Part shown: positions 1 to 64,000 of the stretch, one piece after another
How positions within the stretch are numbered: the first letter of the stretch is position 1
Layout: every line of letters starts with the position of its first letter
Assembly (NCBI GenBank): GCA_048938855.1
Contig: JBHLLT010000011.1
Location: forward strand, 42,400-106,399
Length of the DNA: 64,000 bases
DNA from: Promethearchaeota archaeon
GTDB lineage: Archaea > Asgardarchaeota > Lokiarchaeia > Sigyniarchaeales > SOKP01
Reading direction: 5' to 3'
Notes under the pieces: generated by a model
Database searches by the model: none
What the model was told of the DNA's origin: nothing
The model's input: only the letters and a program-made list of their open reading frames with translations
Translations under genes and position numbers: made by a program

Positions 1-587
1 ATAACTCTAGCATATGTATTCAGCATTTCTTGTTCTGTTGGTAGAGTTTTGCTTATTCCTATTAGTTTTTTATTCCATTTTTCTTCAACTATTTCACCAT
101 AAAGCTTTTGATTAAATCTCGAAGCAAATTTACGATATAACTGTTGTTTATTATGTTTATTTAATTCTGGACGATCTGAAAACTCTTCCACCTCAAAAAA
201 AAGTCTACTTATATTGTTCAGTGATTCTCTTGATTTATGTATATTTAAAACGCCTGTTTCAGGTTTTAAAGCAAGTAACAAGCTTTCACAATCTTTATAT
301 TTACCAGGTATGAAAACCATTGATTGTGGATAAATATTAACTTGAGCACTCTTTTCATCAATGTTAAACAAATCAAATTCAATGCTGAAAACCTCTGCTC
401 CGGAATAATCTCGTAATACTGCGTTATACATTGTTAAGTATTTTATAACCTCTTGGGAAAGCTCACTCACTTTTTCAGCTGTAAGTCGACCAGGTCCAAT
501 TACATCTCCCACAATAACCTCATTTGGTGAGGAATAGCCAAATATTAAAGAATACTGATAATTAATAAATTCTCGCGTTGTTATCAT
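1..587 (-). CDS. Hypothetical protein, partial (runs off window start)
   Basis: Manually translated open frame from ATG at 587: MITTREFINYQYSLIFGYSSPNEVIVGDVIGPG...; no stop before the window edge; no family recognised. Confidence 0.75.
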   Translation of the reverse strand, partial: MITTREFINYQYSLIFGYSSPNEVIVGDVIGPGRLTAEKVSELSQEVIKYLTMYNAVLRDYSGAEVFSIEFDLFNIDEKSAQVNIYPQSMVFIPGKYKDCESLLLALKPETGVLNIHKSRESLNNISRLFFEVEEFSDRPELNKHNKQQLYRKFASRFNQKLYGEIVEEKWNKKLIGISKTLPTEQEMLNTYARV

Positions 588-967
588 AATTTAAATTCAA
601 ATTTGTTTCATAATTCTTAAATTCATAAATTTAAAATATAAAAAACTTAAAACTAAACCTCGAAACTAAATTTAATGGCTTTTTAAATATTTTAAGTTTT
701 ATAAGTTTTAAAATTTATTTTTGAATACTAAATAAAGTATAGATTTAAAAATTTTAATGAAGAAATAAGAGAAATTGGTACTTCGGTAAGTAAAAAGTCA
801 AATTTTACCATACTTAAAATTTTAGATTTGGGTTATTTGGATCGTATTAAAAACCTATCCAAATTTCGAAAATAAAAATATAATAAGACAAAAATTATTA
901 TAATTATAATAATCATTATAATATCTAAAAGCAAGAAAGGTGGAGAGATATTCAATTCGGGTCTGAC

Positions 968-1354
968 TTGGGAATAAATCAAGATGATATTGAAAAAATT
1001 AGTCCTCAAATTACTTTTATAACATCGAACGCAGATATTGAGGCGATTGCACTTGTATCTCAAGAAGGGTACCAAATAGCATTTAGTGCATTACCACATT
1101 ATCATGTTGATGGAGATCAATTTTGCGGACTCTCAAGTGCATTACTAATGACGGGAAGATCAACAATTCAAACATTATTTCAAGAAGATCTAAGTGAGAT
1201 TATTGTTCGAGCTCAAGATGGATATATTGTAATTACCAATGCAGGGAGATTAGTCATTGTGTGTGCTGGTACTATTATTGATACACTAATGAAGACTGTA
1301 AAGGTTATGAGAATTGCTGCTAAAAATCTTTATAAAATTTTTGAAGATCGTTAG
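968..1354 (+). CDS. Roadblock/LC7 (MglB-like) domain protein
   Basis: 128 aa, TTG start; 'IEAIALVSQEGYQIA...LSSALLMTG...LSEIIVRAQDGYIVITNAG' roadblock pattern. Confidence 0.85.
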   Translation: MGINQDDIEKISPQITFITSNADIEAIALVSQEGYQIAFSALPHYHVDGDQFCGLSSALLMTGRSTIQTLFQEDLSEIIVRAQDGYIVITNAGRLVIVCAGTIIDTLMKTVKVMRIAAKNLYKIFEDR

Positions 1355-1473
1355 CTTAAATTATCTTTTTTACTAATTTTAAATATTATAACAATTTGTA
1401 CCCTAAATCAATAGGTTTTTAAATAACTTACTATATTTAAAACAGAATAATAAGTCATTAATTATTTTTATTC

Positions 1474-1521
1474 ATGTCGATTCTAAGAAATATAGCGTGG
1501 CAGTGGCTTTATTGGCATTAA
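1474..1521 (+). promoter_or_regulatory. Putative Trp-rich leader peptide MSILRNIAWQWLYWH with alternative hairpins (attenuator-like) upstream of trpB2
   Basis: ATG 1474 to TAA 1519-1521; TGG codons at 1498, 1504, 1513; TGGCTTTA/TAAAGCCA and ATTGGC/GCCAAT inverted repeats; T-tracts follow. Confidence 0.65.
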
Positions 1522-1672
1522 AGCCAATTGCATTTGATATTTCTTAATCTTATTTTTTCATTTTAATATTTTTACTTCAGAATATTAAAAACTCTTCCTA
1601 AATGCGCGTTAATTATTTTGATTTCCAATTTATTAATGACACACATCTTAAGGTGTGAAAAAACGAATATAA

Positions 1673-3088
1673 TTGGTAACTAAAATGATAGATTACTTTA
1701 AAGGAAGAATTATATTACAGCCAAATGAAATTCCAAAAGATTGGGTAAATATATTACCGACATTACCCTCTCCTATGACGCCCTTAATTAATCCGATGGA
1801 TGGGAGACCTGCACCCCCAGAAATGGCATTTGCTATATTCCCAAAAGAGTGTGTTAAGCAAGAGTTCTCTCTAGAACCTACAATCCCCATTCCAAAAGAA
1901 TTAAGGGAAATTTTTGCAAATTCATATAGACCCAGCCCTCTACATCGGGCATTAGGTTTAGAAAAAGAGTTAGGAATAGAAGGAGAGAAAATCAAAATTT
2001 TTTATAAAAATGAATCAACATCTCCTACTGGCTCTCATAAGCCCAATACTGCCATAACACAAGCATATTATGCTAAAAAAGAGGGACTAAGTGAATTGGT
2101 TACTGAAACAGGTGCAGGACAGTGGGGATCTGCTTTAGCTTATGGATGTTCCCTTTTTGGCCTTAAATGCACAGTATATATGGTGAGAGCAAGTTATTTC
2201 CAAAAGCCAGGGAGAAAAATTATGATGAGATGTTTTAATGCTAAAGTACATCCAAGTCCTTCAAAATTAACAGAATCTGGGAAAAAATTCCTAAATAAGG
2301 ATCAAGAACACCCCGGTAGTTTAGGAATCGCCATATCTGAAGCAATAGAACATAGTATGAGAAGTGATAAAATTAAATATTCTCTTGGAAGTGTAGTCAA
2401 TTTTGTTCTTCTACACCAGACTATTATTGGACAAGAAGTGAAAATACAATTAGCAAAAGTAGGTATTCAACATCCTGATGTAATAATAGGCTGCATGGGT
2501 GGAGGTTCCAACTTTGCAGGTCTAATGCTACCATTTGCAAAAGATAAACTAGAAGGTCAGAGTCAAGATATGGAAATAATAGGCGTTGAACCTCGGGCAT
2601 GTCCCAGTGTATGCAAAGGAGAGTATAGATGGGATTTTGGGGACTCTTCAATGAAAGGGCCAATATTAAAGATGTACACATTAGGTCATAATTTCATCCC
2701 TAGCCCAATTCATGCAGGGGGATTGAGATATCATGGAATGGCTCCGATAATTTCCATATTAAATAATCACGAGATTATAAAAACTACAATGCATCATCAA
2801 ACTGAAGTAATTGACGCAGGTATTCAATTTGCTAAAGCAGAAGGTATAATTCCAGCTCCAGAAAGTGCTCATGCTATAAAAGAAACAATTGATCAAGCTC
2901 TCAAAGCTAAAGACAACAATGAAAAAAAAGTTATTTTGTTCAATCTTAGTGGTCATGGTTTCTTTGATCTGTTAGCTTACGAAAAATATATGAATGGAGA
3001 ATTAGTGGATTATGAATTGCCTACAAGTCAAATTCAAAATTCACTCAAATCAGAAGAAATGCCAAAGATTGATGAATCTCAATTTTAA
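1673..3088 (+). CDS. trpB2: TrpB2, TrpB-like PLP-dependent enzyme (stand-alone tryptophan synthase beta type 2)
   Basis: SPTGSHKPNTA (PLP lysine), TETGAGQWG, GGGSNFAG, HAGGLRYHG, FNLSGHG; start may be ATG 1685. Confidence 0.95.
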   Translation: MVTKMIDYFKGRIILQPNEIPKDWVNILPTLPSPMTPLINPMDGRPAPPEMAFAIFPKECVKQEFSLEPTIPIPKELREIFANSYRPSPLHRALGLEKELGIEGEKIKIFYKNESTSPTGSHKPNTAITQAYYAKKEGLSELVTETGAGQWGSALAYGCSLFGLKCTVYMVRASYFQKPGRKIMMRCFNAKVHPSPSKLTESGKKFLNKDQEHPGSLGIAISEAIEHSMRSDKIKYSLGSVVNFVLLHQTIIGQEVKIQLAKVGIQHPDVIIGCMGGGSNFAGLMLPFAKDKLEGQSQDMEIIGVEPRACPSVCKGEYRWDFGDSSMKGPILKMYTLGHNFIPSPIHAGGLRYHGMAPIISILNNHEIIKTTMHHQTEVIDAGIQFAKAEGIIPAPESAHAIKETIDQALKAKDNNEKKVILFNLSGHGFFDLLAYEKYMNGELVDYELPTSQIQNSLKSEEMPKIDESQF

Positions 3089-3093
3089 ATCAA

Positions 3094-3113
3094 TTTTTTT
3101 TTTTAAAAAAAAA
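3094..3113 (+). terminator. Oligo-T (T11, followed by A9) putative terminator after trpB2
   Basis: T11 run 6 nt after the stop codon; archaeal terminators are oligo-T. Confidence 0.5.
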
Positions 3114-3185
3114 CCATTATTAATTCAAGAAAATCTTAAAATTGAAGGATCTTTTAAATATTAAAATTGATGAATTTGATTCTTC

Positions 3186-4214
3186 TTGAATGTTATTTCC
3201 ATAATAATTATATGTTTCTTATACCTGTACGGGTTAATAATTTTTTATATAACTTATTTAGCAAAAAAAAAGAACGAAAAAGGAGCTTTTATAAATAACT
3301 TAACAAACGGATTAATTTTCATATCTTCAATTTCGATTAATTTAATTATCTCTAATTTATATGACTTCCCAATTAGAGAGTTTATTGATTTTCCCTTAAA
3401 TATTTTAATGATTATTTTAATTATATTTTTTCTACCATTATTTTACATCTTCATAACTCGAGAGAAACACAGAATTAAAAAAAGTAAAAAAAATATTAAT
3501 AAACTCGAGCTTCAATCTTCTACAGAACTTCCTCTTAAATATGATATATATAGAAAATTAACACATTTTGTTGTATTAGGAATTATTTTCTTTTATTTCA
3601 GTCTAGGTCTTTTATTACAAAACCTTTTCATTAGTATGGGCTGGGATATAATGATCTTTTCACAAAATTTAGTAGTCTTCTTGGTTATGATTTCTTTAAT
3701 AGGTTTACTAACCGCGGATTTTGTGAGAATATTACAACCAGAGTTTTATCCATTAAAACCAGTCAATCAACTATTAAGGGAAAAGGAACTTCATATGAGG
3801 TTAGGACCTCATATTTCCATGAGTATTGGATGTTTTTCCATAATTTTACTTTACGGTATAATTCAACCAATTGGACCAGTGATAATCTGTACTTCAATGG
3901 CAATGTCTATTTTTGGAGATGCCACAGCAAATTTAGTAGGGAGGACAATTGGTCAAAAAAATATTAGAAACACTAAAAAAACATATGTAGGATTAATTGG
4001 AGGTATGATTGCAGCTTTTCTCTCTGGAATAATTGTATTATTTATATTAAGAAATTATTATAGATTTACTATTCCAGGGTTACTACTGATTCCCTTAATC
4101 GGAATGATGATCATTGGAATAATTGATTATTTGGATTTAGAGATTGATGATAATTTAACATTTAATTTTGGTGTTTCAACAATATTATTTTTTTGTTCAT
4201 TTTTAATATTATAA
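3186..4214 (+). CDS. CTP-dependent polyprenol/diacylglycerol kinase family membrane protein (dolichol/phytol kinase-like)
   Basis: Multiple TM segments; RKLTHF, GDATANLVGRTIG, KKTYVG, DDNL motifs. Confidence 0.8.
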   Translation: MNVISIIIICFLYLYGLIIFYITYLAKKKNEKGAFINNLTNGLIFISSISINLIISNLYDFPIREFIDFPLNILMIILIIFFLPLFYIFITREKHRIKKSKKNINKLELQSSTELPLKYDIYRKLTHFVVLGIIFFYFSLGLLLQNLFISMGWDIMIFSQNLVVFLVMISLIGLLTADFVRILQPEFYPLKPVNQLLREKELHMRLGPHISMSIGCFSIILLYGIIQPIGPVIICTSMAMSIFGDATANLVGRTIGQKNIRNTKKTYVGLIGGMIAAFLSGIIVLFILRNYYRFTIPGLLLIPLIGMMIIGIIDYLDLEIDDNLTFNFGVSTILFFCSFLIL

Positions 4215-4254
4215 TTAGGTATCAAAAATTTTTTCAATCATAATTATTTTTTTT

Positions 4255-4767
4255 ATGAAAATGTTGGAAGAAAAATTAAAAATTGATAAAATATCTAAAG
4301 GAACTGTTATTGATCATATAGATGCAGGATATGCAATAACAATTCTTAATCTTACTGGTATTGATGAATCAAAAAATTTAATGACAATTGGTGTAAATGT
4401 CTTATCAAAAAAATTCAAGACAAAGGATATTATTAAAATCGAGAATGTTTTTCTGAATGAAACTCAAATGCAACAAATATCTATACTGTCACCTAATGCT
4501 ACAATTTCCCTAATTGAAAATTATAAAGTAATGGAAAAGAAAAAGGTGGAGCTTCCTAAGATCATTAAAAAATTGATATTATGTGTTAATCAAACCTGTA
4601 TAAGTAATTCGGAAAAAGAGCCTATTGACACGGAATTTCTAGTATTAGAAGAAAAACCCCTGAAAATTCAATGCGTTTATTGCGAACGTATATATAAATT
4701 AGAAGAAATTGTTTTCACTTCGAAAGAAAAAAAAGAAATGAAGGTAAAACAAAGAATTCAACTTTAA
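4255..4767 (+). CDS. pyrI: Aspartate carbamoyltransferase regulatory subunit
   Basis: GTVIDHIDAG, KDIIKIEN, CxNxxC...CxYCE Zn site. Confidence 0.95.
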   Translation: MKMLEEKLKIDKISKGTVIDHIDAGYAITILNLTGIDESKNLMTIGVNVLSKKFKTKDIIKIENVFLNETQMQQISILSPNATISLIENYKVMEKKKVELPKIIKKLILCVNQTCISNSEKEPIDTEFLVLEEKPLKIQCVYCERIYKLEEIVFTSKEKKEMKVKQRIQL

Positions 4768-4783
4768 AATAACATTGATACAT

Positions 4784-5224
4784 TTATAAAAAGAGTTCAA
4801 GAATTGATGAGAAATTAGGAATAAAATTTAGTAAAGTATGAAGAAAAACACCAACAAGCATAAATAAGAGAAAGAATATGCCAATTCCTGGCAGTATAAT
4901 ATTTTTCCAATGCCATTCTTCTTTATCATATTCATATTTTAAAATATTGAAACTAACCACAAAGGGAAATAGAAACCACCATAATAACATCCACATTAAC
5001 ATAAACCAACCTATCAATCCAAAGATCAAACGACCTACTAAAGCACTTAATGCTCCCGTAACTGCCCGAATCCAATATAATTTTGTTTCCCTTTCCATAC
5101 GAAGATCAAATGATTTTAAAGGCCTTTTTTCGACTTGAGATAATTGTTTTTTTTGTTCTTTTTTCTTCTGGTGTAAAAGCCTTTTTCTTCTTTTTTTAAT
5201 ATCTATCTTCTTGCGTCTTCGCAT
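4784..5224 (-). CDS. EMC6/Rab5ip-like three-TM membrane protein
   Basis: Basic N-tail then YWIRAVTGALSALVGRLIFGLIG and C-terminal GIGIFFLLFMLVGVFLHTL, resembling the EMC6 pattern. Confidence 0.6.
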   Translation of the reverse strand: MRRRKKIDIKKRRKRLLHQKKKEQKKQLSQVEKRPLKSFDLRMERETKLYWIRAVTGALSALVGRLIFGLIGWFMLMWMLLWWFLFPFVVSFNILKYEYDKEEWHWKNIILPGIGIFFLLFMLVGVFLHTLLNFIPNFSSILELFL

Positions 5225-5296
5225 AATTATTATTATAAATATTAATTATTATAAAAATCATTATATAATATTGATAAACTAGAATTTAAACCTAAT

Positions 5297-7351
5297 ATGA
5301 TTAAACCATCAACAGAATTTACTAATTTTGACGTTTTTGCCATCGTAAAAGAATTAGATTTATTATTGTCTAATGGTGCAATTTTAAATATATATGAAGT
5401 AGAGGATATATTGATATTAAAAATCAATACTAATTTTGGAAAGAAAAATTTACTTATCAAAAAGGATTCAAGGATTAATTTAACCGAATATGATTATCCT
5501 ATCCCTAAATACCCTAGCCAATATATAATCTCTCTCCGAAAGTTATTAAAAAATCGGAAAATCTTAAAAATTAGTCAACACCAATTTGATAGAATTGTTA
5601 TAATTGAATTAAGTGATATTTCAGCTCAACCCTGGAAATTTGTAATAGAACTTTTCAACAAGGGAAATTTCCTTCTATTAGATGAAAAGAATAATATAAA
5701 AGTTGCTAAGAAATATAGAAAGTTCCGGGATAGAGAAATTCTACCAAATAAAGAATATATTTTTCCTCGTTCTCTTGAAGCAGATTTTTTAACTTTAAAT
5801 AATGATGAATTTAGGACATATTTTTTTAATTCTGATGTAGAGATTGTTAGAGATCTATCAAGAAAAATTCATATCTCTGGATTATATAGTGAAGAAATAT
5901 GTCATAGAGCTAATATTGATAAAATTATTTTGGGAAAAAATCTAACAGATGATCAGTACAATAATTTATATTCTGCATTTAAGAAGTTAAGAAATCAATT
6001 ATTATTCGGTGAGACAAATGCTATTATTGTTTTTGATAAAGATGAAAATCAAATTTCTGTGCTTCCCTTTGAAATCGATATTCTTAAACAATATAGTAAG
6101 GAACATTATGATACATTTAATGAAGCAGTAGACAAATATTTCTCAAAAATGGATTCTGAAACCTTAAAAAGTCCTAAAGATCAAAAAATTGACAAGCAAA
6201 TTAAAGCTCAAAAAAAAATTTTAAAAAATCAAGAAGATTATCTTGAAGAACTTAAAATTAAAAAAGATAAATATTATAAAATTGGAGAACTAATCTATGC
6301 CAACTTGAGTTCCTTAGAAAAATTAAAAACCGTAGTCATGGATGCAAAAAAAAAAGGGTACTCATGGGAAACTATTAACAACAAACTTAAAGAAGCAAAA
6401 TTGGAAAATTTAGACGGTGCAGAATTCTTTGATAAGATCATACCCTCTACTGGCCAGATTATGATATGCATTAATGGGTACAGTATTAAGCTTGATTTAA
6501 ATAAAAGTATAGGAGAAAATGCTAATAGTATCTACTCTAAAGGGAAGAAAGCCGATCAAAAATTAAAAGGTACAATAATTGCCAGAGAAAAAACCAAAGA
6601 AAAACTTGATAAGTTAATGATTGATCGAGAGTCAATTGAAGCAGAAATTGATTTTTTGATTAAGAAACCAAAGAAGAATTGGTATGAGAAATTTAGATGG
6701 TTTTTTTCATCTGATGAATATTTAATTATAGGAGGTAGAGATGCAACTTCAAATGAGATAATTTTTAGAAAGCATATTGACCAGAATGACTTAGTTTTTC
6801 ACACGAATTTCCCAGGATCTCCATTAGTAATAATTAAAAATCCAAATAACACGCAAATTCCTATAACAACTATTAAAGAGACTAGCGAATTTGTCGCAAC
6901 CTATTCAAGAGCATGGAAAGAGGGTTGGGGTGTAGTCGATATATTTTATATTAATCCAGATCAAATTTCTAAAACTCCTCCCTCAGGTGAGTTTTTACCA
7001 AAAGGATCCTTTATAGTTTCAGGTAAAAAGAACTTTATTAAAAATGTTAAAACTGAATTAACGATTGGATTATTATTCATTGAATTAGAGGCAAATTCTA
7101 AAGAACATCAGGAAATACTTTATCCTAAAATTATATCCGGCCCAAAATCTGCAGTAAAGAAACAAACTAATAATTATATAACAATAATCCCAACAAAATC
7201 TGACGGTTTTTCTAAAGGAAAGCTAGCAAAAGAGATACTTTCTACTTTTTATAAAGATATTGAAAAGGAATTGAAAATTTGGTTAAGTCTTTTATCCATA
7301 GATGAGCTCCTTCTTTATTTACCTAGTGGGATATCTAAAATAAAGACATAA
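5297..7351 (+). CDS. rqcH: Rqc2/RqcH (NEMF/NFACT family) ribosome quality control protein
   Basis: FDRIV, IELFNKGN, WYEKFRWFFSSDEYLIIGGRDATSNE, SKTPPSGEFLPKGSFIVSG. Confidence 0.93.
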   Translation: MIKPSTEFTNFDVFAIVKELDLLLSNGAILNIYEVEDILILKINTNFGKKNLLIKKDSRINLTEYDYPIPKYPSQYIISLRKLLKNRKILKISQHQFDRIVIIELSDISAQPWKFVIELFNKGNFLLLDEKNNIKVAKKYRKFRDREILPNKEYIFPRSLEADFLTLNNDEFRTYFFNSDVEIVRDLSRKIHISGLYSEEICHRANIDKIILGKNLTDDQYNNLYSAFKKLRNQLLFGETNAIIVFDKDENQISVLPFEIDILKQYSKEHYDTFNEAVDKYFSKMDSETLKSPKDQKIDKQIKAQKKILKNQEDYLEELKIKKDKYYKIGELIYANLSSLEKLKTVVMDAKKKGYSWETINNKLKEAKLENLDGAEFFDKIIPSTGQIMICINGYSIKLDLNKSIGENANSIYSKGKKADQKLKGTIIAREKTKEKLDKLMIDRESIEAEIDFLIKKPKKNWYEKFRWFFSSDEYLIIGGRDATSNEIIFRKHIDQNDLVFHTNFPGSPLVIIKNPNNTQIPITTIKETSEFVATYSRAWKEGWGVVDIFYINPDQISKTPPSGEFLPKGSFIVSGKKNFIKNVKTELTIGLLFIELEANSKEHQEILYPKIISGPKSAVKKQTNNYITIIPTKSDGFSKGKLAKEILSTFYKDIEKELKIWLSLLSIDELLLYLPSGISKIKT

Positions 7352-7359
7352 ATCCTATT

Positions 7360-8103
7360 TCAATTTTTGCAAAACAGACGTTTAATCGTTTCTATATTTT
7401 TATAGTTATCGAATAAAATTCCATCAATGCCTAAATCAACTAGAGATTTAATTTTAGATATAGGATTTTTGTATAATATAAAATCCCATGCTAAAGATTT
7501 AATTTTAAATTCATGACATATCAATATGAATTTCTTAGAAACTAAACTGGATCTTAAACTTATCATATCTGGTTTTATATCTTTCTTTAATAGGCTCTTA
7601 AAATTTAAAAGATCATTTAGAGTGAAACCTAAACCCTTTGTAATATTGTAGCATATTCGACTTTCATTGTAAACTTTCTTTATTGCGATTAATTCCTGTA
7701 AATTCCTTCCACTAAAAATACAATCATCCAGTAAGCCAAATTTGTTGACAATTTTTATAATTTTATTATATATGTTATCAACTTTCAACTCAATCATAAA
7801 TTTTGTTTTTCCCTTTAAGACTTTTAATACTTCTGATAAGGTAGGGATTTTACTGCCATAATTTTTCGTTCTAATTTCTTTAATTTCATTTAAATGAAGA
7901 CTTTTTAGTAAACCTGAACTTCTTGTCGTTCTATCTAAATTAGGATCATGTAAAATTATCAAATTTCCATCCTTACTCCTTCGAACATCAAATTCAATAC
8001 AATTAGCACCAGAGTCTAATGCTTTTTCAAAAGCAATGATTGTATTTTCATCAAAATCAGTTCTAGTTCCTCGATGTCCTATAAATAGAAATTCTGAGTC
8101 CAT
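7360..8103 (-). CDS. Glycerophosphodiester phosphodiesterase family protein
   Basis: IGHRG, ENT, IEFDVRRSKDG..LHD, IPTL, IELK, GIDGILFD. Confidence 0.92.
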   Translation of the reverse strand: MDSEFLFIGHRGTRTDFDENTIIAFEKALDSGANCIEFDVRRSKDGNLIILHDPNLDRTTRSSGLLKSLHLNEIKEIRTKNYGSKIPTLSEVLKVLKGKTKFMIELKVDNIYNKIIKIVNKFGLLDDCIFSGRNLQELIAIKKVYNESRICYNITKGLGFTLNDLLNFKSLLKKDIKPDMISLRSSLVSKKFILICHEFKIKSLAWDFILYKNPISKIKSLVDLGIDGILFDNYKNIETIKRLFCKN

Positions 8104-8127
8104 AGCAGAATTTTAAAAATATCACAT

Positions 8128-8541
8128 TCACTCTTGAATAAGAAATAAGTAGATTACTATTATAAATATTCCAATAAGAGTAAGAGTAAAAACTGAGAGA
8201 TTTAATAAAGTTTGTCCAATGGATAAGAGAATGAACATAAGTAATTCTTTCCAGTTCAATCGTTTACCAACCAATTCTTTATAATTTGCATAACTGGTAA
8301 TTATAAATATAAAAAACAATAAAACAACAATTACTTTTATAACCACATCAATAATCGTCCATAACAAATCTATATTCATTAGAATTGTTATTATCTCTAA
8401 ATTAAATAATATTGAGACAATAAAACATATAGTTCCTAATACTGCTGATATAGTTATTGATCTATAAGCAAAAGTCTCATCGGAACGACTCTTTTCCAAT
8501 TTCATCTGTTTCCCTTCCGATAATTTAGGAATTTTTGACAT
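8128..8541 (-). CDS. Small multi-pass membrane protein, hypothetical
   Basis: Likely start ATG 8541 (MSKIPK...) just after the upstream gene's stop; about 4 hydrophobic segments. Confidence 0.7.
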   Translation of the reverse strand: MSKIPKLSEGKQMKLEKSRSDETFAYRSITISAVLGTICFIVSILFNLEIITILMNIDLLWTIIDVVIKVIVVLLFFIFIITSYANYKELVGKRLNWKELLMFILLSIGQTLLNLSVFTLTLIGIFIIVIYLFLIQE

Positions 8542-8542
8542 A

Positions 8543-9352
8543 TTATCTTTTATATCTTTTAATTTTTTCTTTAAGTTTAAAAATTCTATAAATAAAAATA
8601 CCCAGGAAAATACCCATAATACTAAATAATAATGTAGTAAACACATAAATTGTAGCAAAGAAAATTGGAAATGTTGTAGTGGAAACTGATTTAATATTGA
8701 TAAGTACAATCGCACTTTTTTTGATACCATTAGGGAAAGCTGATGTATCTCCATAAGTAATATTGAAGGCATAAGCATTACCAAAATCTAATGCAGCATC
8801 ATCTTTATTTGATTTATCACCTTTAATTGGTAAAGAAAATTCATAAATAGAAGTGAGGTCTTCAAGCGTAGCAGCACCTTTGCCATTTTGTTCTGTATCG
8901 ATAGTGAAATCAGTATGACCAGACTCACTATGACTAACATTATAATCAAAATAACTATATTCATTTGCAGAAATATTTGTAAATTGTATAATTTTAGCAT
9001 CTATAAATTCAGTATTATCCTCAGAAGAACTATTTGATATAATTAAACCTACAAATTCATTTGTACTGTGATAACCAGATTCTAAATCAAATTGCACAGA
9101 AATATAAAGATTTATTTCATCTTGCATGACCCATAAACTAATATTTAAATCATCTAGTGAAATACCTCCCTTGTAAGCGTCCCTCCATTCATGCGTTGAT
9201 ATATCAATATAACCATCAATTACTGGAGTTTCTCCATATTTTGAGTCTATTTCTTGTGTAGCACATTTCCCGTTTGATAAAAAAAATAGAGAAGCCACAG
9301 TCAAGTTTATTATTACAATACATGCTAAAATTCTAAAATTTATTTTCTCCAA
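8543..9352 (-). CDS. Membrane-anchored extracellular protein, DOMON/CBM9-like
   Basis: N-terminal signal-like helix, TPVIDGYID..EW, LYISVQF, YEFSLP, C-terminal TM with basic tail. Confidence 0.65.
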   Translation of the reverse strand: MEKINFRILACIVIINLTVASLFFLSNGKCATQEIDSKYGETPVIDGYIDISTHEWRDAYKGGISLDDLNISLWVMQDEINLYISVQFDLESGYHSTNEFVGLIISNSSSEDNTEFIDAKIIQFTNISANEYSYFDYNVSHSESGHTDFTIDTEQNGKGAATLEDLTSIYEFSLPIKGDKSNKDDAALDFGNAYAFNITYGDTSAFPNGIKKSAIVLINIKSVSTTTFPIFFATIYVFTTLLFSIMGIFLGIFIYRIFKLKEKIKRYKR

Positions 9353-9543
9353 GATCAGAAAGCCTTAAATTTTTAAATATTTCTATTTTCTGTTATGCCA
9401 AATATAAAAATTGATAATTAAAATTGAATTTAATATTTTTCGTATAAAATATCTCTTTTACAAAAAATCTGACATCTAATTCTACAAATATAAAATTCTC
9501 CTAAATCAATAATTTTTTTTTCAATTAAAAAGAGATATATAAA

Positions 9544-10023
9544 CTATTGAAGAAAATTAGGAAACATAACAATACAGTTAAATTTGTTTAAATAAACAAT
9601 AATATAGTTCAACAGGCGTTTAATATCTCTTTTAGCTTCTAATAAATTCTGGTTATTATATTCAGCGAATGGTTTAGGACCAATTCCGACTAAAATACCT
9701 GACAAATCTTTTTCCCTTTTAATGAAAAACCAAAAAGGCATCTTTTTTTCATTATCTTTAACTAGTAAAAGCATCCATGGATTTTCCGTCCAATCATCAT
9801 CATTAGGACCAATGACTTTTTCAATCGTTTTTTGGGTTTGATACTTTTTAGTCATTTTTATAGTCTTTACCAAAGCATTAAAATAACTTCTTTTTATTTT
9901 TAGATACCCCCCAAAATATCCTTTAGTATCAAATAATTCTATCTCTTTTTTCTCTCCATCTGGTAATTTCAAAAAAACTTTCCAATTATTCATGATAGAT
10001 TTACTTATGTTTTTTAAGTCCAA
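9544..10023 (-). CDS. Hypothetical protein
   Basis: 159-aa ORF (true start may be the internal MNNWK); co-oriented with RNase P genes. Confidence 0.7.
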   Translation of the reverse strand: MDLKNISKSIMNNWKVFLKLPDGEKKEIELFDTKGYFGGYLKIKRSYFNALVKTIKMTKKYQTQKTIEKVIGPNDDDWTENPWMLLLVKDNEKKMPFWFFIKREKDLSGILVGIGPKPFAEYNNQNLLEAKRDIKRLLNYIIVYLNKFNCIVMFPNFLQ

Positions 10024-10435
10024 TTTCTTCTATTATTATTTGTTTAAATATGTTTTTAATCTTATTTAAAGAGTCATTTAATCCTGTTGCTTTTGCTTCA
10101 TTTAAATTTAAATTCAAATAACTCTCATAATAGAATTGATTTTCAATAATTAAAACTCCTGATGTATGAATAATTTGATAATTTTGAAGTATATCAGAAA
10201 TTTTATCAAACATTTCTTTTGAAAAGTCATTTGTAGAAAAGGTTACTTTTATTATTTTCTCTTTATTTAAAGGATAAATTGTAAGTTTTATAGAGTTCTC
10301 TATAATTGATTGAATTATTAAAAGAAAAGGATTATGCTTTAGATCTTTAATATCTAATAATGAAAGTTTAAATTTAATACCAGATATATCCTTGATACGC
10401 TGTATTTTTGCTTTTGTTAAATTGTATACTTTCAT
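10001..10435 (-). CDS. Hypothetical protein, possible C-terminal ACT-like domain
   Basis: 144-aa ORF; beta-alpha-beta-beta-alpha pattern around IIHTSG is suggestive only. Confidence 0.6.
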   Translation of the reverse strand: MKVYNLTKAKIQRIKDISGIKFKLSLLDIKDLKHNPFLLIIQSIIENSIKLTIYPLNKEKIIKVTFSTNDFSKEMFDKISDILQNYQIIHTSGVLIIENQFYYESYLNLNLNEAKATGLNDSLNKIKNIFKQIIIEEIGLKKHK

Positions 10436-10459
10436 TTTCTAAACATACTATTTGTTATA

Positions 10460-10804
10460 TTATATTGTATATCTATTTTTTTTATTAATTCTCTTTTTTA
10501 GTGATGATATAGTTCCTGAAGTCTTAAATGGCGAGAGAATAACTTTAACTCCTTCGATTTCTTTAACAAGACTTATGGCAGAAATTATAGTCTCTTTCGT
10601 CAAGTGAGAACATCTAATAATCCCGTAATCTTCATCCATATTAAGCTCTAGAAGCCATAATCCAATTTTGTTTGCCTCTTTCAAACCAAAATATCGCCAG
10701 ATTGATTGCCAAATTGATTTTAAAAGGGAATTTTTAGTGATCTCCTTTTCATTTTCTTTAATTATTTTAAAATAAATATATCTTTGTCGTTCTTTTTGAT
10801 TTAT
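10460..10804 (-). CDS. rnp2: RNase P protein subunit Rpp14/Pop5, probable ATA start
   Basis: Frame extends upstream of the ORF-track start to INQKERQRYIYFKI (Pop5 RxRY motif); GIIRC and TSGTI motifs; follows rnp3. Confidence 0.88.
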   Translation of the reverse strand: MNQKERQRYIYFKIIKENEKEITKNSLLKSIWQSIWRYFGLKEANKIGLWLLELNMDEDYGIIRCSHLTKETIISAISLVKEIEGVKVILSPFKTSGTISSLKKRINKKNRYTI

Positions 10805-10806
10805 TT

Positions 10807-11526
10807 TTAATCTCCCTCCTTAATTAATCTAACCTCTGGTTCAATATTATCGTTAAAATGTTTTTCTTTTCGCTCCAATAATAAAATTGGGTTTTTCATG
10901 AAGATTTTCTTAGCTTTTTCTAAAGAGATACCTAAAAGCGAATTGCAAATACTTAACAATGCTCTTGGATGCCTAAGATCATACAAATCATCAAAATTTC
11001 CACTAATGATACAATTTGCTTTATTTTTTAAAGCCAATTGGATAAATCTGTATAAATTTCTGAAATTCTTTGATTGAATTGTCTTGTTTGATATTGTAAT
11101 TGAAGCTAATGAGAATTCTAAAAACGAATTATTTTGTTTTGTAAGTGATATTACTCCCGGAGTAAGAGTCTTAATAATTTGTGGATCAGAAAAGGAGATA
11201 ATATCAACTCTTGAATCTTTCGCTGCTTGTAATTGAACTTCTTTATTAAAGGATTCAATTGAGAGAATATCAGGAAAATGGTTGTAGAATTTAATCTTAT
11301 TTTTAAAATCGTCAAGATTCTCAATCCTTAAATTAATTCGAAAAAAGATATTTAGTTTTGTTTTACTCCATATTTTTTTTTTAAATTGTGGTGGAATCAA
11401 CTTTGTATTTTTTTTTGGCTCTAAAATAACATTTTTAATTCTTAACTTTTCACAAAATTCTAGTTTTTCAGAAATTTCAGTAAAATTATCAAAATCTACG
11501 GGGAGCCTTGATTCAAAATATGGCAA
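10807..11526 (-). CDS. rnp3: RNase P protein subunit p30 (Rpp30)
   Basis: AAKDSRVDIIS, FLEFSL, IISGN..DLYDLRHPR; adjacent to Pop5. Confidence 0.9.
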   Translation of the reverse strand: MPYFESRLPVDFDNFTEISEKLEFCEKLRIKNVILEPKKNTKLIPPQFKKKIWSKTKLNIFFRINLRIENLDDFKNKIKFYNHFPDILSIESFNKEVQLQAAKDSRVDIISFSDPQIIKTLTPGVISLTKQNNSFLEFSLASITISNKTIQSKNFRNLYRFIQLALKNKANCIISGNFDDLYDLRHPRALLSICNSLLGISLEKAKKIFMKNPILLLERKEKHFNDNIEPEVRLIKEGD

Positions 11527-11651
11527 AAATGATATAACCTCAAAAAACTATTAAAATCTCTATATTAATCTAAAGAACTGTAAAAATAAAAAAATTTTAT
11601 TATAAATAAATATTAAAGATTTTAGTTTTTGAATTTATGTGAGGATTTCTC

Positions 11652-12941
11652 GTGGCAAAAAAAAGAAAGCTTTCAGAAATCAGAAAGAAGGTTGAAGATG
11701 GGTCTGCTATTGTATTAACAGTCCAAGAGTTAATAGATCAGATAAGTGAAGGTGAGAAAATTAAATTTGAAGATGTAGATATTGTTACAACCGCTACAAA
11801 AGGACTTATGAGTGGAATTATGGGAATTTTCTCGTTTCGTCTTTCACCACCGAAAACTTTAAGAAAATTTACCGAAGTTGATATCAATGGAATTCCAGCT
11901 TTCCCTGGTCCGTGTCCAAATGAATATTTAGGTATAGTAGATTTAATTATATATGGAACTACTCAAAGTCGTACGAAAGATAACTATTGTGGTGGTTCCT
12001 TATTTAGAGAAATTGTTGAAGGGAAACCTATAAATGTCTTAGCTAAGAGTGCTGAGGGTGAAACTATCGAAAAAATAATGAAATTAGAAGATATGCAATT
12101 TGCTAAATTAATAGGAACTAGACAAGCCATTAAGAATTACAATGCAATGATTAACTGTGAGAATTATCAAGTTAATACAATTTTCTCATGTCTTCCTTTT
12201 GAACCAGGTAAAACAGAACTTACATTTTCTGGATGTGGAGCACTTAATCCATTTCAAAATGATCCCAATTTTGCATCATTCGGAGTGGGTTCTCCGGTTC
12301 TTGTAAACGGAAATATAGGCCATCTTATGGGTCCTGGAACTCGTAATTATATTGAAAAACCTAATATGATGACAATCGCTCCTTTCGATGGAATGAAACC
12401 AGACTATATGGGAGCTTTTAAAACTTCTTATGGTTTAGAACCAATTTGTAGCTTAGCCTTACCGATTCCTATATTAAATGAAAATATTTTCAACAATTTA
12501 GCAAAATCTGATAAATTGGTTAAATTACCAATTTTAAGTCTAGTAGGACGGGAGAAGGTTGGAGAAATTACCTATGGCGATGTTTGGGACAATAACTATC
12601 TCATGAGGTTTGATCCAGATGCTTGTAAAAACTGCGAAGAATGCAAAGCTATTGATAAATGCCCTACTAATGCGTTTATTATAAAAGATAGCAGGATTTC
12701 TGCTATAGATCGCTCGCGTTGTTTCAATTGTGGCAATTGTACTCATATATGTCCCGATGCATTTGAATTAGATTTAAAAACAATTAAATTTGAAGGAGAT
12801 AATCTTCCAGTTGTTTTAAGACAATCAGATAGATATGGCGCAATAAAGTTAGCTGAACAACTAAAATCAATGATATTAAAAGGGAACTTTCCCTTAAGAA
12901 AACCAATTAGTAAATTACAATTTGCAGAAGAAGTAAAATAA
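11652..12941 (+). CDS. DUF39 family (methanogenesis marker 16-like) metalloprotein with ferredoxin domain
   Basis: VDIVTTAT.GLMSG, GPCPNE.LG.VD, FSGCGALNPFQNDP, GTR; CxxCxxC..CP and CxxCxxCxxxCP clusters; LRQSDR. Confidence 0.82.
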   Translation: MAKKRKLSEIRKKVEDGSAIVLTVQELIDQISEGEKIKFEDVDIVTTATKGLMSGIMGIFSFRLSPPKTLRKFTEVDINGIPAFPGPCPNEYLGIVDLIIYGTTQSRTKDNYCGGSLFREIVEGKPINVLAKSAEGETIEKIMKLEDMQFAKLIGTRQAIKNYNAMINCENYQVNTIFSCLPFEPGKTELTFSGCGALNPFQNDPNFASFGVGSPVLVNGNIGHLMGPGTRNYIEKPNMMTIAPFDGMKPDYMGAFKTSYGLEPICSLALPIPILNENIFNNLAKSDKLVKLPILSLVGREKVGEITYGDVWDNNYLMRFDPDACKNCEECKAIDKCPTNAFIIKDSRISAIDRSRCFNCGNCTHICPDAFELDLKTIKFEGDNLPVVLRQSDRYGAIKLAEQLKSMILKGNFPLRKPISKLQFAEEVK

Positions 12942-13032
12942 AAATAAGTGAATATCTTTAGGCAATAATTTTACATATTTGTTCATCTCAACTTATAAAA
13001 AACTTTATTTTTAATTTGTAATAGGTTTAAAT

Positions 13033-14769
13033 ATGTCAAGTCAAATATTTGATGGTGGCGATTTAGTTGTTAAATGCCTCATAAAAGAGGGTATAACAAA
13101 GATATTTGGATTAGTCGGTGGAGAATTATTAAGAATCTATGATGCTATTGAAAGATGGGGCAGAGACCAAGGTATAGACACAGTAATGGTTAGACATGAA
13201 CAAGCTGGAGGACATATGGCAGATGCTTGGGCCCGATCTACTGGAGAAATAGGAGTCTGTCTTGGAACGGTTGGTCCAGGAGTAACACACCTAGTACCTG
13301 CTGTAGCAGCAGCTAATGCGGACTCAATTCCTCTGCTTGTTATAGGGGCACAAATTGGTCGAATGTTTGAAGATACTGGAATTTTACAAGGAGGAATTGA
13401 TCAACTAGCCCTAATGAAGCCTATAACTAAAACTCAGATACAAGTTGAAGAACCTGAAGAAATTCCACGCGCAATTCAAAAAGCCATAAAAACTGCTCTA
13501 TCTGGAAGAAGAGGTCCAGTTTATTTAGAATTCAGGGAGACTGCATTGGTAAGGACTGCTACAAAAGAAGATTTCCAAAAGATTTTGGAACCGGAAAAAT
13601 ATAGAGCATTATATAGACCTAGCGGTGCTCAAGTAGAAATTGAAAAAGCTGTTGATATTTTAAATAATGCTAAAAAACCATTAATGATAGCTGGTGGTGG
13701 AGTAATTGCTTCAGAAGCTTCAGAAGATATAAAAATTCTGTCAGAAACATATATGATACCAACAAGTACTACTATTAATGGCATCGGTTCGATTGGAAGA
13801 GATAAAAAGACATTTTTAGATTCTTATTTAATTAATAATGCATATAGAACAGCAGCCTTACAAGCGGATGTAGTTTTATCATTTGGCTGTAAATGGGATT
13901 ACTCAATATTTTATGGGGCACCTCCGTTATGGAATCAAAATCAGAAAATTATTCAAGTTGATATTGATTCAAACGAAATTGGGAAAAATAGACCCATTGA
14001 AATAGGTTTTGTCAGTGATTGCAAAGCTGTAATAAGACAATTATTAGATAAAATGGAAAAAACCTTACCAAAGAGTAAAATATCAGAATGGTCAGAATGG
14101 AACACTTATTTACAAGAACTCTGTAAAAATCAATTAGATACAAATTTAAAAATCCTTAATTATAAGAAGTTACCAATGAAACCTGAACGGCTTATTTATG
14201 AAGTATTTGATTATATTCCTGAAGACGCACAAATTGTTCTTGATGGAGGGGATATTGTAGTTTTTTCTTATAAATTTATTAATTTAAAACCGCGACCTCC
14301 GCGGTCCACATTTTATCCAATATCTATGGGGCATTTAGGAGTAGGTATACCATATTCAATTGGAGTAAAAATGGCGAAACCCGAAAAACTTGTTATTTGT
14401 CTAACAGGAGATGGAAGTTTTCTCTTTAATGTTCAAGAGTTAGAAACTGCTGTAAGATTAAATTTACCAATAATAATAGTTATTGCAAATAATTGTGCAT
14501 GGGGAATGATAAAGAGTAATCAGAAAAAAAGTGTAAATAAAAGATATTGTGATGTAGATTTTCCTCCAATTGATTATTCTAAAATTGCAGAAGGTTTTGG
14601 GTGTTATGGAGAAAAAATTGAAAATCCAGATGATATAAAACCAGCTTTAAAAAGAGCAATTGAGTCAAAAAAACCTGCAGTTTTAGATGTTAATATTGCA
14701 TTTGAAACACCTCCTCCAATGAGCTTATTAGCTCAATATAAAAAAAATAAAGGTTTATTTGGTAAATAA
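13033..14769 (+). CDS. Thiamine pyrophosphate-dependent enzyme (acetolactate synthase/2-hydroxyacyl-CoA lyase-like)
   Basis: RHEQAGGHMADAWAR, GPG, GPVYLE, GDGSF...NN TPP-binding motif. Confidence 0.9.
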   Translation: MSSQIFDGGDLVVKCLIKEGITKIFGLVGGELLRIYDAIERWGRDQGIDTVMVRHEQAGGHMADAWARSTGEIGVCLGTVGPGVTHLVPAVAAANADSIPLLVIGAQIGRMFEDTGILQGGIDQLALMKPITKTQIQVEEPEEIPRAIQKAIKTALSGRRGPVYLEFRETALVRTATKEDFQKILEPEKYRALYRPSGAQVEIEKAVDILNNAKKPLMIAGGGVIASEASEDIKILSETYMIPTSTTINGIGSIGRDKKTFLDSYLINNAYRTAALQADVVLSFGCKWDYSIFYGAPPLWNQNQKIIQVDIDSNEIGKNRPIEIGFVSDCKAVIRQLLDKMEKTLPKSKISEWSEWNTYLQELCKNQLDTNLKILNYKKLPMKPERLIYEVFDYIPEDAQIVLDGGDIVVFSYKFINLKPRPPRSTFYPISMGHLGVGIPYSIGVKMAKPEKLVICLTGDGSFLFNVQELETAVRLNLPIIIVIANNCAWGMIKSNQKKSVNKRYCDVDFPPIDYSKIAEGFGCYGEKIENPDDIKPALKRAIESKKPAVLDVNIAFETPPPMSLLAQYKKNKGLFGK

Positions 14770-14792
14770 TATCTATCTAAATGTGAACAAAT

Positions 14793-15599
14793 ATGTCAGA
14801 AGAAAACTTTTTAAAAGGAAAAGTCGCTTTAATAACAGGTGCAGGTGGAGCTGGATTTGGAAGAGAAATGGCAAAAGCATTTGCTAGCAAAGGAGCAGAT
14901 TTAGTTATTAATGATATTAATGATGAAGGGTTAGATCAAACACGCGAAATTATTCTTAAAGATTATAACGCTGAAGTTTTTATAGCTAAAGCTGACATTT
15001 CTGATTCTGAACAAGTGAAAGAAATGGCTGAGAGTGTGCTTGAGAAATTCGATAATATTTTTTTATTAGTCAATAACGCAGGAATTGATGGTGGATTGTA
15101 TACCACTTTAAAACAAAAAGAAGCGATGTATGATAAGATCATGGGGATTAACTTGAAAGGTGCTTGGAATGTTACTAAAGCCTTTTATAAACAAATGAGA
15201 AGACAAAAGCATTTTATTCCAATTGCAGGAAAAATAATCAATATTGTTTCATGTGCAGGTACAGCAAATGGTGCTAATCCCCAAGTAGGCATCTATAGTG
15301 TAAGTAAAGCTGGTTTATTAGCATTTACCAGATTATGGGCTCTTGAATTGGGTAAGAACAATATTACTGTTAATGCTATTTCTCCAGGAGTATTCTTAAC
15401 ACCGATGTATAACAACGACCCTAAACTTATCAGAGATTTTTTGAAAACTAGAGGTGTAAGATTACCTATTGATAGAATTGGAGAAAAAAAAAGTGTTGCT
15501 GATGCCGCGTTATTCCTAGCTTCACCAGGAGCAGACTATATCACTGGTCAAAATATAATAATTGATGGCGGAATGACAATTAGTGTAAATAAATTGTAA
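14793..15599 (+). CDS. SDR family oxidoreductase
   Basis: TGAGGAGFG, LVNNAG, YSVSK, VNAISPG, ITGQ.I.IDGG. Confidence 0.93.
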   Translation: MSEENFLKGKVALITGAGGAGFGREMAKAFASKGADLVINDINDEGLDQTREIILKDYNAEVFIAKADISDSEQVKEMAESVLEKFDNIFLLVNNAGIDGGLYTTLKQKEAMYDKIMGINLKGAWNVTKAFYKQMRRQKHFIPIAGKIINIVSCAGTANGANPQVGIYSVSKAGLLAFTRLWALELGKNNITVNAISPGVFLTPMYNNDPKLIRDFLKTRGVRLPIDRIGEKKSVADAALFLASPGADYITGQNIIIDGGMTISVNKL

Positions 15600-15643
15600 T
15601 TTTATCTAAATTTTTTAAAAAAAGATAATGCAAAGATATTAAT

Positions 15644-16228
15644 CTATTTACCGCGTCCTTTATTGGCTCTAATACTTGGCCGAGTTTTTTCAGAACCCCA
15701 TCCTCTTTTATGTAAACCTCGTGCTCTGTTTCCAGCAGAAGTTAGGCCCCGAGTTACTCTTTTTGTATGTTGTGGTTCAGATATCCATGTTATTTTTGGA
15801 TCTGCTTTAATAACGGGGTGGTTAGGATCTACTAAAATTGTTTCATAGTACCAATGTTTCCCATCAGCATATACTTTGTAACTATTTAAGACCTGCATGT
15901 TTGGATATTTTCTCTGAACTCGTTCCTCAGCGATCCATTGAAGGTTCTTCCCAGTAGTATATTTAGAAACACCCATTGCTCTTGGTTTTCTTCCTCGCTT
16001 CGGACGAACTTTATGCATTCCTCCTTTTCTTATTCTTGCTCGAACTATTATGTATCCCTGCTTTGCCTTATACCCTAATGTTCTAGCTCGATGAATATTT
16101 GTAGGTTTTTCAACTCTTTGGATTGATTTACCTTTACGATATTCAACTCCGCGATACCAGTGTGGTGTTTGAAATCCTTTTTCATGTTTCTCAAACGTTT
16201 CTTTCACATAACTATATCCTGACTTCAA
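15644..16228 (-). CDS. rpl15e: 50S ribosomal protein L15e
   Basis: ARTLGYKAKQG, AEERVQRKYPN.QVLNSY, LVDPNHPVIKAD, RGLTSAG. Confidence 0.97.
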   Translation of the reverse strand: MKSGYSYVKETFEKHEKGFQTPHWYRGVEYRKGKSIQRVEKPTNIHRARTLGYKAKQGYIIVRARIRKGGMHKVRPKRGRKPRAMGVSKYTTGKNLQWIAEERVQRKYPNMQVLNSYKVYADGKHWYYETILVDPNHPVIKADPKITWISEPQHTKRVTRGLTSAGNRARGLHKRGWGSEKTRPSIRANKGRGK

Positions 16229-16382
16229 CTTTACACTGCACTCTATTGTTTTATTATATCCTTAAAAGTTAACAGAAATTAATTAATTTTATTATTTTCT
16301 ATTATGAGCAAAAATTTTAGGATGCTCTCTAACTATATTAATTAGAAACTATTTAATAAAAAGCCATGGAGAATCAGTTATA

Positions 16383-16868
16383 GTGAAAAAAACGAATAGA
16401 AATGGAAAAGATTCAAAAAAAGTTGAAATTGAAGATTCAAACGGTTTAAAAATTTCCTATGATAAAGACGAATTAAGCAACCAATTTCCTCATTTGATTG
16501 AGGAAATTTCAACTAAAAAGAAATCTTTAAAAATTGAATCAATTAATATGGATATAGAACCAGAAAAAGAGAAGACGCCACAGAAAACTAACAATCTTTA
16601 TCTTAATGAATTATACAATCCTGGTGTAGTAGACTTTTTAAGAAGATGCAAAAGTACGGAAGACGCAATTGATATATTGGAATACTTAATGACAAGAAAA
16701 GAAATTTCCCTTGAAGATTACAATAAATATAAGAAAATCATTTCACAAGAAGGAGGATTAAAGCAACTTATTAATGAACATGGTGGCTTAAAAAGACCAG
16801 GATATTATATGAGAAAGTATTATAAAAAAGAGAATAATAATCAAGAATTAAATACTAAACCAGATTAA
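16383..16868 (+). CDS. DUF2095 family protein
   Basis: FPHLIEEI, YNPGVVDFLRRC..EDAIDILEYL..RKEIS, GYY. Confidence 0.75.
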   Translation: MKKTNRNGKDSKKVEIEDSNGLKISYDKDELSNQFPHLIEEISTKKKSLKIESINMDIEPEKEKTPQKTNNLYLNELYNPGVVDFLRRCKSTEDAIDILEYLMTRKEISLEDYNKYKKIISQEGGLKQLINEHGGLKRPGYYMRKYYKKENNNQELNTKPD

Positions 16869-16876
16869 TATCTATC

Positions 16877-16949
16877 GACAGATGATGAACTTATGACAAA
16901 GTTAGCTACTTGCTCGGTAGCAATGACATTGTCGCCCCAAACTGATGTC
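16877..16949 (+). ncRNA. C/D-box methylation guide sRNA, predicted target 23S rRNA P-loop G2251 (E. coli numbering)
   Basis: GACA/TGTC terminal stem, C box ATGATGA 16882-16888, D box CTGA 16942-16945, guide TGTCGCCCCAAA 16930-16941. Confidence 0.82.
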
Positions 16950-16961
16950 ATTTCTTATATA

Positions 16962-17213
16962 TTAAATTCCTGCTAATCTCTTTCTAAAACGAATTCCTTT
17001 CTCTGTTAAAAAATATTCATCATTATTCTGTTGAATAAGACCTAAATCACGTAAAACAGGTATCCTCCCATTTATACAAGATATAGGTAAACCAGAAAAT
17101 AATTTTATAGTTTCATAGTTTTTAGCTCCATTATTAATAGCAACCAGTATTTCAATTCCCATATAACCTAAGAGATTTTTCAAATCCTCATAAGTTTCTT
17201 CGTTTTTGGGCAT
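16962..17213 (-). CDS. Small winged helix-turn-helix protein
   Basis: 83 aa; EILVAI..GAKNYETI..SGLP..L..LGLI..YFLTEKG wing motif. Confidence 0.75.
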   Translation of the reverse strand: MPKNEETYEDLKNLLGYMGIEILVAINNGAKNYETIKLFSGLPISCINGRIPVLRDLGLIQQNNDEYFLTEKGIRFRKRLAGI

Positions 17214-17332
17214 TTTTATCTAATCTTAAAAATATTATTTTCTGGGAGTTACTTTTTTTTAGAATTTCTGCTTTTTTTATTTTTTGCTGATCCTTCACTT
17301 TCATTTACTTTTTTTTAATCTGCAATTACGGG

Positions 17333-18454
17333 TTAAGATTCTTTTGGTAGTAGTTTTCTCATCCATTCCGGAAATGCTGTTGTTATTTGCAAATTAGTTT
17401 TTAAAACAATATATGTCTCGCCATTGTAGTTTAATTCTTCAATTACATCAAAACTTTTCAGGAAATCTATATTTTCCATTAAAGAATCTAAAGATTTTTT
17501 AGAAATTTTTTTTGGCAATTTATCTTTTGATATCAAACCGTTTCTTAATTCTGAAAGAATATTATATTTTTTTGGATCCGCCATAACTTGATATAATGTA
17601 AAAGCATCTTCCTTAATTTGCTCCCGGGTTTTCTTTTCATATTCACTAAAATATTCTTGCACTTTTGGGAGGAGTATTTCAATCAATTCTGGTTTATCAT
17701 CAATATATTCAATAATACTATCTGGAGGTATTCTTTCAGCATTTACTTCTTTTACAAGAAGTACATACTTTTCAACTAATCCTATTTGATTAATGAAAAT
17801 AAATTGTCGTTCATCTAGGATTTCAATAATTTCATTAAACTCTTTTTCTGGAAAATTCTCAACAAACCATTCTCTAAGGCCTTCTAATAAGATAGGACCT
17901 TCAGATAACTTCTCTAATGTCATAAAAATGTGTTTATCATTTAATAAGATAGCAATTTCTTCTTCTTCGGTTTTTTCCCTTGTATCCTCAATAATTAACC
18001 AGTATAGATTATCTACCCAGACTTTAATTAAAGCTTCATTTTTCCGGATACTCTCCTGATCTTCTTCCTCAAAATTATTTATATCATTTATATAAAATGC
18101 AGTATAAATTTCTTCATTTGATTGTAATTGTTCAGAAAATTCTGTACATAAAATTGAGATTTTTTCTTCATCTTCAGTAGGAATTTGCTGGTCAATAATT
18201 GTTGAAACCATCAGCATTTCTTTGTTTCCTCTAGCCCAATCAGAATGGATCTCGAAATAATAATTTAATGATTTAAGATTTTCAAAAGAATGTGTAAAAA
18301 AACCTTCACTAAATTGCTGATCCATAATATTAGCTATTTTAAGAGATAATTCTTTTTCCAACGTATCCGCTGGGTAAGAATAAAAAACAATTGGACCAAT
18401 TTTACGATGAAAGTATGATAAAGTAACGATGGTTTTCAATAAATGGATCTCCAT
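17333..18454 (-). CDS. Longin/uDENN-domain protein, NPRL2-like, with C-terminal wHTH-like region
   Basis: N-terminal IVTLSYFHRKIGPIVFYSYP matches the uDENN/NPR2 'FHxxxGP' start; ARGNKE motif. Confidence 0.6.
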   Translation of the reverse strand: MEIHLLKTIVTLSYFHRKIGPIVFYSYPADTLEKELSLKIANIMDQQFSEGFFTHSFENLKSLNYYFEIHSDWARGNKEMLMVSTIIDQQIPTEDEEKISILCTEFSEQLQSNEEIYTAFYINDINNFEEEDQESIRKNEALIKVWVDNLYWLIIEDTREKTEEEEIAILLNDKHIFMTLEKLSEGPILLEGLREWFVENFPEKEFNEIIEILDERQFIFINQIGLVEKYVLLVKEVNAERIPPDSIIEYIDDKPELIEILLPKVQEYFSEYEKKTREQIKEDAFTLYQVMADPKKYNILSELRNGLISKDKLPKKISKKSLDSLMENIDFLKSFDVIEELNYNGETYIVLKTNLQITTAFPEWMRKLLPKES

Positions 18455-18645
18455 TAAGATTTAATTATTAAAATTGAAGAACAGCTTTTTTTATCTATTA
18501 CCTAGAAAAAATTAATATTGAAGATTATATATTATTAAAGATAAATAAATTTATCTTAACTCAACATCTAATATCATAGAGTAATTAATTTTAGCAAATA
18601 GTATAAAAAATTTTATGGAATTTAAGACAAAATCAAAATCTAAAA

Positions 18646-19401
18646 ATGAGCCCTATAAAATTAATCGGATTTGACTTGGATGATTGTTTATTTGATTCAA
18701 CTGGTTTATCTGAGAAAGCAAGAATTAAAGGTCTCGATGCAATGATTAGATTGGGATTAGATATTGATAAAGAGAATGCTGTTCGGATTTTAAGGGAAAT
18801 AGTGAATGAATATGGCTCAAATTCCTCAAAACATTACAATTATTTCATAAGAAGATTAAATCAAATGGAGGATAGTATTAAAAATATTTCCTATAATGAT
18901 AGTTATAAATATATAGCAGCAGCAGTCATGGCATATCATACAGAAAAGGTAAATTCTATAAAACTTTATGAGGACGTAGAAGAGAATTTGAATAAATTAA
19001 AAGAACTCTCAATAAAAACAGTCATTATAACTGATGGAATTCCGATAAAGCAATATGAGAAAATTTTAAGACTTAATATTGATAAATTAATTGATTTAGT
19101 AGTTATATCCGATGAAATTGGTATAAAAAAGCCCAACCCAGAATTATTTAATTATTGTTTGAAAAAATTTGGAGTTAATGGCCGAGAGACCATATATGTT
19201 GGAGATCGTATTGATATGGACATAATTCCAGCTAATTTAAACGATATATATAGTGTTTATGTACATCGTGGAGGTAAATATGATAGTTATAAAGCAAATC
19301 TTTCTATTCAAGGAGATTTTCAGCCAGATTATGAGATAACAAATTTAAGCGAATTATTTAATATAATCCAAGAGATTAACGCGAAAGAAAAAAGTTTATA
19401 G
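18646..19401 (+). CDS. HAD-superfamily hydrolase
   Basis: FDLDDCL, ITDG, KKPNPELF, YVGDRIDMDI. Confidence 0.92.
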   Translation: MSPIKLIGFDLDDCLFDSTGLSEKARIKGLDAMIRLGLDIDKENAVRILREIVNEYGSNSSKHYNYFIRRLNQMEDSIKNISYNDSYKYIAAAVMAYHTEKVNSIKLYEDVEENLNKLKELSIKTVIITDGIPIKQYEKILRLNIDKLIDLVVISDEIGIKKPNPELFNYCLKKFGVNGRETIYVGDRIDMDIIPANLNDIYSVYVHRGGKYDSYKANLSIQGDFQPDYEITNLSELFNIIQEINAKEKSL

Positions 19402-19409
19402 TATTTAAA

Positions 19410-20228
19410 ATGAGAGTCGCATGTATTCAACCCGAATTATTTGAAAATAGAGAGAAATGCTATAAAGAAATAGAAAATATTTTAAAAAAATTGTTAGAAA
19501 CACATAAAAATTGTGAAATAATATGCCTTCCAGAAAGATGGGTGCCTTATTTTAGAGACTTAAATCAAAATTTTCAAGAACAAAGGGGAAATGACTATAC
19601 CTTTATTAAAAATTTGGCTAAAGATTATAATCTCAAAGTGATATCAGGTGCAATTTGGGAGAAACGGACCAATTCAAAAAAACCTGCAATAACATGTTAT
19701 TTTTTTGATGAAAATGGTGAAGAAATTGGAAGACAAGATAAAATTCACTTATATTCTTATGAACGTGAACATTTTGAACCTGGTAAGGAATTACAGATAT
19801 TTAAATTACGAAATTCATATTGCTTCACAATCCTTATTTGTTTTGATATGGCATTTTTTGAAACTCCTAGATTGGCTGTAGAAAATGGTACTGACCTTTT
19901 ATTTTCACCTACTCAAATCAGGGAAGATGGGATGTTAAACTGGCACGTATATCTACAAGCGCGTGCTTTAGAGAATCGAGTACCCATTGTGGCTTGTAAT
20001 ACCTTTGGTTCTTATTTGAAAAGAAATTTTGTAGGTAATAGTAAAATAATTTCTTTTTATAAAGGAAATATATCTCCATCTAAACTAAAAATTACTGAAG
20101 CCCCTAAAGGTAAAAGTGGTTTTGCCTTTGATGATTTAGATTTAACCTTCCCTAGAAAATTGAGAGAAATTCGTTTTAAAGAAAGAATCGATAAAACCAA
20201 AATCAAAATTAATATAATTAGTACATAA
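19410..20228 (+). CDS. Carbon-nitrogen hydrolase (nitrilase family)
   Basis: E-K-C triad: LPER, KIHL, LICFD; ARALEN. Confidence 0.92.
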   Translation: MRVACIQPELFENREKCYKEIENILKKLLETHKNCEIICLPERWVPYFRDLNQNFQEQRGNDYTFIKNLAKDYNLKVISGAIWEKRTNSKKPAITCYFFDENGEEIGRQDKIHLYSYEREHFEPGKELQIFKLRNSYCFTILICFDMAFFETPRLAVENGTDLLFSPTQIREDGMLNWHVYLQARALENRVPIVACNTFGSYLKRNFVGNSKIISFYKGNISPSKLKITEAPKGKSGFAFDDLDLTFPRKLREIRFKERIDKTKIKINIIST

Positions 20229-20256
20229 GTAAAATCATTAAGATCCTTAAAATGAT

Positions 20257-21213
20257 ATGAGTGAATCAAAATATTTTAAAAAAATACTATTCTGTGGTTT
20301 GGAGAGTGGTGGAAAGACATCAATTTTATTGTTATTAGATAAAAAATTTAGTTTATTAGCCTCAGTTAAACCAACTATAAAAGCTAAAAGAACCTTTCAT
20401 ACGAATTCATTATTAGGCACCACTATTGTTCGTTGGGATTTAGGTGGCCAAAAAGGTTATAGGAAAGTATATTTGGGTGATAAAAGTAAGTACTTTACTG
20501 AAATGCAATCAATATTTTATGTTATAGATATCCAAGCACCAAAAAAATTTGAGGAAGCTCTAACTTTCCTTAAGGATATTATAAATATCACTTCAGAATC
20601 GCGTCCTGAGAACTTTCAACTCTTAATTCTCCTCCATAAGTGCGATCCAGATATTAAAAATAAGAAAAATATCATTATTAACATCAAATTCTTAGAAAAT
20701 GAAATTAAATCTATTTTAAAAGAAGTGAAATATTCTATTTTAAAAACTTCTATTTATGATGAACCAAGTTTATTAAAGGCTTTTTCTGATGGTGTTTTTT
20801 ATGCTACTCATCGATCAAAGATGTTTCAAACCTTATTAAAAGATTATATGGGCAAAACTTACAATAGCTCTACACTTTTATTAGATCAGAATTGTTTTAT
20901 AATCGCTAGTAGAAGTACTTATCAAGCTTATCAAGAAATTTGCGAAGCGATAGCCCCGAGATTAACTCAAGCTTTGGAAAAATTAGAAGAATGGGATATT
21001 AACACAATTGACATTGTAACAAATATTGAATTTCCTGAAAAACAGTCAGAGTCTCAAAAAGAAGGGATTATTTTCTTAAGAAAACTAGATATTGAAGATA
21101 CTAGACTATATCTAGTTGCACTGTGTTTGAATAAGAATGTGAAGATCAAATCCTATGAATATTTACCGTTATTGGCAGAAAATTTAAAGAATTTATTAGA
21201 GGCATTTGATTAA
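20257..21213 (+). CDS. Rag/Gtr-like small GTPase with C-terminal roadblock/longin-like domain
   Basis: GLESGGKTS, PT, WDLGGQ, HKCD (Rag-type HKxD), TSIYDEPSLLKAFS; about 120-aa C-terminal domain. Confidence 0.82.
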   Translation: MSESKYFKKILFCGLESGGKTSILLLLDKKFSLLASVKPTIKAKRTFHTNSLLGTTIVRWDLGGQKGYRKVYLGDKSKYFTEMQSIFYVIDIQAPKKFEEALTFLKDIINITSESRPENFQLLILLHKCDPDIKNKKNIIINIKFLENEIKSILKEVKYSILKTSIYDEPSLLKAFSDGVFYATHRSKMFQTLLKDYMGKTYNSSTLLLDQNCFIIASRSTYQAYQEICEAIAPRLTQALEKLEEWDINTIDIVTNIEFPEKQSESQKEGIIFLRKLDIEDTRLYLVALCLNKNVKIKSYEYLPLLAENLKNLLEAFD

Positions 21214-21428
21214 AAATATATTTTAATCTAACGTCCATTTCTAATAATCTACTTTTTGATTTAAAATAAACCTTATCATTCAATTCATCGAAAGTTGTTA
21301 AAATTCTTTTTTTAATGAATTTTGGATAATAACTTTTACAATAAAAAATTTTAATTTTACTTCCAATCTCCTCTCTGGGGGTGGAGTTTAAATATATCTA
21401 TCCAAAATCAATTTAAAAAAAGGTAAAA

Positions 21429-22625
21429 ATGATGATTATAAAATCTAATGTAAATAAAAATTATATAGGTCCTAGAGCCCTATTTGACCCAAATTACATT
21501 CCCCCAAATTTATTATACAGAAAAAAAGAGGAGACTTCTCTATTTTCAATTTTGAAAGATTCAATATCTGATGAGTTTTGTCTTAACATCATTTATCATG
21601 GAATGAATGGAATTGGAAAAAAAGTAATAGTAAATAAAGTAGTGAACGATCTTTCAGTAAAAAATAAAGAAAATTTAAAAATTAATAAAATCAGCGTAGA
21701 TTGTAAGGAAAAAGAAATTGGAGAATTAATTTTTTCATTACTAAATGAATTAAATAGCTTTTCTAATTTCAATTTTGATTATCAAAGCATCTTAAATTCA
21801 AATCTTTCTCACTTATGGAATACATTTAAATTTGTATGTAATAAAACAGATTCCCACTTGTTCTTTATTTTTAATAATATTGAATATTTGGAACCTGAAA
21901 TATTTCAAAAATTCATGCAATTTAGTAAAGAAACAAATGTCACCTTAATCTCAACTGTAAATAAGTTTTTAAAACCAGGTACAATGGATTTACTATCTGA
22001 TTTTGATTTTAAGCACAAATTAGAATTTTTTACTTATAATGAGCTGTATTCTATTCTTAATCAAAGAGTTCTATTAAGTTTTTCACATGAAATTGATAAG
22101 AATTTAATAAGATATATAACTGATTTAATTTGTGAAGAATATATCCCTGTTCCAGGAAAAGGAATTGAAATTCTTCGAGATATATACCCAATCTTGAAAA
22201 ATGATAAGGGCTCCTGCAATTTTGACCTTCTAGAAATTTGCCAGAATGAGTTTGATATATTTCAAATTTCTGACGAATTTAACATGATAAATTATCTTTC
22301 AGAAGAAGATATATTAACTATTCTATTTTTAGATAATCTCTCAAACTTATTTCTAAAAAAAATGAAATATTATGTATCGTTTAATGAATTATTGGAGTGT
22401 TATGAGCTTTCTTGTGAATATTTAGAATATACAAAAAATAATAATGAGTTTTATAGTCTCATTGAAGAAATGTTAAATATAGGAATCATTAGACTCTCAA
22501 AAAGAACTCAGGACAAAATAAATCCTAATAAACTTTTAAATAATTTAGATAACAATTCTTTCTTTACAATAGTACATCCTAAAGAAATAAAAGTGATAAT
22601 TGATACTATTTTTAACCAGCTATAA
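21429..22625 (+). CDS. Divergent Orc1/Cdc6-like protein, probably ATPase-inactive
   Basis: ALFDPNYIPPNLLYRKKE N-terminus, degenerate Walker A GMNGIGKK, Walker B position FFIFNNIE, FTYNELYSILNQR, C-terminal wH-like region. Confidence 0.75.
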   Translation: MMIIKSNVNKNYIGPRALFDPNYIPPNLLYRKKEETSLFSILKDSISDEFCLNIIYHGMNGIGKKVIVNKVVNDLSVKNKENLKINKISVDCKEKEIGELIFSLLNELNSFSNFNFDYQSILNSNLSHLWNTFKFVCNKTDSHLFFIFNNIEYLEPEIFQKFMQFSKETNVTLISTVNKFLKPGTMDLLSDFDFKHKLEFFTYNELYSILNQRVLLSFSHEIDKNLIRYITDLICEEYIPVPGKGIEILRDIYPILKNDKGSCNFDLLEICQNEFDIFQISDEFNMINYLSEEDILTILFLDNLSNLFLKKMKYYVSFNELLECYELSCEYLEYTKNNNEFYSLIEEMLNIGIIRLSKRTQDKINPNKLLNNLDNNSFFTIVHPKEIKVIIDTIFNQL

Positions 22626-22799
22626 ATAGATAGATTTATCGTAAAATCTGAATATTTTTAGTTTGCACAGAAGTAGTTAATTGAATATGCTTTTTATTAC
22701 CAGAAAGCGAAAATCAGTTTTTTTATAATGTATATTATATATTTATAGGAGTAATCACACTATTTTTTTAATAATGAAGAGTAGAAATGGAGATAAATT

Positions 22800-25700
22800 T
22801 TGACTTATATTAAGAAAATTTCCATGAGTGGTTTTAAAAGCTTTGGTGATAGAACTGTAACCATTCGTCTTTCTAGTGGATTTACATGTATTGTAGGACC
22901 AAATGGAGCAGGAAAGTCCAATATTATTGATGCTCTTTGTTTTGCGTTAGGAAGGTTAAGCAAAAAAACCATGAGAGCAAAAAGTCTTGAAGATCTCATT
23001 TTCGCTGGAGCAAGAGGAAAAAACCCTTCACAAAGAGCATCTGTAACCCTTTATTTCGACAATTCAGAAAATGTATTTCCAGGTGGAACTAATGATTTCG
23101 AAATTACACGGACTATAAAGATTGGAGGAGGGGGAGGTTATAAAATGAATGGAAAAAAAGCTACAAGACAACAAATCCTTAATGCTCTAGCAGCAGCTAA
23201 TGTTGATCCTGATGGAAGTAATCAATTTGTTCTTCAAGGAAAAATTGTAGAATTAACACATATGAATGCAGAAGAACGTAGAAAATTTATAGAAGAACTT
23301 ATTGGTCTTCAAAAATATGATGAAATGAAAGATTCTACACTAAAAGAATTGGAAAAAGCAGAAAGAGATTTAGGACAATTTGAAGCTATTTTTAAGGAAG
23401 TTTCAGCTCAATTGAAAAAAGTTGAAAAAGAAAAAAATGACGCGCTAGCATGGAAAGAATTAGATGAAAAAATTAACTTCTTAAATTCTCAGTTAATAGC
23501 GTTAAAAATTTCAAAACTTCGACAAGAAGAAGAAGAACTAGAAAATAAGATCGAAATTTCCTTGAAAATTATTGAAGAATTGCAAGAAAAAATCAATAGG
23601 CAGGAAGATGTCTTAAAACAAGAATCTCTTGTAATGGATAATATACAAAAAACAATTATAGAGAAAGAAAAAGAAAGAGAGGAGATCGCTGAAAATATAA
23701 CTCAAGTAAAAACCCAAATTTCATCAAGCCAGACTACCCTCAATTTAGCTCAAAAATCTATTGAGAAATTATTTAATGAAATTGCAAGTTTAGAGAGTAA
23801 ACAAATGAAACTTGAAGAAGGGCAGACTTTTGACTCATTAATAGAAGATATCTCTAACGAGATATTAGATTATGAGACCCAAATCGAAGACACTAAAGCT
23901 GAAATTGAAAAAAGACAACAAACCCAGGCTGAATTAGATCTTCAAATAAAAACTACAGAAGATGAGAATTCTCTTTATAAAGCAGAAATTTCCAAGATAC
24001 AGCAAAGTATTTCATCTAATAATGCTCAAATTAAAATGCTCAGAGGAACTATTAAAAAGAATGAAGAAAAGAAGCAAAAATTGGAAACTGAGCTAGAAAA
24101 ACTGAAAAAGGATGCCGAAAGCATAGATGAAGCTATAGAAGAGACAAAAAAGGCAGAATCAGAAATTAGAAAACGAATAGATGAATTAAATGCTAAAATC
24201 TCAAAAGAAAATCAAAGTCAAAAAGAATTAGAAAGCAATATTAATAATCTTCAAGCAGAAAAAAATCAAATAAATTCAAAATTAATAGAATTCCAAGCAA
24301 CATTATCATCCTTAAACACAGAAATCACAATGAATAAACAAAGTATACTGGAATTAAATCAAAAAAAAGATGCTATCAAGAAGAAGATAACTGAATTAAG
24401 TAAAGGTAGAGACGCTGAAAACGCTGTAAAAGAATTATTGAAAGAAAACGACATACTTAATAAAGAATTAAACCAATTAAAATTGAATTTGAAAGAACAA
24501 AATTCAATATATAGGAAAAATGAACAAGATCTTGAATTATTGAATATGAAGAAATATTCATTCGAGTCTGAAATCAATGATAACAAAGCAAAAATAGACA
24601 CTCTTAATACAGAACTAAAGATACTTTCAAAAGAAAAAACTAATTTAGATAGAGAAAATAATGATTTAGAATTAAAGGTAAATTCTTTAGAGAAAAATCT
24701 TACTACTACTAGAAAAGAATCTGAAAAGTTTAATATCAAAAAAGAAAACATTCAGAGACGACTAGAGGAGCTTTCACAAGAAAGAGAAAATCTTTCTTTA
24801 AAAATTGAATCCTCCGAAGAGGAATATGAGAAAAATACAAAAGATATAACGGGAATACTTCAGATTTTAAATATGCTTACTCAAAATATTAATATTTCAG
24901 TCGAGTCAATAAAAGCAAATATCCAACAATCAAATGCAGATGCAATTGAATCATCTGCAGAAGATTTTAAAAAATTTATTCTGGACATACTTGATATTAT
25001 GAAAACTGTAGAAAATATTGGTACAGATGAAGAAAAACATGCTGAAATGACTGAAATGATTAACTCTATAATGCAAACTTTAGAATTATTTACTGATAAT
25101 GCTGATACTACAATTGATCAATTAATTGAAAAAGTAAAAGAATCTGCAGATGTTGAAATCCAATCTTCGACAAATACCTTTGATAATTTTGTTCAAGATT
25201 TAATGGAAATTCTTGAAAATGTGTATCTTTCTTTAAGAAAATTAACATTGTCAAAGAGTCAAGAATTATATAAACAACTGGAAGAGATCTCAGCTAGTAT
25301 TAAATCCCAAACTGGTGATTACAATAAAAATGAACAACTGTTAACTGAAACTAGAATCCAAGAAAAACATTTTTCAGAAAATCTTTCTTCGTATAATAAA
25401 AGGCTTGAAGAAATTGGAAAAAGAAATTCTGAATTAAACCAAAGAATCAAAAATTCAGAAATTGAAATAAAAGAAAGAAGTGAAAATATAGATAAAAGGC
25501 AGATAGAATTCAATAACATAGATTCTGAAATCAGTAAGTTGAAAGAACTTAAAGATACATACTGGGAAAACATATCTAAAATCCAAGATGAGATTGACGG
25601 AAAACAAAGTGATTTAGAAATCTTAAGAGAAAAGCTTCAGGAATTACACGGAATTCAAAATTTATTTGATAATATTGTAGAAATTGATGATAGTATAGAA

Positions 25701-27251
25701 AAATTAAATAATCTCATTGAAGAAAAGAAAAACATAATAATTAATACAGAAGAAAGCATTAAAAATAATCAAGAAGAACAAGATTCCTTACAGAACAAGA
25801 TAAATGAGTTAGTTATTCGAAAAGAAAAATTTTGGGAAGTAACTGAAAATTTAAGAAAAGAGATAGATGCTGAAAATAAAACCCTTGAAGATACTTTAGA
25901 CCGTTTAAGAGCACTTCAAAATGTAATGAGGATTATTAACTCTATTGAAGATATTAAAAAAGAGAATATTGATGCTAATGATAGAATAAAAGTATGTCAA
26001 GATGATATTCAAGGATTAAACACCCAAGTTGAAGAAATCCAAATAAAAGTAGATCAAAAGCAACAAGTTATAAATGAATTAAGAGATAATAAGTCTCAAG
26101 AGCTAGAATCTCAAAAAACAGCTCAGAAAAAATTAAATAAGTTGAATAAAGATTTACAAAAATCTCAAGGTAAACTCAATGAGCTAAATAAAAATAAGGA
26201 AAGAGAACAGAAGATAATAGGGCTTAATCAAGATATAGATGATACGAAAAAACAAGTTGAATCCATAACAAAAGATTTAACAATCCTGAAAGAGGATTTA
26301 GATAATCAGAATCTGAAGAAGGATGAAAAACAAAAAGAGATTGATAAATTTATACAAGAAAAGGATGAATCATGGAAAAAACAAAAACAGTATCAAAGAA
26401 TTATAACAGATTTAAAATCTGATTTATCAATGGAAAATTCTAAAATAAATAATTATGAATCCAAAAAATTAATGTGTACTGACCAAATAGAAACCTTATT
26501 TCAACGATCTAAAGAATATGGCTCATTACCTCCAGTGACAGATGATCTTGCTGAAGCGGAATTACAATCTGATATTGTAGAACTATCACAAAAGAAAAAA
26601 ACTCTTGAACCGGTAAATTTAAAGGCAATTCAACAATATGACACCGTCAAAGAAAGATTTGATGAGATAGATATGAGAAGGCAAACAATTCAAAGAGAAA
26701 GAAAATCGATCCTAGACGCAATTGATAAAATTGAGTTAGAAAAGACTCGAACTTTTATGAAAGCTTATCATGAAATTAATCGGGAATTTTCAAGAATATT
26801 TCAGAAATTATCTCCAGGTGGTTCAGCTAAAATGATCTTAGATAGACCTGATAAACCGTTTGAAGGAGGTATTTCTATTGAAGCAAGACCAAGAGGTAAG
26901 AAAATTAGTTCTCTAGAAATTTTAAGTGGGGGAGAAAAAACTTTAGTTGCGTTATCTTTCATATTTGCGGTTCAAGAATTTTATCCTGCTCCTTTTTACG
27001 TAATGGATGAGATTGATGCAGCTTTGGATGGTCCAAATGTTCACCGTGTTTCAATGGTCATAAAAGAGTTTGCTTCTCAAGCCCAATTTATGGTTATATC
27101 TCATAGAGAAGAAAATATTGTAAACGCAGATAGAATTTACGGTGTTTCAATGCAACAAAGTGGAATAACTGATATTTTTAGTGTTGATTTAGAAGAGGAA
27201 GCGAAGCGCCTTCTTGAACTAGAAGATGTCGAGCCAACGATTACAGAATAA
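22800..27251 (+). CDS. smc: SMC chromosome segregation ATPase, elongated, with non-canonical hinge
   Basis: GFKSF, GPNGAGKSN, Q-loop VLQG, PVNLKAI, LSGGEKT, VMDEIDAALD, ISH; long coiled coils; followed by scpA/scpB. Confidence 0.95.
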   Translation: MTYIKKISMSGFKSFGDRTVTIRLSSGFTCIVGPNGAGKSNIIDALCFALGRLSKKTMRAKSLEDLIFAGARGKNPSQRASVTLYFDNSENVFPGGTNDFEITRTIKIGGGGGYKMNGKKATRQQILNALAAANVDPDGSNQFVLQGKIVELTHMNAEERRKFIEELIGLQKYDEMKDSTLKELEKAERDLGQFEAIFKEVSAQLKKVEKEKNDALAWKELDEKINFLNSQLIALKISKLRQEEEELENKIEISLKIIEELQEKINRQEDVLKQESLVMDNIQKTIIEKEKEREEIAENITQVKTQISSSQTTLNLAQKSIEKLFNEIASLESKQMKLEEGQTFDSLIEDISNEILDYETQIEDTKAEIEKRQQTQAELDLQIKTTEDENSLYKAEISKIQQSISSNNAQIKMLRGTIKKNEEKKQKLETELEKLKKDAESIDEAIEETKKAESEIRKRIDELNAKISKENQSQKELESNINNLQAEKNQINSKLIEFQATLSSLNTEITMNKQSILELNQKKDAIKKKITELSKGRDAENAVKELLKENDILNKELNQLKLNLKEQNSIYRKNEQDLELLNMKKYSFESEINDNKAKIDTLNTELKILSKEKTNLDRENNDLELKVNSLEKNLTTTRKESEKFNIKKENIQRRLEELSQERENLSLKIESSEEEYEKNTKDITGILQILNMLTQNINISVESIKANIQQSNADAIESSAEDFKKFILDILDIMKTVENIGTDEEKHAEMTEMINSIMQTLELFTDNADTTIDQLIEKVKESADVEIQSSTNTFDNFVQDLMEILENVYLSLRKLTLSKSQELYKQLEEISASIKSQTGDYNKNEQLLTETRIQEKHFSENLSSYNKRLEEIGKRNSELNQRIKNSEIEIKERSENIDKRQIEFNNIDSEISKLKELKDTYWENISKIQDEIDGKQSDLEILREKLQELHGIQNLFDNIVEIDDSIEKLNNLIEEKKNIIINTEESIKNNQEEQDSLQNKINELVIRKEKFWEVTENLRKEIDAENKTLEDTLDRLRALQNVMRIINSIEDIKKENIDANDRIKVCQDDIQGLNTQVEEIQIKVDQKQQVINELRDNKSQELESQKTAQKKLNKLNKDLQKSQGKLNELNKNKEREQKIIGLNQDIDDTKKQVESITKDLTILKEDLDNQNLKKDEKQKEIDKFIQEKDESWKKQKQYQRIITDLKSDLSMENSKINNYESKKLMCTDQIETLFQRSKEYGSLPPVTDDLAEAELQSDIVELSQKKKTLEPVNLKAIQQYDTVKERFDEIDMRRQTIQRERKSILDAIDKIELEKTRTFMKAYHEINREFSRIFQKLSPGGSAKMILDRPDKPFEGGISIEARPRGKKISSLEILSGGEKTLVALSFIFAVQEFYPAPFYVMDEIDAALDGPNVHRVSMVIKEFASQAQFMVISHREENIVNADRIYGVSMQQSGITDIFSVDLEEEAKRLLELEDVEPTITE

Positions 27252-27277
27252 TTAATTTACATATATGGTGATAAACA

Positions 27278-28279
27278 ATTTCAGAAAATGATCAAAATTC
27301 TACTATAAAATATAACTTTAGTGAGTGGACAGTTAAAGATCTTAGAGAATTTGCTTCAAAAAATAATATAAAAATACCTTCTAAAGCCAAGAAAAAAGAA
27401 ATAATTGATTTCCTTCAAGAGGTTGTATCACATCCAGAATTTACAGATAGATCACAAGATATTGAAGAAGTGGAGGAAGAACTAATTGCTGGATTTGAAG
27501 ATGAAGAAGATCTTGCCTTATTGAGGAAAGAAAAGCTCGAACTAAAATTCTGGCAAAAGCCACCTTTTTCAAGCTTATTAGATTCGGAAATTGCAAAAGA
27601 ATCAGAAATTGCGTTTTATGATTTGGCAAAATTAGTTGATGAATTCTTCGATCAGATGTTACATGAAGAATTGATAAATTATAAAATCTCGGGTATAGCT
27701 CTTAAAACTTCAGCAGTATTGCATCATTATAAAATTTCAAGCATTATAAGGGAAGAGGAACAAATTCAGAAAAGAGAAGAACTAGAGCGTTTAAGACAAG
27801 CGCATGGTAGAACCATACCTAAAGCATTACCTCAACCAATTCAACCTAAAATGCAAATAGCCACCAAAGATGAATTATTTGATGCGATGAGATCTGCTAT
27901 TATAGAAGTAATGCAGAATAAAGAAAAATTAAGAAGAAGACGGATGAGAAAGGAGGAAATGAATCAACAAAGAATTCAAATGAAATCTAAAGCGCAACTT
28001 CCTAAAGAACTTCTTAAACATATAAGTGGAAGAGAACAAACAGTGGAAGAATTACATGAATCATGGTATAACCGAATTAAAGCTACGATTAATCTTAATA
28101 ATAAAGAAGCTTCTTTTTATGAATTGGCTGAGATTATTAAGAATGAAGAAAAAAGTGATATTGGAAGGAAATTTGCTTTTGTTCGTATGTTTCTAGCATT
28201 AATGTTCTTATCAACAGGTAATAAATTAAATTTATCTCAAGATGAAGATTTTCAAGATTTTAGTGTTAATATTAGATAA
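27278..28279 (+). CDS. scpA: ScpA kleisin with N-terminal HeH/SAP-like domain, probable ATT start
   Basis: YDLAKLVDEF...NYKISGIALKTSAVL N-kleisin; FVRMFLALMFL...L.QDEDFQD C-wH; frame open from ATT 27278 after GGTGA. Confidence 0.85.
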   Translation: MSENDQNSTIKYNFSEWTVKDLREFASKNNIKIPSKAKKKEIIDFLQEVVSHPEFTDRSQDIEEVEEELIAGFEDEEDLALLRKEKLELKFWQKPPFSSLLDSEIAKESEIAFYDLAKLVDEFFDQMLHEELINYKISGIALKTSAVLHHYKISSIIREEEQIQKREELERLRQAHGRTIPKALPQPIQPKMQIATKDELFDAMRSAIIEVMQNKEKLRRRRMRKEEMNQQRIQMKSKAQLPKELLKHISGREQTVEELHESWYNRIKATINLNNKEASFYELAEIIKNEEKSDIGRKFAFVRMFLALMFLSTGNKLNLSQDEDFQDFSVNIR

Positions 28280-28320
28280 AAACAAAATTTGAATAAATCA
28301 ACTGTAAAAAGGGTGATTAT

Positions 28321-29283
28321 TTGGAAGAAAATCATGAAAATAGCCTAGATGAAAAGCAAGAAGAAACCTCAGAAAATGAAGTTTTAGACGAAGAAGAAAA
28401 TGGAATACCCGAAGAGACAAGTTTAAGCTCTGAAAATTCCTTGATAGAAGATATTGAGGAAGTTGAGAATATTGAAAATACTAGTTCGATCGATATCACT
28501 TCAGAAAATGAAGTTTTAGACGAAGAAGAAAATGGAATACCCGAAGAGACAAGTTTAAGCTCTGAAAATTCCTTGATAGAAGATATTGAGGAAGTTGAGA
28601 ATATTGAAAATACTAATTCGATCGATATCACTTCAGAGACTGAAGTTTTAGACGAAAATTCATTAAAAAACCAACTAAGGATTTTCCATAGAAATTTAAT
28701 TGAAGCTTCTTTATACGCCGCTGGAAGTCCCCTTACAATAGAAGAAATATCAACGAAATTGGAATTACCTAAGAAAGAAGTGGAAGAATTAGTAAATGAA
28801 GTAGCTTTTGATTACCTAGAACGTAATACTTCTCTCGTTATTGCACAAATTGGAGATAGATTTCAAATGCAAATTAGACCAGAATATACAGAAAAAGTCT
28901 CTAAATTTGCCAAAGGTGGTGCCATCGCAGAAAGATATTTGAGAACTTTAACAGTTATTGCTCTAAAACAACCTGTATTAAAATCACTGATTATTAAATT
29001 GAGAGGTACTGGTGCCTATGAACATGTAAAATATCTCTTAGATAATGGATTTATAAATGCTGTAAAAAAGGGAAGATCTCATGAATTAACCACTACTGAT
29101 AAATATGCGGATATGTTTGGTTTACCAAAAGATAAGACTGAATTGAAACGGGCTATGATTACACAATTAGGAATTGAAGAAATTTCAACTAGTGAACCTC
29201 AAGAAGAAAATAACGTCCCTAATGATATAGAACCTTTAGATGAAACTGAATTTACACAAGAAAATGAAGAAGGAGAAGACTAA
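28321..29283 (+). CDS. scpB: ScpB (kite) with acidic repeat N-terminus
   Basis: IEASLYAAGSPL, LRTLTVIALKQPV, RG..AYEHVKYL, TTTDKYADMFGL. Confidence 0.93.
   Translation: MEENHENSLDEKQEETSENEVLDEEENGIPEETSLSSENSLIEDIEEVENIENTSSIDITSENEVLDEEENGIPEETSLSSENSLIEDIEEVENIENTNSIDITSETEVLDENSLKNQLRIFHRNLIEASLYAAGSPLTIEEISTKLELPKKEVEELVNEVAFDYLERNTSLVIAQIGDRFQMQIRPEYTEKVSKFAKGGAIAERYLRTLTVIALKQPVLKSLIIKLRGTGAYEHVKYLLDNGFINAVKKGRSHELTTTDKYADMFGLPKDKTELKRAMITQLGIEEISTSEPQEENNVPNDIEPLDETEFTQENEEGED
28369..28656 (+). repeat. 132-bp in-frame tandem duplication (2 copies plus a partial third) in scpB
   Basis: Units start at 28369, 28501, 28633; copies 1 and 2 differ at one base (AGT/AAT). Confidence 0.95.
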
Positions 29284-29299
29284 ATAGATTAAAAAAAAT

Positions 29300-31900
29300 T
29301 TACTTAAAAATGTAAATCATAATATCCAGATCTTCAATATCTGCTTTTAAATCTGATTTTTCATTAATTTTTATTTCCTGAGATTTCTCAATTATTTCTA
29401 AATCATCGATTCTTAGTGTATTTTTAATATCCTCTTTTAGGGTATCAATTTTTTTCAATATATCTCTATCTGAGATTAAAATGACTTTTCTAATATTTTG
29501 GTTTAAAGGTATTTGAAGCTTCGATTTTTGCATCCTTAGATTTTTAATCATTTCAATCATTAATTTTCCATTATTAGCAGAATCTTCTGAGATTTTCTCA
29601 TAGTTCGATGGCCATTTCTCTAAATGAACAGACTTCAGATTTTTAAATTGTTTATAGAGAATTGAGTAAATTTCTTCGGAAATATATGGCATTATGACCG
29701 AAAAGGTAGTTAATAATTTATAAAAAAGGTTTAATATATTTTTTAAGGAACTTGTTCTTGTATCTTCATCATCAGAGTAGAATTTATGCTTTATAGCTTC
29801 AACATAATTATCACAAATATCATTCCAAAAAAATGTACGTAAAATCATAACAGCTTCATGCCAATTATATTCATCAAAATACTTCGAAACAAGATCCAAT
29901 TTTTTATTAAATTCAGAAAAGAAGTAACTTTCAATAGGTGAAATTTGATTTAGATTCACATCAAGGTTATCAATCTTAATTTTATTCAGGTTCAAAAATA
30001 AAAATCTATAAGCGTTCCAAATTTTTGTTAAAAATCTTGAAGCGCCTATTAATTGTTCATAAATTCTCCTATATTTTTTTTTAAATTTATCTTTTGGAAG
30101 TTTCTTCATCTCCTGCAATATAAATTCATTTGAAACAGCTTGTTTGGTTTGTAAGTCTATCCAAGTAAACTCAAATGGATAATCATCTCCCAAAGAACCC
30201 ATCGCAGTCCAATAACGGATTGCATCTGAACCAAATTCTGGCATCACTTCTTCTGGTGCAATATAATTCCCGAGACTCTTTGACATATGTCTTCCATCAG
30301 GGCCAGCAACCATTCCATTTATCATTGCTTCATAAAATGGTGGTTTACCCGTTAATATTTTACATCGGAATAATGTGTAAAATAACCAAGTTCTGATTAT
30401 TTCATAGCCTTGAGAACGGTGAACTTTTGCATCCATATAAGCTCTTTTAAAGAATTCTTCATCTTCTGTCCATTTTGAAATTTCTAAAGGTGTAAGGCTA
30501 GAATCAATCCAACAATCACACACATCTTTTTCACCGACAATGTTTTTACTTTTACATTTTGCACATTGCTTAATTGGTGGAGATTTTTCAACTGGATTTA
30601 ATGGTAGTTCCTCTCTATTAGGCGGAATAATCTCACCACAATCCAAGCAATACCAAAATGGAATAGGTGTCCCAAATAGACGCTGACGTGAAATAACCCA
30701 ATTCCAATCTAATCCTTCTGCCCAATCTATTAATCGTTGTTTTTGTTTTTCGGGGTACCATTTCATAATTTCTCCAGACTCAATTATTTCCTTTGTAAAT
30801 TCCTTCACATTTATAAACCATTGATAAACGGGGAGGTATTCTATTGGTTTACTACAAGATGATCGTTCAGAATGAATTATTAAGTTATGCACATAATCCT
30901 CAATTTTTACAATTAATCCTTTTTTATCAAGGTCTTTAACAATTTGTTCTCGTGCTTCTAAAATTGTTAATCCTTGATATACAGAATTTTCATTCATATG
31001 ACCATCTTCAGTAAAAATTTGAATCTCATCCAAATCATACTCAAATTTCCATTTGATATCCATTTCATCTCCATATGTACAAACATAAACAACACCTGTT
31101 CCAAAATTCATATCAATTGAGGGATCCATATAAACACGAACGGTTCTATTAGTAAACGGTATTTCAATCTTGGCAGCAGAAATGTCAAAATACCGTTCGT
31201 CATTAGGGTGAACCATGATTGCAACACATGCCTCCATATATTCAGGACGAGTTGTAGCTATAGTGATAAACTCATTTTCTCTATCTGCAATTGGTAGTTT
31301 TATATACCACAATTTTCCTTGTTCTTCTTGATACCCTACTTCTGCTTTTGCTACAGATGTTTCACAATTTACGCAAAAATGCGTTGGAAATTTATCTCTA
31401 TAAAGCATACCCTTCTCATAAAATTCTAAGAGTGAAATTTGGACTTTTCGTTTGTAATCATCATTCATCGTTCTGTATGTATATTCCCAATCAGTTGAAT
31501 ATCCTAAATCATCTAATTGCTTTGTCATATTCCCTATATTGTTTTCTACCCATTCTCTGCACTTATCTAGAAAATTATCTCGATCATCTTTAGAGATTCC
31601 ATAATTTTTTGCAACTGCTAACTCAACAGGTAATCCATGACAATCCCATCCCTGAGGAAAATATACATTTTGACCTTTCATTCGACGATATCTTGCCACA
31701 AAATCAATCCAAGCATAATTTAAGTACTGTCCAATATGCAATACTCCACTTACAAAGGGAGGTGGTGTATCAATTGTAAACATTTCATCTTTTCGGTCTT
31801 TATCAAATTTATAAATTTTATTTTCGTCCCAATATTTTATCCACTTCTCTTGAACTGTTTTGAAATTGTATCTTTTTGGGTAGTTTGTTTCTTGTGCCAT
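29300..31900 (-). CDS. valS: Valine--tRNA ligase
   Basis: IDTPPP.VSG.LHIGQ, GWDCHGLP, IATTRPE, GTG, WNWVISRQR.FGTPIP, HMSKS. Confidence 0.93.
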   Translation of the reverse strand: MAQETNYPKRYNFKTVQEKWIKYWDENKIYKFDKDRKDEMFTIDTPPPFVSGVLHIGQYLNYAWIDFVARYRRMKGQNVYFPQGWDCHGLPVELAVAKNYGISKDDRDNFLDKCREWVENNIGNMTKQLDDLGYSTDWEYTYRTMNDDYKRKVQISLLEFYEKGMLYRDKFPTHFCVNCETSVAKAEVGYQEEQGKLWYIKLPIADRENEFITIATTRPEYMEACVAIMVHPNDERYFDISAAKIEIPFTNRTVRVYMDPSIDMNFGTGVVYVCTYGDEMDIKWKFEYDLDEIQIFTEDGHMNENSVYQGLTILEAREQIVKDLDKKGLIVKIEDYVHNLIIHSERSSCSKPIEYLPVYQWFINVKEFTKEIIESGEIMKWYPEKQKQRLIDWAEGLDWNWVISRQRLFGTPIPFWYCLDCGEIIPPNREELPLNPVEKSPPIKQCAKCKSKNIVGEKDVCDCWIDSSLTPLEISKWTEDEEFFKRAYMDAKVHRSQGYEIIRTWLFYTLFRCKILTGKPPFYEAMINGMVAGPDGRHMSKSLGNYIAPEEVMPEFGSDAIRYWTAMGSLGDDYPFEFTWIDLQTKQAVSNEFILQEMKKLPKDKFKKKYRRIYEQLIGASRFLTKIWNAYRFLFLNLNKIKIDNLDVNLNQISPIESYFFSEFNKKLDLVSKYFDEYNWHEAVMILRTFFWNDICDNYVEAIKHKFYSDDEDTRTSSLKNILNLFYKLLTTFSVIMPYISEEIYSILYKQFKNLKSVHLEKWPSNYEKISEDSANNGKLMIEMIKNLRMQKSKLQIPLNQNIRKVILISDRDILKKIDTLKEDIKNTLRIDDLEIIEKSQEIKINEKSDLKADIEDLDIMIYIFK

Positions 31901-31932
31901 TTAAACTCCTTTTTAGAATTGTATTTTTAGAA

Positions 31933-32034
31933 TGGACCTGACGGGAATTGAACCCGTGACCTCTTGAATGCGAATCTTGGAACTAAGCTTTCTGCTTAAT
32001 AAGATCAAGCGATCTTCCACTGATCTACAGGCCC
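31933..32034 (-). tRNA. tRNA-Ala(CGC) with 30-nt intron at position 32/33 (31974-32003)
   Basis: Acceptor GGGCCTG/CAGGTCC with G3:U70 and A73, D stem GATC/GATC, anticodon stem CTTGA/TCAAG, T arm GGTTCAATTCC; CCA not encoded. Confidence 0.95.
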
Positions 32035-32170
32035 AAACTTATTTTTTATTTTTTAATATTCTAAAAAATAGAATACCTAAAATTCTTTATGATTTGGGAT
32101 TATTCATGGATTTTAAAAAAATTTTTGTCAAATATTAATAAATTAGATATTTGATATAATAAGATTTGAC

Positions 32171-34549
32171 TTAGAACTCTGTTCGAGCAATTATATCATC
32201 TTGAGCACTTTTCGATAATTCGTTAAAAAGAACAGGATACCCCGCTATTCTTACAACTAAATTCGGATAATTTTTAGGGTTATTTTGAGCATCACATAGA
32301 GTATTCCTTCCAATTACATTAAATTGAATATGATAACCTCCATTTTCAACGAAAAAACTCCTGATTAGTGGCAAGAAAAGCTCAGATCTCATTGTTTTTG
32401 GATGAAAATTTAATAATGTTGAGTTACCATTTGTCATTAACTCATTTTCTAATTTCATTATTGAATTTAGGATTGCTGTAGGACCAGATTTTTCCCTTCC
32501 GACGGTTGGTCCAACTCCATTTGAGAGAGGTTCTCTTGATTTCCTACCATCAGCTGTAGCAGCAGTAAACACTCCAAGAGCCAGATGAAATGATGTGGAA
32601 TATATCCCTGGATTATAGGTGCCTCCACGATAATTTTTATATTTAATTAGTTCTTCACAAAATAATTTTGCAACTTCAGATGCAATTTTATCAACATAAT
32701 CATTATCATTGCCAAATTTAGGAACTTTGTTAATAAACAACTGTCTCCATTCTTCTCCCTTTTTACCTCGATATGTTCCTCGATAATTTTTTGATAACAT
32801 TTGGGTTATTTCTTCATAGGAAAGAAGTTTTTCCTCAAACACTATTTTTTTAATTACTGCTAAACTATCAGCAACAGTAGCTAATCCAATTAATTGCGTT
32901 GTTGTGAAATCATAAATAGCACCTCCTTTTGTAATATCAATTCCCTTTGCAATACAATCATCTATTGTTGCAGATAAAAAGGGCTGAGGGGTAAGCTCTG
33001 CTGTTGCTTGTTCTAAAAACCTCATTGTCTCAACTAAATTTTTTATAAAATATCTAAGTTGGTTTGCTAATTCATTCCATAAATCTTCATAGGTGGTGAC
33101 TTTTTTTGAATTCTCAATTCCGTATTTCTTTTTTGTAAACATGTCAGTTCCATTATTTAGCGTTAATTCAAGACATTTTACAATATTTAACTGAGATGCA
33201 TTTGTGCATCCATACGACTTGTATGGGTGCCCTGGTTCCACACAACCTATCGGAGCATATTCTTTTGAATCTTCAAGCGAATAACCAATATTATTTAACC
33301 CTGGAATCATAACTAAATCATTGAATAAGGCAATGCTAGTACCCTCTTTAATTGCTTCTCCTGCCTTTATAATTAAATCATCTGGTGTGTTATTATTAAT
33401 TCGGATAGAAAATGCGGGTTGAATTGTTTTTAACTGATAATAAGAATCTAAAAATAGATATGACAATTCATTTGTTACATCTTTACCGTATCTATCAGTT
33501 CCACCTATAGTTAGATTTATCGCAATTGGAGGACCCTCTCCCGCAACTATTCCTTTATGGAGAACATAATTCCATAATGTTGATAGTTTAAGATAAAAGC
33601 ATTGAATGAGAAATTGTACTTCTTCGTCAGAAATTTCTCCACTTTTTTTGTCATTACAATAATAGGGATATAAGATTTGATCGAGTCTACCAATACTTAT
33701 AGCAAATCCACCATCTTCTAAACCAGAAACTAATCGAGTAAAATATATTAATTGTAGTGCTTCTTTAAATGTTTTTGGAGCATTACCTGATATATTGGAA
33801 CAAATTTGAGATATTTCATTTAGTTCCCTTTTCCTTCTGGGATTTGTTTCACTTACTTCCATTTTTTTCGCTAAGTCAGCAAATCTATTGATAAATCTAT
33901 TTACACCATTTAGAACAATGAGAATAGAATTTAGGAAATTCTGTTTGTTTTTATCGTTAGAAACCTCCTCCAGTTTAATTTGAGTTTTATAAATCAAACC
34001 ATTAAACCCCTCTTTAAGAACATTTTCATATCCCGGGAAAAAATGACCCACTCCATTAGTTAGGTTTACATCTACAATATATGGCAAATTTAACATTAGA
34101 TCATATAATTCAGGGCTTAAATATGAATCAAATTTAGATTTTACAGTCTCTTCCTGAGTTTTCCAAAATGGAATAATTTTATTCTTAATAATTTCCTTAT
34201 CTTGTTCAGATAACAGAAATTTCTGAACTTCTCGTGTACTATAAAGATCTAAATCTAAATCTATCGTATCTATTCGAACTTCAGGGTATAACGGTGTTCC
34301 AACTAATTTAGTACACTGGTTTCCAACTATAAACTCATCTTCCCAGATTTTTATTGTCATATTTGACAATAAATTATCTAGAGCTTTCGCAAATCGAATA
34401 TTAGAAGGTTCCCCTTTTGTTTTTTTATAAGATTCCGTAAAAAGTTTTGCTCTTTCGATACAGATTTCATGAGGTTGAAGGATCACTCTATCCTTCATAT
34501 CTAAAATTTTATCTTTATAATTGGAATAAGAAGTGCTTTCTAATTGCAT
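32171..34549 (-). CDS. Glycyl radical enzyme (PFL2/GRE family), substrate unknown
   Basis: GRLDQILYPYY, GCVEP single-Cys loop, PKFGND, HIQFNV, LVVRIAGY glycyl motif. Confidence 0.92.
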   Translation of the reverse strand: MQLESTSYSNYKDKILDMKDRVILQPHEICIERAKLFTESYKKTKGEPSNIRFAKALDNLLSNMTIKIWEDEFIVGNQCTKLVGTPLYPEVRIDTIDLDLDLYSTREVQKFLLSEQDKEIIKNKIIPFWKTQEETVKSKFDSYLSPELYDLMLNLPYIVDVNLTNGVGHFFPGYENVLKEGFNGLIYKTQIKLEEVSNDKNKQNFLNSILIVLNGVNRFINRFADLAKKMEVSETNPRRKRELNEISQICSNISGNAPKTFKEALQLIYFTRLVSGLEDGGFAISIGRLDQILYPYYCNDKKSGEISDEEVQFLIQCFYLKLSTLWNYVLHKGIVAGEGPPIAINLTIGGTDRYGKDVTNELSYLFLDSYYQLKTIQPAFSIRINNNTPDDLIIKAGEAIKEGTSIALFNDLVMIPGLNNIGYSLEDSKEYAPIGCVEPGHPYKSYGCTNASQLNIVKCLELTLNNGTDMFTKKKYGIENSKKVTTYEDLWNELANQLRYFIKNLVETMRFLEQATAELTPQPFLSATIDDCIAKGIDITKGGAIYDFTTTQLIGLATVADSLAVIKKIVFEEKLLSYEEITQMLSKNYRGTYRGKKGEEWRQLFINKVPKFGNDNDYVDKIASEVAKLFCEELIKYKNYRGGTYNPGIYSTSFHLALGVFTAATADGRKSREPLSNGVGPTVGREKSGPTAILNSIMKLENELMTNGNSTLLNFHPKTMRSELFLPLIRSFFVENGGYHIQFNVIGRNTLCDAQNNPKNYPNLVVRIAGYPVLFNELSKSAQDDIIARTEF

Positions 34550-34656
34550 TTATATCCCTTATTATCGTCAATTTTTAGTCTAATTAACAATATAAATGGT
34601 TTAAGTAATAAATGTTTTTATAATATTTTTTTATAGAATTTTAGTAATGGGAGGAT

Positions 34657-35493
34657 TTAAACATACTTCATCAAATCGTTTTTATTCCTGGGAGAAAATA
34701 ATAAATTTTCTTTTTCTATAGCTTTAAACCTTTTAATAGCAATGTCCAAATATTCCTTATTAAAATCAATTCCAATAAAATTTCGATTTAAAATACTAGA
34801 CACTATTCCTGTTGTACCAGATCCTACAAAAGGATCCAGTACCCAATCACCTTCATTTGAAGAAGATGAAATTATTCGATTTAATAATTCTAGTGGTTTT
34901 TGAGTGGGATGTTTACCAAATTCTTTCTCATTCTTAGGTAATAAAGGAATGGACCAAACACTTCTCATTTGCTTATCCTTATTTTTCAATTTATCTTTTG
35001 GGTTATTCCAAAATTTCATTTTTTCATAATTAAAAGTATGATCAGAATTCTTAGATTTGCGTGCCCATAATACTATTTCATGGCTATGGGTAAAATATTT
35101 ACATGATAAATTGGGAGGAGCGTTTGGTTTATACATAACTATATCATTAATAATATCATAACCGTTTTTTTCTAGGAGATAACCAACTTTATAGATTATG
35201 TGTAGTGTTCCGGATATCCATATACTACCATTGCTATTTAACACTCTTCTACACGATTTTAACCAAGTATCTGTAAAATTAATATCCTCTTCGAAACCTT
35301 GTGATTTATCCCATTCTCCTTTATTAACAGAAACCATCTTGCCCGAACTACATGTTATCCCATTATTTGATAAAAAGTAAGGAGGATCAGCATAGATTAA
35401 ATCAAATTTATTACTTTCAAATTGATCTAGGATATTTAAAGCATCTCCATGATATAAAATGAAATTTTTCTCTTCAAAATAAGGATCTATCAT
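34657..35493 (-). CDS. Site-specific DNA adenine methyltransferase, beta class (DpnA/M2.DpnII-like, possibly GATC)
   Basis: DPPYFLSN.GITC.SGKMVSVNKG.WD, HPTQKP, LDPFVGSGTT. Confidence 0.9.
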   Translation of the reverse strand: MIDPYFEEKNFILYHGDALNILDQFESNKFDLIYADPPYFLSNNGITCSSGKMVSVNKGEWDKSQGFEEDINFTDTWLKSCRRVLNSNGSIWISGTLHIIYKVGYLLEKNGYDIINDIVMYKPNAPPNLSCKYFTHSHEIVLWARKSKNSDHTFNYEKMKFWNNPKDKLKNKDKQMRSVWSIPLLPKNEKEFGKHPTQKPLELLNRIISSSSNEGDWVLDPFVGSGTTGIVSSILNRNFIGIDFNKEYLDIAIKRFKAIEKENLLFSPRNKNDLMKYV

Positions 35494-35654
35494 ATTAAAC
35501 TAATTTTCACTAAGAAATAATCCAAAATTCATTCAAGCAAGTTAAGAAAATATAATGTCTTTTAATTATTAACTTTAAAGTTTAATATTAACAAACACTT
35601 AATATTCATGTAAGGAAAACGTTAATTTATTTATATCACGTTGGAGATTTAACC

Positions 35655-36596
35655 ATGATAAATAAACAAAGATTCGAAGAATTATTTAATCAACATGTAA
35701 TTAAAGATATTTCTGAAGAACAAATTGACATTGTACTTTCAGGACAATATGGTAAAGCCTTGGAACTATTAAGAGATGCAGAATCGACCGGATTGTTTCC
35801 GGCGCTTGTAGGGCCTCCCGGGGTTGGAAAAACAATTTTGTGTAGGTATTTTGCTAGTTTAAGAGCGAAGGAGAATAAAAACAAAAATTTTCATTGGTTG
35901 ACTATGGATGAGAGTATAAAACCTTCACATTTCATTGGTTCCTTTGATCCGGCAATTACATTGAAGAAAGGATTTGTATTGGAAGCTTTTAATCCTGGGC
36001 CATTATTAAATGCTATGCTTGAAGGAGGTACTTTCCTAGCTAATGAAATTAATAGAGCTACAGAATATTCTCAAAATACTTTATTAGAACCTTTAGAAGA
36101 AGCATCTATAGGAATTCCTCACCTAGGAAGAATAAAGGCGGATAGCGATTTCTTTTTTATATGTGCGATGAATCCAGAAGAATTATCTGGGACTCATCGG
36201 TTATCTGAAGCTTTAAAAGATAGAATAAAGGTCTGGATTAAATTAACTTACCCAGATAAATCAACAGAATTAGATATAATAAGGATTAATTTACCTGAAC
36301 ATTTTATTATTGAAGAATCAGAATTAGAATTAATATATTCGATCATTAAAGAAACTAGACATAACAAAATTGATATTGAAATCCCTGCTTCAATTAGAGC
36401 AGGAATAGCAATTGCAAAACTACTAGCAAGGAGAAGAATGATAGAAAAAGAAAAACAACTTAAGGAAAAAGAATCTGTATATATTTATCTATCTGATATT
36501 GCTCGTCACGTTTTACTTGGAAGTTTAAAACCAAAACCTGGCGTAAAAGTCGAAAACGTAATAGAAAACATTATTCATAAGACTTTAGGAGGGTAA
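35655..36596 (+). CDS. MoxR-family AAA+ ATPase
   Basis: GPPGVGKT, GPLLNAM..G, ANEINR, AMNP, LSEALKDR, ASIRAG. Confidence 0.9.
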   Translation: MINKQRFEELFNQHVIKDISEEQIDIVLSGQYGKALELLRDAESTGLFPALVGPPGVGKTILCRYFASLRAKENKNKNFHWLTMDESIKPSHFIGSFDPAITLKKGFVLEAFNPGPLLNAMLEGGTFLANEINRATEYSQNTLLEPLEEASIGIPHLGRIKADSDFFFICAMNPEELSGTHRLSEALKDRIKVWIKLTYPDKSTELDIIRINLPEHFIIEESELELIYSIIKETRHNKIDIEIPASIRAGIAIAKLLARRRMIEKEKQLKEKESVYIYLSDIARHVLLGSLKPKPGVKVENVIENIIHKTLGG

Positions 36597-36600
36597 TTGA

Positions 36601-39090
36601 TTGGGTGTATTTCCTGAAAACCCATGTGAGTTTGCTGTAGAATTTATAAGGAGGATGAGAAATCATCCTGATATAGTCCAAATGCCATCTCCACGGCAAG
36701 TATTATCAATACCAAACTTGATTATCTCAAGATATTATCGTAAAGGAGCAATTACGCCAAATGACTTTATTGAGATAAGCACTGTTACCTCCTTTCCTGA
36801 TAATCAAAATTTAGCAAAAGATATTGCATTTGAGATTCTCTTTCCAAATTATAAAAAAAACATTGTAAAAGCGCTATTTAATGAGGATGAGGTTGATGAA
36901 TTAGAAAATGAATTTAAGAATTCAAAAATCAAATCAGAATTAGATCAATTACAGGATCTAATTGACGAGATTGAATTATCAAAAACTATGGATACAGATT
37001 TGTTTCAAGAAATGGAGCAATTCTTAGAAGATTTGAATCAAAAAAGACATGAAGAACCGTATAAGTCAGCACTTAATTTCTTTAATGACGATTCAGATTT
37101 ATATAAAGAACAAATAACTTCATTTGAGAAATTATTTGAAGAAGCAACAAAAAGAATGCTTCAGAAAATAAATTCCCTTGATCCTAAAGATCTAAAAGCA
37201 GGTATTAACTTAGGGTTAGAAAATTTGATTCAAAATCAATCATTGAGGGAATGGGAAAAAATTACAAGTAAAGCACTTAAAAATCAAAATATTGAACAGG
37301 ATTTAAATAAATTGCTAAAAACAGGGAGTTTAGAAGATTTACTTCAGTCTATGAAATTTCTAAAGGATACTGATGCCATTTCTAAAGAAAAATATAAAAC
37401 ATTGAAAATGGAACTTCAAAATAAGATTGAAAATTTAGATCAATTATTTCAGTCTGCAAAACACTTAAGAGAAACACCAAATTTCAACTCGGATAAAATT
37501 TTAAACAACAGCATGGAAAAATCATCATTTGAACATAATTTTAGCCTGGCAAATTCACTTGATCAATATTTTGGTACTGATCTAAGAAGTTCGCTATTAG
37601 AAAAATATGACCAGCAATTCAAAAACTCCCAAATGAACCTTTCACTTGAAACTTTAACAAAAACAGCATTTGCAAACAAATCATGGAACTCATTATTCAA
37701 TAAAGCTCTTAATAATGCAATTAATGATGCATTAAACCAAAATAAAAAATTTGAAGCTTTAAAAACTCTGACTCATCAATTACAACAGCTTGCAAATAGC
37801 TCACCAAATATGCATTGTAACCAAAAAATGGCACAGAATCTACCAAAACTTACTTCTTTAACTTTAGAATCTTGTGAAACACCATACCAATTAAAAGATG
37901 CAACAGAATTCTTAAGGAAGATTGGATTAAACCCAAAATCAGAATTAATTGAGAAAATGGGGAAAAAACTTCAAATGGCTGAGGATGAAATTTTTGAATT
38001 AATTGAGCCTACATACCAGTTGTTGAAAAAATTAATTGAAAAAAATAAAGCTAATTTTCAGAGATTAAGTAATTTAATGAATCAAATCAAAGATCAATTA
38101 AATTTTGAGAGGATAAAAGAATTAACTGCCAGTGCTTTAGCTTCAGATAATAGAGATGCCTTAGGTGCTCTTGGTAATTTTAATTTAAGTGATGCATTAA
38201 GAAGTGCTCAACAAATTGGAGGTCAGGAGGGTGAAAATAAAATGATATCTTGTCTATCAGCAGGTAGTGGAGAAAATCTACTTAAACAATGGTTTATGCA
38301 TCGAAAAAATTTACAGGAAACAACTAAACAAAAAGTAAAAGAACTTGCCAAAAAAATGTTGATTGAATTAGGTATTTACTACTCAAGAGCGCATCTAGGT
38401 AGTTCCACTACTGGACCAATTCCAATTAACATTGTCAGACCGTATTCAATAGGAGATGATTTTGAAAATATTGATCTTGAGGAGACAATAAATAATATCT
38501 TAGAAAAAGGTAAAGAATTGGATCATATAAAGTATGATGACTTTTTTGTTTTTGAAACTGCTAAAGGGTTAAGAACCGCTTGCTTTGAGCTTGATATCTC
38601 TGGAAGTATGACAGGAGACAAACTTACCTATATGAGTATTTGTATAACAATGCTATGCTATGGAATGCGTAAAGATGAGTTTGGTATCTCGTTCTTCGAA
38701 TCAAATACTCATGTTTTGAAAGCATTAAACGAAAAACTCGATTTAGAAAAATTAGCAGATGAACTTCTTTCTGTTTCAGCTCGAGGGGGAACTAGAATAC
38801 AAAGTGCTGTTGAGTGGGCAAATAAACAATTTAAAGACTATTCTAATTCCCGGGAAAAATTAAATGTTCTATTTACTGATGCAGAGATATTTGATCTTAA
38901 AGAAGCAATCACAGAATTAAGAAAAATGAGGTCTTTAGGAGTCGATTTCATATTAGTTTGCCCTGAAACTTCATTTAATTTAAAAGACGCTAAAAAAATG
39001 GTAAAAGTTGCAGGTGGTCAATTGCTTACAATAAAAGATTGGAATGATTTTCCCAAATTAATATCAGAAATAATAAAATCAAGATTTTAA
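36601..39090 (+). CDS. Large helical protein with C-terminal VWA domain (MoxR partner)
   Basis: IDLEETI, MIDAS DISGSM, GGT, LFTD. Confidence 0.85.
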   Translation: MGVFPENPCEFAVEFIRRMRNHPDIVQMPSPRQVLSIPNLIISRYYRKGAITPNDFIEISTVTSFPDNQNLAKDIAFEILFPNYKKNIVKALFNEDEVDELENEFKNSKIKSELDQLQDLIDEIELSKTMDTDLFQEMEQFLEDLNQKRHEEPYKSALNFFNDDSDLYKEQITSFEKLFEEATKRMLQKINSLDPKDLKAGINLGLENLIQNQSLREWEKITSKALKNQNIEQDLNKLLKTGSLEDLLQSMKFLKDTDAISKEKYKTLKMELQNKIENLDQLFQSAKHLRETPNFNSDKILNNSMEKSSFEHNFSLANSLDQYFGTDLRSSLLEKYDQQFKNSQMNLSLETLTKTAFANKSWNSLFNKALNNAINDALNQNKKFEALKTLTHQLQQLANSSPNMHCNQKMAQNLPKLTSLTLESCETPYQLKDATEFLRKIGLNPKSELIEKMGKKLQMAEDEIFELIEPTYQLLKKLIEKNKANFQRLSNLMNQIKDQLNFERIKELTASALASDNRDALGALGNFNLSDALRSAQQIGGQEGENKMISCLSAGSGENLLKQWFMHRKNLQETTKQKVKELAKKMLIELGIYYSRAHLGSSTTGPIPINIVRPYSIGDDFENIDLEETINNILEKGKELDHIKYDDFFVFETAKGLRTACFELDISGSMTGDKLTYMSICITMLCYGMRKDEFGISFFESNTHVLKALNEKLDLEKLADELLSVSARGGTRIQSAVEWANKQFKDYSNSREKLNVLFTDAEIFDLKEAITELRKMRSLGVDFILVCPETSFNLKDAKKMVKVAGGQLLTIKDWNDFPKLISEIIKSRF

Positions 39091-39095
39091 AAATA

Positions 39096-41450
39096 ATGGT
39101 AAATAATTCAATTTCAAGTCTCATAATTGATAAATTTGGCTTAAATTTATATCAAAAATCTCTCAAATTTCTTTCTAATAAAATTAATTTAATTGATATT
39201 GAAGAAGATCCAATACTAATAAGGAGTCTTATTTTAGATAATGAAAGAGAGTTCCATCTCATAATAGATGAAAAGAATTATGAGATTTTTCATGATTGTC
39301 CATCATTTCTAATTCATTCTGAAAAAAACAAAAAAATCTGTGTTCATTTAGTAAAATTATTATCAATAATTAAAAGTAGTCTTACTCAAAGGATTTTAGA
39401 GAATTTTAAGAGTTATATTTTAACCTCTGAAGATTTAGGTTCGCAAAAAAAAAGTAAAAGCTTTTTATTACTTGCGAATAGATGTTTTCAAAGTGATAAT
39501 TGCGTAGAAGCATTAAATTATTTGAATAAAGCAATTTTTAATCAATTTGAAACTGAAAATATAATTGAAACCTATTTGATCACCGCAATTGACAATAATT
39601 TATTTATAGAATTTTTTGAGTTTCTTCAAAATGGATATGAAAATGATTTAGGCCAATACTTTCAGGAATTTGATGATTATATTGAAAGAGGGTTTAAGAA
39701 ATTCTTAAACACCATCTCTAAGTACTCGTTTTTTAATCTTATTAAAATTATTGAATCTATAAATAAAATATTAGAGTTTAAAGAAATTTCGTTTTTAGTT
39801 TCTCACTTTAATAAATTAAAAGCATTGATAAGTAGTACAAATTTAAATAATCAATACTTTTCTTACTACTTAATAAAAAAGTACTATTTTGAATTAATTG
39901 AGCTTAATCCGTTATTTAAAGAATTAATTTCTGAAGATTTCGTAAAATCTCTAAAGAACACTCTATTAAACTATTTTTTTTCTGAAATTAATAATTTTTG
40001 CATATTTGAAAAATTAAAATTATTGAAAAAACAATTTGGAGTTATAAGTATTCCGAGAGAAGAATATTATGATGAATATAAGAAGTACAAAGTTGAAATA
40101 AAGGAACTAGAAAAAAAAGTCTACTTGAAAAAATTTGCTTTTTTAAAGTTGTTAATGGAAAAACATAATATTAAAAGAGCTAAAGGAGATTTTAAAAAAA
40201 AAAGAAACACATACATTGTAAATCATGATGAAAGCAATTTAAAAAATCCAGTATATCATTATATAGTCTCCCGAATTGGCTTTTTTGGATTAAAAGATCA
40301 AACAATAAAATCTTCTGAAATTGGAATCAATTATTTTATAATGAAAGAACTATTTTTAGATGATCTTAGTAGTTTTCAAGACGTTTATTACTACAGACAA
40401 CAATTCTGGGGAGAAAGTGATGATTATGAAATAAAACCTATTGAAGGCATATCAATTTTAAGTAAAAAAGCAGATTATGGCTATAATCCTATTCATAAAG
40501 ATTCAGAAGATGTAATGGTTATTGAATGGGACTTAGCAAATAAGCCTATTCAAGGTAATCTTGTAAATGCATATGGTTCACAAATAATTATCCCGGATTA
40601 TAATAATCCACTATTTCATGACTTAAAACCATTTGATCTATGTTACTGTAAAAAAACACCTATTAAAATTGAAAGTAATATTATTAAAACTATTAACGTA
40701 ATCACAAAATGCTCATTTAAAGATGCTATCAAAAGTATTGCTAAAGGCATGGAATTCATAGAAGGATTTTACCCACTATCCCTTATTAAAGCAGTATTAA
40801 ATAAAGACATTAATCCTTTTCAAGCAAATGAAAAAGTGGTTAAAAGTTCTGATGCGTTATTTGTTCCAAACTATAATCTCTTTGTTAAAGCATTTAAGAA
40901 ATTCTTACTTAACTACATTTTTAAAGAAAAAGAATACATTTTTGGACAATTGAAAAAAGATATTGATATTAGTACAAATCAAATTTTAACTTTATTAAAC
41001 TTAAATAATGAATTAGCTGGATTGGATTTACCTTATACTCAAATATTAAAAAGATGTCTTAATCCCAATGTCAATTTAAACGAATTTAAATTAAATTTTT
41101 TAAATGAAATCCATTCTATTGTCAAAAAATTATTAAATTCTCCTACACTGGGAAGTACACTTATATTCGACTTGAAAAAATTGCAAAATACCCCGTTTTT
41201 CAAATATTCTAATAAAATTATTGGGATTAGGAAAGATGAGTTTGAATCTACTAAAATATTCAGATTACAAAAAAATGATAAGTATTCTTATGACTTATCT
41301 GAAATCAGCAAAACATATTATGGTAAAAAGATTTTTGAAATTCTTCAGTATAATGAAAATTTAATTATTAAACCTGATAAATTTAAGACATTTCGCGATT
41401 ATAGCTCTAAATTAAATCTGAAAATAACGATTATTGTTAAAGATATTTAA
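39096..41450 (+). CDS. SWIM-type Zn finger protein with long helical body
   Basis: FHDCPSF...ICVHLVKLL (HxC...CxH variant). Confidence 0.65.
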   Translation: MVNNSISSLIIDKFGLNLYQKSLKFLSNKINLIDIEEDPILIRSLILDNEREFHLIIDEKNYEIFHDCPSFLIHSEKNKKICVHLVKLLSIIKSSLTQRILENFKSYILTSEDLGSQKKSKSFLLLANRCFQSDNCVEALNYLNKAIFNQFETENIIETYLITAIDNNLFIEFFEFLQNGYENDLGQYFQEFDDYIERGFKKFLNTISKYSFFNLIKIIESINKILEFKEISFLVSHFNKLKALISSTNLNNQYFSYYLIKKYYFELIELNPLFKELISEDFVKSLKNTLLNYFFSEINNFCIFEKLKLLKKQFGVISIPREEYYDEYKKYKVEIKELEKKVYLKKFAFLKLLMEKHNIKRAKGDFKKKRNTYIVNHDESNLKNPVYHYIVSRIGFFGLKDQTIKSSEIGINYFIMKELFLDDLSSFQDVYYYRQQFWGESDDYEIKPIEGISILSKKADYGYNPIHKDSEDVMVIEWDLANKPIQGNLVNAYGSQIIIPDYNNPLFHDLKPFDLCYCKKTPIKIESNIIKTINVITKCSFKDAIKSIAKGMEFIEGFYPLSLIKAVLNKDINPFQANEKVVKSSDALFVPNYNLFVKAFKKFLLNYIFKEKEYIFGQLKKDIDISTNQILTLLNLNNELAGLDLPYTQILKRCLNPNVNLNEFKLNFLNEIHSIVKKLLNSPTLGSTLIFDLKKLQNTPFFKYSNKIIGIRKDEFESTKIFRLQKNDKYSYDLSEISKTYYGKKIFEILQYNENLIIKPDKFKTFRDYSSKLNLKITIIVKDI

Positions 41451-41567
41451 TATTTTAACTTACAAATTAGAGATTAGTAAATATTTGTATCATCATTTTT
41501 TTTATTAATGCATAAATTTTATTTACATAGAATCTGAAAGTTTAATTGATAATCAGAAAAACAATAT

Positions 41568-42854
41568 ATGAATATGGTAAAAAATAATTTTCAACACCCT
41601 TCAAAGGACATCACTGAAACTAAGGGTACTATTCTTAGAGGAAAAACAATATGCATGTGTTTAACGGGGTCCGTGGCGGTAATTTCCTCTCCTATTGTAG
41701 CTCGTGAGCTTATGAGAATAGGAGCTGAAGTTATATGTGTTATGTCAAAAGCAGCAACAGAATTGATTAACCCAGCTCTAATGGAGTGGGCAACAGGAAA
41801 TAAAGTCATCACAAAACTAACAGGAGCAGTTGAGCATGTTTATTTAGCAGGTGATAGACCAAAAAGTGTAGGAAAAGCCGATCTAATTCTAATATGTCCT
41901 GCAACAGCGAATACAATATCAAAAATAGCCTGTGGTGTTGACGATACGCCTGTAACAACCGTGGCATCAACAGCATTCGGCTCATCTCTCCCAATTGTAA
42001 TCGTACCTGCTATGCATGAGAGTATGTATAAGCATCCTATTTTAGAAAAAAATGAGAGACAATTACGTGAATGCGGAGTAGAAATTTTAGGACCAAGGAT
42101 CTCAGAAGGTAAAGCTAAAATAGCTAAAATTGATGATATTATTGATAGAGTCATAGATTTATTGGTTACAAAGAAAGATTTAGAAGGTAAGAAAATTCTT
42201 ATTAGTGCCGGTCCCACTAGAGAAGCCATAGATTCTGTTAGGTTTGTCTCTAATAAGTCATCAGGAAGAATGGGGATTGAATTAGCTAAAGAGGCTTCCG
42301 CTAGAGGAGCTGATGTAACATTAATTGCAGGTGAATGCTTGGTAAAATTACCAAACTATCTGAAAATAAAACATGTGGTTTCAATAGATGATTTCATAAG
42401 CGCTGTTAAAGAAGAAATTTCATTAAATAATTATGATTTTTTTATTTCCGCTGCCGCCGTGAGTGATTATAAACCCATTGAATGTATTGAGGGGAAAATT
42501 TCTTCTGATAATGTTGAACAACTACAGGTTAATATGAAGTTAACACCAAAAATAATAGATGTAGCAAGGAAAAAAGATTATAACTTATTTATTGTAGCTT
42601 TCAAAGCAGAGACAAATGTATCAAAAAGTGAATTAATAGAGCGAGCGTATAACAGACTCCTTAAATCTGAAGTGGATTTAATTGTTGCAAATGATATTGG
42701 AAGAGAGGACATAGGTTTTAGTAGTAAATATAATGAGGTATTTATAATAGATAAAAATAAACGTATTACACATGTTGAGAGAAATACTAAACGATACATC
42801 GCATCGAAAATAATTGATGCAGTTATTGAAGCTTACCAAAAAAGATCTTCATAG
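41568..42854 (+). CDS. coaBC: Bifunctional phosphopantothenoylcysteine decarboxylase/phosphopantothenate--cysteine ligase
   Basis: TGSVA, PATANTISKIACG.DD, PAMHESM, AGPTREAIDSVRFVSNKSSGRMG, AAAVSDY, FKAET, VAND. Confidence 0.96.
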   Translation: MNMVKNNFQHPSKDITETKGTILRGKTICMCLTGSVAVISSPIVARELMRIGAEVICVMSKAATELINPALMEWATGNKVITKLTGAVEHVYLAGDRPKSVGKADLILICPATANTISKIACGVDDTPVTTVASTAFGSSLPIVIVPAMHESMYKHPILEKNERQLRECGVEILGPRISEGKAKIAKIDDIIDRVIDLLVTKKDLEGKKILISAGPTREAIDSVRFVSNKSSGRMGIELAKEASARGADVTLIAGECLVKLPNYLKIKHVVSIDDFISAVKEEISLNNYDFFISAAAVSDYKPIECIEGKISSDNVEQLQVNMKLTPKIIDVARKKDYNLFIVAFKAETNVSKSELIERAYNRLLKSEVDLIVANDIGREDIGFSSKYNEVFIIDKNKRITHVERNTKRYIASKIIDAVIEAYQKRSS

Positions 42855-43095
42855 AATAATGAATTATTGACTCTAGTTATGGATAATCTGATTTTACTCT
42901 CTTTTTTTCATGAAAATAAATCCAAATATTTAAATATTAATTTATTTACTGTAAACAGTGAATAAAATTATAAATCTCGAGCAGATATTTGAAAGCTTTA
43001 GAATTTAGATATATATCTAATATCTTATAGTTTTTTTAATTAGGTTGCTAATAGATTTATATATATTTAAAAATTTTTGTAATAAGGTTAATTGA

Positions 43096-46000
43096 ATAAT
43101 ACATCATACGAGTGCGTCTAAAATTACATCAAAAGAAGAAGGTAAAATTAAGCAAGGAACAATAGCAGAGTATATGCGTAAGCGGACTCAACTAGTTGGT
43201 TTTGAATTTGGGTATTGGAAACATGTTCAATATTGTGCAGAATTTATTGATAATGCCTTGGACGCTATTGAGAGTTTTCAATGGAGAGAATTGAAAAAAT
43301 CAGATTCCAAAATTAAATTTTCTTTAGATCAAGAATTATTCTTAGAAAAATTCTCTATAATTGACACTGTAAAAGAAGAAAAAAAATCTCAACATCTGAA
43401 TAATGAGGCTAAACACACATTAATGCAAGAATTAGGTATTGAATCTGAAGATCAAGAACAAATTGAAATTCAAGAAGTAGAAGAAAAAGAAGAAGAATCT
43501 GAAAAAATTGCTAATCAAGAAGAATTAGAAGTAGAAGAAGAAGTTCAGAGAATAATTGATGATATGCAGGGAATCATTAAACCTGTAGAAAATATAATTG
43601 ATGTAGAACCAATAGTGGCAGTTCGTATTAGAGAATTTGAAGCACCATCATTTTTAACTTCTGAAATTAGTCAGAAAAATATCATGAGTTATACGTTTGA
43701 GATTTTTGATAATGGAACAGGAATGTCTAAAATTGATCTAAGAAAATTTGGTAGATATCTTGCTTCATCTAAGTCCATGGAATTAAAACAGACAAGAGGT
43801 AGTCAAGGATTTGGTGCTCCAAGTGCATTTAGTGATGCTCAAAATACAACTGGAAAACCTGTTGTCACAGTATCGAAATCCCCTGATACTATTTATGCAA
43901 CCGTAGCAGAATTTTTTACTACTTCCAAAAATGAAAAAAAGTATTTAATTCATCCTACTGATATTGACAGTTTTTTTCTTCATGGAACCTATATTAAATT
44001 AAATTATTTAAATGTAAAATATGTCAAAGGCTATGTAGAGAAATACATTGAAGAAACCGCATTTATGAATCCCCATGTTACTATCATTTATATTGATCCA
44101 GATGGGAAAGAAAAAATTTATCGAAGATTAGCAACAGCTTTCCCAGATGAGCCTAAATATGCTAAACCTCATCCTTCCTCAGTTAATATTGGAGATCTTC
44201 AAGATCTTATTTCAAAATCTGAGAATAAATCAATTTCTGCTTTTTTACAAGATAATTTTGTAAGGATGAGTTCAAGAACAGCAAAAGAAATCGTAGATAT
44301 TGCTGAAAGAGATTTGCAAGATCAATTAAAATTACTTATACTAAAAGATGGGTTTACTAATCTAATTCAAAAGAAGACTGATGAAATAAACTATATGACT
44401 TATGAAAAACGAGTTTACGGACGATCTGATAAACCCAGAGATAAGTTAATAATTTATCGAGTTGAATCTGAAGAGTTAAAAGAGGAGTATTGGAAAGAAA
44501 TTTCTGAGTATAATAAGTTAATTAAAGAATCTGAAAAGATAAACAAAGAAATAAGAAAATTAAATGACCGTATTGAAAAAACTGAAACTCAAAAAGAAAT
44601 TAAAAACATTGAGAAAGAAATTCGGAAGTTGATAAATAATATAGATGAAATAATAAATCAAAAAGATAAAATTAAAACAAATTTAAATACACTATTTACT
44701 GCTTCAAAAGAACAATTAATCGAATTAAAAAAGTTGAAAAATAGAACAGAATCCGAAGATCTCATAAATAAGGTTCTTATTTCTAAAGTCAAACCTATTG
44801 AACTAACAAAAGAACAATTTAATTCTTTATTCCTCGCTTTTAAATCTATTAAGTATATGGCTCCTCCTACAGACACAGCAATTCCAGTGGGTGAATCAAC
44901 TTTAGAAAATACTTTAATTAAAGAAATTGGGTTAAGAATCTCAGAAAATGTTGATGATTTTGCCGGACCTATTGAAAATATTACACAAATATCTGAATTA
45001 ATTCATAAAGAAAAGCAAAAGACAATTCAAGAAGAAGGAGTAAAAACTGATAGTAATTTAATCTCAAGTATTTCAATTGATCCACAGGAAATCATAGATT
45101 TAAACTCAGAAATATTGGGAACTATTGATATTATTGATGAAGTATCAGATCACCAGCAATTAAAAACAACGATTAATGATCTTATTTCATATTCTGATAT
45201 TGAATCTATTGATTCTTACAATAGTGTATTTGAATATTTTATCGAGAATTTTACTAAAGACGATGATTTTGTCGCAGGAGAAACAAGAGCACCTACAAGT
45301 GGAAAAGGCTTAGCGTACGTTGTAGAAGCTGTAATGGCTTATTCGAGAAATTTAGAAGTTCCGAAGAGGTCTAGGGATGTTTTATCAAGATTTGTAAATA
45401 GAACTCCAAAATTAAGAGATAGTGCCGATTGCGCTATTACTAAAGCAGTTCAATCAGTTAATTGGAAAAATTACAATCTTGATACTTATGATAATAGCTT
45501 ACCAAAGGGCCCAATAAAACTATTAGTTAATGTTTCAGGCCCTTTTGTCCATTTAATGTTTAAATCTCAATCAAAAAATGCATTAGCTGATGATGAAGAA
45601 TTAATCAAAGAGATTAAATATTGTCTTGAAGCTATAGGACGAAGATTGAGGATATATCTCAATAGAAAAGCAAGTCTTAGAAAAATTGAAAAAAGAGCTA
45701 ATTTAATAGAAAAATATATACCACTGTTTGTTAGTAGCCTATTTAATATCGCATCTCAAGGAGAGAGTGTATATAAATCTAAACTTAACAAAAAGGAATT
45801 GGAAGATTTAATGAGAAATGCAATTGGTAAAAAAACTCCTCCTGTAACCAAACCTGAAGAAGTTCCGAAAGTTAAAGAAGTGGTACTCGAGAAAAAAGAA
45901 ATATTAGAGGAACCTAAAGATTTACAACCAGTAGTTAAGAAAGTAGAACCCAAAAAAGAAATATTTACAGAAAAAACTCTTAAGAATTGGACTAAAAGTG

Positions 46001-46476
46001 AATTAGTGGAATATTGTAAAGAAAATAGTATTAGTTTATTATCCAAAGATACAAAAACAATGATAATAAATAAAATTTTAGATTCATATAAAAAACCTCC
46101 TGAAATAAAACCAGAATTGATCAAACCTCCAGAACCAATTAAAATAACTCCTGAGCCTATACCTGTAAAACAAACTCAGCTACCAATATCTAAAGTACAG
46201 GCACCAAGTAAAATACCTCCCAAAAAAGCACCTTATAAACCTAAGCCAACATCAGTAAAACAAACACAAACTACACTACCAATTATTACAACTGAAAAAG
46301 TGCTAAAAGTATTATCAGATAAATGGCAAACCATTAGCCATCTCATTTTAAAGTTAAAAATTAAAGATATGATGGATGCAAGATACCTTCAACATCAACT
46401 TAAGAAATTAGAACGTGAAGATAAGGTTCTTGTTGAATCAAAAATGGGTAAAAGACAATGGAAATTAAAAAATTAA
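43096..46476 (+). CDS. top6B: DNA topoisomerase VI subunit B, greatly expanded; start upstream of ATG 43174 (ATA 43096/43099 inferred)
   Basis: TIAEYMRKRTQLVGF, EFIDNALDA, DNGTGM, QTRGSQGFG, HGT, NPH, KPHP, PPT, RFVNRTP; adjacent top6A. Confidence 0.92.
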   Translation: MIHHTSASKITSKEEGKIKQGTIAEYMRKRTQLVGFEFGYWKHVQYCAEFIDNALDAIESFQWRELKKSDSKIKFSLDQELFLEKFSIIDTVKEEKKSQHLNNEAKHTLMQELGIESEDQEQIEIQEVEEKEEESEKIANQEELEVEEEVQRIIDDMQGIIKPVENIIDVEPIVAVRIREFEAPSFLTSEISQKNIMSYTFEIFDNGTGMSKIDLRKFGRYLASSKSMELKQTRGSQGFGAPSAFSDAQNTTGKPVVTVSKSPDTIYATVAEFFTTSKNEKKYLIHPTDIDSFFLHGTYIKLNYLNVKYVKGYVEKYIEETAFMNPHVTIIYIDPDGKEKIYRRLATAFPDEPKYAKPHPSSVNIGDLQDLISKSENKSISAFLQDNFVRMSSRTAKEIVDIAERDLQDQLKLLILKDGFTNLIQKKTDEINYMTYEKRVYGRSDKPRDKLIIYRVESEELKEEYWKEISEYNKLIKESEKINKEIRKLNDRIEKTETQKEIKNIEKEIRKLINNIDEIINQKDKIKTNLNTLFTASKEQLIELKKLKNRTESEDLINKVLISKVKPIELTKEQFNSLFLAFKSIKYMAPPTDTAIPVGESTLENTLIKEIGLRISENVDDFAGPIENITQISELIHKEKQKTIQEEGVKTDSNLISSISIDPQEIIDLNSEILGTIDIIDEVSDHQQLKTTINDLISYSDIESIDSYNSVFEYFIENFTKDDDFVAGETRAPTSGKGLAYVVEAVMAYSRNLEVPKRSRDVLSRFVNRTPKLRDSADCAITKAVQSVNWKNYNLDTYDNSLPKGPIKLLVNVSGPFVHLMFKSQSKNALADDEELIKEIKYCLEAIGRRLRIYLNRKASLRKIEKRANLIEKYIPLFVSSLFNIASQGESVYKSKLNKKELEDLMRNAIGKKTPPVTKPEEVPKVKEVVLEKKEILEEPKDLQPVVKKVEPKKEIFTEKTLKNWTKSELVEYCKENSISLLSKDTKTMIINKILDSYKKPPEIKPELIKPPEPIKITPEPIPVKQTQLPISKVQAPSKIPPKKAPYKPKPTSVKQTQTTLPIITTEKVLKVLSDKWQTISHLILKLKIKDMMDARYLQHQLKKLEREDKVLVESKMGKRQWKLKN

Positions 46477-46489
46477 ATAGGTAAAAAAA

Positions 46490-47671
46490 ATGGAAGAAAA
46501 ACAAAATAATTATGACTTAGAAGCTACAAAAGAGCTGCTAAAAGAATATTTAGATAAAGAAACGGAAAAAAAAGGAGTACAACTTCCTGAAAACACAGTA
46601 AAAGTTGATGATCTAAATAGAAAGGATACTATAAGCCGATTATATAAATTAATAGATGATATTATTGCAAAAATTTACAGTACAGGAAGACCATCAATAG
46701 AATTGCCATCCAGAACTAGTGCTAATATCATATGGGATGAAGAAAATGACTTACTATTACTAGGCAAACAAATTATGGAGAAACAATTTCATTCACTCAC
46801 AAGCGTACAAGATATTACAAGATTAGTAAAAGTTTTAGAAATTATCCATGAGTTATTAATAAAAAATAGACATAGCACCAAGAGAAAGGTCTACTACATG
46901 GATGTCAATTTATTTAAAGATCAAAAGAATAGTGATAAAAGTATAGAAGATGCAGCAACTATGCTTTATACAACTCGAAATGCAACTCATATCGTAGCTA
47001 ATCCTAGAGGTTCTTGTGTGGGAAGATTACGTATTAGAGATAATAGAGATGTTATTGATCTTGAAGGCTTGGGAAGTGGCGCGTGGCAAATATCTCCAAT
47101 GTTAGATGAAATAGAAATTATCGAATCAGATGCTGAATTTATATTAGTTATTGAAAAAATGGCTGCAATGATGGATTTAACTGAAGTTCGCTTTTGGCGC
47201 CAATACCCTTGCATATTAATAACAGCACAAGGTGTGGGTAATGTAGCAACTCGTATGTTCTTAAAGCGATTAACCAAAGAATTAAAATTACCTGCATTTA
47301 CATTGGTTGATAGCGATCCTTATGGTCATTATATTCATTCAGTATATTTAAGAGGATCAAAACGCTTAAGTTATGAAACACCTTTTTTAGCTACTCCAGA
47401 TATTAAACTTCTTGGAGTGTTAACAAGAGATTTAGATACATATCAACTTCCTAAAGAAGTTAGACTTGACATGACAAAAGAAGATTTAAAAAGAGCTAAT
47501 GATATGGTAAAAGAGGATTTCGTAAAAAAGAATAAGAAATGGGAAGAAGATATAAGATTAGCTATTAAATATAAAATTAAAGCAGAAATTCAAGCTTTCT
47601 CTTCAAAGGGTATTGAATTTTTAACAGATAAATATTTACCAGAAAAATTGACAACTGGTGATTGGATATGA
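46490..47671 (+). CDS. top6A: DNA topoisomerase VI subunit A
   Basis: TKRKVYY catalytic Tyr region, IEK, DSDPYG, KAEIQA. Confidence 0.95.
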   Translation: MEEKQNNYDLEATKELLKEYLDKETEKKGVQLPENTVKVDDLNRKDTISRLYKLIDDIIAKIYSTGRPSIELPSRTSANIIWDEENDLLLLGKQIMEKQFHSLTSVQDITRLVKVLEIIHELLIKNRHSTKRKVYYMDVNLFKDQKNSDKSIEDAATMLYTTRNATHIVANPRGSCVGRLRIRDNRDVIDLEGLGSGAWQISPMLDEIEIIESDAEFILVIEKMAAMMDLTEVRFWRQYPCILITAQGVGNVATRMFLKRLTKELKLPAFTLVDSDPYGHYIHSVYLRGSKRLSYETPFLATPDIKLLGVLTRDLDTYQLPKEVRLDMTKEDLKRANDMVKEDFVKKNKKWEEDIRLAIKYKIKAEIQAFSSKGIEFLTDKYLPEKLTTGDWI

Positions 47672-48057
47672 AAATATTTTACAAAGAAGATGGAGGAGTA
47701 ATTCAATTAATTGAGATAGAAAAAATTCAAGAATGGCCAATTGAAATGCCATTTGTTTTTGTTGAATATATTAAAAGTAATAAATTGAGAACTTATAGAG
47801 ATGTACAAGTGGAAGCTGAAATTTCCGCATATCTTAATGAAATTTTAAATAAAATAGCAATTCCAAAAGTTCAGCAAATTTTTGAGGGATCTGACAAGGA
47901 TGAAATTCTTACTACCCTTTCTATTTTTGAAGAACTTTCAGAAAATAATTCAAGGGCAGTTATACCTATCCAAAATTTATTGGAAAAATTGACAAGCAAG
48001 AGTGATAAGAGAATAATATCGCAATCTCGAAAGGTTCTTGCTAACATAAAAGAATAA
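47662..48057 (+). CDS. Hypothetical protein, C-terminal HEAT-like helices
   Basis: 131-aa ORF coupled to the top6A stop; helical pattern only. Confidence 0.65.
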   Translation: MDMKIFYKEDGGVIQLIEIEKIQEWPIEMPFVFVEYIKSNKLRTYRDVQVEAEISAYLNEILNKIAIPKVQQIFEGSDKDEILTTLSIFEELSENNSRAVIPIQNLLEKLTSKSDKRIISQSRKVLANIKE

Positions 48058-48133
48058 TTCCAAAAATTAGTAATAAATAAAAATTAAAGGAATTGAGAAC
48101 TATTCTTTTTTAAAAGTTAATACTTTACGAAAT

Positions 48134-48811
48134 TTGATATTAATGAAGTGGAAACAAGAAAGTTTTAATGAATTTATAAAAATTCAAAATGTAATAGGTA
48201 TTTTTGATAAACCAATAAAACTTGCTTCTGGTAGGTTATCTTATTGGTATGTCAATTGGAGGAAAATAACTTCAGATGCCTATTTACTTGATGTATTGAC
48301 AGATTATATAATATCCTTTATTAGCTGTTTAGGTCTAAATCCAAAATGTTTTTATGGTGTTCCGGAGGGGGGAACAAAACTTGGTATTATTACCCAGTAT
48401 AAATGGGCAAAAATGCAAAAAAATTTTAATCCTGGTAATTATCCAATCTCAATGGGTAGAGGTAAACAAAAAGAACATGGAGATCCTAGAGATAGATTAT
48501 TTATAGGTTTGCCTGAAGGAGAAGTTGTTATTCTTGAGGATGTTGTGACTACTGGAGATTCTTTAATCAAGACGATACAAAAATTAGATGAACTAAATAT
48601 AAATATCATTAGCGTTATTATATTAACCAGTAGAAATGAGTTGAGAGATGATGGAACTAATATTAAGGATATAATTTTACAATATGATATCCCTTTTTAT
48701 GCAATGAGTAATGCCATTGAATTATTACCACATTTGGAAATGAAAAGTGAAATTAAAAATAATATAATAGAATATTTTAAGAAATATGGTACACAGGAAA
48801 TTAATTTTTAA
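48134..48811 (+). CDS. pyrE: Orotate phosphoribosyltransferase-like protein
   Basis: LASGRLSYWYVNWR, KQKEHG, VVILEDVVTTGDS PRPP motif. Confidence 0.85.
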   Translation: MILMKWKQESFNEFIKIQNVIGIFDKPIKLASGRLSYWYVNWRKITSDAYLLDVLTDYIISFISCLGLNPKCFYGVPEGGTKLGIITQYKWAKMQKNFNPGNYPISMGRGKQKEHGDPRDRLFIGLPEGEVVILEDVVTTGDSLIKTIQKLDELNINIISVIILTSRNELRDDGTNIKDIILQYDIPFYAMSNAIELLPHLEMKSEIKNNIIEYFKKYGTQEINF

Positions 48812-48847
48812 AATTTTAATTTAATAATCTTACTATAAAGATTAAGA

Positions 48848-49411
48848 TTAAAAGAATCCTCGCCATAACTTTATCATTCTGTATAGATTTTGATAAAGAA
48901 TTTTTTCAGCATTCGTTAATCTCTGTTCATCATCTAATGATAATTCTGCCATAGAAAGTTTTAATAGTTTCAATAACCGACTATCAATAATATTTGAAGA
49001 ATATGAAATATATCTATCTAAATCTACTTTTGGTTTAATATTTTTATCAATTTCATTTACCATGAATCTTTTAAATTCTTTTATTTTATTTAAGAAAAAT
49101 TTATTATTTCTTTTTTTGAGCTTTGAGTCATCTCTTTCTTCTATAGCAAATCTTTGGACATCAATACTATCACATTTATCTGAAATCGCCACTTGCAGAA
49201 TACCCTTTTCAATGAAGGGAACAGCTGAAAAAAGCTTTAGCTTATACCTTTTACCTTTTTCAAATGGGCCAAAAGGCTCTCCTAATAGAGAAAAACCTTC
49301 AAAATCCTTTATACATTCTGTAACAATCATTTCGTGCAAAAAAATAAAGTTTAACCGAATTAAGGAATTAGAAAAGCTTTCATTAACAACTTCCAATAAA
49401 AAATTCACCAT
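48848..49411 (-). CDS. gins23: GINS subunit, Gins23 type (B-domain first)
   Basis: IKDFEGFSLLGEPFGPFEKG...LFSAVPFIEKGIL B-domain, then helical A-domain with RLLKLL...LTNAEK; near mcm. Confidence 0.75.
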   Translation of the reverse strand: MVNFLLEVVNESFSNSLIRLNFIFLHEMIVTECIKDFEGFSLLGEPFGPFEKGKRYKLKLFSAVPFIEKGILQVAISDKCDSIDVQRFAIEERDDSKLKKRNNKFFLNKIKEFKRFMVNEIDKNIKPKVDLDRYISYSSNIIDSRLLKLLKLSMAELSLDDEQRLTNAEKILYQNLYRMIKLWRGFF

Positions 49412-49502
49412 ATTTAATAAATAAATAAGCCTTTATATAATATACAAATGCAATATAAGAGAAATAAACATACTATTATTTTATTAATAATATAAAAACA
49501 GT

Positions 49503-52500
49503 GTGAAGATATTGGTAATAGAGATAATACTCCTTATTGTTTTTCTAATCTTCTTTTCAATTGGATTCTATATCATATATAAACAAGTTGCATTAGTTAA
49601 AAAGGGAGAATTCAATAATAAAGACCGAATTCAATGTATTATATACGGTCTTATCTTTGGGTTATCAACAATGGTAGTATTTGCAGTTGCAGTAATATAT
49701 GCATTAAATTTGGGGAATTTACCAACATTAGAAGTCAATCCTTTAGCACTTCTAATACCTTTTACTATTAGTTTAGCATATATTTCATTTTATCCTCTAA
49801 TTGATTTCGTTTTTATCGCACTAAGCAAAGAAACAGATGAGGGTCTTACACCTTTTCATAAAATTATTAATGCGAAAATTATCAATATTTCGAGCAAAAA
49901 GGTTATAAAGTTAATTATAGCAATCATTTTTTACATAACTTTGTTTATTTTACCTCCTATCATCTTAGCTTTCCTAGGTATACCCTTTATTATAAGTTTA
50001 ATATCTTGGATGCTAGGATACCCACTAATGATCTTAACTTTTTATGGATCTAAAGGATATATTGCCGGTATATCAAATGCATATTATCATATTCCCGATA
50101 TTAAGAGATCTATATTCTTAAATTTTGAAGACAGTAAAAGAGGTATGAAGCAATTTACATCGAATCCTATACATTATATTATTTTAGGAGTAATGATTTT
50201 TGTATTCGTTTGGGCATGGATATCATTAATTCAGACTGTAGCCTTCTTTTTCACCCAAAAATTAGCCATATCAACTATGTCCTCTGTTTTTGTTTTTGTA
50301 ACTCTTCTTTTTGGAATATTAGGATATTTCACAAGATTTTGGGGGAGAAAAATAAAATATCGAGGAATTGATATTTACTTTGCAGCTTTTTTAATAGCTT
50401 CAGTAGGAATTAATGTACTAGTTAATTTCTTTATTGTTAATCCTTCTATCTTAGAGGATGTTTTTAATGCATGGGTTTTTACTAGCGAAATTAACCCCCC
50501 AAATCATATATTATTAGCTTGGGCTGCTGTGATTGAAGAGATAGTTCTAATTACTTTTATTTCATACTTTTTTTTGGCAAAGAATAACGACTTTGTGTTA
50601 AATATTAAATTTTCCAAGATTACACAATGTGGACAAACTTTTGATCCTATTCCTTTATTTACTTTTATAAAGCATTCTAATCCTAAAATAAGAAAACATG
50701 CATTAGAAACTATAAATTTAATGTTTGAACGCATTCCATTAAAAAATAATGCAATTCTTAATGATTGGAGGTTTAAAAACTCCATATTAGATGGAATATG
50801 TGATTATGATAAATATTCAAGAAAAATATGTAGTCAACTTTTAATTCAATTAGAAAATGATGTTCCAGAAATTACCCTACCTTGGGTAATAGAAGCATTA
50901 GAATCTCCAAATTATGATAAATGCATCTCTATTGCAAGAACTCTTCTTAAAGCAAACTTTACTTTTATAGAAAGAATCCCCCAAGAATTAATTCTTAATC
51001 TAATAGAAGATTCTGAATGGAGATTAAGATTAATTGGGTTAAAAGTGCTAAGTAGGAAAAAGAACGAGATAAATGAAGGAATTTTTAAATTAATAGCAGA
51101 AAAATTAATAAGTGACCCAAATAATGAGATTGTGGTTGAAACTCTTAATCTTATGGCTGATATATCTTATAATCTTCCTATTGAAATAATTATTGATAAA
51201 ATTTTTCATAATAATGATAAAATTAGTGCTGCTGCAATAAAAAATATAAGAAATCTCAACATTAAACAAATTAATCGTAAGCTATTATCTAAGTTTATCC
51301 CTCTAATTAAAAATCCATCAAGTTCTGTAAGAGCCTCGATTTTTGAGTTACTTGCTAAAGTTGGGAATTTTAAAAAAAATGATGTTCCCCTTTTACCATT
51401 TTTAGAAGGTTTAAATGACTCAAATGAAAATGTAAGAAAAGCTGCTTTAAACGCTTTAGAAAAATATTATGAAGAACAGCCCGGTTTGCTAGATATTGAT
51501 AATATAATTAGTAGTATCGATCCGAATAACTTTGAAATTTTAAACAATGTTGTTAAGCTCCTTGGAAGACTATGGAAATATGATCCAGAGAAGATTCTAA
51601 CTACGTTACTAATATTTATAAAATTTGAAGACGATAGATTAAGAGAAGATATTTCAGACATTTTAACCGAGAATTATAGAAAAAATCCTGATTTAATACT
51701 TCAAAATGTAATCAGAGTACCGGATGTTACCACTTATATCACTAAAGGAATTATATCAGAAACACTAATAAAGATTGGAAAAACAGATCAGAAAACCGTT
51801 ATTCCTCTTTTATTGAACTATACTATATCTGAAGATGATGAGGTAAGACTAAATGCTCTTGAAGCTATTGATGGCTTGATGGAAGAATTCATCGATAACT
51901 TAGATGTAAAACCAATTATGTTAGTATTACAAAAAGATAGAAATATTCAAGCAAAAAGGAAAGCTTCTGCTATAATTTCAAAAATAGCTCAAAAAGATCC
52001 ATTTTTAATAAAACCATTTATTTCAGAATTCTTTTCTACGATCGGAGGCCAAGACTCAAAAGTGAAGGTCGTCCTTACAAAAACTCTTCTCGAAATAGCA
52101 AAAAACTCACCAGATATTATTCCAATCGACAACATTTTAAGTTTACTTAGGGATAATGATTCGACTATTCGTGAAATGTGCGTAAAAATTTTAGGATTTG
52201 TTGGACATAAATTTACGACTTCTGCAGTCAATGCATTGATAAATATTGCTTTAAAGGATGACGATTGGATTGTAAGAGAAGCAAGCGTATCAAGTTTAGG
52301 TAAAATAATTGGTCATGTTGATGACAAAGAAAAAATCATTGAAAAGCTTATTTCTTTACTAGAAGATAAGCAAAATTGGGTTCGTTGGTCAGTCTTAAAT
52401 ATATTATCTGATATTGATGAGATTAATGCTTCTCATATTCCATTTACTAAATTATTAGTTAATTTAAAAAGTACTGATTCTAAAATTAGAGAAGCATCCG

Positions 52501-52844
52501 CGAGATTAAGTAGAATTTACAGCGATGAAATTGAAGAGTATTTTGATGAATTACTAAACAGATTAGGGGATGATTCAGAAGATGTTAGATCCAGTATGAT
52601 TAATAGCATTGTTGAGATTATTAAAAAAATTGGGCTTAATAGAATTTTAACCAAATTGTTAGAAAATTTAAGTGGAAAAGGATCTATGGCGACTCAACGA
52701 TCAATTGCATTAATATTAGGCCGAACAGCAAAATATGAGGATGAAAAAATAAAGAAAAGAGTAATTTCCCTTTTAAAAATACGTTGTGAAATGAGTCAAG
52801 ATCCAATCATTTGTTCTATATTGCAAGAATTAAAAGAAGAGTAG
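49503..52844 (+). CDS. Polytopic membrane protein with long C-terminal HEAT-repeat solenoid
   Basis: About 8-9 hydrophobic segments in the first about 360 aa; repeated 'L.D.d..VR..A...L' motifs thereafter. Confidence 0.85.
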   Translation: MKILVIEIILLIVFLIFFSIGFYIIYKQVALVKKGEFNNKDRIQCIIYGLIFGLSTMVVFAVAVIYALNLGNLPTLEVNPLALLIPFTISLAYISFYPLIDFVFIALSKETDEGLTPFHKIINAKIINISSKKVIKLIIAIIFYITLFILPPIILAFLGIPFIISLISWMLGYPLMILTFYGSKGYIAGISNAYYHIPDIKRSIFLNFEDSKRGMKQFTSNPIHYIILGVMIFVFVWAWISLIQTVAFFFTQKLAISTMSSVFVFVTLLFGILGYFTRFWGRKIKYRGIDIYFAAFLIASVGINVLVNFFIVNPSILEDVFNAWVFTSEINPPNHILLAWAAVIEEIVLITFISYFFLAKNNDFVLNIKFSKITQCGQTFDPIPLFTFIKHSNPKIRKHALETINLMFERIPLKNNAILNDWRFKNSILDGICDYDKYSRKICSQLLIQLENDVPEITLPWVIEALESPNYDKCISIARTLLKANFTFIERIPQELILNLIEDSEWRLRLIGLKVLSRKKNEINEGIFKLIAEKLISDPNNEIVVETLNLMADISYNLPIEIIIDKIFHNNDKISAAAIKNIRNLNIKQINRKLLSKFIPLIKNPSSSVRASIFELLAKVGNFKKNDVPLLPFLEGLNDSNENVRKAALNALEKYYEEQPGLLDIDNIISSIDPNNFEILNNVVKLLGRLWKYDPEKILTTLLIFIKFEDDRLREDISDILTENYRKNPDLILQNVIRVPDVTTYITKGIISETLIKIGKTDQKTVIPLLLNYTISEDDEVRLNALEAIDGLMEEFIDNLDVKPIMLVLQKDRNIQAKRKASAIISKIAQKDPFLIKPFISEFFSTIGGQDSKVKVVLTKTLLEIAKNSPDIIPIDNILSLLRDNDSTIREMCVKILGFVGHKFTTSAVNALINIALKDDDWIVREASVSSLGKIIGHVDDKEKIIEKLISLLEDKQNWVRWSVLNILSDIDEINASHIPFTKLLVNLKSTDSKIREASARLSRIYSDEIEEYFDELLNRLGDDSEDVRSSMINSIVEIIKKIGLNRILTKLLENLSGKGSMATQRSIALILGRTAKYEDEKIKKRVISLLKIRCEMSQDPIICSILQELKEE

Positions 52845-53007
52845 AATAAAACCTTTTTATTTTTTAGAGATTCAATAAATCTCACAACAGTCTCGATTTT
52901 TTTATAGATACTTATTTACTCTTTAATAAATACGACATTAATATTGGGGATTAAAAAATTCCCAAAAATAATTTTGAATATTAAAATAAAATTTTAATGT
53001 TTTTATC

Positions 53008-55134
53008 ATGACAACCCCATTATCAACACCTAGTCAACCGATTAATAAAGTACAACGTTTTGAGGATTTTTATCGGTTATTTCAAGAAAGTCCTGGTGAA
53101 TATAAATATCAAGATCAAATAAATGAGATCTACGCTAAAGGAGGAGATACATTAATAATACTTTTTGAAGATTTATTAGCGAGTGATCCTGATATTGCAG
53201 AAATGCTTAGAAAAGATCCTGAGGCAATACTCGAAGATGCTGTTGAAGCATTTAAAAATTTATTGAAATTTCAGGGTGCAAAATTAACTCATAAGAATAA
53301 TTTTGTAAGAATTACAACAAAGGATAAAAATAGCCCCTTATTTCTTCCCTTACGGGGTCTAAGAGCTAAAAATATAAGTTCTCTCGTTTGGTCTAATGGT
53401 ATCCTAGTTAGATGTTCTACAATAAGACCAAAAATTATAAAAGCCTCATTTGAGTGTAATTTATGCGGAGCTCAATTTGAAGTCATTCAGTTAACCTCAA
53501 GAATAAGATGGCCAAAATTTTGTACAAACAAAAGGTGTAAAGCAAAAGCACAAACAGATTTTCGATTAATATCCAAAAATTCAGAATTTATAGATTGGCA
53601 ATCAATAACAATACAAGAAATACCAGAAGATCTACCACCTGGAAGAATTCCTAGATCTGTTCAGGCAATTTTGACTTATAATTTAGTTGATACTGTAAAA
53701 CCTGGTGATAGAGTAAAGTTGATGGGTATTTATAGATCGGTTTTAGCTCAGTCAACGAAAAGTAATAATTCTACATTATTTAAAACCTTCTTTGATATTA
53801 ATTTTATAGATCCTGAGGATAAAACTGATGATGTCATTGATCTTACTAAAGAAGATAGGAAAAAAATTGAGGATCTATCTAAAGAGCCATTTATTCAGAA
53901 AAAAATTGCCAGATCAATTGCTCCTGATATATATGGGAGAGAGGATCTTAAAATGGCATCAGCTTTAAGCTTATTCGCAGGAACAAGAAAGAAAAAACCT
54001 GGAGGAGGTTATAAAAGAGGAGACATCCATGTATTATTCGTTGGGGACCCAGGAACTGGAAAATCAGAGATCCTGAAGAGTGCCATAGAAGTTTCTCCGA
54101 GAGGGCTCTATACTTCTGGTAAGGGGTCAACAGCAGTAGGTTTAACAGCTGCTGTGATTAAGGATAACGACACAGGTCAGATGAACCTTGAAGCAGGGGT
54201 TGTTGTGCTCGCAAATGGAGGAGTAGCAGCAATAGATGAATTTGACAAGATGGATACTGCAGATAGATCTGCTCTTCATGAAGCAATGGAGCAACAAACT
54301 GTAAGCATTGCTAAAGCAGGAATTGTTGCTACATTGAAAGCCCAAACTGCAATTATAGCAGCAGCAAACCCTTATTCTGGAAGATATGATAGATATAAAA
54401 CTCCTACTCAAAATATTCGATTACCACCATCCTTGCTCTCTCGATTTGATTTAATTTATGTTGTGGTTGATAAACCCAATCCAGCAGATGATGCACAAAT
54501 GGCGGAATTCATACTAAAGAATTCCATGTTGGATCCAGAAGAAACTCTAGAAGAAAATGATAATTCTATCGCGCCAATTTCAAGTGATATTCTAAAAAAG
54601 TATATCAAACACGCAAGAAGGACTTGTATTCCTGTATTGTCTGATGAAGCAAAAGACAGAATAAAAGAATTTTACTTAGGATTAAGAGGTCAATATGATA
54701 GTGAAGATGCAATTATCTCAATATTAGCTAGAAATTTAGATGCTTTAGTTAGACTCAGTGAAGCATATGCTAAAATGGCTTTAAGAAAAAACGTTCTTAA
54801 AGAAGATGTTGATGAGATTATTAAGTTATTTAAAAGGTATTTAAGGGATACTGGTTACGATGAAACAACAGGAAAAATTGACATGGATAGAATTTTTGTT
54901 GGTCAATCCAGAAGTAATCTTAACAAATTAGAAACATTAATGAATAGATTGAAAGAAATATTTGAAGAAAATAATTGGAAAGCATTAGAGAAATCTAATG
55001 TGATTCAAATTCTAGAATTAGATGAGAATTTAGATAAGAGGTTTATTGAGAGTGCATTGGAAGAATTACTAAAAGAAGGCACACTATATGAACCTAAAAG
55101 TAATCAAATTAAATTTACAAATAAAGAAATTTAA
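53008..55134 (+). CDS. mcm: MCM replicative helicase
   Basis: C4 Zn finger, GDPGTGKS, GLTAAV, IDEFDKM, MEQQTVSIAKAG, SRFD, C-terminal wH. Confidence 0.98.
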   Translation: MTTPLSTPSQPINKVQRFEDFYRLFQESPGEYKYQDQINEIYAKGGDTLIILFEDLLASDPDIAEMLRKDPEAILEDAVEAFKNLLKFQGAKLTHKNNFVRITTKDKNSPLFLPLRGLRAKNISSLVWSNGILVRCSTIRPKIIKASFECNLCGAQFEVIQLTSRIRWPKFCTNKRCKAKAQTDFRLISKNSEFIDWQSITIQEIPEDLPPGRIPRSVQAILTYNLVDTVKPGDRVKLMGIYRSVLAQSTKSNNSTLFKTFFDINFIDPEDKTDDVIDLTKEDRKKIEDLSKEPFIQKKIARSIAPDIYGREDLKMASALSLFAGTRKKKPGGGYKRGDIHVLFVGDPGTGKSEILKSAIEVSPRGLYTSGKGSTAVGLTAAVIKDNDTGQMNLEAGVVVLANGGVAAIDEFDKMDTADRSALHEAMEQQTVSIAKAGIVATLKAQTAIIAAANPYSGRYDRYKTPTQNIRLPPSLLSRFDLIYVVVDKPNPADDAQMAEFILKNSMLDPEETLEENDNSIAPISSDILKKYIKHARRTCIPVLSDEAKDRIKEFYLGLRGQYDSEDAIISILARNLDALVRLSEAYAKMALRKNVLKEDVDEIIKLFKRYLRDTGYDETTGKIDMDRIFVGQSRSNLNKLETLMNRLKEIFEENNWKALEKSNVIQILELDENLDKRFIESALEELLKEGTLYEPKSNQIKFTNKEI

Positions 55135-55655
55135 TTCAATTTATACAATACATGTTTAGATATTATTTTGAATGCGTTCTCAACATTCTCTCCAGTTTTA
55201 GCAGATGTATGTATTGTTGAGATTGCATTAATTTCTTTTCCTATAGCCTCAATCTCATCTTCACTTACTTCATTTTTTAAGTCGTTTTTATTAGCGATTA
55301 AAATGATTGGTGCCATTTCGCAATATAGTTTTATATCTGGAACCCAAAACTGTTGAATTTGATCAAATGTAATCTTTCTTGTCAAATCTCCTACAATAAG
55401 GACTCCCTTTGCTCCAACATAATAAAAACGTCTCATATTTATCCAACGTTCTTGTCCGGCGATATCCCATAGTTGAATTGTTATTTTGCCGATTTTATTA
55501 AATTCAATTTTTTTAATGAAAATATTAGTACCGATGCTTGATCGGTAATCTTTGGCAAACTGTCCCGACACATACTTTTTAACTAGACTTGTTTTACCAA
55601 CAGCCGGTTCTCCCACAATTATGATTTTTAAGGAAGTAATCTTGATTTTTTTCAT
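55131..55655 (-). CDS. Rab-like small GTPase (no prenylation tail)
   Basis: GEPAVGKTS, IG, WDIAGQE, NKND, SAKTG.NVE.AF. Confidence 0.92.
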   Translation of the reverse strand: MKKIKITSLKIIIVGEPAVGKTSLVKKYVSGQFAKDYRSSIGTNIFIKKIEFNKIGKITIQLWDIAGQERWINMRRFYYVGAKGVLIVGDLTRKITFDQIQQFWVPDIKLYCEMAPIILIANKNDLKNEVSEDEIEAIGKEINAISTIHTSAKTGENVENAFKIISKHVLYKLN

Positions 55656-55772
55656 ATTTAACTAATTTTATGAAGAAAATTTTATAAGTATATATGTAAA
55701 TAATAAAATAATTGAAGTTTAAAATTATGGATATAAATTCAGAATAGAAAAAACAAGGGAAAGATCTACAAT

Positions 55773-56864
55773 ATGACAACTGGAATAGTATATGACGATA
55801 TTTACTTAGAACATAATATTGGTACTCATCCAGAAAGCCACAATAGATTAATTGCAATCATGGATTTTTTAAGAGAAAAAAGAATGCTTGAAGACCCAAG
55901 CTTTAAAATAATCAAACCTAGAAAAGCCACACTAGACCAAATAAGATATGTCCATAGCGAGAGGATGATAAAAGAAATACAAGAAATCTGTGAATTAAGT
56001 GCTAAAACTCACCGTCTTCAATATATTGATATGGACACAATAGCATCCCCCTTGACTTATGAAGTGTCCTTATATTCTGTAGGTGGTAATTTACAAGCTG
56101 TTGATGAGATTTTAAATGGAAATATAAAAAATGCATTTGCTTTAGTAAGACCTCCTGGACACCACTCTAATTCTCAGCGATTTGCTGGATTTTGTATATT
56201 CAACAATATTGCTATTACAGCAGAATATCTTTTTAGAGAAAAAGGGATTAATAAAGTGGTGATTATTGATTGGGATTGCCATCATGGAAATGGCACGCAA
56301 GATATTTTTTATCAAGGTTCTAAATCAGAATTCGGTGAATTAGTGATATTTAATTCTCATCAATATGGTTATTTTTATCCAGGATCAGGGAATTATGATG
56401 AAATAGGTACAGGCAAAGGAGCAGGTAAAATAATAAATTATGCAATGCCAGCTGGAGCTGGTGATGATGCAATTCCCTTATTTTTTAACGAAATAATCGC
56501 TCCTATATGCGAAGAGTTTAAACCTGAATTTATCCTAATTTCTGCGGGTTTTGACACTCATTGGACTGATCAATTAACCAATATGAATTGGACTTATCAA
56601 GCTCCCGCAGAATATTTAAAAAAAATAAAAATATTAGCACAAAAATATGCAAATGATAGAATTTGTATAACTTTAGAAGGCGGATATGAATTAGATAAAC
56701 AAGCTCGGGCTGTTTATAATTGCTTAAAAGTTCTCAATGATGAGGATGATCGTATGATACAAGAAGATTCAAGATCTTCAGGGCACAATCTGCTAGATTA
56801 TCTTAATAACAAATTAATTCCCGCTTTAAAGGATGAATTAAAGCCATATTGGAAATGTTTTTAA
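55773..56864 (+). CDS. Histone deacetylase family protein (HDAC/AcuC/AphA)
   Basis: HPES..RL, RPPGHH, GFCIFNN, DWDCHHGNGTQ, SAGFD, LEGGY. Confidence 0.95.
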   Translation: MTTGIVYDDIYLEHNIGTHPESHNRLIAIMDFLREKRMLEDPSFKIIKPRKATLDQIRYVHSERMIKEIQEICELSAKTHRLQYIDMDTIASPLTYEVSLYSVGGNLQAVDEILNGNIKNAFALVRPPGHHSNSQRFAGFCIFNNIAITAEYLFREKGINKVVIIDWDCHHGNGTQDIFYQGSKSEFGELVIFNSHQYGYFYPGSGNYDEIGTGKGAGKIINYAMPAGAGDDAIPLFFNEIIAPICEEFKPEFILISAGFDTHWTDQLTNMNWTYQAPAEYLKKIKILAQKYANDRICITLEGGYELDKQARAVYNCLKVLNDEDDRMIQEDSRSSGHNLLDYLNNKLIPALKDELKPYWKCF

Positions 56865-56972
56865 GATATAACATACAAACACTTTTATATTTACATTTAT
56901 GCTATAATCATAACTACACGTATAAAATTAAAGAAAATTTTTTTAATTTAATTAAACAATAAGGAGATTAAT

Positions 56973-57905
56973 ATGTCGTATGAATATGAGAGAAATGATG
57001 AAGAAAAAGAAAAGAAAAAAAAAGAGCCTTCTTTTCCATCAATGCCTCCTCCTTCGATGACACCATTAACACCACCTCCCTCCATGCCTCCTCCTTCAAC
57101 AACGCCTACTATGACACCTCCCCCTACGTTACAACCTCCAACTCCTCCTGTTTATGAACCTACACCACAACCTTATATGGAAACTACAGGTCTACCAATT
57201 AGCCAACCTATTCCATCCATCTCCACAGGTCCTTCCCAAGAAGATATTGATTCTATTTACACCCAATTGCAAGAAAAAGATTCAAGTTTAAGTCAATTAC
57301 AATCGCAAGTTAGTAATTTAAGCAGTCAAACTTCCCAATTGAATGCTCAACTTCGAGAAAAAGAAAATCAGGTAAATAGGTTGACAAATCAATTACAATC
57401 AATACAATCATCAAATGAAGCTTATCAACAGCAAGTTTCCCAACTGACGGAACAAAATGCTCAATTACAAGCCCATATACCGGGATTGGAACAGCAAGTT
57501 CAAGAATTGCAGCAACATAATTCAATTTTACAACAGCAAATTGGCCCATTACAAGCACAAATTACAAAATTACAGGAAGAAATAGTATATAAAGAAAGAC
57601 GTATACAGGAACTTAAAGAGCCAAAAGCAGTCATGCCTTCTAGTTTAGCTCAAGGGATCACAAGCCAATCTACGAGTTATAGTACTACTCCAACTATGTC
57701 AACAACTCCAACTATGTCTACAAGTCCCTCATCAACAGCAACTCCAGCACCTTCGATGGGAGCTGGTAGAAGAATATGTCCTAACTGTGGTGCAAGTGGT
57801 TTTGCTGTGAAAGAAGTTGAGGATAAAACTCGGATAATTAGTTACATTCCCAAACCTATATATGCAAAAAAGCTAGTATGCACTAAATGCGGATTTGAAT
57901 TTTAA
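56973..57905 (+). CDS. Proline-rich, coiled-coil, C-terminal Zn-ribbon protein
   Basis: PPPSM-type repeats, about 125-aa Gln-rich heptad coil, CPNCG...CTKCG. Confidence 0.85.
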   Translation: MSYEYERNDEEKEKKKKEPSFPSMPPPSMTPLTPPPSMPPPSTTPTMTPPPTLQPPTPPVYEPTPQPYMETTGLPISQPIPSISTGPSQEDIDSIYTQLQEKDSSLSQLQSQVSNLSSQTSQLNAQLREKENQVNRLTNQLQSIQSSNEAYQQQVSQLTEQNAQLQAHIPGLEQQVQELQQHNSILQQQIGPLQAQITKLQEEIVYKERRIQELKEPKAVMPSSLAQGITSQSTSYSTTPTMSTTPTMSTSPSSTATPAPSMGAGRRICPNCGASGFAVKEVEDKTRIISYIPKPIYAKKLVCTKCGFEF

Positions 57906-58158
57906 ATTAATCAATTTTACTTTTAAATAATAAAAATTTTTTAGATCCCTCTTTTTAAGTACATTACTTAAAATTACATATTATATAAGAAATGCATAGA
58001 AATTAATTACATTTTAAATACATTAAAGTACTATAGAAAAATTATATTCAAAGATCCAAACACTTTAAAAAAAGGATTGGAAAATTATATATAAAGAAAT
58101 TATTATTAATATTCTAAATTTTTTTTGCTAAAAATTAAATCTTTATTTTTATTGATAC

Positions 58159-61100
58159 ATGTCAGATTTTAGGGATGAAATATTAGGAACCGGCATTAAC
58201 AAAAAAAGAATTATAGGAGTAGCATTAATCGCAATACTTTTAATTGGTATTTTTGCTTTCTCTATGACTTTTTTTAGTTTTCTTTTTGGAACCCAAAGAC
58301 CAGATCCTAGTAAGGAAAAAGATGAAACTCCTTGGGAAGATGTTGATCTGGTAGAAACACCATATCCTTTTGATGAGGATTTTTGGCAAGATTTATTGGA
58401 TCAAGTTGATGATCCTTCCACTCTCCTTGACATGCTTTCTGAGATGTTTGATGGAAACATAGATAATTTAGATTTAGGAAACTTTTCTCAAGGTTTACTT
58501 GATCTTCTAGCTTCTGGAGCGGGAGAGATTGAGGTTTTTAGAGTTTTTAATGATACTGCTCCATTTAGTATGGATATAAATAAAATGTCAGATGTTCTTT
58601 GGAAATATGAATGCTTTGATGAATATACTGGCGACGGTTGGACATCCAACGCAGTGGGCGATCTTTATGATTTTTATTCTTTGGGTGATTATCTCGCAAA
58701 TTATTTTCCTAATCCAGAGCTCCTAAAAATTAAAATGCCATTATCACCTAACATGGGAGCTAATTCAATGACAATTCCTACTCTCTTTCCAAGACCTTTT
58801 GTGATTGAAAATCTTGTTTCAGCACCTAATTTAGATCCTACTTCTCCAGAGTTATTTAAAGATGATTATAATTCAACTACTTTAAATCTCTTATTCACTT
58901 CAAATAATGATGTAAATATGACATTTGACACGTTTGGATTATATAATTATCTACCCTCAAATGATTATTTAAATACAACTTGTACACTTGTTACTAATCC
59001 TACACCAGAATATTTGAGCTTGCAAAATAAATACTTACAATTACCTCCATCAATTGCTGTTTATAAGGCTAATAATCCATATTTTTCATCTCATTTTGAT
59101 GTTCTGAATAGTATAATAAAGCCTAATGATCCAGCTTTTTGGGCTGCAAATAAAATCCGAAACTATTTACAGACTCAATTTTCATTTCCACTAAATCCTG
59201 CTGACTTCAATCCTGCCCCAGACGGAAGAGACGTTGTTGATTGGTTTTGTGAAACTGAACAGGGATTATGGTCTGATTTTGCTTCAGCATTTTGTGCTTT
59301 TGCTCGTTCTTTTGGAATTATATCTCGATTTGTTGACGGTTTTAATAGTCTAATGATTGAAGATGTTTGGGATGATGATTTAGGTCAATGGGGATTTGCT
59401 ATTAAGTACAAAAATCTATATAACTGGGCAGAGATCTATGTACCAACTGATATATATGGAAATGGGAAATGGGTGCAATTTGATATTTTTGATAGCTATG
59501 GCGGTGGTGGAAGCCCAATAATCGGGGGGAATTATAATATTTCAGTATCAACCGATCAAACTACATATAACCGACCAGATACTGCAACTATCAGTGCTAT
59601 TGTTAGTTCAAGCACTAATCCTATAAATAATTTAACTATAACTTTCAGAGATTATACAACAGGGCGAGTATTAGGACAAGATGATACAGATTTAAGTGGA
59701 TTTGCCTCAATTCAGGCTGATTATAATGATTCTGAGATAGTTGGTCCTCATTTAATTGAAGCGAGGTATGACTTCTTTAATGCAGGTTATAATCTTACAA
59801 CTATATTAGGAAACATAGCAGTTGATTTGACAGGCGTTAATCCTGGAGAACTTAATATTTCAGATTCCCAACCAGATATTACCAATATTGGAGGGCTTGT
59901 ATATGATCCAAAAAATGGTAAAGGAGTAGAGGGCCCTAAATTAAATATCCGGTTATTTAGAAAAGGAACAAATAATGAAATATCAAATCCATTTACACCT
60001 TCAGCAATTAATGCTACCTATAATGGAAATTTCAATGATTTCTTGGATCTTAACTATAATAATGCTGGAAATTATGAAGTAAGAGCTGATATTAACGGTA
60101 CTTGGTGGATTGACACACCTTTTGGCACTTACTCTTATTCTTTATTATCTCTTTTATTCCAAGTTCCCTATTATTATATGACTAATTCAAGCAACAGGCT
60201 AGATTTCAATATTACAAAAGCTTTAGATGTATGGTTTTATATTGATGGATTACCGTCAAATTATCCGAATTTGCCTCCGAATTATGTAAGTGTTTCTAGA
60301 TCCCATACTTTAAATCTTACAGCTCAAGTAGTTTCAGTAAATTTAGGACCGGTTTCTAATAAGCGTGTAGATTTTTATGATTATTCTAGAGGTGATATTC
60401 TGATTGGATCTGACATTTCAGATGCAAATGGATATGCTTCAATTTCTTATCCTGTTTTAGATTTTAGTGCTACGGGACCGAATTTATTATATGCTAGAAT
60501 CGGCTTGCAGGAAAATTATTCTTATTATGTCTTAAATGAAGAACCTACAATAAATATTATTTCAGGACCAGCACCTCAAGTTATAAACCGCACAGGTGGT
60601 GGATCCACATATTTTAATGTTGTAGGAGAAATATATGATAGTACTAATAATTCACTTCCTATAAGTTTCTCTGAAATTAGACTCGTATTGTTAAGAAGTG
60701 GAGCAGATTATTCATCTTATTTAATCCCATTCGATGGTTATCCCTATCAAACTAATAGTACAGGTACATTTGATCTATCCTTTGGTGTAGCTCCAAATAC
60801 ACCTCCTGGTAATTATACACTCAGATTAGATTTTAATGGTACCATCGATCTTTCATCATATCCTTATTCCTTCCAATTTAATTTACCATTCATAAATACT
60901 TCTATATACTTTAGTAATGATTTACAAATTGATGCTCCCGCTACTTTACAATTTAACTTTTGGATAAATGGAATTCCCTCTAATGATCCTTTTAATCCAG
61001 TCATAAATCGGTATGATGACCTAACTCTCACAGCGTTAATTCAATATAGTGGTGTACCAATAGATGATGGAGAATGGGTGTATTTTTATGATATAACTCA

Positions 61101-62670
61101 AGATAATTTACTACTTGGATCTGCTCAAACCATCTCAGGTCAAGCTCAAATTATATATTCAACGGTTTATAGTACAACTGCAGGTCCGCACTTGATTTAT
61201 GCCACCTGGAATAATAAATATAATTATTCATATTTTATTTTAAATGCCCCAATCAATGTAAATCTTGATATATGCCCACAACCTAAAGAAGTAAATCGTA
61301 GTGGAATAGATGGTAGAAATTTCTTAATTCATGGTTATCTTAATGATTCACTAAACGGAAATCCTATTAAATTCGCTGAAATTAATGTTTTTATGTATGA
61401 TGGACCAACAGATGTCTCTTTTTATTTAAATTTAGAATCGGGAGCTCTACAACTTGGGTATTCTGGAGAAATTAATCTCATTTATTCAGTTTTAAGTTCA
61501 ACTCCCGCAAAGAATTATACCTTACAAGTTAATTTTAATGGTTTATTTTTCTATACAAATCCCAATTATCCTCAATTTTTCAATTTATGGTATATTAATA
61601 ATTTTACAGATACGGCTCCTAGTTTATATGATTTAAGAGTCATTGATCCATATGATGTTGATATAAATTTTTTTGTTGATGGAAATCCAACCCAGTCATT
61701 TTATTCAGATATAAATCCCCCAGAGATATATAATCGTGGTGTTAATATTAATTTCAGTGTATATATTCTTCAAAGTGGGGTTCCAGTTAGTTCTGGTACA
61801 GTTTCATTTATGGATATTTATACAGGTACTCCACTAGGATCTACATCAGTAATTAGTGGACGGGCTTTTGTATTAGCTGATACTTCCGGTTGGCATGCGG
61901 GACTCCATCGAATAAGAGCTCAATGGTCTGGATCTGGTACAATAAATATGACTTATATAGTAATCAATGAATATGTTAATATTTTTAGTAATATAGATCG
62001 AACTTCAATTTTAAGAAATGTTGATAATTTCATTGTTTCTGGTTCAGTTAGAGAAAGTGGTGAATTTCTAAGAGGTTTAAATCTAAATATTGTTTTATTA
62101 GATAATGCTTTCTCTGATGTTTCTGGTTTATATTTAAATGGTGCTCAAACATTAACAATTAATAATGATGGTACTTACCAATTTTTGAATGCAATTGATC
62201 TCTCTTGCCCACAAGGAGATTATTATATCAATATTACTTTTACTGGAGGTATAAACGCTCCAGGAATAGCTATGAGTGATTTTATGGTTCATAATAGTAG
62301 TTTATTAATCTCTATTGATATATTAGCAAGCACTTATATCGTAGGAAGTTATGAAACTAATGTTGTTAAAGATGATTGGTATTATGGTGATGAGTGTTAT
62401 GTATATGGGAATTTGTATTGGGATAACGGAACAGTAATGGCATTCATGGAAATTAATGTCACTATAAGAGATAGCACTGGTGTAATCTTAGCTACTCAAG
62501 TAGATTTTACTGATATCAACGGTTTTTTCAATTTAACGTTTATTGTCGGAGCTTGGGATGATGATACTGAAGTTTGGGTAAACTTCTATCCTAGTGATCC
62601 AGCTAATTTTGGTATCCCGGAGGGATTGTATATTATCGAAACAGAACAACAAGTGTTTAGACAGGTATAA
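58159..62670 (+). CDS. Large membrane-anchored surface protein: transglutaminase-like domain (catalytically degenerate) plus Ig-like repeats
   Basis: N-terminal TM; FDEYTGDGW; D.VDWF..TEQGLWSDFASAF..FARSFGI.SRFVDGF; YNWAEIY; WVQFD; repeated G...TD.NG.A...GPH beta modules; many NxS/T sequons. Confidence 0.85.
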   Translation: MSDFRDEILGTGINKKRIIGVALIAILLIGIFAFSMTFFSFLFGTQRPDPSKEKDETPWEDVDLVETPYPFDEDFWQDLLDQVDDPSTLLDMLSEMFDGNIDNLDLGNFSQGLLDLLASGAGEIEVFRVFNDTAPFSMDINKMSDVLWKYECFDEYTGDGWTSNAVGDLYDFYSLGDYLANYFPNPELLKIKMPLSPNMGANSMTIPTLFPRPFVIENLVSAPNLDPTSPELFKDDYNSTTLNLLFTSNNDVNMTFDTFGLYNYLPSNDYLNTTCTLVTNPTPEYLSLQNKYLQLPPSIAVYKANNPYFSSHFDVLNSIIKPNDPAFWAANKIRNYLQTQFSFPLNPADFNPAPDGRDVVDWFCETEQGLWSDFASAFCAFARSFGIISRFVDGFNSLMIEDVWDDDLGQWGFAIKYKNLYNWAEIYVPTDIYGNGKWVQFDIFDSYGGGGSPIIGGNYNISVSTDQTTYNRPDTATISAIVSSSTNPINNLTITFRDYTTGRVLGQDDTDLSGFASIQADYNDSEIVGPHLIEARYDFFNAGYNLTTILGNIAVDLTGVNPGELNISDSQPDITNIGGLVYDPKNGKGVEGPKLNIRLFRKGTNNEISNPFTPSAINATYNGNFNDFLDLNYNNAGNYEVRADINGTWWIDTPFGTYSYSLLSLLFQVPYYYMTNSSNRLDFNITKALDVWFYIDGLPSNYPNLPPNYVSVSRSHTLNLTAQVVSVNLGPVSNKRVDFYDYSRGDILIGSDISDANGYASISYPVLDFSATGPNLLYARIGLQENYSYYVLNEEPTINIISGPAPQVINRTGGGSTYFNVVGEIYDSTNNSLPISFSEIRLVLLRSGADYSSYLIPFDGYPYQTNSTGTFDLSFGVAPNTPPGNYTLRLDFNGTIDLSSYPYSFQFNLPFINTSIYFSNDLQIDAPATLQFNFWINGIPSNDPFNPVINRYDDLTLTALIQYSGVPIDDGEWVYFYDITQDNLLLGSAQTISGQAQIIYSTVYSTTAGPHLIYATWNNKYNYSYFILNAPINVNLDICPQPKEVNRSGIDGRNFLIHGYLNDSLNGNPIKFAEINVFMYDGPTDVSFYLNLESGALQLGYSGEINLIYSVLSSTPAKNYTLQVNFNGLFFYTNPNYPQFFNLWYINNFTDTAPSLYDLRVIDPYDVDINFFVDGNPTQSFYSDINPPEIYNRGVNINFSVYILQSGVPVSSGTVSFMDIYTGTPLGSTSVISGRAFVLADTSGWHAGLHRIRAQWSGSGTINMTYIVINEYVNIFSNIDRTSILRNVDNFIVSGSVRESGEFLRGLNLNIVLLDNAFSDVSGLYLNGAQTLTINNDGTYQFLNAIDLSCPQGDYYINITFTGGINAPGIAMSDFMVHNSSLLISIDILASTYIVGSYETNVVKDDWYYGDECYVYGNLYWDNGTVMAFMEINVTIRDSTGVILATQVDFTDINGFFNLTFIVGAWDDDTEVWVNFYPSDPANFGIPEGLYIIETEQQVFRQV

Positions 62671-62702
62671 AGACGTAAGAAAAAGGGTGAAAATAAAATA
62701 AA

Positions 62703-64000
62703 ATGAAAAAACTGAAGATTCCTAAAAGTTTAAACAAAAAATCGAAAAAAATTGGAATCTTAATCATTATTTTCACAATTATCCTTAACTTTGTTTCAAT
62801 TAATAACCTATTTTTTAACAAAAACACCGATATTACTAATCAAAACCCCAAAATATCAGGTTGGTTATGGGCAACATTAGACCTTACAAATCCTTTGGAA
62901 GTTAATAATTCACGGTTCACTCACAATGAGCTTATTTCTGTAAAGGGACACTTATATAATAAAATTGATAAAACAAATAAAACTGGAGTTAACGTTGCAA
63001 TTGAAATTGATGATGTCGTTGATATGGGTTATACAGATGTAACTGATTCATGGGGTAGATTTGATATTAATTATATTATTGATCCCTTAATGAATGTTTA
63101 TTCAAGTCATAAAATAGAAGTTACTGTAACAGACACAGAACCAGGAGGCCCTGGTAGTGAGATTGAATACCACCACTTTTATAATATTTATGTTAATGCT
63201 ACATCATATTTTGATATACTCTCGCATGATGACATTTCAACTCCAAAATTAACTGAAGAAGATTTCAATTTAAATGGTTACCTAAAATTTGATAATGGAA
63301 ATGGTATTTCATTTGTAAATGTTAATTATTATTGGCTCAATGGGCCTTCAATTGTCTCTCAAGGTTCTTTTTTTACTGGTGCAACAGGTTCACTACCAAA
63401 CATGCAGGTTCCTATTACAGTTGCAAGCCAATTGTCATTAAAATTTAATTTCTCTGATTCCCCAAATATTGATTACTCAGAAGCATTAATTACCAATATT
63501 AAAGTATTTTCAGATATAACTTGGAATTTAGATATTGACTATAATACTAGAGAAAGAGCTAGATATGAATTAACTGGTATATTATCATCTAGTACCGACC
63601 CCACATTAAAAATAAGTAATCGAGACGTTGAAGTCTATTTTAATGGAACTCATATTGCTACGGCTACAACAAGAGCAGATGGCAGCTTTACATCTAATTT
63701 TCAAGTTCCTGATGGTAATGGAACAGCGTCAATTCAAGTCAAATTAGTTGATTTTGCTGGAAAGGATTTAAGATCACCCATTCAATACATACTCGTGGAA
63801 CAAGCGCTTCCATCAAATAACGGATTAGGTGTTTTACCTCCTTTTTTGATTTTTTCTTTAATTTTCTTTCCACTTTTAGCAGGTGTAGTTGCAGGGTTAA
63901 TAGTATTTGGATATAAGTTCTATAAAAAACAAGAAAAAGAATCTCGAGTGGCTAATATACCGCTTGAGTCAAAATTTAAAAATCTCAAGATCCTTAAAGA
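62703..64000 (+). CDS. Surface protein with Ig-like domains and C-proximal TM, partial (runs off window end)
   Basis: Manually translated from ATG 62703: MKKLKIPKSL..IGILIIIFTIIL signal/TM, TDSWGRF and TRADGSF beta modules, TM LPPFLIFSLIFFPLLAGVVAGLIVFG. Confidence 0.8.
   Translation, partial: MKKLKIPKSLNKKSKKIGILIIIFTIILNFVSINNLFFNKNTDITNQNPKISGWLWATLDLTNPLEVNNSRFTHNELISVKGHLYNKIDKTNKTGVNVAIEIDDVVDMGYTDVTDSWGRFDINYIIDPLMNVYSSHKIEVTVTDTEPGGPGSEIEYHHFYNIYVNATSYFDILSHDDISTPKLTEEDFNLNGYLKFDNGNGISFVNVNYYWLNGPSIVSQGSFFTGATGSLPNMQVPITVASQLSLKFNFSDSPNIDYSEALITNIKVFSDITWNLDIDYNTRERARYELTGILSSSTDPTLKISNRDVEVYFNGTHIATATTRADGSFTSNFQVPDGNGTASIQVKLVDFAGKDLRSPIQYILVEQALPSNNGLGVLPPFLIFSLIFFPLLAGVVAGLIVFGYKFYKKQEKESRVANIPLESKFKNLKILK

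Follow-up and report, generated by a model that had tools for sequence, protein, structure and literature searches.

The question raised by this locus is what a 15-codon ORF with three TGG codons (MSILRNIAWQWLYWH*) does 163 nt upstream of trpB2, the gene of a stand-alone tryptophan synthase beta-like enzyme, and on the same strand. The ORF was pointed out in a stretch of 64,000 nucleotides, here called the window, by an earlier note which proposed that ribosomes stalling at the Trp codons control read-through into trpB2. The ORF, the TATA-like box at 1432-1441 and the T6 run at 1553-1558 were all correctly located in that note. Its assignment of the downstream gene holds, trpB2 being matched above the cut-offs of the models, and its attribution of the DNA to an Asgard archaeon agrees with the named records of close relatives, which are Promethearchaeota/Promethearchaeia MAGs. 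We consider it very probable that the element works in cis as a ribosome-read sensor of Trp. Towards the whole mechanism of a leader-peptide attenuator, including termination as its read-out, we lean with much less assurance; both the sign of the response and transcription termination as the regulated step are what we infer from the sequence. The features of the locus are listed in Table 1.

Table 1. Positions of the leader features and of trpB2 in the window.
Feature	Positions	Strand	Sequence or evidence
Two A/T-rich TATA-like boxes	1416-1425, 1432-1441	+	TTTTTAAATA and TATATTTAAA; sequence
Leader ORF, 15 codons	1474-1521	+	ATG 1474, TAA 1519-1521
Closed RNA domain enclosing the ORF	1479-1549	+	outer stem 1479-1493/1537-1549, inner hairpin 1500-1511/1519-1531
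Trp (TGG) codons, proposed sensing codons	1498-1500, 1504-1506, 1513-1515	+	sequence; W-x-W near the stop common to the families
U-tracts, candidate archaeal termination or pause signal	1550-1573	+	UUAUUUUUU 1550-1558, U4 1562-1565, U5 1569-1573
Hairpin PB, U-rich/A-rich	1561-1590	+	UUUUAAUAUUUU / AGAAUAUUAAAA
Hairpin PC, long, with invariant apex (loop/stem)	1607-1638	+	apex UUGAUUUCCAAU; preceded by AAAUGCGC 1601-1608
Hairpin PD	1642-1657	+	CACAUC UUAA GGUGUG; fold and alignment
Shine-Dalgarno-like GGUAA before the trpB2 start	1675-1679	+	GGTAA conserved 6-8 nt before ATG
trpB2, stand-alone TrpB-like PLP enzyme, proposed regulated gene	1685-3088	+	NF009057 643 bits, TIGR01415 595 bits, both above cut-off

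The start codon of trpB2 (ATG 1685) aligns with that of its orthologs, and trpB2 is the single TrpB-like gene present in this genome. It is also the only Trp-pathway gene found there: searches of the 97%-complete assembly for trpA, trpC and trpE gave nothing, while they were positive in all 14 control genomes. In organisms having trpB2 only, the leader would account for the tuning of indole salvage to the need for Trp. At the far end of the gene, the stop codon is followed by a T11 run joined directly to an A10 run (3088-3120), a U-run/A-run palindrome which could be a two-way terminator.

Upstream of the leader lies a gene for a Roadblock/LC7-domain protein (968-1354), whose 3' end is also found upstream of the leader in several related loci. 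Between 1355 and 1672 no ORF of at least 40 codons is present on either strand. The two A/T-rich boxes at 1416-1441 appear to be a candidate promoter of the leader transcript, and the AT at 1433-1434 is almost invariant in alignment A1.

Conservation of the leader ORF

A single genome proves little about such a short ORF, and it is because of its conservation in relatives that it stands beyond chance. All six frames of this 30%-GC genome contain, as the chance level, 44 ATG-initiated ORFs with at least three W within eight residues. Among 2882 intergenic short ORFs, taken up to 450 nt upstream of a gene and on the strand of that gene, MSILRNIAWQWLYWH is the sole one with three W in six residues. 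The same set of 2882 ORFs contains no convincing case of a leader for another amino acid in this genome; the top candidates precede genes that are unrelated or lack a Pfam family, namely a flavin reductase gene, an acyl-CoA synthetase-like gene, a kinase-like gene and two genes without Pfam match.

Related genomes, in which the earlier note had proposed to look for Trp-rich ORFs upstream of trpB2, carry them in nearly all cases, and carry them before the trp operon as well. Promethearchaeota (Asgard) provide 73 distinct trpB2 upstream regions; 61 of them contain a short ORF ending in W-x-W close to its stop, compared to 1 of 73 on the reverse complement. At the trpB2 loci of the same genus the ORF is homologous in 25 of 25, ends about 160 nt before trpB2 and has the consensus MATV(R/K)xxxWQWPW(R/C)WQ*. 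The leader ORFs of relatives contain four to five Trp codons, compared to the three in 15 codons described here. In distant families and classes, including an Odinarchaeia record, nothing but the W-x-W cluster, placed 1-3 codons ahead of the stop, is common to the ORFs. Independent copies of such an ORF are found before trpD, the first gene of the trpDCFBAEG operon, in four relatives which keep the whole pathway, the ORFs ending in ...FRWHWSWRA*, MSTVKIFSWRWQCWWRV*, ...KAWPWHKL* and ...FFWSWSWHY*. The association of the ORF with Trp genes is exclusive. Each genome has a single copy of the 15-nt core motif, at trpB2; one genome has a further copy about 3 kb ahead of trpB1, upstream of a trp operon. 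In the genome analysed here, the only second copy of PC or of AAATGCGC is a chance match inside a coding region.

The relatives are not independent of each other, so that the percentages given here and below overstate the number of independent observations. Despite this kinship, the element occurs in several versions unrelated in sequence, and before two different Trp loci. Several relatives with single-contig genomes have a leader at both trpB2 and the trp operon. In one of these genomes (G055) the leaders of trpB2 and of the trp operon (L088, L100) share a near-identical ORF tail ...SLSLDNKAWPWH and a strong hairpin starting at the stop codon, so that the leader module was evidently duplicated within this genome. 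Five related species (L045, L048, L059, L061, L072) have an intact trpB2 and have lost the Trp-rich upstream ORF, and represent natural loss variants.

The frame of the ORF is conserved. The eight codons before the first Trp are free of stops in the Trp frame in all 46 aligned leaders, whereas the other two frames are free of stops in 14 and 25. In 43 of the 46 loci, the first Trp codon is preceded at a distance of exactly eight codons by its nearest in-frame ATG, and the stop follows the last Trp within 1-3 codons. Indels among relatives are of 3 or 6 nt and in frame, the lineage of the window carrying a 3-nt deletion. The N-terminal half of the peptide varies freely and the residue between the Trp codons is variable (P, A, R, C, S, H, Q), which means that the Trp codons are kept and not the peptide. 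This is the signature of a reading frame maintained for translation, and the pattern of the sequences suggests that the ORF is translated.

Structure of the leader RNA and the U-tracts

The region 1474-1560 folds as a hairpin over 1479-1549 with -23.7 kcal/mol (z = -4.0), a value reached by none of 200 shuffles. In the lineage of the window, codons 2-8 pair with 1537-1549, and one long hairpin encloses the ORF and abuts the U-tract, its end lying 0-3 nt before U2AU6. The earlier note had described an 8-bp hairpin, TGGCTTTA (1504-1511) with TAAAGCCA (1519-1526), extended by GCAG/TTGC, and an alternative pairing of ATTGGC (1511-1516) with GCCAAT (1523-1528), and had taken the two as mutually exclusive. 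The first, with its extension, lies where described and is the minimum-free-energy fold, the second is likewise present in the sequence, and the hairpin that spans the last Trp codons and the stop, for which the note had suggested to look for covariation, is conserved with compensatory changes. Both hairpins exist; they are probably not a terminator/antiterminator pair, and represent two registers of the repeated TGGC against one GCCA. GCAG likewise has alternative partners, 5' or 3'. The 8-bp hairpin alone is unremarkable (z = -1.4), and it is the alternative inner register 1511-1516/1523-1528 that is kept in relatives. There, the TTGGC segments of the third and the fourth Trp pair with the single GCCAA in 85% and 81%, and this near equality makes competition for one 3' arm a conserved property. 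The 8-bp form is specific to the sublineage of the window and neither register is next to the U-tract; we do not regard the two hairpins as the switch. No antiterminator helix, or any helix competing with a terminator, was identified in the leader folds of the window and of relatives.

Because variable regions align poorly, RNAalifold applied to the whole alignment recovered no more than a part of PC, and per-sequence folding projected on the alignment was used instead. It gives five recurrent helices, which besides PB, PC and PD include a helix of the first ORF codons with the first two Trp codons in relatives and a helix, with compensatory changes, of the last Trp codons with the GCCAA just past the stop. 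On the alignment 78% of helix cells are paired, compared to at most 51% when the partners are slid; the covariation score is 0.167, compared to at most 0.097 when slid, and none of 500 shuffles reaches 0.167. Many lineages also have an outer stem, in which the 5' UTR is paired with the conserved CAUUGGAU.AAA located past the stop, and the ORF then lies within a closed three-way junction. The sequences of this stem differ by clade (GGUUUAAU/AUUAAACC, UUCAUUCAAU/AUUGGAUGAA, AUGAUUUA/UUAAAUCA), i.e. the same domain is closed by unrelated sequences in relatives. A strong hairpin starting at the stop codon is found in distant families.

The T-tracts which the earlier note had seen after the ORF are enriched in the leaders of relatives. 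Of 46 leaders, 87% have a run of at least five T located 15-60 nt beyond the stop, whereas in this genome it is found in 30% of random intergenic windows, 39% of windows after gene ends and 26% of windows upstream of gene starts; for runs of at least six T the values are 59% of leaders and 14% of the background. In the leaders closest to that of the window, the distance from the stop to the start of the T run is exactly 31 nt in most cases, and one distant family has a hairpin of 13 bp or more from the stop codon with a T5 6 nt behind it. Among relatives, the U-tract follows the closed domain at a distance of 0 to about 30 nt. U-tracts terminate transcription by archaeal polymerases, with an efficiency raised by aCPSF1/FttA (PMC8716108; PMC11616081). 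A full-length match to this factor above the cut-off (TIGR03675) was not found in this genome; the best match (G000:C34:484968-486269) has 260 bits, the cut-off being 580, and is limited to model positions 174-629, hence without the N-terminal KH part. Hairpins with a T-arm and an A-arm, like PB, were considered as the usual terminators of this genome and rejected, as they are barely enriched after genes (3.7% versus 2.2%). A scan for bacterial-style promoters and terminators was uninformative (1 site, 1.1 expected).

Between the U-tracts and trpB2, PB has eight of nine pairs changed on both sides across relatives, other clades using YTTAGT/ACTAAR, and the PD pair at alignment columns 231/236 is CG in 16, UA in 11 and UG in 6. 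AAAUGCGC together with PC and PD (1601-1657) forms the most conserved non-coding block of the leader and is unique in the genome. PC and PD recur with compensatory changes in the trp-operon leader of one relative, and three trpB2 loci without the ORF retain the T-runs as well as PC and PD. As they persist without the ORF, PC and PD may constitute a separate, second layer of control, and the block could be a protein- or RNA-binding element. An internal promoter in the PC block seems unlikely, since its A/T boxes vary between genomes and the flanking PB and PD covary as RNA. PC as a mimic of the tRNA-Trp anticodon or as an anti-Shine-Dalgarno was also discarded by inspection, its CCA being partly in the stem and its complementarity to GGUAA poor.

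Proposed mechanism and its alternatives

In the mechanism that we propose, transcription would start upstream of 1474 and a ribosome would translate the 15-codon ORF while the polymerase advances. When Trp is plentiful, the ribosome would pass the three UGG codons, terminate at the UAA and leave, and the RNA would close into the 1479-1549 domain, which in relatives would be the three-way junction made of the outer stem, the helix of ORF start and first Trp and the helix of last Trp and post-stop sequence. The polymerase, slowed on the U-tracts right after the domain, would then terminate, and little trpB2 mRNA would be made. When Trp is scarce, the ribosome would stall with UGG in the A site and its footprint (about 1483-1528) would hold the domain open, so that the polymerase could read through PB, PC and PD into trpB2, whose product would make Trp from indole. 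Timing poses a difficulty, as the domain would likewise be held open by a ribosome still on its stop codon, 31 nt ahead of the T6 run; the model needs either rapid release or a long pause. Other features also speak against the mechanism: the spacing between domain and U-tract is irregular, unlike that of bacterial intrinsic terminators, the conserved helices PB, PC and PD have no role in it, neither an antiterminator helix nor a full-length aCPSF1/FttA match above the cut-off was found, and the three loci which have lost the ORF still keep the T-runs and PC/PD.

The leader may be imagined as a conserved RNA motif in which the UGG repeats and hairpins bind a Trp-activated protein (TRAP-like), a tRNA or Trp, the open frame being incidental. 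This would agree with UGG triplets every 6 nt (repeats 3 nt apart), with a nucleotide conservation that includes synonymous sites (TGGCAGTGGCC) and with the base pairing of the Trp codons; we nevertheless judge it very improbable, given the one frame that is open in all leaders, the fixed distance to the ATG, the stop close to the last Trp and the in-frame indels, given that distant families keep only W-x-W and the stop and not the repeat, and given that neither a TRAP gene in the genome nor an Rfam match, T-box included, was found. Still less probable is that the ORF encodes a functional Trp/Arg-rich small peptide, e.g. a signal or membrane-active one, which is merely the neighbour of trpB2. 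Trp-rich antimicrobial peptides do resemble leader peptides of the WQWPWRWQ type, which are short, Trp-rich and often cationic. Leader peptides are also documented to act in trans (PMC7298713). The free variation of the N-terminal half and of the residues between the Trp codons argues against such a peptide, as do the constant strand and distance at which the ORF accompanies two different Trp loci and the absence of a signal peptide and of partner genes, and the covarying RNA and the U-tract would be left unexplained. A starvation-induced frameshift at the Trp codons carrying the ribosome in a hidden frame to trpB2 is hardly credible, as the -1 frame runs into TAA 1545-1547 and the +1 frame into TGA 1534-1536, both within 30 nt and far from 1685.

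The alternative deserving most attention leaves the sensor as it is and changes its output. The same ribosome-read Trp sensor would regulate not termination, but initiation of trpB2 translation or else the fate of the leader mRNA, in its stability or its processing; the PC/PD hairpins or nuclease access to the U-rich stretch might serve as the route. Such an output would give a role to PC and PD, which are idle in the termination model in spite of being the most conserved part of the leader and occurring also in a trp-operon leader. The irregular distance from hairpin to U-tract also favours it. In the minimum-free-energy fold of the window, the trpB2 ribosome-binding site is engaged by the 5' half of PC in a long-range helix, and the mycobacterial Cys leader ORFs are outlined in bioRxiv 10.1101/834739 as attenuators of operonic gene expression. 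Among relatives, however, no helix sequestering the trpB2 ribosome-binding site is conserved, since this site and the start codon have a different partner in each genome, and this speaks against a control of trpB2 by translational masking alone. The strong enrichment of U-tracts right after the ORF, and the possibility that PC and PD, persisting in loci without ORF, are a separate layer of control, also count against this output, which we therefore consider rather unlikely.

No published archaeal leader-peptide attenuator was found in the full-text literature searched, in which all cases are bacterial; this agrees with the view of the earlier note that the mechanism is not established in archaea. 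A review of archaeal transcription-translation coupling never mentions attenuation (PMC8116511). To the most far-reaching claim, that this is the first ribosome-mediated amino-acid attenuator of Archaea, independent of the bacterial ones, and that its branched ORF-enclosing domain and oligo-U form a conditional terminator switched off by a Trp-stalled ribosome, we would give an even chance. If true, Asgard archaea use transcription-translation coupling for gene regulation with a polymerase that is archaeal and eukaryote-like, and a conserved Trp leader in this group, the closest known relatives of eukaryotes, would imply that their ribosomes keep near enough to the polymerase to steer it. The locus would offer a natural and compact test system for archaeal termination and coupling, now argued mostly by analogy with Rho (PMC11616081). 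The leader ORF is an overlooked gene, and is now annotated.

Comparison with known systems

Trp-responsive control of Trp genes is also exerted by TRAP of B. subtilis and the TrpY repressor of Methanothermobacter, which are protein sensors of free Trp, TrpY acting on DNA operators; unlike these, the Asgard element has a maintained ORF and RNA covariation. A TRAP gene (TrpBP, PF02081) was not found in this 97%-complete genome, and instead of the approximately 9-11 (G/U)AG repeats of a TRAP-type site the leader has 3-5 UGG triplets in one maintained frame. An arrest peptide of the TnaC type was considered and rejected. TnaC has a conserved spacing of W12, D16 and P24 and lies upstream of a catabolic gene, whereas here the non-Trp residues vary freely and the downstream genes are biosynthetic.

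Among bacterial leaders, the polycysteine short ORFs of mycobacteria (bioRxiv 10.1101/834739), as far as that preprint outlines them, are similar in being unannotated ORFs rich in the cognate codon before the matching biosynthesis genes. They differ in being bacterial, in sensing Cys and not Trp and, again as outlined there, in being leaderless, whereas the Asgard outer stem uses the 5' UTR in many relatives. The Bacteroid-trp motif (RF01692), listed in Weinberg et al. 2010 (PMC2864571), is likewise a cis-regulatory leader of Trp genes, found in Bacteroidetes; it is bacterial and without match to the window or to five other loci, and a descent shared with the Asgard leader would be conjecture. 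On 1300-1750 there is no Rfam match to RF01692, to the enterobacterial trpL attenuator (RF00513) or to the T-box (RF00230) up to E = 10, and no Rfam family reaches the gathering score in five related loci. A Bacteroidales MAG (L077) has a trpB2 52% identical to that of the window, with an upstream ORF (approximately 90-210 nt) ending in ...MANWCWHPPKGWL (...NWCWHPPKGWL), which from its sequence is probably a bacterial Trp leader; no Rfam family, Bacteroid-trp included, reaches the gathering score in it.

The trpL attenuator is similar to the Asgard leader in several respects: an ORF of about 14-16 codons with Trp codons clustered a few codons before the stop, a place within the 5' leader of Trp biosynthesis genes and on their strand, Trp codons and stop within a hairpin with a U-run after it, and an expected logic in which stalling gives read-through. 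The Asgard leader differs in being archaeal, in its W-x-W spacing (the Trp codons of trpL are adjacent) and in that no 2:3 antiterminator or 3:4 terminator pair was found in it. The whole Asgard ORF lies inside the structure abutting the U-tract, the first regulated gene is a stand-alone trpB2 or trpD, and termination would use the archaeal polymerase and oligo-U (PMC8716108).

By analogy, the design would thus be closer to a one-structure terminator occluded by the ribosome than to the four-segment trpL. The E. coli pyrBI leader has such a one-hairpin design, in which the leader ORF overlaps the terminator and the occupying ribosome blocks termination. The proposed Asgard design shares with it the ribosome-occupied leader ORF overlapping a terminator structure; pyrBI senses UTP via polymerase pausing, not an amino acid via hungry codons, and has a bacterial hairpin-plus-U terminator. 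Judged from these comparisons, what would be new here is the combination of a bacterial logic with an archaeal polymerase and a different RNA architecture.

Follow-up and report, generated by a model that had tools for sequence, protein, structure and literature searches.

A conserved Loki-type Asgard archaeal box C/D guide RNA with predicted targets in the 23S rRNA P-loop and helix 89

What lies in the short gap between two convergent genes of a Promethearchaeota archaeon, and which RNA would it act on? The window analyzed here is a stretch of 64,000 nucleotides, within which a DUF2095 gene and a gene for a small winged-helix-turn-helix (wHTH) protein run toward each other, leaving 93 nt between their stop codons. 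Most of this gap is filled by a 73-base stretch, a genuine small guide RNA that is conserved among Loki-type Asgard archaea. A sequence-only reading had proposed it as a box C/D sRNA whose D guide directs methylation of G2251 in the 23S P-loop. The boxes, the 4-bp terminal stem, the internal hairpin and the spacing from the DUF2095 gene were all recovered in place, and the reverse complement that it quoted for the D guide is correct. The features, in window positions, are the following:

16383–16868, + strand: upstream flanking gene, encoding a DUF2095 protein (Pfam PF09868), with its TAA stop codon at 16866–16868, 8 nt before the sRNA
16848–16854, + strand: possible archaeal TATA box (TTAAATA), unproven, near the end of the DUF2095 coding sequence and within it, about 26 nt upstream of the sRNA
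16877–16949, + strand: box C/D sRNA gene, 73 nt, from sequence, conservation and RNA-library contigs
16877–16880, + strand: 5' strand of the terminal stem (GACA), partner of 16946–16949, from sequence and compensatory changes across homologs
16882–16888, + strand: box C, consensus ATGATGA, invariant in the genus alignment
16889–16900, + strand: 5' (D') guide, 12 nt, facing 23S helix 89 U2457–U2467 with an A·C mismatch at C2463, from covariation and duplex ranking
16896, + strand: A at D'+5, opposite U2460, from covariation and duplex ranking
16901–16904, + strand: D' box position, a degenerate GTTA in the host and NNGA in most other genera, from alignments
16905–16921, + strand: D'–C' hairpin with a 5-bp stem (GCTAC 16905–16909, GTAGC 16917–16921), from compensatory pairs; its loop carries CTC/TGCTC, a motif that the host family has conserved
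16920–16926, + strand: C' box with a degenerate sequence, GCAATGA, for which relatives often have GCGATGA, from alignments
16927–16941, + strand: D guide spacer, 15 nt, of which 16931–16939 lie opposite 23S U2249–C2257, from duplex comparison
16937, + strand: C at D+5, opposite G2251, from duplex comparison
16942–16945, + strand: box D, consensus CTGA, invariant in the genus alignment
16946–16949, + strand: 3' strand of the terminal stem (TGTC), 4 bp with GACA, from the fold and compensatory changes
16962–17213, − strand: downstream convergent gene, encoding the small wHTH protein

Pattern and folding alone are weak evidence for such an element: a box C and box D joined by a stem of at least 4 bp occur 8 times in the genome as against 4–5 times in shuffled versions, and the fold z-score is only −1.7. 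We judged the element to stand above chance because of its conservation. The pattern of box C, guide and box D was matched in 107 of the 161 genomes of the class, a count that includes at least one spurious match (genome G034), and never in the reversed control. Named records with a homolog are mostly Promethearchaeota (Loki) genomes, and carriers include Promethearchaeum syntrophicum MK-D1, Ca. Lokiarchaeum ossiferum B-35 and Ca. Harpocratesius repetitus. The sequence-only reading had made itself depend on synteny in relatives, and the same wHTH gene indeed adjoins almost all homologs checked, mostly together with DUF2095. The terminal stem and the D'–C' hairpin show many compensatory double-sided changes, with 97% of cells paired compared with 27–46% when the partners are slid.

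The sRNA shares the strand of the wHTH gene in one genome (G038), in the MK-D1 family and in a single host-family genus; elsewhere it lies on the DUF2095 strand. Compared with window positions 16383–17213, loci L079, L080–L092 and L145 carry the sRNA inverted relative to the wHTH gene, and relative to DUF2095 where that gene is present. This strand switch between the flanking genes is, judged from the sequences, an in-place inversion. A record titled Nanopelagicaceae bacterium (L224) carries a typical Loki sRNA, probably through mislabelling or misbinning of the record; the same type of sRNA is found in several records that bear the names Thor-, Hod-, Hermod- or Odinarchaeota.

An element that folds into a rod in a gap of this kind might instead be a product of chance, or a conserved structure that serves the convergent genes as 3'-UTR or terminator. 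Boxes C and D are nevertheless invariant, the guides track rRNA changes (see below), the element is retained after its orientation flips relative to the flanking genes, and no terminator-like site was found by a bacterial-type scan; we consider a non-guide origin barely credible. The promoter scan was also of bacterial type and uninformative. The TATA-like word was seen in the host sub-clade, and the alignment shows no clear motif upstream of the homologs that would represent a family-wide TATA box. An Rfam search returned no family at threshold for the element. Elsewhere in the window, the sole Rfam match is an intron-containing tRNA (31933–32034, − strand; Ala-CGC by ARAGORN), and a small GTPase with Gtr1/RagA as best Pfam match (20257–21213, + strand) is a typical Asgard eukaryotic-signature protein.

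The D guide most likely directs 2'-O-methylation of G2251 (E. coli numbering): comparison with related rRNAs supports the pairing, and the D+5 rule points to the methylated base. We take G2251 to be the P-loop target of RlmB. The 23S gene of the host assembly ends with its contig at model position 2064 of 2987, before domain V, and we therefore read the target from congeneric rRNA. The P-loop reads GGCUGGGGCGGCUC in all six congeneric 23S genes. Against it the D guide forms 9 bp, from +3 to +11 (U2249–C2257; −19.4 kcal/mol), placing the C at +5 in a Watson–Crick pair with G2251, with a G·U pair at +10 and +2 unpaired. When the best candidates under the pairing rules were compared over 16S and 23S rRNA, the P-loop had the lowest energy. 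In 13 genomes, all related and each scanned over 1.8 kb of 23S with about 110 sites, it came first in 12. The class, target and D+5 assignment of the sequence-only reading are thus upheld. A shuffle test of the best-site score in a single genome gave no significance, since 50% of the D-guide shuffles scored as well, and was superseded by covariation. In the MK-D1/B-35 family the rRNA carries G2248 and the guide a C at +2, which on sequence comparison is a compensatory change; there the U at +10 faces C2256 as a mismatch. That U is present in 73/73 variants, and an A at +2 is common (59/73).

The two deviations of the guide had been explained by a compensatory U2248/A2256 pair in the host rRNA, which would then read UUGGGGCGAC and match the guide perfectly over 11–12 bp. 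The one point in its favor is that the host P-loop is unassembled. The congeneric GGCUGGGGCGGCUC reading argues strongly against this prediction: all six congeneric genes and all 23S genes of the same family have C2248 and G2256, including those of two genomes (G001 and G030) with guides identical to the host's. Moreover, both deviations, the G·U wobble at +10 and the unpaired +2, are found in the Rfam consensus of yeast snR67. We take the yeast P-loop to read GGCUGGGGCGGC. With the same deviations snR67 installs Gm2619, the equivalent of E. coli Gm2251 (PMC8053091, PMC11121408), so that they are compatible with a working guide. We regard a compensatory pair in the host as extremely unlikely.

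P-loop pairing does not account for the invariant U at +10 and the frequent A at +2, a point in favor of an alternative in which the P-loop match is incidental and the true target is a perfectly matching tRNA, mRNA or other rRNA site. We found no perfect target of the D guide in the host genome and none conserved in 54 genomes of the genus: the 11-mer target has no second copy in the host, and extra copies in relatives are sporadic. No wobble-tolerant match was detected in GC-rich sequence such as tRNA genes, read in their unspliced form. In addition, position +2 covaries with rRNA position 2248. Another target is accordingly very unlikely.

A helix between the two guides, with UGAC opposite GUCG or GUUG, is also feasible in 40/40 aligned sequences, with no double-sided change. 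Such a helix could be the reason for the invariant +10 U; eukaryotic guides, however, keep this U with no guide–guide partner, which speaks against that explanation.

The sequence-only reading had left the target of the 5' guide to be searched for. In congeneric rRNA this guide pairs with the 5' strand of 23S helix 89, U2457–U2467, through 10 pairs plus the A·C mismatch at C2463. The host duplex is weak (−9.8 kcal/mol, mismatch included). In 8 of the 13 genomes helix 89 is the top-ranked site, and in the other 5 it takes second place. As with the D guide, the single-genome best-site test was not significant, with 69–77% of shuffles scoring as well. The stronger indication comes from comparison between lineages. 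In G038 the rRNA has U2458C and the guide has changed from GACAA to GACGA; in two other families the rRNA has A2465G and the facing guide U has become C; and where the rRNA has G2464A the guide has a U opposite. For three divergent guides (those of G038, of G050 and of G044/G055) the best partner is the rRNA of their own genome or family. These comparisons support the view that the 5' guide tracks rRNA changes across three families, the independent events being few and all in the same direction, and the helix 89 pairing itself appears to be under selection.

Several other candidates for the 5' guide were set aside. For the host-type guide, a slightly higher score goes to a site that lies about 168 nt downstream of helix 89, which is not the best in most other lineages; this site is presumably a wobble-rich match that lacks pairs at +2 to +4. 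The anticodon of tRNA-Met or tRNA-Asp was suggested by CAU and GUC words in the guide, and its complement occurs in no tRNA gene as read unspliced. The two A·C mismatches of the genus raised the idea of C-to-U rRNA editing at C2248 and C2463, which was dropped because both guide positions vary elsewhere, with G at both in some genera, and because helix 89 pairing tolerates bulges there.

Would the helix 89 arm also guide methylation? The guide is separated from the D' box by 1 nt in 54/73 variants, the host among them, a register that puts D'+5 at U2460; most of those outside the host clade have an NNGA D' box, which is CUGA in one genus. The spacer is 0 nt in 2/73 variants and has 4–7 extra nt in 17/73, taking D'+5 off U2460 with the helix 89 complementarity kept (nine rows of these counts were re-parsed by hand). 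The proposal that degenerate C' and D' boxes make the RNA more like eukaryotic snoRNAs than like archaeal sRNAs holds for the host sub-clade and fails for most other homologs, which have an NNGA D' and a near-consensus C'. The host boxes (GTTA and GCAATGA) lack the tandem G·A pairs, a motif that most other genera have in full or almost so. In the predicted fold the host D', which lost its GA in this sub-clade, is able to join the C' end in an ordinary helix.

The drifted D' spacing and the degenerate host boxes mean that the arm may anchor rather than methylate. Only G2251 would then be methylated, and the arm would be kept for pairing, either to tie helix 89 to the P-loop or to help the peptidyl-transferase center assemble. 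This is a variant of the dual-guide explanation and compatible with it, and both archaeal long-range dual guides and conserved pairings that do not methylate have been described (PMC4644070, PMC6009581), the former having been proposed as chaperones (PMC4644070). Against it stand the canonical 1-nt spacer of most variants, the alternative NNGA that several long-spacer variants have directly 3' of the guide, and the finding that divergent eukaryotic C' and D' boxes can stay active (PMC3116282). We give anchoring a little under even odds. Judged from the register, Um2460 is likely in much of the order and stands at about even odds in the host.

The hairpin loop offers a further possible contact. 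Its CTC, present in 64/73 variants, all 64 of them from the host family, could pair with GAG at 2464–2466 or in helix 81. The loop is compatible with GAGUAA in helix 89 (2464–2469) or in the 3' strand of helix 81, over only 4–6 bp and with 7–8 strict sites per 23S, and the support amounts to one evolutionary event, which makes this a weak suggestion.

The host has genes for the expected machinery. Fibrillarin and Nop5 are encoded side by side on contig C81 of the assembly, and there are two L7Ae-family genes. The single SpoU protein is TrmJ-like and reaches 39 bits where the cut-off for RlmB is 160; no protein of the host genome scores as RlmB. Bacterial RlmB and mitochondrial MRM1 reach the same predicted Gm2251 product by a protein-only mechanism, whereas in the host it would be sRNA-guided. 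As to expression, two contigs from one marine-sediment metatranscriptome match 16877–16950 without a difference, and the rest of the surrounding 1.2 kb is uncovered. One starts at the predicted 5' end and one has a divergent 3' tail. They come at low depth from one run, ends, strand and level not being readable from contigs; they weakly suggest a stable small RNA and may derive from a relative or from DNA.

Two further C/D elements with 5-bp stems were noted in the host assembly, both outside the 64-kb window. The D guide of one (contig C70, + strand, about 182313–182369) forms 10 bp with congeneric 23S rRNA and places +5 on the equivalent of C2498, which we take to be the RlmM site in E. coli. 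That of the other (contig C62, + strand, about 118139–118203) forms 10 bp with congeneric 16S rRNA near position 1345, roughly E. coli 1383. The same assembly contains two differing 16S 3' ends (contigs C18 and C40) and two short contigs (C29 and C30) whose GC content of 65% stands out in a genome of low GC, consistent with its reported 7% contamination. Among the relatives, a congeneric MAG has a second LSU rRNA gene, 4 kb long and strongly divergent, whose helix 89 is different (L048; G061:C68:17319-21347) and which is a contaminant or an intron-bearing copy, and a 23S gene with a bacterial-looking helix 89 and P-loop (L136; G117:C263) is probably a contaminant.

Together, these data favor a dual-guide archaeal box C/D sRNA, with a D guide for methylation of G2251 and a 5' guide for helix 89, a reading to which we assign a probability of roughly 85%. 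From the sequence, conservation and covariation of the sRNA we infer RNP assembly, methylation and any chaperone role. L7Ae, Nop5 and fibrillarin would assemble on the terminal C/D kink-turn; the D guide would form its duplex, one G·U included, with the P-loop, as the comparisons support; and fibrillarin would methylate G2251 by the D+5 rule. The 5' guide would pair, as covariation suggests, with the 5' strand of helix 89, about 205 nt downstream of the P-loop and also at the peptidyl-transferase center. Where the spacer is canonical the register predicts Um2460; in the host, whose boxes lack the G·A pairs, the main role of this arm may be that of a second anchor.

The element is an ordinary kind of RNA, with a well-known class and target. 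Yeast snR67 (RF01177), plant snoU31b (RF01285) and trypanosome TBR7 (RF00295) have the guide core UGUCGCCCCA and the U at +10, as in the Loki sRNA, with +5 on the equivalent of G2251, and the snR67 consensus also shares the A at +2. The likeness is confined to the boxes and the guide, about 11 target-constrained bases, and the host sRNA scores far below the Rfam gathering threshold of all three (15.0/55, 14.7/37 and 21.3/45 bits, respectively). The P-loop guide of snR67 and U31b is the 5' guide, whereas it is the D guide here, and the second target of snR67 is Um2724 instead of helix 89. In eukaryotic C/D snoRNAs with extra base pairing, a conserved D'–C' loop or a second guide is involved and methylation is not required (van Nues et al. 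2011, PMC3116282); the yeast-type extra elements, however, pair beside the methylation site, and not some 205 nt away. We regard as unlikely a broader view in which, across Promethearchaeales, the sRNA is an assembly clamp of the peptidyl-transferase center, with a helix 89 arm kept for pairing, guides closed until the substrate binds, and a P-loop guide whose G·U is a relic of common descent with snR67/U31.

Among archaea, the G2251 equivalent is a predicted target of dual-guide C/D sRNAs in three of the thermophile species studied by Dennis et al. (2015, PMC4644070), and the D guide of M. kandleri sR17 is complementary to the same helix 89 strand, in a pairing that we read as G2459. The guide core CGCCCCA occurs in none of the sRNAs listed in that study, and we recognized no entry joining P-loop and helix 89 in its table of long-range pairs. 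Thermophile sRNAs have about 50–60 nt, compared with 73 nt in the Loki sRNA, which differs also by its D'–C' stem. In other Asgard classes the candidate guides for the P-loop (L139–L142, G314 and G372) mostly have a C at +10 and different 5' guides, and their rRNA partners were mostly not recoverable. In the literature accessible to us, mostly outside subscription journals, we found no published Asgard C/D sRNAs, no catalogue of such guides and no Um2460. For Haloarcula, we take the equivalent of G2251 to be G2284. The equation of Haloarcula Gm1950 with Gm2251 in a review (PMC11542601) was therefore left unused.

Long-range dual-guide pairs are seldom retained beyond the genus (PMC6009581), and by that measure the two guides, which persist across an order, show unusually deep conservation. 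For the cultured MK-D1 and B-35 our analysis predicts Gm2251 and, probably, Um2460. These findings indicate that Loki archaea use an RNA guide in place of an RlmB-type enzyme for the near-universal methylation of the P-loop, as already predicted for other archaea.

Follow-up and report, generated by a model that had tools for sequence, protein, structure and literature searches.

The stretch of DNA analysed here (the window, 64,000 nucleotides) carries on its forward strand an smc gene at 22800–27251, which starts with TTG and is translated into a protein of 1483 aa, followed by genes for a kleisin and for ScpB. The first-pass annotation had read the head motifs as those of a canonical Smc, and all of them were located in this ORF. 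The N-terminal half of the ATPase head (22800–23309, approximately aa 1–170) contains the Walker A motif GPNGAGKS at aa 33–40 and the Q-loop at aa 144–147, and the C-terminal half (26730–27248) contains the signature LSGGE at aa 1375–1379, the Walker B motif FYVMDEID at aa 1399–1406 and the H-loop at aa 1433–1436; the protein has a split ABC ATPase head with the full motif set, as in Smc-ScpAB. The Pfam family SMC_N (PF02463) matches aa 3–1457 (E 2.8e-38). With TIGR02168 the protein scores 595.5 bits, above the cut-off of 567.35, and with the archaeal-type TIGR02169 623.9 bits, below the cut-off of 729.4 and in a match broken into five pieces. The two head halves are joined by an N-terminal coiled-coil strand (23310–24818, approximately aa 171–673, about 500 residues), delimited by AF2 and by runs free of glycine and proline, and by a C-terminal strand (25257–26729, approximately aa 820–1310, about 490 residues), delimited by AF2 and the glycine/proline profile.

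The genes that follow smc had been taken for scpA and scpB, and this assignment holds. The kleisin (ScpA/Rec8-like) gene is placed at 27278–28279 on the forward strand; the ORF list has it begin with GTG at 27470; the open frame extends back to 27275, with a candidate ATT start at 27278, and its upstream part encodes a HeH/SAP-like motif. Orthologues of 332–335 aa likewise contain Ish1/HeH/Rho_N motifs. PF02616 matches weakly (E 0.018), one orthologue reaches 0.0018 together with a Rad21_Rec8 match, and the six top matches of the orthologue profile in the PDB are all ScpA or Scc1 (E 0.09–0.6), to their N- or C-terminal domains and in the correct order. Orthologues are named kleisins in the JGI annotation, and an HMM built from this kleisin also picks up the gene that follows canonical Asgard SMCs (E 1e-7 to 1e-19). 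A kleisin gene lies directly downstream in 9/9 hingeless loci whose fetched DNA passes the smc stop codon, and other Asgard classes share the order smc-kleisin-scpB. Individually weak scores and synteny together point to this gene as the kleisin (ScpA-like) partner. The downstream gene at 28321–29283 on the forward strand, the only ScpB gene of the genome, encodes a long form of this kite protein (PF04079, E 1.9e-32; TIGR00281, 92.8 bits with a cut-off of 89.2), whose acidic N-terminal extension contains a 132-nt tandem repeat at 28369–28656 (Tandem Repeats Finder).

In the middle of the SMC, where the first-pass annotation had noted the absence of both an alpha/beta hinge with its GX6GX3GG motif and a CxxC hook, Pfam, motif search, composition and structure prediction agree with that observation. 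The search for SMC_hinge (PF06470) that it had proposed gave no match even at E≤1, neither with the whole protein nor with aa 560–940. The GX6GX3GG motif is absent from the protein, as is CxxC from all 1483 residues, in which cysteines occur at positions 30, 47, 1066 and 1226 only. Glycine and proline together do not exceed 2 per 40 aa throughout aa 181–1220, whereas hinge-bearing relatives have 3–7 per 40 aa across their hinge, and the AF2 models of aa 560–940 and aa 648–852 contain no beta strands. A zinc hook or a concealed hinge elsewhere in the protein is ruled out by the Pfam, motif and composition results. Genome-wide, PF06470 matched only the other SMC, which is encoded on contig C49.

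The position of the hinge is occupied by a module of aa 674–819 (24819–25256, forward strand), predicted to form an up-down four-helix bundle; it had been noted at 24843–25260, corresponding to aa 682–820. Its first repeat (24819–25022) comprises helix H1 (aa 674–709), the conserved turn QSN (aa 710–712) and helix H2 (aa 713–741), and its second repeat (25032–25244) helix H3 (aa 745–780), the likewise conserved turn ESA (aa 781–783) and helix H4 (aa 784–815), which in the AF2 model continues into the C-terminal arm. Between them lies a variable loop, G742-T-D744 (25023–25031), which runs into EEKH, is predicted to point back to the heads and differs in length in the orthologue alignment; the AF2 model is broken there and has its lowest pLDDT. 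As had been described, the stretch GTDEEKH (aa 742–748) lies midway between the head halves, the midpoint of the protein being 1483/2 = 741.5. The 71-aa offset of the proposed direct repeat is real in the protein, where aa 674–737 and aa 745–808 align ungapped at 27% identity (BLASTP, E 7e-8) and the profiles of the two repeats match with a probability of 98% and E 2.5e-13 (hhalign); set against 21 windows from the arms, these profiles reached at most 3.7% and E≥0.011. The accompanying 213-nt period does not exist at the DNA level, since Tandem Repeats Finder reported no such repeat in smc, which suggests that the duplication is ancient. The repeat unit itself is better described as a helix-turn-helix hairpin (aa 674–741 and aa 745–815) that begins approximately 8 residues upstream of the start first given.

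That the apex is all-helical and built from two homologous repeats is borne out by AF2, VIA-align and hhalign with its negative arm controls. Both AF2 models are entirely helical, with a pLDDT of 84 for aa 560–940 (arms above 90, apex 51–77) and of 74 for aa 648–852. In a wide VIA-align search, the model of aa 674–821 matched four-helix bundles at Z 14–15.6, with an rmsd of 2.4–3.2 Å over 132–146 residues and 6–12% sequence identity. The predicted fold resembles known up-down bundles such as the FAT domain/p130Cas, the vinculin tail, the talin rod and designed proteins, but this likeness is generic, because for helical bundles such Z values denote a shared arrangement and not kinship or function. 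Foldseek retrieved nothing from the PDB at E≤0.001 with the apex-only model, and with the 381-aa model only generic coiled-coil hairpins (the MukB elbow, the dynein stalk, a chemoreceptor and the Rad50 coil), including SMC and MukB arm fragments. In the ESM Atlas, the shape search with the apex-only model returned generic bundles, and the feature search returned unnamed clusters at up to 0.90; fragment clusters of Rad50_zn_hook and SMC_hinge scored no higher than 0.76–0.78, which is chance level. A sequence search of aa 500–1000 against the PDB yielded nothing beyond apolipoprotein and tropomyosin noise (E≥0.12). When canonical SMCs are included in a multiple alignment, their Pfam hinge coordinates fall on aa 684–821 of this protein. 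With moderate model confidence, the apex would be an intramolecular up-down four-helix bundle; given an apex pLDDT of only 51–78, another packing or an intermolecular bundle is possible. A homodimer prediction (two copies of aa 619–889, own alignment, no control runs) returned no answer, with a score of 0.00, and is evidence neither way.

Sequence conservation sets the apex apart from the arms. AF2 predicts one continuous helix at aa 561–709 and another at aa 820–939 (pLDDT above 90), consistent with a long intramolecular antiparallel coiled-coil arm. Each strand is approximately 120–130 residues longer than a canonical SMC arm, and the multiple alignment locates the extra blocks at aa 334–353 and 487–597 in the N-terminal arm and at aa 918–958, 1010–1052 and 1094–1126 in the C-terminal arm. 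In almost every close orthologue the apex is more conserved than the arms (e.g. identities of 0.75 and 0.55–0.63, respectively). Positions conserved to at least 90% make up 42–78% of the apex and 22–29% of arm segments, and conserved hydrophobic positions 31–44% and 17–22%. In helix H1, 78% of the positions are conserved to this degree, and Asp729 and Asp800, at equivalent places of the two repeats, are invariant. This conservation beyond that of the arms indicates that the apex is under functional constraint. The N-terminal head half is 85–98% identical among orthologues, and the C-terminal half 87–100% among close orthologues.

We hypothesize here, and hold it to be rather probable, that the locus encodes a condensin-type Smc-kleisin-ScpB complex of Lokiarchaeales Asgard archaea in which a helical bundle has replaced the hinge and joins two SMCs at the tip. 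In the ancestor of the order, the alpha/beta hinge would have given way to an all-alpha module of approximately 145 aa, consisting of two homologous helix-turn-helix hairpins that arose by the ancient tandem duplication and, packed together with the ends of both arm strands, form an up-down four-helix bundle, while the arms would have lengthened to about 500 residues per strand. The bundle would take over the core job of the hinge, i.e. the constitutive contact that joins two SMC arms at their tip, most likely with two bundles packed side by side or swapped, so that SMC2-kleisin-ScpB2 could still form a closed, DNA-entrapping ring or rod. It probably also presents a conserved surface to which DNA or a partner could bind. 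Dimerisation through the apex and a condensin-like function are what we infer from these data. More tentatively, and with a chance that we put a little short of even, the bundle could be an undescribed module for SMC dimerisation and DNA gating that replaced the hinge wholly in the main SMC-kleisin complex by which the entire order organises its chromosomes. It would have co-evolved with arms 1.5 times as long as usual, a kleisin bearing the HeH motif and a lengthened ScpB, and may connect the apex with lysine-rich coiled-coil chromatin proteins that have no head but two copies of the module.

The most serious alternative, to which we assign a minor but real chance, is that the bundle acts not as a dimerisation domain but as a cap or docking site, whose surface binds DNA or protein, for example the lysine-rich paralogues of the module or the HeH domain of the kleisin, while the SMCs pair only via ATP-engaged heads, the kleisin and ScpB, or work single-armed. 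The AF2 monomer model, which closes the bundle intramolecularly, is in line with this, and a duplicated hairpin folded in this way could be self-sufficient and leave no dimer interface free. The very strong conservation of helix H1, including polar residues, would also fit a partner-binding surface. Furthermore, related genomes encode head-less proteins of approximately 1000–1180 aa with histone-H1-like tails that carry two tandem copies of the module, which can therefore be expected to fold independently of an SMC apex. However, these paralogues are missing from the present genome and from most of family f1, in which the apex is conserved regardless, and the genus has no further condensin-type complex. 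In addition, we know of no characterised SMC-kleisin complex, nor of any Rad50, RecN or MukB, that does without a second, head-distal dimer contact. Of the two readings, we prefer dimerisation at the tip.

A specialised, non-housekeeping role is conceivable because several relatives also keep a hinge-bearing SMC. According to this explanation, which we consider improbable, the hingeless SMC is a paralogue devoted to, e.g., repair, defence or plasmid handling, and hinge-bearing SMCs organise the chromosome. A canonical strong-hinge SMC and a short ScpB indeed coexist with it in genera g2 and g10, part of g11 and family f3, and the first-pass annotation's question whether the genome has another hinge-bearing Smc is answered by the protein on contig C49, which is SMC5/6-like and has a weak hinge match. 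Across the order, however, it is the hingeless gene that is constant; the canonical hinge SMC has a patchy distribution and was lost in g1, g4–g6, g12 and g13. The hingeless locus keeps the ancestral order smc-kleisin-scpB, while the hinge SMC of Lokiarchaeales has no adjacent kleisin. Around the hingeless locus lie genes of a housekeeping or cellular kind (for an aminoacyl-tRNA synthetase and a RagA-like GTPase) rather than those of defence or mobile elements. No strong-hinge SMC was found in this genome, and the combination of one ScpB with no strong-hinge SMC recurs in 36/38 well-assembled genomes of the genus. This genus lost the hinge-bearing condensin-type SMC and retains only the SMC5/6-like paralogue, and judged by gene content the hingeless complex is its sole condensin-type complex.

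The phylogeny of the heads agrees with the condensin-type assignment. Hingeless SMCs form a clade with 100/100 support that falls among the canonical Asgard SMCs (clade support 97/95); the SMC5/6-like clade, including the C49 protein, is split off from these at 100/100, and membership in the SMC5/6-related group is ruled out by this position. The hingeless SMC thus nests within the condensin-type Asgard SMCs, and it has kept the ancestral gene order. As to which Lokiarchaeales condensin-type SMC descends directly from the ancestral gene, the tree gives support values of 38–72, and it is only synteny that favours the hingeless operon. The suggestion of an undescribed class of SMC-ScpAB complex stands in that the lack of a hinge is lineage-wide, but not in the sense of a class unrelated to canonical Smc-ScpAB, as the head tree and synteny demonstrate.

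The architecture is that of a class and not a single case, the apex being shared by 171 proteins of about 1475–1487 aa; of 400 genomes of the phylum, 135 carry it. The Asgard order of the window (Lokiarchaeales-type) accounts for 130 of these, out of its 153 genomes (113/134 in family f1, 1/1 in f2, 14/14 in f3 and 2/4 in f4), among them closed genomes, one of 6,035,313 bp, and the apex occurs almost nowhere else. Two matches outside the order look like mis-binned contigs, namely G039 (92% identity, short contigs) and G063 (identical to P0132 and clustering with family f3), and two others, G002 and G306, are borderline (E about 9e-4). A search of 1.84 billion representatives with the apex sequence retrieved only 32 clusters; those with a label or a full-length sequence are Asgard-type SMCs or paralogues of the module, and many others are unlabelled fragments. 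No bacterial-looking SMC was among the results of this search, which was made with the apex alone. The present genome is a 93-contig assembly with an estimated contamination of 7%. That the gene is an artefact of assembly or gene calling, or is decaying, has practically no probability left, as misassembly and a pseudogene are refuted by over 100 genomes in which intact ORFs of 1473–1505 aa lie on independent contigs and on closed chromosomes, and by orthologue heads conserved to 85–100% and without internal stops.

The complex shares with canonical Smc-ScpAB (B. subtilis, Pyrococcus) the split ABC head, the antiparallel coiled coil and the adjacent kleisin and ScpB kite. It differs in having a predicted all-alpha four-helix bundle in place of the PF06470 hinge, a kleisin with an N-terminal HeH-like motif, a ScpB with a long acidic N-terminal extension, and arms of about 500 residues, compared with about 344 in B. 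subtilis Smc (PMC5344682). A head, a coiled coil and a non-hinge apex are also found in Rad50/SbcC and the archaeal ASRP/ClsN, and a zinc hook has been described for ASRP (PMC9389158). In contrast to Rad50/SbcC, the hingeless SMC lacks CxxC and is partnered by a kleisin and ScpB instead of Mre11. The absence of CxxC and scores far under the cut-offs (47–95 bits with the Rad50 NCBIfam models, cut-offs 700–1087; 147.8 bits with NF045487 for ASRP/ClsN/Sph, cut-off 300, no zinc hook) rule out membership in either group. The closest engineered parallel is the B. subtilis Smc(Zh), in which the hinge was swapped for the zinc hook of P. furiosus Rad50 and growth was normal (Bürmann et al. 2017, PMC5344682). 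Both are SMC-kleisin complexes with an unrelated apex module for the hinge, but the Lokiarchaeal form is natural, lineage-wide and, by prediction, a metal-free helical bundle without a CxxC hook. A 'hinge-less' SMC clade of marine Actinobacteria, known from ocean metagenomes, has SMC-type heads and a coiled coil but neither hinge nor zinc hook, and its partner genes were not described (Süssfeld et al. 2025, PMC12153180). By description, the Lokiarchaeal SMC is set apart as an archaeal protein with partner genes, and the apex search and the account of that clade are what points to independent hinge loss or replacement in the two lineages. Our literature search found no report of an SMC with a helical-bundle apex in Asgard archaea.

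To our knowledge, the hinge is regarded as a universal and defining part of SMC-kleisin complexes, being their dimerisation site, a DNA-binding site and the proposed DNA gate. A whole Asgard order with a condensin-type complex that lacks this fold, and in many genera with no other ScpB-type SMC complex, parallels in nature the zinc-hook swap engineered in B. subtilis and offers a way to ask which functions of the hinge are truly essential. Arm length of B. subtilis Smc is constrained periodically (Bürmann et al. 2017, PMC5344682), and forms with arms of about 500, 405 and 345 residues in one clade provide a natural test of such rules. Ca. Lokiarchaeum ossiferum appears to encode a hingeless SMC, which makes a study in enrichment culture and by recombinant biochemistry feasible. 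With this complex, the Asgard repertoire that is discussed in studies of how the eukaryotic SMC complexes arose gains a third, structurally distinct member. If the proposed replacement is true, nature would have proved that SMC-kleisin complexes can function without the hinge fold, and close relatives of eukaryotes would possess a loop-extruding or DNA-entrapping machine of a new architecture.

The SMC protein of the window (22800-27251, + strand; 1483 aa) combines a conventional head with an apex that carries neither hinge nor hook. The head motifs, called canonical Smc in the first-pass annotation, were located in the split head, with Walker A (aa 33-40) and the Q-loop (aa 144-147) in its N-terminal part and the signature (aa 1375-1379), Walker B (aa 1399-1406) and the H-loop (aa 1433-1436) in its C-terminal part. 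The protein matched PF02463 (E 2.8e-38) and scored above the cut-off of TIGR02168; the match to the archaeal model TIGR02169, split in five pieces, reached 624 bits and remained below the 729-bit cut-off. The scpA/scpB genes described as following smc are present as a kleisin ORF with a weak ScpA match (27470-28279, +; 269 aa as listed) and an ScpB gene (28321-29283, +; 320 aa; PF04079 E 1.9e-32, TIGR00281 above cut-off). A 398-aa ORF immediately 5' of smc (21429-22625, +) had no Pfam match at E≤0.001. The window is AT-rich, with a GC content of 26-34%, and belongs to contig C45; the genome (3.95 Mb in 93 contigs) is an estimated 97% complete and 7% contaminated. Close homologues are publicly labelled Promethearchaeota or Lokiarchaeia, and public records name the hingeless proteins 'AAA family ATPase' or 'chromosome segregation protein SMC'.

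The lack of an alpha/beta hinge and of a CxxC hook, claimed from the sequence, was borne out by Pfam, motif and Gly+Pro checks. The proposed Pfam SMC_hinge search gave no match at E≤1 in the whole protein or in aa 560-940, and a scan of the protein found neither CxxC, its four cysteines being at aa 30, 47, 1066 and 1226, nor the Gly-rich hinge motif. Gly+Pro did not exceed two per 40-aa window throughout aa 181-1220, compared with 3-7 over the hinge of hinge-bearing relatives. The only PF06470 match in a six-frame search of the entire genome was a different SMC of 1154 aa on contig C49.

In place of the hinge, aa 674-737 and 745-808 align without gaps at an offset of 71 residues (27% identity, E 7e-8), and the family profiles of the two repeats matched in hhalign with 98% probability (E 6.6e-14 and 2.5e-13 on two alignments); as a control, the same profiles never exceeded 3.7% against 21 arm windows. 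The direct repeat originally described with a 213-nt period therefore holds for the protein but not for the DNA, where no such repeat was found in the window, which implies an old duplication event. The variable GTDEEKH loop (aa 742-748) does lie at the protein midpoint, between the head halves as first reported. AlphaFold2 modelling of aa 560-940 with a 27-sequence alignment (mean pLDDT 84; arms above 90, apex 51-77) yielded helices at aa 561-709, 713-741, 745-780, 784-815 and 820-939 without any strands, and the apex alone (aa 648-852, 31 sequences, pLDDT 74) gave identical helices, consistent with the all-helical apex predicted earlier. In the model, the final 36 residues of the N-arm strand would form helix 1, helices 2 and 3 would fold back as a hairpin along helices 1 and 4, and helix 4 would continue into the C-arm strand; with this topology, the distal tip would be made of the two conserved turns (IQQSNA and KESAD), with the variable loop directed towards the heads. 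An exhaustive structural comparison likened model residues 674-821 to up-down four-helix bundles, namely designed bundles, FAT/p130Cas, vinculin tail and talin rod, with Z 14-15.6 and rmsd 2.4-3.2 Å, values that for helical bundles denote a shared arrangement only. Foldseek and ESM Atlas searches with the apex models returned nothing specific. Since the Pfam hinge coordinates of canonical SMCs map to aa 684-821 in a multiple alignment, the bundle sits exactly at the place of the hinge.

Among 112 near-full-length sequences (1296-1497 aa), conservation of the apex exceeded that of both arm strands in almost all close orthologues: 42-78% of apex positions are at least 90% conserved versus 22-29% in arm segments, and the density of conserved hydrophobic positions is approximately twofold higher. 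Asp729 and Asp800, which occupy equivalent repeat positions, are invariant even in distant members. The arms are longer than those of canonical Asgard SMCs (1186-1206 aa) by ~131 residues in the N-arm strand (blocks aa 334-353 and 487-597) and ~117 in the C-arm strand (blocks aa 918-958, 1010-1052 and 1094-1126), differences in length that are robust although coiled-coil alignments are imprecise. Each strand thus has roughly 500 residues, in contrast to 344 in B. subtilis Smc (PMC5344682). An early-branching Sigynarchaeota-labelled form of 1296-1299 aa (protein P0141, locus L063) has an identical kind of apex and lacks matched apex-flanking blocks of 97 and 90 residues, one per arm strand (window aa 494-590 and 869-958), which suggests from sequence comparison that the arm grew or shrank by paired modules.

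We propose that, in an SMC2-kleisin-ScpB2 complex that is otherwise conventional, the bundle may provide the dimer contact distal to the heads, because it occupies the hinge site under strong constraint, because kleisin and kite are retained, because this is the sole condensin-type complex in the window's genus, and because experiments in B. subtilis demonstrated that an unrelated dimeriser can stand in for the Smc hinge (PMC5344682). In the main rival explanation, the bundle would act as a cap or docking surface, with the arms unjoined at the tip; in a second, the hingeless SMC would be a specialised paralogue.

In a head-domain tree (53 sequences, 390 columns, IQ-TREE, site-heterogeneous model), the hingeless proteins formed one clade (100/100), well apart from an SMC5/6-like clade (100/100) that includes the other SMC of the window's genome. 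The clade is nested within the condensin-type Asgard SMCs (97/95). Its sister (97/97, although on a long branch) is a 1189-aa SMC of a neighbouring order that has kept a weak hinge match, with a long ScpB adjoining and a Gtr1/RagA-like GTPase nearby. A Gtr1/RagA-family small GTPase is also encoded in the window (20257-21213, +), two genes 5' of smc, and a homologue adjoins the ScpB and SMC genes in the relative from the sister order (L069:4094-5272, -), so that the linkage may be conserved. In other Asgard classes, an HMM of the window's kleisin family detected a homologue between the canonical SMC and ScpB genes, directly 3' of the former; it likewise detected one 3' of each of the nine hingeless loci for which the retrieved DNA reached past the smc stop codon. 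The hingeless operon hence preserves the ancestral gene order (smc-kleisin-scpB). A canonical strong-hinge SMC (1195-1207 aa), directly followed by a short ScpB (196-197 aa) with no kleisin between, is additionally encoded in several Lokiarchaeales genomes. Its holders are patchily distributed (genera g2 and g10, some of g11, and family f3, the two closed genomes examined among them), and in genus g7 the ORFs holding the strong hinge match are just 238-247 aa long and could represent a remnant or a stand-alone hinge (strong-hinge loci of both kinds: L024:6177-10393 in genome G135, L027:5373-9543 in G149, contig C72 of G162 and contig C96 of G163). In the window's genus, 36 of the 38 genomes at least 90% complete show only a weak SMC5/6-type hinge match. 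In the window's genome ScpB is encoded once, and no third long SMC was found; the one other hinge-bearing Smc, for which a check had been proposed, is the SMC5/6-like C49 protein (L010:3066-6530, -; 1154 aa), which matches SMC_hinge weakly (24-29 bits). The adjoining ORFs (416, 215 and 170 aa), for which Pfam gave no match, may encode its kleisin and kite. Synteny favours the hingeless SMC, rather than the strong-hinge SMC, as the direct descendant of the ancestral gene, a point that the head tree does not settle.

A search with the apex alone retrieved 171 proteins, nearly all of 1473-1487 aa and with 67-93% identity, and only 32 clusters contained the module when 1.84 billion representative proteins were searched without filters. 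Within the window's order, it occurs in 113 of 134 genomes of family f1, 1/1 of f2, 14/14 of f3 and 2/4 of f4; outside this order it is essentially absent, the few exceptions resembling mis-binned contigs or borderline scores. Misassembly is excluded by this distribution, with the apex in 135 of 400 phylum genomes, among them a single-contig genome of 6,035,313 bp.

Two full copies of the ~150-aa module, at roughly aa 65-213 and 320-465 and followed by further coil, are also present in head-less proteins of ~1000-1180 aa from family f3 and some metagenomic sequences (L025:3997-7122, -, in G135; P0144, P0145, P0150 and P0151), which identifies the module as an autonomous unit. These proteins lack SMC_N and end in a Lys/Thr-rich histone-H1-like tail, a sequence feature that hints at a chromatin context for the module. 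No such paralogue was found in the window's genome.

The kleisin frame is open for 65 codons 5' of the listed GTG start (27275-27469, +), a stretch that encodes an HeH/SAP-like motif (...WTVKDLREFASKNNIKIPSKAKKKEII...), is preceded by two stop codons and contains no ATG, GTG or TTG; judged from the sequence, ATT at 27278, after GGTGA, is a possible start. Orthologous kleisins have 332-335 aa and an ATG start, and eight of twelve gave Ish1/HeH/Rho_N matches, all of sub-gathering score (best E 1.1e-5). Within the ScpB gene, an acidic N-terminal extension is encoded by a near-perfect 132-nt tandem repeat (28369-28656, +; 2.2 copies, 98% identity); the hingeless SMCs examined, like the sister SMC that bears a hinge, are accompanied by long-form ScpB (322-332 aa).

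Published work on how SMC proteins evolved in archaea, Asgard archaea included, recognises two or three complexes and does not mention a missing hinge, and our literature search found no report of a hingeless SMC in Asgard archaea. A 'hinge-less' SMC clade is known from marine Actinobacteria (PMC12153180), and ASRP/ClsN proteins have zinc hooks (PMC9389158). A lineage-wide hingeless SMC in Asgard archaea is of clear interest for the SMC field.
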